This document shows, one piece after another, positions 1-16,197 of a DNA stretch of 16,197 nucleotides. Origin of the DNA: a virus; the UHGV virus genome UHGV-1963518. One strand, given 5' to 3'. Within the stretch, counting starts at the first letter, position 1. The number at the start of each line of letters is the position of its first letter. The position numbers and the translations under genes were made by a program. The notes beneath the pieces are model-generated. The model did not search any database. It saw nothing but the letters and a program-made list of their open reading frames with translations, and was not told where the DNA came from.

Positions 1-53
1 GCAGCGCATTCGTAATGCGAAGGTCGTAGGTTCGACTCCTATTATCGGCACCA
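1..53 (+). tRNA. thrW: tRNA-Thr (anticodon CGU), 3' portion only; 5' part lies outside the window
   Basis: Sequence GCAGCGCATTCGTAATGCGAAGGTCGTAGGTTCGACTCCTATTATCGGCACCA matches, from memory, the anticodon arm through CCA end of E. coli thrW. T-loop GGTTCGACTCC and terminal CCA at 51-53 are visible. Confidence 0.8.
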
Positions 54-104
54 TTCTAATGTCTCCCCAAGTCTACTCAAGTATTTAAAAACCTCTTATA
101 ATCC
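39..104. repeat. attL: direct repeat covering the tRNA 3' end and flank, repeated at 14704-14768
   Basis: CCTATTATCGGCACCATTCTAATGTCTCCCCAAGTCTACTCAAGTATTTAAAAACCTCTTATAATC recurs at 14704-14768 with two differences (one G missing, T to C). The exact crossover point cannot be fixed from sequence. Confidence 0.65.
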
Positions 105-144
105 GCATGTTAGCGCCCCTTTTAGTCTTTTGACGTCTACTTAA

Positions 145-219
145 GTACCCCAAAATCTACAGTCAATTGGGGGTACTTTTGGGGGTATTTGCTGTTCGGT
201 TTAGTGGAGGTACCCCCAA
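145..219. promoter_or_regulatory. Putative integrase arm-type binding sites (TTGGGGGTAC motif, four copies in both orientations)
   Basis: GTACCCCAAAA at 145-155 (inverted), TTGGGGGTAC at 167-176, TTTTGGGGGTAT at 177-188, GGTACCCCCAA at 209-219 (inverted). The identical 22-mer TTGGGGGTACTTTTGGGGGTAT recurs at the other end of the element (14629-14650). Confidence 0.45.
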
Positions 220-1434
220 GTGAAACTCAATGCCCGTCAAATAGACACTGCCAAGCCAAAAGAGAAGGCTTACAAGTTGGCTGATGGTGGTGGTCTGTAC
301 CTCCTGGTAAAACCTGGTGGAGGAGAATATTGGCGTCTCAAGTATCGTGTAGCTGGTAAAGAGAAGCTGTTAGCACTAGGTGTGTATCCTGAAGTTACCT
401 TGGCTGATGCTCGTGCAAAACGTGAAGAAGCTAAAAGGGGTATCGCTGGGGGTATCGATCCGATGGAAGCGAAACGAGAGGAAAAGATTGCCCGGGAAAC
501 GCAGTTAAACAACACCTTCAAAGATATTGCCCTTGAGTGGCACAGCAGCAAATTAAAAAAATGGTCTGCTGGTTATGCTTCAGACATCCTCGAAGCCTTC
601 AACAAAGATGTGTTCCCTTACATTGGCAAAAAACCAATCGCCGAAATCAAACCACTTGAACTGCTGAATGTGCTGCGGCGCATCGAGGGGCGCGGTGCTA
701 CCGAAAAAGCCAAAAAAGTGAGGCAGCGATGTGGGGAAGTTTTCCGCTATGCAATTGTCACTGGACGTGCTGAGTATAACCCTGCACCGGATCTCACCAG
801 CGCGATGCAAGGACATGAATCTAATCATTATCCTTTCCTCACAGCCAAAGAATTACCTGATTTTTTCAAGGCATTGTCCAGTTACTCAGGAAGTGCATTG
901 GTTGTTATGGCGGCTCGTTTACTGATTATCACCGGTTTGCGGACTGGCGAACTGCGCGGTGCATTATGGGATGAAATCGATCTCAACAAGGCTATCTGGG
1001 AGATACCTGCTTCACGGATGAAAATGCGTCGCCCTCATGTAGTGCCTTTGTCTGAGCAGGCTCTTTCGCTTATTGGGCAGATTAAAGAACTAACTGGCAA
1101 TTATCCGCTTATGTTTCCCGGCCGTAATGATCCAAGGAAAACAATGAGCGAGGCTAGCATAAACCAAGTATTTAAACGCATCGGCTATAACGGAAAGGTT
1201 ACTGGTCATGGCTTCCGGCACACTATGAGCACCATTTTGCATGAGCAGGGCTATAACACCGCGTGGATAGAGACACAGCTTGCGCACGTCGATAAAAACT
1301 CAATTCGTGGCACATACAACCATGCGCAATATCTGGATGGGCGGCGGGAAATGCTTCAGTGGTACGCTGATTATATGGATTCGCTCGAGCATGGCGGAAA
1401 TGTGGTGCATGGTGAGTTCGGAAAATGCGGGTGA
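220..1434 (+). CDS. int: Tyrosine site-specific integrase, P4 type
   Basis: 404 aa with GTG start 8 nt after GGAGG. N-terminus resembles the arm-binding domain of P4-like integrases. C-terminus has the catalytic signature HGFRHT...LAH...RGTY with an upstream RTGELR box. Position next to a tRNA att site fits. Confidence 0.93.
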   Translation: MKLNARQIDTAKPKEKAYKLADGGGLYLLVKPGGGEYWRLKYRVAGKEKLLALGVYPEVTLADARAKREEAKRGIAGGIDPMEAKREEKIARETQLNNTFKDIALEWHSSKLKKWSAGYASDILEAFNKDVFPYIGKKPIAEIKPLELLNVLRRIEGRGATEKAKKVRQRCGEVFRYAIVTGRAEYNPAPDLTSAMQGHESNHYPFLTAKELPDFFKALSSYSGSALVVMAARLLIITGLRTGELRGALWDEIDLNKAIWEIPASRMKMRRPHVVPLSEQALSLIGQIKELTGNYPLMFPGRNDPRKTMSEASINQVFKRIGYNGKVTGHGFRHTMSTILHEQGYNTAWIETQLAHVDKNSIRGTYNHAQYLDGRREMLQWYADYMDSLEHGGNVVHGEFGKCG

Positions 1435-1562
1435 CTGGTTGAGTATACAGTAGTAGACTTTGAGCGACGAAAGAAAAGGCTGTGTCTAGGGTCGCTCCCG
1501 AAAATCCGTACACCTCGACGGACTGGTACAGCCACTACAGTAGAGGACGCTGAGGTGTGCGT

Positions 1563-2360
1563 ATGATTGATATTCATGCCGAATTAAACGAATACAAAAA
1601 AGATTTTATTTCTTTACGTGAATTTCTTGAGGTCGTGCTTAAGGTCGCTGGTGATGATTATGATGTTTCAGATGTCATAACTTGGATACTCAGGAGAATA
1701 AGCGGAGAACATATCCGCCTGTACACAGTAAATGAATTTAAGCTGTTGGAATCTTTTTGTAACCCGTATCGGGATGAATTTGATAATGATGTTCTTTATA
1801 GAAATCTGAATGCGGTTCGGAAACGTGGTTGTTTACCTGGTGAGAGGGATGAAAATGGTTTTCTGGTGTCCGGTTATTGGGAAGATCCCGAATTTGAGAA
1901 CATTGGATTTATAAGGGGTGAAATTTTCGCAATTTTTCCCGATGTCCTTGACGCGTTAACGAAGCTGGAAGGCGCTAACTCTTCTGAAAATGACGAGGCA
2001 CAAGGACGCGATATTGAAAAGAAAGAGTTGCGTACAGAGGATGATTTATTATCCCAAATCGCAATGCTGGAAAAAGAAAACGCAGAGTTAAGGGCAAGGA
2101 TAGAGCAGTTAGAGCAAGAGCGCCCGATACACTTATATAAATACTGGGATAAAGACCCATTAGCTAAGGCTATTGAGATTAGAAACAGAGAGTGGGCCAA
2201 TTACGATCCAGAAAATGATTTTGCCACCAGGGGAAATCAAGAAGCGATAACCAGGGAGCTTAAGCAGTGGGGGGCAAGTAATGCACTTGCAACGCTCATA
2301 GAGAGGACTGCCTGCCCTATTAACCGAGACAACAGCCAAAAGAACGCAAAGCCGGATTAA
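1563..2360 (+). CDS. Hypothetical protein with a predicted coiled coil; accessory gene between int and alpA
   Basis: ORF 1557-2360; ATG at 1563 is better spaced from GAGG at 1552-1555. GC about 39 percent, lower than neighbours. Heptad-like stretch IAMLEKENAELRARIEQLEQE. No family recognised. Confidence 0.6.
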   Translation: MIDIHAELNEYKKDFISLREFLEVVLKVAGDDYDVSDVITWILRRISGEHIRLYTVNEFKLLESFCNPYRDEFDNDVLYRNLNAVRKRGCLPGERDENGFLVSGYWEDPEFENIGFIRGEIFAIFPDVLDALTKLEGANSSENDEAQGRDIEKKELRTEDDLLSQIAMLEKENAELRARIEQLEQERPIHLYKYWDKDPLAKAIEIRNREWANYDPENDFATRGNQEAITRELKQWGASNALATLIERTACPINRDNSQKNAKPD

Positions 2361-2375
2361 CGCACCATACCGCAT

Positions 2376-2486
2376 ACCCTGAGGGTGATTTACTGTTACC
2401 CTGAGGGTATTTTTTTATCTTCCCCGTCAATTTTACCATCACCCTTAGGGTAGATTTCCTCCCGGTAACCATTAGGCCTGAGGGTA
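2376..2486. promoter_or_regulatory. Array of four near-palindromic sites ACCCT(G/T)AGGGT upstream of alpA (putative operators; second copy may double as a terminator)
   Basis: ACCCTGAGGGT at 2376-2386 and 2398-2408 (the latter followed by ATTTTTTTA), ACCCTTAGGGT at 2441-2451, GCCTGAGGGTA at 2476-2486. Confidence 0.45.
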
Positions 2487-2554
2487 TGAAAATATTCGTT
2501 ATTTCTGTGCCATGATTACCTCGTCAAATTGAGTAGACGTTATGAGGTAAATAT

Positions 2555-2752
2555 ATGTCAAATACGCTTATTCGTTTAACAGAAGTTCAGCGTAGAACTG
2601 GATATAGCAAGGCATGGATTTATCGCCTTATGGGGCAAGGTAAATTTCCTGCATCAGTTAAAATTGGCTCGCGAGCTATTGCTTTCGTTGAGAGTGAAAT
2701 TGACGAGTGGATTAATCAGCGTATTGCGGAATCACGCGGAACAGCTACCTGA
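2555..2752 (+). CDS. alpA: AlpA-family transcriptional regulator / excisionase-like DNA-binding protein
   Basis: 65 aa with RBS GAGG upstream. Sequence LTEVQRRTGYSKAWIYRLMGQGKFPASVKIGSRAIAFVESEIDEWI is typical of the AlpA family. Its position after int matches CP4-57-like and Gram-negative PICI layouts. Confidence 0.85.
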   Translation: MSNTLIRLTEVQRRTGYSKAWIYRLMGQGKFPASVKIGSRAIAFVESEIDEWINQRIAESRGTAT

Positions 2753-2829
2753 TTAAATGGCTACGGGGCTATTGCCCCCAGCTATCCACCAGCAAATAAA
2801 AGTAACTTAATTCGATAGCAGGAGTTTTT

Positions 2830-3630
2830 ATGAAATTTCCAAAAACGCCCGTACAGGGGCGGGGCTTCGTTCGGCCTGAAAACCAGAATCTGCAAAATTT
2901 CGGCGAAATTATCCCGATTATTTCCGGCGTTATTGGCGGGAGTGAAACCACTATTGTTAGCGCCAGAGCGTTACATAAGGCGTTAGGTGTAGGGCGCGTT
3001 TTCCGTTCGTGGATCAAGGGGCGCATTGAAGAATACGGGTTCACGGAAGGCGTGGATTATGAGGTTGTTGAATATTTGAGCCGACCCGATCCGGTGAGCG
3101 CAAAATCTCGCCAGCAAACCGCTCTTGAGTACATCATCACAGTGAACATGGCGAAAGAACTGGCGATGGTCGAACGTACCGAACAGGGCCGCGCCGTTCG
3201 CCAGTACTTTATCAAATGCGAGGAGGAGCTACACAAGGTTGCGCCTGTTCGTTCCGCAGCGTTACGCCGGGAACTGAAAGCCCGTATCACAGTTGCCAGC
3301 TACTTTAAGCCAATGTGTGCCGCGCTGGAGGCGTACCGGGCTGAACTGGGTAAAAACACACTCCAGCACCACTACACCACGGAAGCGAACATGCTGGCGC
3401 GTATCGTGCTGGGTGGCATGACTGCAAAACAGTGGGCACTGGCGAACGGCATTACAGGCGAACCACGCGACCACATGAGCACGTTGCAGCTTGAGCACCT
3501 TTCTTACCTTGAGCAGAGCAATATCACGCTGATTGAGTTAGGCCAGGACTACCACCAGCGGAAGGCTGAATTAATTCGTCTTTCGCAGCGTTGGTTAGCC
3601 CGTCGCATGGAGGAAAACAGCCATGTGTAA
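2830..3630 (+). CDS. Phage antirepressor-like protein (AntA/KilAC-type domain)
   Basis: 266 aa with RBS AGGAG. Segment VSARALHKALGVGRVFRSWIKGRIEEYGFTEGVDYEVV matches the AntA-type pattern as I remember it. Family assignment is from memory only. Confidence 0.55.
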   Translation: MKFPKTPVQGRGFVRPENQNLQNFGEIIPIISGVIGGSETTIVSARALHKALGVGRVFRSWIKGRIEEYGFTEGVDYEVVEYLSRPDPVSAKSRQQTALEYIITVNMAKELAMVERTEQGRAVRQYFIKCEEELHKVAPVRSAALRRELKARITVASYFKPMCAALEAYRAELGKNTLQHHYTTEANMLARIVLGGMTAKQWALANGITGEPRDHMSTLQLEHLSYLEQSNITLIELGQDYHQRKAELIRLSQRWLARRMEENSHV

Positions 3631-4347
3631 CGCTCTGACCGTTACAAAAAGAGAAAGCGCCCCGTTGCCGGAGCGCCTTTGTGAACGAATAGCCTACTGC
3701 GCCATATTGCTTACTGTCTACGAGGCAGATTATAGCGTTGTGGTCGCACAGAGTGAAGGCGCTGATCACCGTTACTACAGCACGCCAGAAATGCAGAATA
3801 TTTTGCTGCAAAATGTCGTTGGTCACACTGTCCGGAAAGCAAAAAATTTTGCTGGTGGCGCGACTGATGCGATTTTGTCAGGTCGCCAGGTGCTGATCAA
3901 TCTGATGTCTGATTTCGTTCTGGATAAAACAAAGGCGACCGCAGAGGGCCGCCAGTGGGAAAGCTACATACTTGAACGCATCGCCAACAATGCCAGATTT
4001 GCGGCTGGTGGGCAATGTGTCAGCTTTGCACCAATGACTCTATGTTTAACTGAGGGTCATTATGGTGAATATGCTGGCTTGCTGGTGGGCTATTCCTGCT
4101 CTTTAACATTGCCATGCCGCGATGTTTTCCAGGTATGCGACCCCATTTTTGTGCGCCTGTACTCTTTAAGGAATTTCTCAAGGATAAACGCACAGGGCGC
4201 GAATCTGTTTGACTCATGCTCGTACGCTATCTTTCTGCGCTGTCTTTTCCGTGCCGGTGATGGTGTATTGGTTGATTCTTTGTTGGTCATGGCGCTGCCC
4301 TGTAAAACGATGCACCGTAGTTCCTCACACCACGGCGCTGGTGATGG

Positions 4348-4653
4348 TTACTCCAGTTCTTTGGCCTTGCGCCGCTGGAGTTCTTCACGCGCGACGGTGA
4401 CGAGTTGCCCGATCTCCTCGGCTGCTTTGACACCGATTTTTTCCACCTGCGCCAGTGCATCGAGCGAAGAAACCAGGGGATTTTCTCCGCTTCCTTCTGC
4501 CTGGCGGCGGGCGATTTCACCGCGAACGGCTGTAATCACGAAAGCGGCTATTGTTTCCCCTTCCGTTTTCGAATTTTCCATTTCCTCGATTACATCATGG
4601 GGGAAGCGGATATTTTTCATTTGCGATCTGCTGTTGATGTTTCCTGTTGCCAT
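4348..4653 (-). CDS. Putative ribbon-helix-helix (CopG/Arc-like) DNA-binding regulator, divergent from the early operon
   Basis: Minus-strand ORF. Internal Met (start at 4620) gives MKNIRFPHDVIEEMEN...ETIAAFVITAVRGEIARRQ, a beta-strand/helix/turn/helix pattern typical of RHH proteins. The opposite-strand frame here is Ser/Ala-rich nonsense. True start (4653 or 4620) is uncertain. Confidence 0.5.
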   Translation of the reverse strand: MATGNINSRSQMKNIRFPHDVIEEMENSKTEGETIAAFVITAVRGEIARRQAEGSGENPLVSSLDALAQVEKIGVKAAEEIGQLVTVAREELQRRKAKELE

Positions 4654-4743
4654 CAGAATGTCCGGTTATTTTGAGGTGTGTACACATTACACCAAAAGGT
4701 GTGTTGATAAAACACTTGACACTGTAGCACACTTAAATCTAAT

Positions 4744-4778
4744 CTGTATATACACCAATGATTGTGGTGTATATACAG
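4744..4778. promoter_or_regulatory. Perfect 14-bp inverted repeat CTGTATATACACCA-N7-TGGTGTATATACAG in the divergent intergenic region (putative operator)
   Basis: Read directly; the arms are exact reverse complements. Lies between the minus-strand RHH gene and the plus-strand operon starting at 4844. A TTGACA hexamer sits nearby at about 4718-4723. Confidence 0.55.
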
Positions 4779-4843
4779 CAACGCCCCGCAGTGGTGGCAC
4801 ACATGCAGGGCGTCTAACCAAACCGTTAAACGAGGTAACGATT

Positions 4844-5209
4844 ATGGCTGGAACACAGCATACCCAAACTCACCCTAAATTTATATACACCTTCCTGGCG
4901 GTGCACCGTGATTGCATAGCTGACGGTAAAAACACTGTACACGTAGCCGCTGATACGCTGGTTGATGCCTGCGAGATGCTCAATGACATGGGCTATATCT
5001 CGGCAACATGGAAAGGGCGCGAAGAAAACACGCTGTTTATTCAGAAATGCGAGAACAATTTTATCTGGCGTTTTATCGCCCTGAGCACAGCACAACCGCG
5101 CGTAATTCACATCGAGGCCACCAGCGAACAGGAAGCACGCCAGCAATCTCCTGATGGCTGCGTGATGGTATTCGCTGCCCGTATTCGCCAGGAGGTGGAG
5201 CATGTGTAA
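4844..5209 (+). CDS. Hypothetical protein, first gene of the early operon
   Basis: ATG at 4844 preceded by GAGG. In frame with the C-terminal third of the 528-aa ORF 3623-5209. Stop overlaps the next start (ATGTGTAA). Confidence 0.5.
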   Translation: MAGTQHTQTHPKFIYTFLAVHRDCIADGKNTVHVAADTLVDACEMLNDMGYISATWKGREENTLFIQKCENNFIWRFIALSTAQPRVIHIEATSEQEARQQSPDGCVMVFAARIRQEVEHV

Positions 5210-5426
5210 TGCAACATGGCCTGATGCAGCGGTAGACGCGATCAAAACGCTGATGGATTCACTTATTGAGATTTCTGCTATCGCTGGTGTGGCGCATAAA
5301 CACGCAGCCAGAGAATCAGAATGCATCTTCCATTATTTAGCATTTGTGCAGCTAAAAGCCGATCAGGCACTGGATAAGGCCGGAAAAATTATCATGGCTG
5401 ATGTGCAGGAGGTGCACCATGCATAA
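5202..5426 (+). CDS. Hypothetical small protein
   Basis: 74 aa. Strong RBS AGGAGGTGGAG immediately upstream. Overlaps both neighbours by a few nt. Confidence 0.5.
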   Translation: MCNATWPDAAVDAIKTLMDSLIEISAIAGVAHKHAARESECIFHYLAFVQLKADQALDKAGKIIMADVQEVHHA

Positions 5427-5775
5427 CCTGTCAATTTCTGACCTTAACAGCATTCAGTTTGACGAGATATTTTCCGGGCAGCTACTGGTCAACGTGGAGA
5501 ATGGACGCGTGGTAAGTAATTATCACCTGCCGGATGGTGCAATTGCCGGAAGCGTTGAAGCATTGCTGGAACTGGCGGAACGTGCGCGACTGATTAAGCC
5601 GTCAACGTGCCATCACGATGATGATCTGCATTTTACCGGACGCATGGTGAGTCACTACGAAAACGGCGTTGAAGTATCCCGCGAACGTCTGCGTGATGAT
5701 TGCTGTTTCGGCACACTGCCGGAATTTATCGAATTGCTGACCAGTTGCGGTTATCAGGTCATTCAGGGGGGGTAA
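5419..5775 (+). CDS. Hypothetical protein
   Basis: ORF 5401-5775; ATG at 5419 follows GGAGGTG with good spacing. Confidence 0.5.
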   Translation: MHNLSISDLNSIQFDEIFSGQLLVNVENGRVVSNYHLPDGAIAGSVEALLELAERARLIKPSTCHHDDDLHFTGRMVSHYENGVEVSRERLRDDCCFGTLPEFIELLTSCGYQVIQGG

Positions 5776-5777
5776 AC

Positions 5778-6011
5778 ATGCGTGATGATCGTTTTAATTC
5801 CCTGAAACGGGAATTTGATGGCGCACCGGAAGATGCAGCGGGCGCATTGTTGAGCGTTGCTGACATGATGAAAGCTGCATATTTTCTTATCAATACCAGT
5901 GGCTACAAGTCAGAGGGTGAAATGATTCTTAGTATTGCGTCGGACTATGCGGAATATGTGGCAGAGACGCGTTACAGAAGAAAATTCACGGAGGATGTAA
6001 GCCATGCATAA
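5778..6011 (+). CDS. Hypothetical small protein
   Basis: ORF 5700-6011; ATG at 5778 follows a G-rich RBS (GGGGGGG). Confidence 0.45.
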   Translation: MRDDRFNSLKREFDGAPEDAAGALLSVADMMKAAYFLINTSGYKSEGEMILSIASDYAEYVAETRYRRKFTEDVSHA

Positions 6012-6204
6012 TCATGAAGCGCATGTACCCGTAGTGCTTAATGTGCCAGATGATTTCACCGGACGCGTACTGGTTTACCTGGATAAAGGGAAAGTGAAAT
6101 CACAATGCCGACTGAAAAGTAATGAGATTGTTGGTTCTCCTGAATTTTTTTCTGAACTCTGTATTCGTGCGGAAATAAAACCGGAACTGCTGACAGGAAA
6201 ATAA
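6004..6204 (+). CDS. Hypothetical small protein
   Basis: 66 aa. RBS GGAGG at about 5990. Start overlaps the previous stop. Confidence 0.45.
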   Translation: MHNHEAHVPVVLNVPDDFTGRVLVYLDKGKVKSQCRLKSNEIVGSPEFFSELCIRAEIKPELLTGK

Positions 6205-6208
6205 AACC

Positions 6209-6451
6209 ATGAAAAAGAAAAATTCTGGCTTTACTGCCAGCGGTCTCTCTCGGCCTGAAATCAGACTCGGAGATATTTACCGCGACACCAGACATGGGGG
6301 ACGAGTGGTTATTCGTCACGTTACGCCAGGCAATATCACCTACCGCCGTGATTTTACGCTGGTGGACCATTATAAAGCCGTAAATCAAAAACGTGCAGCA
6401 AGCTATATCCGCAAAATCCGTGAAATGCTGGTTGCAGGGGGGAAAAAATGA
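6209..6451 (+). CDS. Hypothetical small basic protein
   Basis: 80 aa with RBS AGGAAA. Stop overlaps the primase start (ATGA). Confidence 0.5.
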   Translation: MKKKNSGFTASGLSRPEIRLGDIYRDTRHGGRVVIRHVTPGNITYRRDFTLVDHYKAVNQKRAASYIRKIREMLVAGGKK

Positions 6452-8262
6452 AACTGGCACCGAACGTAAAAAAACAGCCACGCGGAATAAAACACAAAGA
6501 CACAGAGGTAATTATTTTCGCGGGTAGTGATGCCTGGGCACACGCGAAACAATGGCAGGAACACGATGCGCGTATGGCTGGAGATAATGAGCCACCTGTT
6601 GTGCTGGCTGATGAACAACTGAAAGAGATCGGAAATCTGCAAATAGTGCCTGATGGGCGCACATCCGCGCGCATATTCAGAGCCGGACAGTTAGATCCTG
6701 TAATGGTTAAGGCAATTGGTCAGAAGCTGGCGGCGGCAAGTATACAGAATGCGAATTATTACCCTGATGGCATGCACAGCCAGAAGTGTGAGAACTGGCG
6801 TGAATACCTTGCCCGTGAGCGTAAAAACATTGATGACGGACTGATTATCCGGTTTCCGGCAAAGAAAAAAACAGAAGACAGCGCGACACCACTGGCACTT
6901 AACCAGATGGGAGCAAGCCAGCGCGGCGAAGTTCTCCTGGCACATTATGGCGGTGAACTGGCAATCAATGCGGATTCTGACACCGTTCACCACTACAACG
7001 GTGTTGTATGGGAGCCGGTACAGGATAAAGAGTTACAGCGGACTATGGCGCAGATTTTTATTGATGCGGAAATCAGCTATTCGCAGAACGCCATCAAATC
7101 GGCGGTCGATACCATGAAGTTAAGTTTGCCCGTAATGGGGAATACAGCCCGTAACCTGATTGGATTCAGTAACGGGGTATTTGATACCAGAACTGGTAAT
7201 TTTCGGGAGCATAACAAAAACGACTGGTTGTTAATTGCCAGTGAATTACCTTTCAGCCCACCAGCAGAGGGGGAAACGCTGGCAACACATGCGCCGAATT
7301 TCTGGAAGTGGTTGCGCCGTTCGGTGGCTGAGAATGACCGCAAGGCAGATCGCGTACTGGCGGCGTTATTCATGGTGCTGGCGAATCGGTACGACTGGCA
7401 GTTATTTCTTGAGGTAACGGGGCCGGGTGGAAGCGGTAAAAGCGTAATGGCGGAGATTTGCACTATGCTGGCGGGTAAGGCCAACACGGTATCGGCAAGC
7501 ATGAAGGCGCTGGAAGATGCCAGGGAACGTGCGTTAGTGGTTGGCTTTTCGCTGATTATCATGCCGGATATGACCCGTTACGCTGGTGATGGTGCAGGGA
7601 TTAAGGCCATTACAGGCGGTGATAAGGTGGCAATCGACCCGAAACATAAAGCCCCCTACTCAACACGCATTCAGGCGGTCGTGCTGGCGGTGAACAATAA
7701 CGCCATGTCATTCAGTGACCGCAGCGGTGGGATATCACGTCGTCGGGTAATATTCAATTTTTCGGAAGTTGTACCGGAGAACGAACGTGACCCTATGCTG
7801 GCTGAAAAAATAGAAGGAGAGCTGGCGGTAGTGATTCGCCACCTGCTTACACGCTTTTCTGACCAGGACGAAGCTAAACGCCTGCTATATGAGCAGCAGA
7901 AATCAGAAGAAGCCCTGGTGATAAAACGCGAGGGCGATTCGCTGGTGGACTTCTGCGGCTATCTCATGTCGTCGGTAATGTGCGATGGCCTGTTAGTGGG
8001 TAATGCTGAAATTATTCCGTTCAGCCCGCGCAGGTATCTCTATCACGCCTATCTGGCGTATATGAGGGCACACGGATTCGGTAAGCCCGTAACACTGACA
8101 CGCTTCGGTAAGGATATGCCAGGGGCAATGGCGGAATACGGCAGGGAGTATATGAAACGGAAAACGAAGCATGGCTTGCGTTCAAACGTGATACTGACAG
8201 AGGATTCAGAAGACTGGATGCCCTCATGTGCATCGGTCACAAATGACGATGGCAAAAATTAA
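6448..8262 (+). CDS. Replication initiator: primase/helicase with P4-alpha / D5-like NTPase domain
   Basis: 604 aa. Walker A GPGGSGKS and downstream acidic box LIIMPDM. Translationally coupled to the upstream ORFs. An iteron cluster lies immediately downstream. Confidence 0.8.
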   Translation: MKLAPNVKKQPRGIKHKDTEVIIFAGSDAWAHAKQWQEHDARMAGDNEPPVVLADEQLKEIGNLQIVPDGRTSARIFRAGQLDPVMVKAIGQKLAAASIQNANYYPDGMHSQKCENWREYLARERKNIDDGLIIRFPAKKKTEDSATPLALNQMGASQRGEVLLAHYGGELAINADSDTVHHYNGVVWEPVQDKELQRTMAQIFIDAEISYSQNAIKSAVDTMKLSLPVMGNTARNLIGFSNGVFDTRTGNFREHNKNDWLLIASELPFSPPAEGETLATHAPNFWKWLRRSVAENDRKADRVLAALFMVLANRYDWQLFLEVTGPGGSGKSVMAEICTMLAGKANTVSASMKALEDARERALVVGFSLIIMPDMTRYAGDGAGIKAITGGDKVAIDPKHKAPYSTRIQAVVLAVNNNAMSFSDRSGGISRRRVIFNFSEVVPENERDPMLAEKIEGELAVVIRHLLTRFSDQDEAKRLLYEQQKSEEALVIKREGDSLVDFCGYLMSSVMCDGLLVGNAEIIPFSPRRYLYHAYLAYMRAHGFGKPVTLTRFGKDMPGAMAEYGREYMKRKTKHGLRSNVILTEDSEDWMPSCASVTNDDGKN

Positions 8263-8276
8263 ACTTATGGAATAAC

Positions 8277-15222: not shown

Positions 15223-15657
15223 TCACAATAATAGTGTATATAATTATACATTGTATGCTTGGTAATCATATAATGATAAAAGCTTCCGATAATCAGTATG
15301 AGATTTGTCCTTAAACTCCTGGACATGCTTTTCTAAATCTTCCAATGGTATATGTCCATTTATACAAATAAAATTCTAGTGATAAATACCTTCAGGTATG
15401 ATTAGACAACATCTTTATTCGATGGGGGTTAATCTATATTTGATATCTTTCTTTTAAATAACAACGCCATTAAAAACGCTTTGTTTAATGACGTTTTTTT
15501 ATTGTTTCCTATATAAAGCCTAACCAGCATAAACATTGGTGGCTCTTATGCTCATTGTAATTAAATGAGAGTGTGATTAATGTCTTTATATATTCTGGTA
15601 GTTATTCTCTCCAGAAGAATACATTGTAAGAAGATGACTGTTAGTATGTTTTAACAT

Positions 15658-16012
15658 CAATTAACATTAAGGTTTGATAATAATTTTTTGTTGGCGAGTT
15701 CAAATGTTTTCATTTCATCATCTGATAGCCCGCTCCAGATTTTCTTTAGCATTACATTTTGAGTGTTTATTAGTTTTTGAGCAAGTGTAACTCCGTCAGG
15801 GGTTAAGCAAATACTTTTGCTTCGACGATCGTTTTTATTATTAATTCTTTTGGCAATATTCTTTTTTCTAATTTGTCTATGATGTGTGTGATGTTTGTTT
15901 TGGAGAATTGTAACTCCTTGTAAATATCAGAAGGGGACTGACAATAATCATCAGACATATATAATGAAACTAACACCATAAATGTTGAAGTGTTTATTCT
16001 ATACTCGCTCAA
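15658..16012 (-). pseudogene. MarR-family winged-helix regulator interrupted by a single-base frameshift in a homopolymer
   Basis: ORF 15803-16012 encodes ...SPSDIYKELQFSKTNITHIIDKLEKR. The adjacent frame continues INNKNDRRSKSICLTPDGVTLAQKLINTQNVMLKKIWSGLSDDEMKTFELANKKLL to a stop at 15658-15660. The two frames join across the T6 run at 15862-15867. Confidence 0.55.
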
Positions 16013-16144
16013 TTCATTTTCTATAATACTCTGGATTTTGTCATTTACTCTAATATATAAGTGTATTAACAGACTCTCCTGAGCCGGGTATGCCGGATTT
16101 TTGATTTTTTTGTGGTTTGTTATAGTTTTTAATAAATCTATATT

Positions 16145-16197
16145 TGAACCGCCCCGGGAATCCTGGAGACTAAACTTCCTGAGAAAGAGGTAAACAG
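16145..16197 (+). mobile_element. Left terminal inverted repeat and leader of an IS3-family element, IS629/IS1203-like (truncated by window end)
   Basis: TGAACCGCCCCGGGAATCCTGGAGACTAAACTTCCTGAGAAAGAGGTAAACAG matches my memory of the IS629/IS1203 left end, including the RBS just before the orfA start. The rest lies outside the window. Confidence 0.6.

What the first reader, a model, noticed from the sequence alone, without database searches (positions are those of the whole stretch)
145..219. TTGGGGGTAC arm-type motif on both arms of attP
The motif occurs four times (two orientations) between attL and the int start, and the identical tandem 22-mer recurs at 14629-14650 just inside attR. In the circular form these flank the core on both sides, as expected for arm-type sites of a tyrosine integrase with an N-terminal arm-binding domain. 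The last copy overlaps the int RBS/start, which could provide autoregulation.
Basis: partly seen in the sequence, partly recalled or inferred. Interest (0 to 1): 0.45.

Follow-up and report, generated by a model that had tools for sequence, protein, structure and literature searches.

The report
Integrase arm-binding sites of a thrW island
The repeated TGGGGGTA motif is very probably the set of accessory ("arm") binding sites that a P4-type integrase uses to insert and excise a 14.7-kb satellite-like island at the E. coli thrW tRNA gene. The layout is known from phage P4, so this case is ordinary, though well supported.

Summary
TTGGGGGTAC (up to 1 mismatch) occurs 9 times in the window against 0.75 expected. 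An exact 23-mer, ATTGGGGGTACTTTTGGGGGTAT, lies at 166-188 and at 14630-14652.

Five copies form a stereotyped set:
- a 12-bp-spaced tandem pair about 80 bp upstream of the attR core;
- a second pair 133 bp downstream of the attL core;
- one inverted copy between the Shine-Dalgarno sequence and the GTG start of int.

The integrase carries Pfam Arm-DNA-bind_3. Phage P4's GenBank record annotates the same layout as "attP arm sequence repeat", with the motif TGGGGGCAT.

The motif is kept on both arms in related thrW islands with unrelated cargo. It switches to GGGGGCA on both arms in islands with a roughly 75%-identical integrase. Across about 40 homologues, motif class tracks integrase residue 50 without exception: R with GCA, K with GCY, L/T/M/V with GTA.

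The copy at 145-154 is not conserved and is probably not a site. Autoregulation is inferred only by analogy with P4, KplE1 and ICEMlSymR7A. The int promoter was not located.

Verdict: interpretation supported. This is a new member of a known kind, of low-to-moderate interest.

The parts
1..55 (+). 3' part of the tRNA-Thr gene thrW. The window starts inside the gene. attL core CTCCTATTATCGGCACCA at 36-53.
   Evidence: Near-identical E. coli records annotate tRNA-Thr here, after proA. ARAGORN finds nothing because the gene is cut by the window start. Core located.
97..102 (+). Perfect -10-like hexamer TATAAT, with no good -35. Candidate int promoter element.
   Evidence: Read from the sequence. 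A TATAAT/TATACT/TATATT-like hexamer sits at the same place in diverged arms. It is not called by the strict sigma-70 scan. Function is inferred only.
125..160 (+). Phased roughly 10-bp series of GTCTTT / GTCTAC / (GTACCC) / ATCTAC elements just upstream of the proximal pair. Candidate binding region for the AlpA-like recombination directionality factor.
   Evidence: Alignment of proximal arms shows a phased TCTAC- or TCAAC-type series in this region across lineages. By analogy, RdfS binds 40 bp directly upstream of arm site P3 in ICEMlSymR7A and TorI sites lie in KplE1 attL. Inference, not tested.
145..154 (-). Doubtful as an arm site.
   Evidence: It has one mismatch. In close relatives it reads gtactccaaa or gtccctcaaa, and it is absent in the GCA-type lineages. 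It occupies slot 3 of the phased TCTAC series.
167..176 (+). Proximal arm-type site P'1 (TTGGGGGTAC).
   Evidence: Exact match. The core is invariant in all related arms. It lies 133 bp from the start of the attL core, against 135 bp in P4.
179..188 (+). Proximal arm-type site P'2 (TTGGGGGTAT), 12 bp after P'1.
   Evidence: The 12-bp spacing occurs in 39 of 42 family members.
210..219 (-). Inverted arm-type site P'3 (GTACCCCCAA on the + strand), between the SD GGAGG (206-210) and the GTG start.
   Evidence: Exact match. The inverted core ends 1-4 nt before the start codon in 33 of the 38 homologues that have an inverted copy. It sits in the same position as the P4 repeat 3915-3926 that overlaps the int ATG.
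220..1434 (+). int: P4-family tyrosine integrase, 404 aa. Arm-binding N-domain is about residues 1-90.
   Evidence: PF13356 Arm-DNA-bind_3 (2.4e-27), PF22022 and PF00589. PDB relatives of the N-domain are 3JU0 and 3JTZ.
2555..2752 (+). AlpA/Vis-like small HTH protein, the probable excisionase (RDF).
   Evidence: PHROG families annotated 'excisionase and transcriptional regulator', E about 1.5e-11. It shows 22/57 identity to P4 Vis.
14631..14640 (+). Distal arm-type site D1 (TTGGGGGTAC).
   Evidence: Similarity between islands with different cargo begins at this motif.
14643..14652 (+). Distal arm-type site D2 (TTGGGGGTAT), 12 bp after D1. The pair starts 80 bp before the attR core.
   Evidence: In P4 the pair starts 74 bp before the core.
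14685..14697 (+). IHF-like site TATCAATGTATTT, a 12/13 match to WATCAANNNNTTR, between the distal pair and the core.
   Evidence: ATCAA lies at offset +51 to +53 from the pair in 29 of 89 distinct distal arms. The full consensus lies at +50/51 in 12 of them; over the whole arm 16 carry it, against 0.49 in shuffles. The strict consensus is absent from the window's arms. Inference.
14713..14729 (+). attR core TTCCTATTATCG-CACCA: a thrW 3' fragment with one G missing.
   Evidence: The same G-less fragment occurs at attR in all related loci.
14730..15222 (+). Remnant of a second, tandem element. It has a P'-arm homologue with the tandem pair collapsed to one mutated unit (TTGAGGGGAT, 14843-14852), an inverted copy at 14874-14883 and a truncated int' (14884-15222).
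   Evidence: (families D1/D2; the spacing differs by exactly 12 bp).

Best explanation
The window holds the 3' end of thrW and a 14.7-kb P4-like/PICI-like island. The island encodes int, an alpA-like excisionase, antA, a D5-type primase, ProQ/FinO and PerC, and is bounded by attL (core 36-53) and attR (core 14713-14729).

Five TGGGGGTAY copies are the arm-type sites of the island's integrase. They are a co-oriented tandem pair on the int-distal arm (14631-14652), a co-oriented tandem pair on the int-proximal arm (167-188), and one inverted copy abutting the int start (210-219).

In the excised circle the two pairs would lie about 80 bp to one side of the crossover region and about 133 bp to the other. 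Inferred mechanism, on the lambda/P4 model: the N-terminal Arm-DNA-bind_3 domains of an integrase tetramer bind these sites while the catalytic domains bind the core. An IHF-type bend between the distal pair and the core, and the AlpA-like RDF bound just upstream of the proximal pair, would shape the integrative or the excisive complex.

Because P'2 and P'3 bracket the ribosome-binding region of int, bound integrase probably also lowers its own expression. That last step is the least certain.

Shown here: presence, significance, conservation, geometry, homology of the layout to P4, and covariation with the integrase N-domain. Inferred: binding, stoichiometry, IHF and RDF roles, autoregulation.
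For: 1. Statistics: 9 matches against 0.75 expected, plus an exact 23-mer on both arms.
2. The integrase has PF13356 Arm-DNA-bind_3 plus the central and catalytic domains. The N-domain matches PDB 3JU0 and 3JTZ.
3. In five related thrW islands (integrase 96-99% identical at protein level, 91-99% at DNA level; different cargo) both pairs and the inverted copy are conserved. The sequence upstream of the distal pair is unrelated between islands. BLAST similarity of distal arms starts at the motif.
4. In islands whose integrase is about 75% identical, all five positions read GGGGGCA instead. A natural hybrid (L072) has a GCA-lineage arm but GTA motifs together with GTA-type N-domain strands.
5. 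The phage P4 record annotates six 'attP arm sequence repeat' features. Five have the same layout: distal pair 74 bp before the core, proximal pair 135 bp after it, inverted copy over the int ATG. The sixth lies inside int. The P4 motif is TGGGGGCAT.
6. Among 80 homologues from other species the architecture is stereotyped. Tandem spacing is 12 bp in 39 of 42. The first copy lies 48-51 nt before the start codon in 32 of 42. The inverted core ends 1-4 nt before the start in 33 of the 38 that have one.
7. In the six comparison elements whose two ends are both held, a single distal pair lies 73-81 bp before a repeat of the core, and the other core copy lies 130-142 bp before the proximal pair. This holds for five different cores.
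8. Motif class against integrase residue 50, with no exception: GGGGCA with R (14/14), GGGGCY with K (8/8), GGGGTA with L/T/M/V (20/20). In the 39 with a full-length integrase this needs about 14 independent changes on a tree built from the catalytic domain alone. No AlpA column predicts the class as well (best MI/H 0.73 against 1.0).
9. Experimental precedent in relatives. ICEMlSymR7A attP has five IntS arm-type motifs, TGKTGGTATC, all needed for efficient integration, and IntS represses PintS (PMC11963761). P4 Int and KplE1 IntS autoregulate by binding attL/promoter DNA (PMC2951348). HE-PICIs carry a doubled 12-bp-period motif at -81 and +132 from the attP centre (PMC10111431).
10. In the dead tandem remnant the pair has collapsed by exactly one 12-bp unit and the surviving unit carries 2 substitutions, while the adjacent 300 nt are 99% identical.
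Against: - There is no binding or recombination data for this integrase.
- The motif cores were used to define the classes, so invariance of the core within a class is partly by construction. The flanking T, G and Y are independent observations.
- Sequences are related, so counts overstate independence, although about 14 switches are inferred.
- No consensus sigma-70 promoter was found on the int strand of the arm. How bound Int would repress is therefore unclear.
- The window's IHF-like site misses the consensus by one base.
- The single-sequence AlphaFold model of the N-domain is poor (pLDDT 52). Placing residue 50 in a DNA-contacting strand is therefore only suggestive.
- No excised circular form (attP junction) was observed.
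Confidence: 0.85

Rival explanations
1. The repeats are bound by another element-encoded protein rather than by the integrase. The obvious candidate is the AlpA/Vis-like excisionase. The HE-PICI paper left this possibility open for its own doubled motif.
For: An AlpA-like gene is present (2555-2752). AlpA homologues accompany many family members (23 of 42 loci). PMC10111431 lists AlpA or an unknown protein as alternatives.
Against: Motif class is predicted perfectly by Int residue 50 but by no AlpA column (best MI/H 0.73, with 8 states in 23 sequences). RDF sites characterised in relatives lie on one arm, next to the arm-type sites and not on top of them. A separate phased TCTAC series at 125-160 is a better candidate for RDF binding. 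In 19 of 42 loci no AlpA homologue was found within 7 kb downstream of int, yet the motifs are there.
Confidence: 0.06
2. The proximal copies matter mainly as RNA. A tandem copy pairs with the inverted copy in the int mRNA leader, forming a hairpin that buries the SD and start codon and controls translation. The DNA-level repetition would be secondary.
For: The predicted hairpin pairs about 178-194 with about 202-220 and covers most of the SD and the first base of the GTG (-29 kcal/mol). P4 folds the same way. Direct and inverted copies change together across lineages, which is also what a conserved helix would show. P4 Vis is reported to act on int mRNA.
Against: The energies are not significant against shuffles (z = -1.5 and -1.9). 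The model cannot explain the distal pair 14.4 kb away, which changes in step. It also cannot explain the covariation with an integrase residue. Whether the transcript even includes the tandem pair is unknown, because the transcription start is not mapped. At best this is an extra layer on top of the DNA sites.
Confidence: 0.05
3. The repeats are non-functional by-products of tandem integration, duplication or gene conversion between stacked elements at thrW.
For: The locus does carry stacked elements, including a remnant at 14730-15222, and tandem arrays occur in other genomes. The two 23-mers are identical in this window.
Against: In other islands the two pairs differ in spacer and flanks but keep the TGGGGGTAY cores. 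The layout is conserved from Enterobacterales to Planctomycetota-derived contigs with fixed geometry. In the one truly dead copy the pair has decayed.
Confidence: 0.02

Closest known systems
Phage P4 attP arm repeats and P4 Int (GenBank NC_001609 features 'attP arm sequence repeat'; original description, from memory, Pierson & Kahn 1987)
   Same: - The integrase family is the same (Arm-DNA-bind_3 N-domain; 42% identity to the window's Int).
- The core lies at the 3' end of a tRNA gene.
- The distal tandem pair has 12-bp period and starts 74 bp before the core (80 bp in the window).
- The proximal pair starts 135 bp after the core start (133 bp in the window).
- An inverted copy is followed by CAA(A) and then the int start codon.
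- An IHF-like ATCA(A/T) element lies between the distal pair and the core.
   Different: - The motif is TGGGGGCAT in P4 and TGGGGGTAY here.
- Residue 50 of Int is R in P4 and L here.
- P4 integrates at a different core (annotated core 4078-4097; a leucine tRNA gene, from memory), not at thrW.
- P4 has a sixth annotated repeat inside int, which has no counterpart here.
- P4 Int binding and autoregulation are published (as cited). Nothing is published, as far as I could find, for this island.
ICEMlSymR7A IntS arm-type sites P1-P5 (Verdonk et al. 2019, as cited in PMC11963761)
   Same: - The integrase is described as P4-family (from memory).
- There are five arm-type motifs within a roughly 283-bp attP.
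- intS lies immediately downstream of attL.
- The RDF binds just upstream of an arm site next to intS.
- IntS represses its own promoter.
   Different: - The motif is TGKTGGTATC. In my sample a TGGTA-type motif goes with KQK instead of KEK at residues 47-49 in 7 of the 12 loci so classed.
- The host element is a 500-kb conjugative element, not a satellite-like island.
- The RDF is RdfS, not AlpA.
- Requirement for all five sites was shown experimentally there and is only inferred here.
Doubled attP motif of helper-embedded PICIs (PMC10111431)
   Same: The motif is a tandem doublet with a 12-bp period. It is present twice and co-oriented, 81 +/- 2 bp upstream and 132 +/- 2 bp downstream of the attP centre. 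This is essentially the geometry found here. The elements are PICI-type with AlpA.
   Different: The motif there is TGTATTGC. The targets are prophage late genes. The authors left the binding protein open (Int arm domains, AlpA or unknown). They did not report an inverted copy at the int start.
KplE1 (CPS-53) IntS/TorI attL and the 'attL overlaps the int promoter' paradigm (PMC2951348)
   Same: The tRNA gene and int point the same way, with int immediately downstream. Arm-type sites lie between the core and int. Negative autoregulation was predicted for this whole class and shown for several E. coli integrases.
   Different: The KplE1 arm sites have a different consensus (a conserved TAAA) and arrangement (P'1-P'4), with P'1 over the -10 box. 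Here no promoter could be placed with confidence.
Lambda Int arm-type sites (P1, P2, P'1-P'3)
   Same: The integrase is heterobivalent. There are five arm sites split 2 + 3 across the two arms, with IHF bends and an excisionase setting directionality. This is established knowledge, restated.
   Different: The arm-binding domains belong to different Pfam families (here PF13356). The sequences and spacings are unrelated. Lambda int is not transcribed out of the attL arm.

Membership tests
Arm-type sites of a heterobivalent tyrosine integrase | The cognate integrase has a separate N-terminal arm-DNA-binding domain in addition to core-binding and catalytic domains | tested here: met
   PF13356 (residues 3-88, E = 2.4e-27), PF22022 (100-194) and PF00589 (206-371). 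N-domain relatives are solved as 3JU0 and 3JTZ.
Arm-type sites of a heterobivalent tyrosine integrase | Repeated motif, unrelated to the core sequence, present on both arms of attP (that is, inside attL and inside attR of the integrated element) | tested here: met
   Sites at 167-188 and 210-219 inside attL, and at 14631-14652 inside attR. The motif is unrelated to the core TCCTATTATCGGCACCA.
Arm-type sites of a heterobivalent tyrosine integrase | Sites conserved in related elements and co-varying with the integrase | tested here: met
   The sites are conserved in islands whose Int is 96-99% identical. They switch to GGGGGCA on both arms in islands whose Int is about 75% identical. The association with Int residue 50 is perfect across 39-42 homologues, with about 14 switches.
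Arm-type sites of a heterobivalent tyrosine integrase | The N-domain physically binds the motif, and the sites are required for recombination | not testable with these tools
   This needs EMSA or footprinting and attP mutagenesis. Such requirement is reported only for relatives: P4 as cited, ICEMlSymR7A.
P4-family attP layout | Core at the 3' end of a tRNA gene, with int immediately downstream and co-oriented | tested here: met
   The thrW 3' end is at 1-55 and int at 220-1434 on the same strand.
P4-family attP layout | Two co-oriented tandem doublets of 12-bp period, about 75-80 bp before and about 130-135 bp after the core start, plus an inverted copy at the int start codon | tested here: met
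   Window: 80 and 133 bp. P4: 74 and 135 bp. Family-wide: 12-bp spacing in 39 of 42, and the inverted core 1-4 nt before the start in 33 of 38.
P4-family attP layout | Host-factor (IHF) site between the distal pair and the core | tested here: inconclusive
   The window has a 12/13 match at 14685-14697, at the offset where relatives carry ATCAA (29 of 89 arms) or the full consensus (12 of 89; 16 of 89 anywhere in the arm against 0.49 in shuffles). No binding data.
Autoregulated integrase genes whose promoter overlaps attL (KplE1 / P4 paradigm) | Same-direction tRNA-int arrangement, with arm sites between the core and int | tested here: met
Autoregulated integrase genes whose promoter overlaps attL (KplE1 / P4 paradigm) | Int binding sites overlap the -35/-10 or the transcription start of int | tested here: inconclusive
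   The scan calls no + strand sigma-70 promoter in 1-400. A conserved TATAAT at 97-102 lies upstream of the sites. P'3 overlaps the SD-start spacer. The transcription start is not known.
Autoregulated integrase genes whose promoter overlaps attL (KplE1 / P4 paradigm) | Int supplied in trans lowers int expression | not testable with these tools
   This needs a reporter fusion. It has been shown for IntS of KplE1, IntC, IntF, IntL, P4 Int and IntS of ICEMlSymR7A.

The most novel reading that the evidence does not exclude
The Arm-DNA-bind_3 domain may have a simple, readable recognition rule. The residue that follows the conserved KEK, at the start of the third predicted strand (residue 50 here), would read positions 7-8 of the TGGGGGNN site. 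Arg would go with CA, Lys with CY, and Leu/Thr/Met/Val with TA. A change of E48 to Q may go with TGGTA-type sites: 7 of the 12 loci of that class carry Q48.

The N-domain and its arm sites would then be exchanged as one module, independently of the catalytic domain and its core (tRNA) specificity. About 14 switches on the catalytic-domain tree suggest this.

If true, arm specificity of thousands of P4-type integrases could be predicted from sequence. It could also be reprogrammed by a single substitution together with matching changes in the arm sites.
Probability: 0.45. Interest if true: 0.5.

Novelty: new member of a known kind. Interest (0 to 1): 0.3.

Why it matters
For this window, the result fixes the functional boundaries of the island. 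A minimal attP would be about 270 bp, combining 14631-14729 with 36-219. The result also says which bases to keep when building an integration vector for thrW, or to mutate in order to immobilise the island. It also separates the live element from the dead remnant that follows it.

More generally, one stereotyped five-site layout runs through P4, PICI-like satellites, genomic islands and ICEs. The arm motif can be read off next to the int start codon. This gives a cheap way to find the far end (attR) of such islands in genomes.

The residue-50 correlation is a directly testable hypothesis about how this widespread domain reads DNA. No protein-DNA structure of the domain turned up in the PDB sequence search.

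Tried and rejected
- ARAGORN on the window found no tRNA, because thrW is cut by the window start. The gene was identified through annotated E. coli records instead.
- The strict sigma-70 scan found no + strand promoter in 1-400. The only hit is on the - strand at 80-53. I therefore do not name an int promoter.
- The strict IHF consensus WATCAANNNNTTR has no match in either arm of the window. Only a one-mismatch site lies at the position conserved in relatives.
- I looked in IMG/VR for an excised circular form with both pairs around one core. No stretch held two matches around a single core other than chromosomal tandem arrays, so there is no direct evidence of attP.
- The primary P4 papers (Piazzolla 2006; Lindqvist 1993 review) are not held. 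A phrase search for the Pierson & Kahn title combined with 'arm-type' found nothing. Full-text searches for the motif strings returned only noise. 'DUF4102' appeared in none of the 15 papers listed.
- The single-sequence AlphaFold model of residues 1-110 was too poor to use (pLDDT 52).
- The RNA hairpin idea was rejected as the main explanation: z-scores are not significant and it cannot explain the distal arm.
- AlpA as the reader of the motif was rejected as the main explanation on covariation grounds. Pairwise AlpA identities alone did not discriminate.
- The match at 13609-13618 was considered and dismissed as the roughly one chance hit expected.
- PADLOC gave no defence-system hit for the cargo ORFs, apart from one weak hit to a Mad1 model for 10944-11480.
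Full report
**What is in the window**

The window begins inside the tRNA-Thr gene thrW. Near-identical E. coli chromosomes annotate tRNA-Thr after proA at this position. ARAGORN misses it because the gene is cut by the window start.

From 220 to 1434 runs a 404-aa tyrosine integrase with three Pfam domains: Arm-DNA-bind_3 (PF13356, E = 2.4e-27), the phage-integrase central domain and the catalytic domain. Downstream lie:
- an AlpA/Vis-like small HTH protein (2555-2752; PHROG 'excisionase and transcriptional regulator');
- an AntA-type protein, a D5-type primase and ProQ/FinO;
- a PerC-like protein (annotated in relatives; PHROG 'transcriptional activator' families for 10019-10306).

This is the gene set of a P4-like or PICI-like satellite island.

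The 3' end of thrW, CTCCTATTATCGGCACCA (36-53), recurs as TTCCTATTATCG-CACCA at 14713-14729. These are the attL and attR cores of a 14.7-kb element.

What follows attR is not host DNA. It is the remnant of a second, related element: a P'-arm homologue and an int' truncated after 112 codons (14884-15222). The contig is IMG/VR UViG 3300015157_000114.

**The observation**

TTGGGGGTAC with up to one mismatch occurs 9 times, against 0.75 expected (none of 200 shuffles reaches 9). The exact 23-mer ATTGGGGGTACTTTTGGGGGTAT lies at 166-188 and 14630-14652.

Within the live element there are six copies:
- 145-154 (-);
- 167-176 and 179-188 (+, 12 bp apart);
- 210-219 (-, between the SD GGAGG and the GTG start);
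- 14631-14640 and 14643-14652 (+, 12 bp apart).

The match at 13609 lies inside a cargo ORF and is the roughly one chance hit expected.

**Comparative test in E. coli**

I fetched thrW islands from other E. coli genomes.

In five islands whose integrase is 96-99% identical at the protein level (91-99% at the DNA level) but whose cargo differs, both tandem pairs and the inverted copy are conserved. The cargo includes a SEFIR protein, an AAA ATPase with DUF4435, and P22-type ejection genes. The DNA just upstream of the distal pair is unrelated from island to island. BLAST similarity of distal arms across 793 E. coli records typically starts at the motif (query positions 240, 253 and 266 correspond to window 14619, 14632 and 14645).

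Between the pairs the spacer and flanks vary, while T-G-GGGGTA-Y is kept. In 49 distinct distal arms the flanking T is present in 46, the G in 47, and the Y in 47 at both copies.

The copy at 145-154 behaves differently. It reads gtactccaaa or gtccctcaaa in close relatives, and it is the only copy that is polymorphic among near-identical arms.

In islands whose integrase is about 75% identical (TUM1887, LAM_HS; AR_0114 for the distal arm only), the same positions carry GGGGGCA instead:
- proximal pair: ttgggggcatcggtgggggcat;
- inverted copy over the start: gagATGCCCCCAAATG;
- distal pair: gtgggggcattattgggggcat.

One natural hybrid (L072) has a proximal arm of the GCA lineage but GTA motifs, and its N-domain strands are of the GTA type.

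It was tested and not met.

**Identity with the P4 layout**

The GenBank record of phage P4 annotates six 'attP arm sequence repeat' features. On the int strand they are:
- a tandem pair, TGGGGGCACAAAAGGGGGCAT, starting 74 bp before the 20-bp core;
- a tandem pair, TTGGGGGCATAATTGGGGGCAT, 135 bp after the core start;
- an inverted copy, GTGCCCCCAAATG, running into the int ATG;
- one more copy inside int.

The window has 80 bp, 133 bp and GTACCCCCAAGTG. The window's sites are therefore positional homologues of the P4 arm repeats, with T in place of C at one position. The two integrases are 42% identical.

**The family at large**

The exact doublet TGGGGGTAYYTTTGGGGGTAT occurs in 78 IMG/VR stretches. 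About 30 of them lie not at thrW but upstream of other tRNA-like ends, some in GC-rich contexts.

A scan of one genome per species with an alignment of eight integrases returned 80 loci (24-77% identity). The architecture is stereotyped:
- tandem spacing is 12 bp in 39 of 42;
- the first copy lies 48-51 nt before the start codon in 32 of 42;
- the inverted core ends 1-4 nt before the start in 33 of the 38 that have an inverted copy.

In the six comparison elements for which both ends are held, exactly one distal pair is found. It lies 73-81 bp before a direct repeat whose other copy lies 130-142 bp before the proximal pair. This holds for five different cores.

A paper on helper-embedded PICIs independently reports a doubled 12-bp-period motif (TGTATTGC) at -81 +/- 2 and +132 +/- 2 from the attP centre. 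Its authors left open whether Int arm domains or AlpA bind it (PMC10111431).

**Who reads the motif**

The motif differs between lineages: GGGGGTA, GGGGGCA, GGGGGCY, TGGTA, GTATA and others.

Within the GGGGG-NN group the class is predicted without exception by one integrase residue. This is the residue after the conserved KEK, residue 50 in the window's numbering:
- R with GCA (14/14);
- K with GCY (8/8);
- L/T/M/V with GTA (20/20).

The only apparent exception (L118) is an N-truncated int whose upstream DNA is not contiguous with it.

Among the 39 with a full-length integrase, both characters need about 14 changes on a neighbour-joining tree built from the catalytic part alone. So this is not one inherited split.

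In the 23 loci with an AlpA homologue nearby, no AlpA column does as well (best normalised mutual information 0.73 against 1.0).

The chemistry is sensible, as an inference: Arg or Lys facing the G opposite C7, and an aliphatic side chain facing the thymine methyl.

The N-domain has solved relatives without DNA (3JU0, 3JTZ/3RMP). My single-sequence model is poor (pLDDT 52) but places residue 50 in a strand spanning 47-55.

Together this makes the integrase N-domain the most likely reader of the motif. No binding was measured.

**Other parts of the arms**

Between the distal pair and the core, ATCAA lies at offset +51 to +53 in 29 of 89 distinct distal arms. The full IHF consensus lies at +50/51 in 12 of them; over the whole arm 16 carry it, against 0.49 in shuffles. 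The window has a one-mismatch version at 14685-14697.

Just upstream of the proximal pair there is a phased, roughly 10-bp series of TCTAC-type elements. It is TCAAC-type in other lineages. By analogy with RdfS, which binds 40 bp directly upstream of arm site P3 in ICEMlSymR7A, and with TorI in KplE1, this is where I would expect the AlpA-like excisionase to bind.

That placement, together with its lack of conservation, is why I do not count it as an arm site. A weak auxiliary role cannot be excluded, because Citrobacter and Buttiauxella relatives have an extra inverted copy in roughly that place.

**Autoregulation**

The idea is reasonable but unproven here. Three lines of precedent apply:
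- Panis et al. showed that integrase genes transcribed out of attL are repressed by their own product, and they cite the same for P4 Int through direct DNA binding.
- IntS of ICEMlSymR7A lowers PintS by about 25%. In that element five arm-type motifs (TGKTGGTATC) are all needed for efficient integration.
- In the window, P'3 fills the SD-start spacer and P'2 lies 32 nt before the start.

However, the consensus scan finds no + strand promoter. The only strong element is a conserved TATAAT at 97-102, upstream of the sites.

A hairpin between a tandem copy and the inverted copy would bury the SD and start. Its energy is not significant against shuffles, and it cannot explain the distal pair.

**The remnant as a natural control**

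In the dead second element the tandem pair has lost exactly one 12-bp unit. The survivor reads TTGAGGGGAT, with two substitutions, while the following 300 nt are 99% identical to the live copy. This is a single event and therefore weak evidence, but it points the expected way.

**Verdict**

Five of the six copies are, with about 85% confidence, the arm-type sites of a P4-family integrase. They are arranged as in P4 attP. This is a new member of a known kind.

The part that goes beyond the literature I could reach is the family-wide link between one N-domain residue and the variable positions of the site. It is a testable hypothesis rather than a result.

Noticed in passing
window 14730-15222 (and 15223-16197): A second, dead element sits in tandem after attR. 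It has a P'-arm homologue (90% identical), a tandem pair collapsed to one mutated unit (14843-14852) and an int' truncated after 112 codons. An AT-rich stretch follows. At 16140-16197 there is what looks, from memory, like the left end of an IS3-family insertion sequence (tgaaccgccccgggaatcctggagactaaac...). Many E. coli genomes carry this remnant directly at thrW (hits H6-H8).
   Followed up: partly
window 14713-14729; also L012, L027, L074: The thrW fragment at attR lacks one G (ATCG-CACCA against ATCGGCACCA). Other contigs show different small deletions at the same spot (tcctattatcccattt, tcctattatcgcccatt, tcctattatctctttt). PMC10111431 describes such 'damage' of the tRNA fragment at attR as typical of PICIs at Thr, Pro and other tRNA genes.
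   Followed up: partly
window 71-76 and 125-160; alignment: There is a phased series, of about 10-bp period, of GTCTAC-like elements between the core and the proximal pair. In other integrase lineages it is replaced by TCAAC-like elements. These are candidate excisionase (AlpA) sites. Whether the variant covaries with AlpA was not tested.
   Followed up: partly
L088-L167 (genome contigs) and IMG/VR loci L009-L086: The arm motif class tracks integrase residue 50 (R, K or aliphatic) with about 14 switches on the catalytic-domain tree. This suggests that the N-domain plus arm sites move as a module relative to core specificity. The exact GGGGGTA doublet occurs upstream of several different tRNA-like cores, and the GGGGTA motif also lies next to int homologues in Planctomycetota, Rickettsiales and Pseudomonas contigs.
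   Followed up: partly
window 12339-13937: This is a 532-aa ORF with no Pfam or PADLOC hit (PHROG 14259, unknown function). It occupies the slot next to the distal arm where related islands carry a SEFIR-domain protein, or an AAA ATPase plus a DUF4435 protein. From memory, this is the variable anti-phage 'hotspot' of P4-like satellites, so the ORF may be an uncharacterised defence gene.
   Followed up: partly
window 8261-8474: A dense cluster of inverted and direct repeats built on GGGTGAACAG / CTGTTCACC lies immediately after the primase gene (families I1, I2, I13 and D13). It looks like the island's replication origin.
   Followed up: no
window 11504-11688: An exact 18-mer, CGCGAAAAAGTGTCAACC, is repeated 136 bp apart (11535 and 11671), with inverted partners GCCAGGTTGACACTTT (I15, I22). 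It looks like operator-type sites around a divergent regulatory region.
   Followed up: no
window 10944-11480: This 178-aa ORF has an N-terminal HTH that weakly matches small-terminase and Cox/excisionase PHROGs and HTH_17. It may be a packaging-redirection or regulatory protein of the satellite.
   Followed up: no
L003 4175-4306, L005 3314-4591, L008 2579-2713: In several E. coli genomes another prophage (P22-like or other) lies upstream of the island, between it and thrW. The locus is a stacking site for unrelated integrases that use the same tRNA end.
   Followed up: no

What the first reader, a model, noticed from the sequence alone, without database searches (positions are those of the whole stretch)
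4654..4843. Divergent control region with a perfect 14-bp palindrome between the RHH regulator and the early operon
CTGTATATACACCA-N7-TGGTGTATATACAG at 4744-4778 is an exact inverted repeat, just upstream of the first early-operon gene (4844) and downstream of the divergent RHH gene. Other short palindromes (GTGTACAC) and a TTGACA hexamer are nearby. This looks like the master switch of the element, with the RHH protein as the likely repressor.
Basis: partly seen in the sequence, partly recalled or inferred. Interest (0 to 1): 0.5.

Follow-up and report, generated by a model that had tools for sequence, protein, structure and literature searches.

The report
Repressor binding sites of a phage satellite
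The perfect palindrome is real and is most likely two of five binding sites for a small repressor protein encoded next door, a swappable lock-and-key unit that probably keeps a phage-parasitising island of E. coli silent and that has not been described for this kind of element.

Summary
CTGTATATACACCA-N7-TGGTGTATATACAG at 4744-4778 is exact and is the longest inverted repeat in the window; no shuffle exceeded 11 bp.

It is not a lone palindrome. It is sites 4 and 5 of five ~10-bp sites (TGTRYRYACA) spaced 22-23 bp apart across two divergent promoters. One drives the 101-aa YlcI/YnfO-family gene (4348-4653, minus strand). The other drives the Icd/Kil-like early operon (ATG 4844).

The protein models as a ribbon-helix-helix (RHH) domain plus a long helix.

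Across ~90 related loci the promoter scaffold is conserved. The five site slots carry a different motif in each of at least six classes, and the motif tracks the protein's DNA-reading beta-strand. The swapped cassette ends exactly at the palindrome's right edge.

So the repressor-operator reading is well supported, by comparison only. "Master switch" is not shown: AlpA is the known activator of such islands.

The control region also lies inside a long plus-strand open frame (3623-5209), kept stop-free across unrelated cassettes. This resembles the nested eta/kil genes of phage P4, with a protein repressor in place of P4's CI RNA.

Verdict: new variant of a known kind, moderately interesting.

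The parts
4348..4653 (-). 101-aa YlcI/YnfO-family protein. It has an N-terminal RHH DNA-binding domain (about residues 9-45) and a conserved long C-terminal helix. It is the candidate repressor.
4677..4686 (.). Site S1, TGTGTACACA.
   Evidence: Matches TGTRYRYACA. It occupies the first variable slot in the scaffold alignment.
4684..4689 (-). Inferred -10 of the leftward (repressor) promoter: TAATGT on the minus strand.
   Evidence: Aligns with the conserved TGTGTATACT / TATACT element of the other classes. Inferred only; no good -35.
4700..4709 (.). Site S2, TGTGTTGATA (degenerate), upstream of the leftward -10.
   Evidence: Second variable slot, 23 bp from S1.
4716..4721 (+). -35 hexamer TTGACA of the inferred rightward early promoter.
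   Evidence: TTGACx / TTGAAA / TTGCAA is conserved at this position in all classes.
4723..4732 (.). Site S3, TGTAGCACAC (degenerate), between -35 and -10.
   Evidence: Third variable slot. In the other classes it is a perfect copy of the class motif.
4740..4745 (+). Inferred -10 hexamer TAATCT, 18-nt spacer. Close relatives have TAATTT.
   Evidence: Conserved TAAnnT at this position in all classes. The consensus scan did not report it.
4744..4757 (.). Left palindrome arm, site S4 (core TGTATATACA 4745-4754). It overlaps the end of the -10 and the inferred +1.
4765..4778 (.). Right palindrome arm, site S5 (core TGTATATACA 4768-4777). It is the last element of the class-specific cassette.
   Evidence: The mosaic junction falls right after 4778.
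4781..4813 (+). Conserved leader stem-loop of the early transcript, followed by the invariant TCTAACCA (4813-4820).
   Evidence: 11 pairs, 4 with compensatory changes in 12 sequences. Present in about 700 E. coli genomes, in several phage records and in Pasteurella Pmp7. No Rfam family.
4824..4840 (+). Small hairpin CGTTA/TAACG with the Shine-Dalgarno GAGG (4832-4835) in its loop.
   Evidence: minimum-free-energy fold. Other leader variants have an analogous hairpin.
4844..5209 (+). First early gene: a 121-aa Icd-like / P4 Kil-like protein.
   Evidence: NCBIfam NF033153, E 6e-23. Its N-terminus resembles the start of P4 Kil.
3623..5209 (+). Long open frame (528 codons from the first ATG), in phase with the Icd-like ATG. 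It runs antisense through hyp66, through the RHH gene and through the control region. Eta-like.
   Evidence: Its ATG at 3623 overlaps the antA stop at 3628-3630.
4090..4290 (-). 66-aa basic hypothetical protein downstream of the RHH gene. Role unknown.
   Evidence: phrog_21027, E 8e-32. No Pfam, NCBIfam or PADLOC hit.
2555..3630 (+). alpA (2555-2752) and antA (2830-3630): the upstream co-oriented regulatory genes from which read-through would enter the long frame.
   Evidence: Pfam Phage_AlpA 2.4e-19 and AntA 2.5e-23.

Best explanation
The palindrome is the last two (S4, S5) of five ~10-bp operator sites: S1 4677, S2 4700, S3 4723, S4 4745, S5 4768. Their consensus is TGTRYRYACA and they are spaced 22-23 bp apart.

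The sites are most likely bound by dimers of the divergently encoded 101-aa ribbon-helix-helix (RHH) protein (4348-4653). That protein reads DNA with its N-terminal beta-strand (QMKNIRF). The long conserved C-terminal helix probably joins dimers bound at neighbouring sites.

S3, S4 and S5 cover the -35/-10/+1 region of the rightward promoter (TTGACA 4716, TAATCT 4740). Occupancy there would shut off the Icd/Kil-like gene and the replication operon behind it. S1 and S2 bracket the leftward -10, so the protein would also control its own synthesis.

Shown by sequence: the sites, their phasing, the fold prediction, and the co-variation of strand and site.

Inferred: binding, repression, promoter positions and oligomerisation.

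More speculative, by analogy with P4 eta/kil: on helper-phage infection AlpA drives transcription from upstream through antA into the long open frame 3623-5209. Translation of that frame protects the transcript from termination. The convergent transcription runs over the repressor gene and its operators, which turns the early genes on.
For: 1. The palindrome is real and non-random. TGTRYRYACA occurs 4 times in the window against 0.36 expected (0 of 200 shuffles reach 4), and three of the four lie within 101 nt here.

3. In 80 IMG/VR loci plus Enterobacter soli, the control regions share a scaffold: -35, -10, a T-tract and the leftward -10. Four to five slots at fixed positions (about 22, 45, 67, 89 and 111 nt from the repressor ATG) carry a class-specific motif. 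The motifs are TGTATATACA, TGTGTTTCA, GTGTAAGAC, TGTGATTCA, TGGTATTCAC and TGTATATCAC.

4. The motif follows the beta-strand sequence. Classes B, C, D and F have near-identical helices and differ essentially in the strand (QLTTVRV, QSLTARI, KQISIRI, QMTTIRV) and in the operators. Nucleotide identity between them is 90-100% from about codon 26 onward and low only upstream of that.

5. Flanking genes are shared at 81-100% across classes (antA, hyp66, the repressor C-terminus, the leader, icd, orf74). The N-terminus plus control region shows no detectable similarity between classes, so it is a cassette swap. Its right boundary is at 4778/4779, the end of the palindrome.

6. The prediction was tested in other genera. 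Klebsiella with QSLTARI has GTGTAAGAC four times. Cronobacter with KQISIRI has TGTGATTCA five times. Citrobacter koseri with QLTTVRV has TGTGTTTCA. Salmonella, E. coli and a Logan contig with QMKN(I/V)RF have TGTRYRYACA-like sites. All are at the same positions.

7. The sites overlap the core promoter elements, which is the usual geometry of repression.
Against: - There are no binding, reporter or transcription-start data.
- The consensus promoter scan found no promoter in 4300-5300. The -10 TAATCT matches only 3 of 6, and the leftward promoter has no recognisable -35.
- Strand and operators are adjacent on the DNA, so part of their co-variation could be plain linkage inside one recombining block.
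- S2 and S3 are degenerate in this window.
- The literature assigns control of Gram-negative PICIs to the activator AlpA (PMC6092414), so this module may be secondary.
Confidence: 0.75

Rival explanations
1. The palindrome matters as RNA. The early transcript starts inside or before the left arm, and the arms form a 5'-terminal hairpin that stabilises the mRNA or modulates its translation. In that case the DNA symmetry is a by-product.
For: With a start near 4752 the RNA folds into a 6-bp 5' hairpin, followed by the conserved stem-loop and the Shine-Dalgarno hairpin. Several other classes also have a short, unrelated hairpin just after site 4. One class-A variant shows a compensatory T-A to C-G change.
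Against: Five of six kinds of change among class-A relatives are not compensatory, and two of them give C-A mismatches. The arm sequence recurs as unpaired copies at S1-S3 with 22-23 bp phasing. That pattern is expected for protein sites, not for a hairpin. The fold is not significantly more stable than shuffles, z = -1.6.
Confidence: 0.08
2. The sites are real operators, but a different protein is the main ligand: a helper-phage or resident-prophage YlcI/YnfO-family protein, AlpA, or the Icd-like product that PHROGs labels 'transcriptional repressor'.
For: Lambdoid prophages encode proteins with the same N-terminal domain; K-12 YlcI is 38% identical. PHROG families of the Icd-like protein are labelled repressor.
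Against: The Icd-like/leader module recombines independently of the operator class, so it cannot carry the specificity. The PHROG label most likely comes from the old 'cI gene product' annotation of the P4 eta/kil ORF. alpA and antA are shared between classes with different operators. Only the adjacent RHH strand tracks the motif.
Confidence: 0.07
3. The RHH gene and the downstream 66-aa gene form a toxin-antitoxin-like pair. The sites would then serve only to autoregulate that pair and would not control the early operon.
For: The best structural matches are RHH antitoxins: TacA, Rv0298, MazE4/6, CopA(SO). A small gene follows in the same orientation. The conserved C-terminal helix could be a partner-binding segment.
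Against: hyp66 matches no toxin family in Pfam, NCBIfam or PADLOC, and it is basic and of low complexity. A terminator-like hairpin separates the two genes. Three of the five sites sit on the rightward promoter, not the leftward one.
Confidence: 0.07
4. No regulatory function. The region is simply coding sequence of the long plus-strand ORF, or the repeat is a chance or recombination by-product.
For: The region lies in a 536-codon stop-free span, and one gene caller annotates such a span as a protein.
Against: The translated stretch is Ser/Ala/Cys-rich, unlike a folded protein, and is completely different between classes. The repeat is far beyond chance. The phased, class-specific slots in a conserved promoter scaffold need a DNA-level explanation.
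Confidence: 0.03

Closest known systems
Phage P22 immI region: Mnt and Arc ribbon-helix-helix repressors at the divergent Pmnt/Pant promoters (established knowledge, not tested here)
   Same: A small RHH repressor is transcribed divergently from the operon it controls. Operators overlap the core promoter. Like Mnt, the protein has an N-terminal RHH domain plus a C-terminal helical oligomerisation segment. DNA specificity resides in the beta-strand.
   Different: This element has five phased sites over two promoters, rather than one or two operators. The protein family (YlcI/YnfO) is different. The target operon starts with an Icd/Kil-like gene and replication genes, not an antirepressor. The repressor gene lies antisense inside a long open frame.
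Satellite phage P4 immunity region: vis-eta/kil nested genes, internal promoter PLE, CI RNA and seqA (as summarised in PMC10111431, citing Forti et al. 1999)
   Same: A long ORF starts at the end of the upstream alpA-type or Bro-type gene. It contains an internal early promoter and ends in a Kil/Icd-like cell-division inhibitor whose N-terminus resembles P4 Kil. The order is the same: integrase, alpA, this zone, then primase.
   Different: P4's immunity factor is an RNA: Rfam C4 and isrK both hit P4. Neither hits this window even at E<=10. Here an antisense-encoded protein plus operators occupies that place.
Immunity regions of lambdoid phages (lambda, 434, P22, 21): exchangeable repressor-operator specificity cassettes
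   Same: Several operators with a common core flank divergent promoters. Repressor specificity and operators are exchanged together as a cassette between otherwise near-identical genomes.
   Different: The fold is RHH, not helix-turn-helix. In four classes the swapped unit is as small as about 22 codons plus about 125 bp. There is no sign of a RecA-cleavable linker.
Stl/Rpr master repressors of SaPIs and other Gram-positive PICIs (PMC6092414)
   Same: A divergent repressor sits between the integration and replication modules of a phage-inducible island. It has the same presumed job of keeping the island quiet until a helper phage arrives.
   Different: Stl proteins are unrelated helix-turn-helix proteins. 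They are derepressed by binding helper-phage proteins, which is untested here. [quoted passage not shown]
RHH antitoxins and plasmid regulators (TacA, CopG, omega, ParD)
   Same: Best structural matches. These proteins autoregulate through repeated sites.
   Different: No recognisable toxin partner is present. The sites extend over a second, divergent promoter.

Membership tests
Ribbon-helix-helix (RHH) DNA-binding proteins | N-terminal beta-strand followed by two helices, with a G-x-S/T/N turn before helix B | tested here: met
Ribbon-helix-helix (RHH) DNA-binding proteins | Dimer whose paired beta-strands enter the major groove of repeated operator sites | not testable with these tools
   Only a monomer could be modelled. 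Indirect support: the operator motif changes whenever the strand residues change.
YlcI/YnfO family (NCBIfam NF041551) | Score above the curated cutoff for the 42-residue N-terminal domain model | tested here: met
   64.2 bits against a cutoff of 30, residues 9-50. 38% identity to K-12 YlcI.
P4-type RNA immunity (CI/C4 RNA with seqA/isrK target) | C4-family RNA and an isrK/seqA-like element between the early promoter and kil | tested here: not met
   No C4 or isrK match in the window at gathering score, nor at E<=10 in 4500-5300. The same search finds both in P4.
P4-type nested eta/kil arrangement | Long ORF starting at the stop of the upstream alpA/Bro gene, containing the early promoter and ending in-frame in a Kil-like product | tested here: met
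   Stop-free 3599-5209; ATG 3623 overlaps the antA stop. The in-phase frame is stop-free in 33 of 40 distinct control regions, against none for the other two frames. Junctions with alpA or Bro-N genes are seen in other loci. The Kil-like N-terminus is shown. Translation itself is not shown.
Stl/Rpr PICI master repressors | Helix-turn-helix repressor derepressed by a helper-phage protein | tested here: not met
   The fold is RHH, not HTH. Derepression by a helper protein could not be tested.
Type II toxin-antitoxin module with an RHH antitoxin | Adjacent cognate toxin gene of a recognisable toxin family | tested here: not met
   The downstream 66-aa gene has no Pfam, NCBIfam or PADLOC match. 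Toxicity was not tested.
Intrinsic (rho-independent) terminator | G+C-rich hairpin followed by a U-run, placed after a gene | tested here: not met
   The scan flags 4778-4744 on the minus strand. However, only 5 of 14 pairs are G-C, the tail ATTAGATTTA is not a U-run, and no minus-strand gene ends upstream of it.
Gram-negative PICI / P4-like satellite | tRNA-adjacent integrase, alpA, a Bro-type zone, a D5/DUF5906 primase, and no capsid or tail genes in this stretch | tested here: met
   tRNA fragment 1-50 and int-alpA RNA. Int, AlpA, AntA and D5_N/DUF5906/Pox_D5. The same chromosomal site (proA-thrW) as EcCIMP1 (PMC11773190). Helper dependence was not tested.

The most novel reading that the evidence does not exclude
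A family of RHH repressors with matched five-site operator arrays is the missing protein repressor of many Gram-negative PICI/P4-like satellites. It is encoded antisense inside an eta/kil-type nested gene and takes the place of P4's CI-RNA immunity. It exists as at least eight exchangeable specificity cassettes, sometimes only the beta-strand plus about 125 bp. It may be overridden on induction by AlpA-driven, translation-protected read-through across the repressor gene. The module is in about 12% of complete E. coli genomes and extends to Pasteurella.
Probability: 0.4. Interest if true: 0.75.

Novelty: new variant of a known kind. Interest (0 to 1): 0.6.

Why it matters

This locus offers a concrete and widespread candidate. 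The repressor's conserved C-terminal coding part is in 654 of 5,426 complete E. coli genomes. The specificity classes are clear and give direct experiments: strand swaps and operator swaps.

If confirmed, three things would follow:
- It would show how co-resident satellites avoid cross-talk.
- It would give a compact set of orthogonal repressor-operator pairs.
- It would show that RNA-based (P4) and protein-based immunity are interchangeable in the same nested-gene framework.

It also exposes an annotation problem. Pipelines annotate either the RHH gene or the antisense long ORF, never both.

Tried and rejected
- **Known RNA families at the site.** Rfam at gathering score and at E<=10 gave only noise: R1162-like antisense at 17.9 bits against a cutoff of 55. 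Rejected.
- **C4/CI-type immunity RNA upstream of the Icd-like gene, as in P1 and P4.** Not found here, although the search finds it in P4.
- **Terminator reading of the palindrome.** Rejected: no U-run and no upstream gene on that strand.
- **Consensus promoter scan.** It found nothing. The promoter assignment rests on the conserved scaffold instead.
- **Antisense partner for the conserved leader motif GTCTAACCAAAC elsewhere in the window.** Only chance-level matches.
- **The extra copy TTTATATACACC at 4880-4891 inside the Icd-like ORF as a sixth operator.** Probably chance. That segment is shared unchanged by class D elements, whose operator motif is different.
- **The single-protein scan of genome contigs.** It returned only one locus. 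IMG/VR and exact-protein look-ups supplied the diversity instead.
- **tblastn of the Icd-like and RHH proteins against phage records.** One hit each. P4 Kil similarity showed up only in a direct pairwise comparison.
- **PDB profile search.** It suggested a helix-hairpin-helix in residues 45-86 (Hef, E 0.013). The structure model shows one long helix there. Left unresolved.
- **Literature searches for YlcI/YnfO, RHH with PICI, and a master repressor in Gram-negative PICIs.** No description of this module.
- **The Forti 1999 paper on P4.** Not held, so it is cited only through PMC10111431.

Full report
**1. The observation**

The window reads CTGTATATACACCA (4744-4757), ATGATTG, TGGTGTATATACAG (4765-4778). 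The repeat finder reports 14-nt arms, 100% complementary, 7 nt apart.

It is the longest perfect inverted repeat in the window. The longest arm in 200 dinucleotide-preserving shuffles of the window was 11, and the same limit held in 2,000 shuffles of the 190-nt region.

The interval 4654-4843 is exactly the gap between a minus-strand 101-aa ORF (4348-4653) and a plus-strand 121-aa ORF (4844-5209).

**2. Context**

The window is an island next to tRNA-Thr, on the proA side of the E. coli chromosome. It is 97-99% identical to islands in many strains. The gene order is:

- integrase, then the int-alpA RNA (Rfam);
- alpA and antA;
- two leftward genes: a 66-aa hypothetical and a YlcI/YnfO-family protein;
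- a rightward operon: Icd-like gene, small ORFs, DUF4222, D5/DUF5906 primase;
- further on, ProQ and PerC.

This is the organisation of Gram-negative PICI/P4-like satellites (PMC10111431, PMC6092414). EcCIMP1 sits at the same chromosomal site (PMC11773190).

**3. The neighbouring protein is an RHH protein**

- It passes the NCBIfam model for the YlcI/YnfO N-terminal domain.
- Its only Pfam RHH hit is sub-threshold.
- An AlphaFold2 model built from 29 homologues (pLDDT 82.7) has an extended segment at 11-18, helices at 19-28 and 35-55, and one long helix at 59-100.
- The sequence shows the usual strand / helix / G-x-T turn / helix pattern.

**4. The palindrome is part of a five-site array**

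Each arm contains the self-complementary 10-mer TGTATATACA. Related copies lie at 4677 (TGTGTACACA), 4700 (TGTGTTGATA) and 4723 (TGTAGCACAC). The starts are therefore 4677, 4700, 4723, 4745 and 4768, which is 22-23 bp phasing.

The pattern TGTRYRYACA occurs four times in the window against 0.36 expected, and three of the four are here.

**5. Comparative evidence**

Eighty IMG/VR loci, one Enterobacter locus and ten further loci fetched by exact protein all show the same layout.

*The protein.* It has a variable N-terminus and a nearly invariant C-terminus.

*The control region.* It shares a scaffold: TTGACx, a 17-18 nt spacer, TAAnnT, a T-tract, and TATACT on the other strand. In this scaffold, slots at about 22, 45, 67, 89 and 111 nt from the repressor ATG hold a motif that is repeated within an element but differs between classes:

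| Class | Beta-strand | Site motif |
|---|---|---|
| A (window) | QMKNIRF | TGTATATACA |
| B | QLTTVRV | TGTGTTTCA |
| C | QSLTARI | GTGTAAGAC |
| D | KQISIRI | TGTGATTCA |
| E | QQLNARF | TGGTATTCAC |
| F | QMTTIRV | TGTATATCAC |

*Strand and motif go together.* Classes B, C, D and F have essentially the same helices and differ in the strand. Their DNA is 90-100% identical from about codon 26 onward and diverges only from there through the control region.

*The cassette is swapped as a unit.* Class D elements share antA (97%), hyp66 (92%), the repressor C-terminus (95%), the 5' part of icd (100%) and orf74 (99%) with the window. Yet they have no detectable similarity to it in the N-terminus or the control region. 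In E. coli genomes the left part, 4640-4775, travels with the repressor gene (55 genomes). The part from about 4777 onward travels with Icd-like genes (about 700 genomes). The junction is therefore at the right edge of the palindrome.

*The link predicts correctly in other genera.* Klebsiella, Cronobacter and Citrobacter koseri proteins with class C, D and B strands have the class C, D and B motifs at the same positions. Three diverged proteins with QMKN(I/V)RF have TGTRYRYACA-like sites.

Physical linkage contributes to this correlation. Even so, the cassette boundaries coincide with the DNA-reading element on one side and the last site on the other. That is what a repressor-operator pair predicts.

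**6. Geometry and mechanism**

Sites 3 and 4 bracket the -10 of the rightward promoter. Site 4 (the left arm) covers the inferred +1, and site 5 (the right arm) lies at about +13 to +27. Sites 1 and 2 bracket the leftward -10.

The likely mechanism is occlusion of the early promoter, plus autoregulation. The conserved C-terminal helix would mediate contacts between dimers bound two helical turns apart.

The promoter assignment is an inference from conservation. The consensus scan reports no promoter.

**7. Is the symmetry itself selected?**

Among seven distinct class-A versions only the window's is perfect. One change is compensatory and five kinds are not. The fold of the predicted 5' leader is not significantly more stable than shuffles. 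An RNA-hairpin role is therefore a minor rival.

**8. An unexpected layer**

On the plus strand, in phase with the Icd-like ATG, there is no stop codon from 3599 to 5209. The first ATG (3623) overlaps the antA stop.

This frame runs antisense through the 66-aa gene, the whole RHH gene and the AT-rich control region. In 33 of 40 distinct control regions this frame has no stop. The other two frames average 6.3 and 4.5 stops and are never open. Part of this is inherited with the shared scaffold. The class-specific slots also avoid stops.

The peptide encoded opposite the RHH gene is Ser/Ala/Cys-rich and unrelated between classes. What appears to be conserved is translatability, not the peptide sequence.

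In other loci the frame begins at or just after the stop of an alpA-type or Bro-N gene, with an ATGA overlap in L093.

This matches the account of P4 given in PMC10111431, which cites Forti et al. 1999:

- eta is coupled to the alpA homologue vis;
- the constitutive early promoter is internal to eta;
- Kil is the truncated product;
- translation of full-length eta from the upstream late promoter prevents termination.

The window's Icd-like protein begins MAGTQHTQTHPKFIYTFLAVHR, against P4 Kil [21 protein letters not shown]. P4 carries the C4 and isrK RNA elements, and the window does not. The locus therefore looks like the P4 nested-gene framework with a protein repressor cassette where P4 has RNA immunity.

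The same arrangement is present in a 10.7-kb Pasteurella satellite. There the RHH ORF is unannotated and lies antisense inside a CDS labelled "transcriptional repressor".

**9. What is known**

The library searches found no description of a YlcI-type RHH repressor in satellites. The founding paper on Gram-negative PICIs states that a global repressor is unclear and shows that AlpA is an activator.

Hence the repressor-operator reading is well supported, while "master switch" is open. The repressor may set the quiescent state, and AlpA-driven read-through may override it.

**10. Verdict**

The finding is real and its core interpretation is probably right (confidence about 0.75 on comparative evidence only). 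It needs redefinition as a five-site array belonging to an exchangeable RHH specificity cassette, embedded in an eta/kil-like nested frame.

It is a new variant of known kinds: RHH repressor-operator systems and P4-type immunity regions. Interest is moderate to fairly high for people who work on phage satellites.

Noticed in passing
window 3599-5209 (+): A 536-codon stop-free frame, in phase with the Icd-like ATG. It runs antisense through two annotated genes and the control region. It is kept open in 33 of 40 distinct control regions across unrelated cassettes, while the other two frames carry 4-6 stops each. The third codon positions of this frame and of the RHH gene coincide.
   Followed up: yes
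window 4781-4843: Conserved early-leader RNA: a stem-loop with 4 of 11 pairs showing compensatory changes, then the invariant TCTAACCA, then a hairpin holding the Shine-Dalgarno sequence. It is found in about 700 E. coli genomes, phage mEp460, a 106-kb Klebsiella phage, a capsid-forming PICI and Pasteurella Pmp7. It matches no Rfam family, and its function is unknown.
   Followed up: partly
window 4844-4910; L096 (P4) about 8300-8370 (-): The start of the Icd-like protein resembles the start of P4 Kil. PHROG families of this protein are labelled 'transcriptional repressor'. That label probably comes from the obsolete 'cI gene product' annotation of the P4 ORF.
   Followed up: partly
L098 (Pasteurella phage Pmp7) 4778-5032 (+) inside CDS 4435-5109 (-): An unannotated RHH ORF (MATGNKNNKSLKKGIRFPHELI...) lies antisense within a CDS annotated as transcriptional repressor. 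Repeated ACGCACAC-type sites surround a TTGACG hexamer, and the same TCTAACCA leader is present. This version of the protein lacks the long C-terminal helix.
   Followed up: partly
window 4351-4520 (repressor residues 45-101): The near-invariant C-terminal part weakly matches the helix-hairpin-helix of the Hef nuclease (E 0.013, motif LxxVExIGxKxAxEI). AlphaFold2, however, predicts one continuous helix. It could be an oligomerisation or inducer-binding segment.
   Followed up: no
window 11487-11553: Three copies of AAAGTGTCAA(CCT), including a 13-bp perfect inverted repeat (11512-11524 / 11541-11553). This is the second-longest inverted repeat in the window. It may be another operator or an origin element.
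   Followed up: no
window 8414-8453: An 11-bp perfect inverted repeat, GGTGAACAGTT ... AACTGTTCACC, about 150 nt downstream of the primase gene.
   Followed up: no
window 12210-12219: A fourth exact match to TGTRYRYACA (TGTGTGCACA), in the AT-rich region upstream of the 532-aa ORF at 12339-13937. It could be a remote site for the same repressor, or chance.
   Followed up: no
window 4312-4338 (-): A terminator-like hairpin (10 pairs, 6 G-C) between the RHH gene and the downstream 66-aa gene. It suggests the two may not be fully co-expressed.
   Followed up: no
L097 (E. coli K-12 DLP12) 4252-4446 (-): K-12 ylcI, the namesake of the family, is also transcribed divergently, in this case from the terminase small-subunit gene nohD across the cos region. 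Family members in lambdoid prophages may therefore regulate packaging genes.
   Followed up: no
window 1-50 and 1479-1546: The 3' part of a tRNA at the window start, probably the attachment site. An int-alpA RNA motif (Rfam RF02996, 45.5 bits) lies just after the integrase gene.
   Followed up: no

What the first reader, a model, noticed from the sequence alone, without database searches (positions are those of the whole stretch)
4844..6451. Six tightly coupled small ORFs ahead of the primase, reminiscent of a P4 early (left) operon
Consecutive ORFs overlap by 1-8 nt, and each has a plausible RBS, which argues they are real and co-translated. None is recognisable. In P4 the equivalent operon holds small helper-interaction and derepression proteins upstream of alpha, so these are candidates for helper-phage sensing or interference.
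Basis: partly seen in the sequence, partly recalled or inferred. Interest (0 to 1): 0.45.

Follow-up and report, generated by a model that had tools for sequence, protein, structure and literature searches.

The report
Satellite early operon related to P4
The six small genes are real and form the front half of the replication operon of an E. coli phage satellite (a PICI); the operon shares ancestry with the early operon of satellite phage P4, two of the six genes belong to described families, and the rest is an ordinary though poorly understood part of a very common element.

Summary
The six ORFs exist as described and are real genes. Each is under purifying selection, and PGAP calls the same genes in related E. 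coli genomes. About a third of complete E. coli genomes carry the architecture. The window is a classical Gram-negative PICI, not a P4-type satellite.

The P4 analogy is nonetheless real homology:
- ORF1 is a tandem Kil/Eta/Icd-like protein, the same family as the first ORF of the P4 left operon.
- The primase is 50% identical to P4 alpha.
- The origin uses P4's TGTTCACC iteron.
- The 8-nt coupled junctions are shared.
- ORF1 is the 3' end of a 528-codon open frame, which resembles P4's nested eta/kil.

"None is recognisable" is wrong. ORF1 is Icd/Kil-like. ORF6 is DUF4222, the RgdR regulator family, here a deletion variant.

ORFs 2-5 are shuffled cassettes. ORF3 (two repeats) and ORF5 are paralogs. 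ORF2 and ORF4 homologs are fused in other PICIs.

No P4 epsilon, orf151 or orf106 homolog is present, and no CI/C4 RNA. The operon instead has a divergent YlcI/YnfO gene, a clustered operator-like motif, and a conserved covarying 5' leader hairpin that matches no Rfam family.

A helper-sensing role is unsupported. The best reading is a translation-gated early operon giving growth arrest, accessory cassettes and replication.

The parts
3623..5209 (+). 528-codon open frame that contains ORF1 as its last 121 codons (Eta-like long form). Its ATG overlaps the antA stop by 8 nt and has a GGAGG SD.
   Evidence: The ORF1 frame stays open 150-415 codons upstream in 24 of 35 distinct loci, against medians of 23 and 1 in the other two frames. 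The pattern is bimodal across sequence classes. Segment 3623-4089 shows no amino-acid-level constraint (dN/dS about 1), so the frame is kept open rather than encoding a conserved protein.
4348..4653 (-). Divergently transcribed YlcI/YnfO-family gene (101 aa) with a ribbon-helix-helix-like N-terminus; candidate repressor of the operon promoter.
   Evidence: NF041551 at 8e-18; phrog_6522 at 2e-48; weak RHH-type Pfam hit. dN/dS is 0.03-0.42, slightly lower than the antisense + frame in every comparison. The gene variant changes together with the operator sequence between loci.
4675..4778 (.). Operator-like region: four copies of GGTGTRTWNAY (4675-4685, 4698-4708, 4746-4756 on the minus strand, 4766-4776). 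The last two form a perfect 14-bp-arm palindrome at 4744-4778.
   Evidence: Four matches in the window, all in this region, against 0.23 expected and 0 of 200 shuffles reaching 4. Palindrome reported.
4716..4745 (+). Promoter-like site: TTGACA (4716-4721), 18-nt spacer, TAATCT (4740-4745). It overlaps the palindrome.
   Evidence: Read from the sequence. The TTGAC and TAAT(C/T)T positions are kept in relatives whose operators differ. It did not pass the consensus scanner, so it is a prediction only.
4781..4813 (+). Conserved 5' leader stem-loop (12 pairs; outer 6 bp invariant, inner pairs covary).
   Evidence: Twenty-one distinct variants fold alike, with free energy -14 to -24 kcal/mol and z -3.2 to -6.8. 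91.7% of cells are paired against 28-55% when partners are slid. Four pairs show double compensatory changes (26 cells). The covariation score is 0.224 against at most 0.055, and 0 of 500 shuffles reach it. No Rfam family matches.
4814..4843 (+). Nearly invariant single-stranded leader CTAACCAAACCGTTAAACGAGGTAACGATT, including the ORF1 SD (GAGG, 4832-4835).
   Evidence: Leader plus start is found in 1239 of 5426 complete E. coli genomes.
4844..5209 (+). ORF1: tandem Kil/Eta/Icd-like protein of 121 aa (domain 1 about aa 1-57, domain 2 aa 73-116).
   Evidence: The C-terminal half hits NF033153 at 6e-23. The N-terminal half against a single-domain Kil/Icd profile that includes P4 Kil gives hhalign probability 98.4%, E 4e-15. 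The P4 eta/kil ORF hits the same family at 8e-21. dN/dS is 0.04-0.27.
5202..5426 (+). ORF2: 74-aa acidic protein (phrog_5146). Homologs form the N-terminal half of a 154-aa fusion protein in O157-type PICIs.
   Evidence: dN/dS 0.24-0.42; pI 5.6.
5419..5775 (+). ORF3: 118 aa, two tandem copies of a module of about 55 aa (phrog_340).
   Evidence: Both repeats match ORF5 (E 1.7e-6 and 2e-3 in a small database). Two stretches hit phrog_340. Variants of 67-97 aa appear to be recombinants between the repeats. dN/dS is 0.07-0.36.
5766..5772 (+). G7 homopolymer at the ORF3/ORF4 junction.
   Evidence: G6 in 12 related loci (ORF3 then ends KHA with an 8-nt overlap); G7 only in the window and L050. A tract two G shorter would explain the 196-aa ORF3-ORF4 fusions P0002 and P0009; this is inferred from the protein sequences, since no G5 locus was among those fetched.
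5778..6011 (+). ORF4: 77-aa acidic protein (phrog_24341), equivalent to the C-terminal half of the 154-aa fusion (phrog_2512).
   Evidence: dN/dS about 0.2-0.5 at high divergence.
6004..6204 (+). ORF5: 66 aa, a single copy of the phrog_340 module.
   Evidence: dN/dS 0.06-0.61. The AF2 model has low confidence and shows a beta-hairpin plus a helix.
6209..6451 (+). ORF6: DUF4222/RgdR-family protein, 80 aa, basic (pI 11). It has LGD instead of RGD at residues 20-22 and a 48-nt in-frame deletion.
   Evidence: PF13973 at 9.5e-9. Alignment A3. The AF2 model of a 96-aa homolog is an SH3/Tudor/KOW-like barrel plus a helix. Deletion mapped. RgdR literature: PMC3378721.
6448..8262 (+). P4 alpha-type primase/helicase; its start overlaps the ORF6 stop (ATGA).
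   Evidence: D5_N, DUF5906 and Pox_D5 domains; 49.9% identity to P4 alpha over 471 aa.
8270..8500 (.). Cluster of TGTTCACC/GGTGAACA iterons in both orientations; probable origin of replication.
   Evidence: The annotated ori/crr type 1 repeats of P4 have the same octamer.

Best explanation
The six ORFs are the promoter-proximal genes of the early (replication) operon of a classical Gram-negative phage-inducible chromosomal island. The backbone of that operon shares ancestry with the left operon of satellite phage P4.

Shown:
- The genes are real and conserved.
- They form a chain in which each start codon lies within 8 nt of the previous stop, with its ribosome-binding site inside the previous gene.
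- ORF1 is a duplicated Kil/Icd-type domain.
- ORF6 is an RgdR-type small basic protein.
- The chain ends in a P4 alpha-type primase followed by P4-type iterons.
- ORFs 2-5 are exchangeable cassettes built from two or three small domain families.

Inferred:
- The operon is transcribed from a sigma-70-like promoter at about 4716-4745. In the integrated state that promoter is shut by the divergently encoded YlcI/YnfO-like protein binding the four operator repeats.
- The transcript starts with a conserved hairpin and an invariant leader, which set its stability or the access of ribosomes to ORF1.
- Translation of ORF1 gates everything downstream, by coupling and by protecting the mRNA from Rho-dependent termination, as established for kil/eta in P4 and icd-ant in P1.
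- A second route of expression comes from upstream. Transcription started at alpA/antA is translated continuously through the 528-codon open frame, which runs antisense across the repressor gene and ends in ORF1.
- Once expressed, ORF1 arrests host division. ORFs 2-5 are small acidic binding proteins directed at host or phage partners still unknown. ORF6 acts as a DNA-associated regulator next to the initiator. The primase then replicates the excised island.
For: - Reality and coupling of the genes.
- PICI identity: tRNA fragment, int-alpA RNA, integrase, AlpA-like HTH, AntA/B, primase, ProQ, PerC and a terS-like protein, with no structural genes. The same islands sit at tRNA-Thr or next to yicC in E. 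coli.
- Homology to the P4 left operon: Icd-like domain in ORF1 and in P4 eta/kil; P4 kil is 65 aa starting at ATG 8365; alpha homology; identical iteron; the same GGAGGTG junction after the Icd-like domain. Some relatives (L070) carry the P4-type isrK/seqA and C4/CI RNA cassette between two Icd-like ORFs.
- Conserved architecture, Icd-like, then variable cassettes, then DUF4222 (or an alternative 122-aa family), then primase or RepA helicase: seen in 66 loci and matched in 1775 of 5426 E. coli genomes.
- Operator and promoter. Hairpin covariation. Nested long frame.
- P4 regulation by eta/kil translation is summarised in PMC10111431. AlpA acts as the activator of the downstream PICI genes in PMC6092414.
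- An Icd-like protein acts as the toxic effector in a six-gene operon that includes a primase, in bioRxiv 10.1101/2023.04.06.535777.
- RgdR phenotypes and non-specific DNA binding are in PMC3378721.
Against: - No expression data exist for this element. The promoter failed the consensus scan and no transcription start is known.
- Repression by YlcI/YnfO, Rho-dependent polarity and translation of the long frame all rest on analogy and on sequence statistics.
- The long frame is absent (9-37 codons) in 11 of the 35 distinct loci.
- Where the long frame overlaps the minus-strand genes, its openness is partly a by-product of their codon phase.
- No activity has been shown for ORFs 2-5, and the AF2 model of the ORF5 module was poor.
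- The window's ORF6 lacks 16 core residues and the R20 that matters for RgdR activity, so it may be impaired.
- Cell-division inhibition has been shown for P1 Icd and cell killing for P4 Kil, but not for any PICI homolog.
Confidence: 0.7

Rival explanations
1. Helper sensing or derepression. The small proteins bind helper-phage repressors or otherwise sense or interfere with the helper, as epsilon does in P4.
For: Their position upstream of the primase matches that of epsilon in P4. ORFs 2-5 are small and acidic, as protein-binding inhibitors often are. The phrog_340 module occurs as a C-terminal domain of Bro-N and AntA proteins, a network that includes anti-repressors.
Against: There is no tblastn similarity and no shared PHROG family with epsilon, orf151 or orf106. 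A dedicated AntA/AntB antirepressor is already encoded upstream. The published model for Gram-negative PICIs is that the helper activates alpA, not that the island derepresses the helper (PMC6092414). The cassette content varies freely between islands that share the same backbone.
Confidence: 0.1
2. Phage-triggered growth-arrest (abortive infection or superinfection exclusion) module. The operon is kept mainly because an infecting phage's protein switches it on, and the Icd-like protein then stops or kills the cell. This is not exclusive with the main explanation.
For: [quoted passage not shown] The Icd-like gene was required (bioRxiv 10.1101/2023.04.06.535777). P4 Kil kills when expressed (PMC10111431). 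The window also has a long N-terminally extended form of the Icd-like ORF.
Against: No PADLOC defence model hits any of the proteins. The identity of the ECOR61 genes with these ORFs was not checked, because no sequence was available to me. The reconstituted effect in that study was described as muted. Toxicity could be a side effect of uncontrolled island induction, which PMC6092414 reports as harmful to the cell.
Confidence: 0.25
3. Replication accessory proteins. ORF6, and perhaps others, regulate the initiator, as Cnr (orf106) does for alpha in P4.
For: DUF4222 always sits immediately upstream of, and is coupled to, the replication gene, whether that gene is a primase, a RepA helicase or a DUF927 protein. 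It occupies the position of P4 orf106. It is basic, has a Tudor/KOW-like barrel, and RgdR binds DNA non-specifically.
Against: There is no tblastn similarity and no shared PHROG family with orf106/DUF5375. In some loci an unrelated 122-aa family replaces DUF4222. The published RgdR phenotypes concern host transcription and motility, not replication. The window's copy has lost part of the barrel.
Confidence: 0.2
4. The ORFs are chance open frames or degraded remnants with no function.
For: ORF6 is a deletion variant. The G7 tract differs from the usual G6. Pfam and NCBIfam find nothing for ORFs 2-5.
Against: There is purifying selection in all six frames. The start and SD sites are conserved. 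All six hit PHROG families. The region is found in hundreds to thousands of genomes.
Confidence: 0.02

Closest known systems
Left (early) operon of satellite phage P4 (PLL/PLE: vis, eta/kil with the CI RNA, epsilon, orf151, orf106, alpha)
   Same: The first ORF carries the Icd-like (Kil) domain. A short form is nested in a long upstream frame. An AlpA/Vis-family gene lies upstream in the same orientation. Junctions are 8-nt overlaps with the SD inside the end of the Icd-like domain. The last gene is an alpha-type primase/helicase (50% identity). The iteron is TGTTCACC.
   Different: There is no CI/C4 RNA, isrK/seqA or a1b1 element (positive controls). There is no epsilon, orf151 or orf106 homolog. 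The Kil domain is duplicated. A divergent YlcI/YnfO gene with protein-type operators, and a different conserved leader hairpin, take the place of RNA immunity. The window has no sid, delta or psu.
Early region of Gram-negative PICIs such as EcCICFT073 and EcCIEDL933/CP-933C (PMC6092414, PMC10111431)
   Same: Same gene order: int, alpA, Bro/Ant zone, Icd-like, small ORFs, DUF4222, primase or RepA, PerC. Related loci in UPEC and O157:H7 genomes share homologs of ORFs 2-4 and of ORF6.
   Different: The cassette set and the ORF1 N-terminus differ. UPEC- and O157-type loci have a single Icd-like domain and other cassettes, and some fuse ORF2 and ORF4. None of these small genes apart from RgdR has a published function.
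immI operon of phage P1 (c4 RNA, icd, ant)
   Same: A small Icd-family ORF comes first and is coupled to the genes behind it, and its translation is needed for their expression (established knowledge of P1; the family name is from NF033153).
   Different: P1 controls icd with the C4 antisense RNA, which is absent here. The downstream gene in P1 is the antirepressor, whereas here the antirepressor-like gene lies upstream.
RgdR (ECs1581 of O157:H7 OI-51; C1493 of CFT073), PMC3378721
   Same: ORF6 belongs to the same Pfam family and holds the same operon position, immediately before the replication gene. It is small and strongly basic, and the N-terminus MKxKxSGxTASG is conserved.
   Different: ORF6 is 80 aa rather than 99. 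It lacks 16 residues of the conserved core, and has L20 where R20 matters for LEE activation. The role of RgdR in the island's own life cycle is unknown.
Six-gene cell-death system of ECOR61 (bioRxiv 10.1101/2023.04.06.535777)
   Same: An Icd-like protein with an N-terminal extension, several linked small genes and a DNA primase act together.
   Different: Sequence identity with the window was not tested. The trigger (phage orf24) and the phenotype have not been examined for this element.

Membership tests
P4 left-operon type (P4-like satellite early operon) | First translated ORF is Kil/Eta (Icd-like domain) | tested here: met
   NF033153 at 6e-23 for ORF1 and 8e-21 for the P4 eta ORF. hhalign of the ORF1 N-terminal half against a Kil profile gives probability 98.4%.
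P4 left-operon type (P4-like satellite early operon) | Operon ends in an alpha-type primase/helicase that acts on TGTTCACC iterons | tested here: met
   49.9% identity over 471 aa. Iterons lie at 8270-8500 and are identical to the P4 type 1 repeats. Binding itself was not tested.
P4 left-operon type (P4-like satellite early operon) | Immunity by CI/C4 RNA with seqA/seqC targets in the leader | tested here: not met
   No C4, isrK or c4-a1b1 hit at E up to 1 in the whole window, or up to 10 in 4640-4900. The same models find them in P4 and in the relative L070.
P4 left-operon type (P4-like satellite early operon) | epsilon, orf151 and orf106 between kil and alpha | tested here: not met
   No tblastn similarity and different PHROG families.
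P4 left-operon type (P4-like satellite early operon) | Short gene nested in a long ORF that starts upstream of the internal promoter and is coupled to the upstream gene | tested here: inconclusive
   The 528-codon frame is present and coupled to antA, and it is conserved in 24 of 35 loci. Its translation has not been shown, and the frame is partly explained by the antisense codon phase.
P4-like satellite (whole element) | sid, delta and psu capsid-hijacking module | tested here: not met
   No such families among the window's ORFs. The window may not hold the whole element.
Gram-negative PICI | Integrase next to a tRNA or attachment site, AlpA-family regulator, primase/replicase, about 15 kb, no phage structural or lysis genes | tested here: met
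   tRNA 3' fragment at 1-50 and int-alpA RNA. Integrase domains. AlpA-like HTH, phrog_2790. Primase. No structural genes found. The same island sits next to tRNA-Thr in IMT5155.
Gram-negative PICI | Induction and transfer by a helper phage | not testable with these tools
   Needs experiments.
Icd-like proteins (NF033153) | Score above the curated cutoff | tested here: met
   80.6 bits against 25.
Icd-like proteins (NF033153) | Inhibits host cell division or kills when expressed | not testable with these tools
   Known for P1 Icd and P4 Kil only (for P4).
DUF4222 / RgdR | Pfam PF13973 above the gathering score | tested here: met
   35.1 bits against 27.
DUF4222 / RgdR | Intact conserved core (residues 20-68) with RGD at 20-22 | tested here: not met
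   LGD at 20-22, and a 16-residue deletion that removes one strand and the short helix of the barrel. Criteria are from PMC3378721.

The most novel reading that the evidence does not exclude
The island uses a protein-and-hairpin version of the P4 eta/kil gate. Helper-activated transcription from alpA/antA is translated without interruption through a 528-codon frame. That frame runs antisense across the island's own repressor gene and so silences it, and it ends in a duplicated Kil domain. An undescribed conserved leader hairpin, matched together with the ORF1 start in about a quarter of complete E. coli genomes, controls the internal promoter's transcript. The same operon doubles as a phage-triggered growth-arrest module.
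Probability: 0.2. Interest if true: 0.65.

Novelty: new member of a known kind. Interest (0 to 1): 0.4.

Why it matters
Islands with this operon are in roughly a quarter to a third of complete E. coli genomes, including pathogens where they carry PerC and RgdR regulators of virulence genes.

PICIs and P4 have been described as fundamentally different in structure and gene content (PMC6092414). Showing that the early operon is a P4 left-operon relative with a different immunity device links two satellite families. It also gives concrete, testable control points for how these islands stay silent and switch on:
- the operator repeats;
- the leader hairpin;
- the translation of ORF1;
- the long nested frame.

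It also flags ORFs 2-5 as a shuffled pool of small proteins, in which new host- or phage-directed activities are likely to be found.

Tried and rejected
- **C4/CI RNA in the leader.** No Rfam hit, even at permissive thresholds. Positive controls worked.
- **Homology of ORFs 2-6 to P4 epsilon, orf151 and orf106.** None.
- **Pfam and NCBIfam for ORFs 2-5.** Nothing.
- **PADLOC defence models.** Nothing.
- **Internal promoters or terminators inside the operon.** No more than in shuffled sequence.
- **Structure of the phrog_340 module.** The permitted one gave pLDDT 59, so I ran no fold search on it.
- **Profile search of 1.8 billion representatives with the module.** Only 77 clusters. The large hits are MORN-repeat proteins that match only the hairpin and are probably not homologs.
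- **The 528-aa ORF as a conserved protein.** No family hits and dN/dS about 1 in its unique part.
- **An error of my own.** My first antisense dN/dS calculation used the wrong minus frame. It was redone, which supports the YlcI/YnfO gene as real.
- **L010.** Its contig has the same length as the window, but the leader sequence differs, so it is not the window.
Full report
**Observation.** A 604-aa primase gene follows at 6448-8262. Three internal junctions are 8-nt overlaps of the form ATGnnTAA, two are gaps of 2 and 4 nt, and ORF6 overlaps the primase start by 4 nt. Each ATG has a purine-rich run 5-10 nt upstream.

**Are they genes?** I compared them with alleles from two E. coli genomes, four further RefSeq loci and 62 IMG/VR contigs that share the leader.
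- Every ORF shows an excess of third-position changes: ORF1 42/26/147, ORF3 81/40/166, ORF5 148/101/208, ORF6 640/555/987 by codon position.
- dN/dS is mostly 0.05-0.6.
- The first 48 codons of ORF1 are coding as well (21/7/63), so ATG 4844 is the start, not the internal ATG 4988 that PGAP uses in some genomes.
- The long minus-strand ORFs over the region vary most at their own first or second codon positions, so I reject them (my phase arithmetic on the counts).
- PGAP annotates the same genes in RefSeq, and all six hit PHROG families.

**What the element is.** The window holds, in order:
- the 3' part of a tRNA (1-50), a tyrosine integrase, and the Rfam int-alpA RNA motif;
- an AlpA-like HTH gene, an AntA/AntB-type protein and a minus-strand YlcI/YnfO gene;
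- the six ORFs and the primase;
- ProQ/FinO, PerC and a terS-like HTH protein, then accessory genes, with no phage structural genes.

Nearly identical islands sit beside tRNA-Thr in APEC IMT5155 and beside yicC in strain A17. This is the organisation of Gram-negative PICIs (PMC6092414; PMC10111431). It is not that of P4-like satellites, which carry sid, delta and psu. Some part of the 1608-bp region matches 1775 of 5426 complete E. coli genomes, but only 148 cover 80% of it, because the middle is mosaic.

**ORF1.**
- Residues 73-116 match NCBIfam NF033153, 'host cell division inhibitor Icd-like', at 6e-23.
- The P4 ORF annotated 'cI gene product' (8168-8584, minus strand) is eta, with kil as its last 65 codons from ATG 8365. 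It hits the same model at 8e-21.
- The N-terminal half of ORF1 is a second copy of the domain. Its profile aligns with a profile of single-domain Kil/Icd proteins, P4 Kil included, with hhalign probability 98.4% and E 4e-15.
- Other loci behind the same leader encode 64-66-aa single-domain proteins. These are collinear with P4 Kil from start to stop.
- The end of the domain encodes the next gene's ribosome-binding site (GGAGGTG) in the window, in relatives and in P4 alike.

**ORF6.** It is a DUF4222 protein (PF13973, 9.5e-9). The family includes RgdR (ECs1581 of O157:H7 OI-51/CP-933C, and C1493 of CFT073). RgdR is a 99-aa basic protein that activates the LEE1 promoter, represses motility and binds DNA weakly and non-specifically. 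Residue 20 of an RGD motif is functionally important (PMC3378721; PMC10877973).
- A 99-aa homolog with RGD at residues 20-22 occupies the same position in an O157:H7 locus.
- An AF2 model of a 96-aa homolog (mean pLDDT 77, core about 90) is a five-stranded SH3/Tudor/KOW-like barrel followed by a helix.
- The window's copy has LGD instead of RGD. A 48-nt in-frame deletion removes one strand and the short helix. The same 80-aa form occurs in 40 database sequences.
- In related loci DUF4222 is coupled to whichever replication gene follows: primase, RepA helicase or DUF927.

**ORFs 2-5.**
- ORF3 is two tandem copies of a module of about 55 aa, and ORF5 is one copy.
- Natural 67-97-aa variants appear to be recombinants between the repeats.
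- In O157-type loci, homologs of ORF2 and ORF4 are fused into one 154-aa protein.
- A profile of the module finds only 77 clusters among 1.8 billion representatives. In some of them it is the C-terminal domain of Bro-N, AntA or DnaG zinc-ribbon proteins. It therefore belongs to the domain-swapping 'Bro network' described for PICIs (PMC10111431).
- Across 66 loci the order is always Icd-like, then one to five cassettes drawn from about a dozen families, then DUF4222 or an alternative 122-aa protein, then the replication gene. The window's combination is the commonest, in about 16-19 loci.
- ORFs 2-5 have pI 4.8-6.8, and ORF6 has pI 11.
- None resembles P4 epsilon, orf151 or orf106. None hits PADLOC.

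**Control region.**
- Between the divergent YlcI/YnfO gene and ORF1 lie a TTGACA-18-TAATCT promoter-like site (4716-4745) and four copies of GGTGTRTWNAY. These are the only four copies in the window, against 0.23 expected.
- Two of the copies form a perfect 35-bp palindrome over the -10 and the predicted start.
- In relatives, both the operator sequences and the YlcI/YnfO allele differ from the window's. This is what one expects of a repressor and its sites.
- Downstream, at 4781-4813, is a stem-loop whose outer six pairs are invariant and whose inner pairs covary. Twenty-one distinct variants fold alike.
- On the alignment, 91.7% of cells pair, against 28-55% with slid partners. Four pairs carry double compensatory changes, and the covariation score is 0.224 against at most 0.055.
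- The stem-loop is followed by an almost invariant 30-nt leader that contains the SD.
- No Rfam family matches.
- The P4-type RNA immunity elements are absent from the window but are found by the same search in P4. They are also found in a relative, L070, where isrK/seqA and C4 sit between a truncated first Icd-like ORF and a second one, behind the same hairpin. The window's tandem ORF1 looks like the same arrangement without the RNA cassette.

**Nested frame.**
- The ORF1 frame is open upstream to an ATG at 3623. That ATG overlaps the antA stop by 8 nt and has a GGAGG SD, giving a 528-codon ORF.
- In 24 of 35 distinct loci this frame is open for 150-415 codons, with a median of 237. The other two frames have medians of 23 and 1. 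The remaining loci have short frames. The one short-frame locus whose annotation I inspected (L006) has a reverse-oriented gene upstream.
- The unique part, 3623-4089, shows no amino-acid constraint and hits no family.
- The part antisense to YlcI/YnfO shares wobble positions with that gene, and the gene has the lower dN/dS.
- I read this as a frame kept open for ribosome transit rather than a folded protein. It parallels P4 eta, which is read from the upstream late promoter and coupled to the AlpA homolog Vis, with kil as its short form (PMC10111431).

**Mechanism.** Shown: the gene chain, its conservation, its homology to the P4 left operon at both ends, the operator cluster, the hairpin and the long frame. 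Inferred:
- repression by YlcI/YnfO;
- gating of the whole chain by translation of ORF1 (coupling plus protection from Rho);
- a second entry by read-through from alpA/antA, which would also run antisense over the repressor gene;
- growth arrest by ORF1;
- a regulatory role for ORF6 near the initiator;
- unknown binding targets for ORFs 2-5.

Immediately after the primase lies a cluster of TGTTCACC iterons, the octamer of the annotated ori/crr type 1 repeats of P4. This fits replication as the operon's end point.

**Rivals.**
- Helper derepression is unsupported, and an Ant-type protein is encoded elsewhere in the island.
- A phage-triggered cell-death role is plausible and not exclusive. A six-gene set with an Icd-like effector and a primase behaves this way in ECOR61, but I could not compare the sequences.
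- A Cnr-like role for ORF6 rests on position only.
- Chance ORFs are excluded.

**Novelty and limits.** The operon is a further member of a known and very common kind. RefSeq already names ORF1 and ORF6, and PICI papers show the small genes as hypothetical. Four points seem not to be described:
- the tandem Kil domain;
- the conserved covarying leader hairpin;
- the eta-like long frame crossing the repressor gene;
- the cassette logic of ORFs 2-5.

All regulatory steps are predictions from sequence, and no function is known for ORFs 2-5.

Noticed in passing
window 8270-8500: Right after the primase gene lies a dense cluster of GGTGAACAG/CTGTTCACC repeats in both orientations. The core TGTTCACC is identical to the annotated ori/crr type 1 repeats of phage P4. 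This is probably the island's replication origin.
   Followed up: partly
window 1479-1546: Rfam int-alpA RNA motif (45.5 bits, gathering score 35.8), just downstream of the integrase gene.
   Followed up: no
window 1-50: The 3' part of a tRNA gene at the window edge. It is probably the attachment site, because the same island sits beside tRNA-Thr in APEC IMT5155 (L002).
   Followed up: partly
window 5766-5772: G7 homopolymer at the ORF3/ORF4 junction. Twelve related loci have G6, which changes the last three residues of ORF3 and makes an 8-nt overlap. Database proteins of 196 aa (P0002, P0009) are in-frame ORF3-ORF4 fusions, as a shorter tract would give. This is either a slippage-prone switch or a sequencing artefact.
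   Followed up: partly
window 6344-6352 (ORF6): A 48-nt in-frame deletion relative to 95-99-aa DUF4222 proteins. It lies between two short CGTGA repeats and removes a strand and a helix of the predicted barrel. The 80-aa form recurs in several genomes.
   Followed up: partly
L070 2501-3126 (NZ_CP074924): A related PICI carries a complete P4-type immunity cassette (isrK/seqA-like at 2695-2771, C4/CI RNA at 2793-2880). It sits between a truncated Icd-like ORF and a second Icd-like gene, behind the same leader hairpin.
   Followed up: partly
window 6448-6660, compared with L001 10896-11100: The first 70 or so residues of the primase and of the RepA-type helicase that replaces it in strain A17 look homologous by eye (MKxAPNxKxQP...EVIIFAGxDA...GDNxPPV). 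DUF4222 and this N-terminal segment may therefore travel together as a unit.
   Followed up: no
window 12339-13937: A 532-aa protein with no Pfam, NCBIfam or PADLOC match (only phrog_14259, function unknown). It lies in the accessory end of the island, where PICIs often carry defence genes.
   Followed up: no
window 14884-15222: A fragment of a second integrase (Arm DNA-binding part, phrog_3423 and phrog_1). It is annotated as a truncated pseudogene at the same place in IMT5155, and probably marks the remnant of an adjacent island.
   Followed up: no
window 4090-4290 (minus strand): A second small minus-strand ORF (66 aa), also annotated in IMT5155. It lies downstream of the YlcI/YnfO gene on the minus strand and inside the long + strand frame. 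Its substitution pattern (40/71/94) fits minus-strand coding.
   Followed up: partly
window 9492-10022: The island encodes a ProQ/FinO-family RNA-binding protein. Proteins of this family bind stem-loops that carry a single-stranded tail, so the conserved leader hairpin at 4781-4813 is a conceivable target. This was not tested.
   Followed up: no
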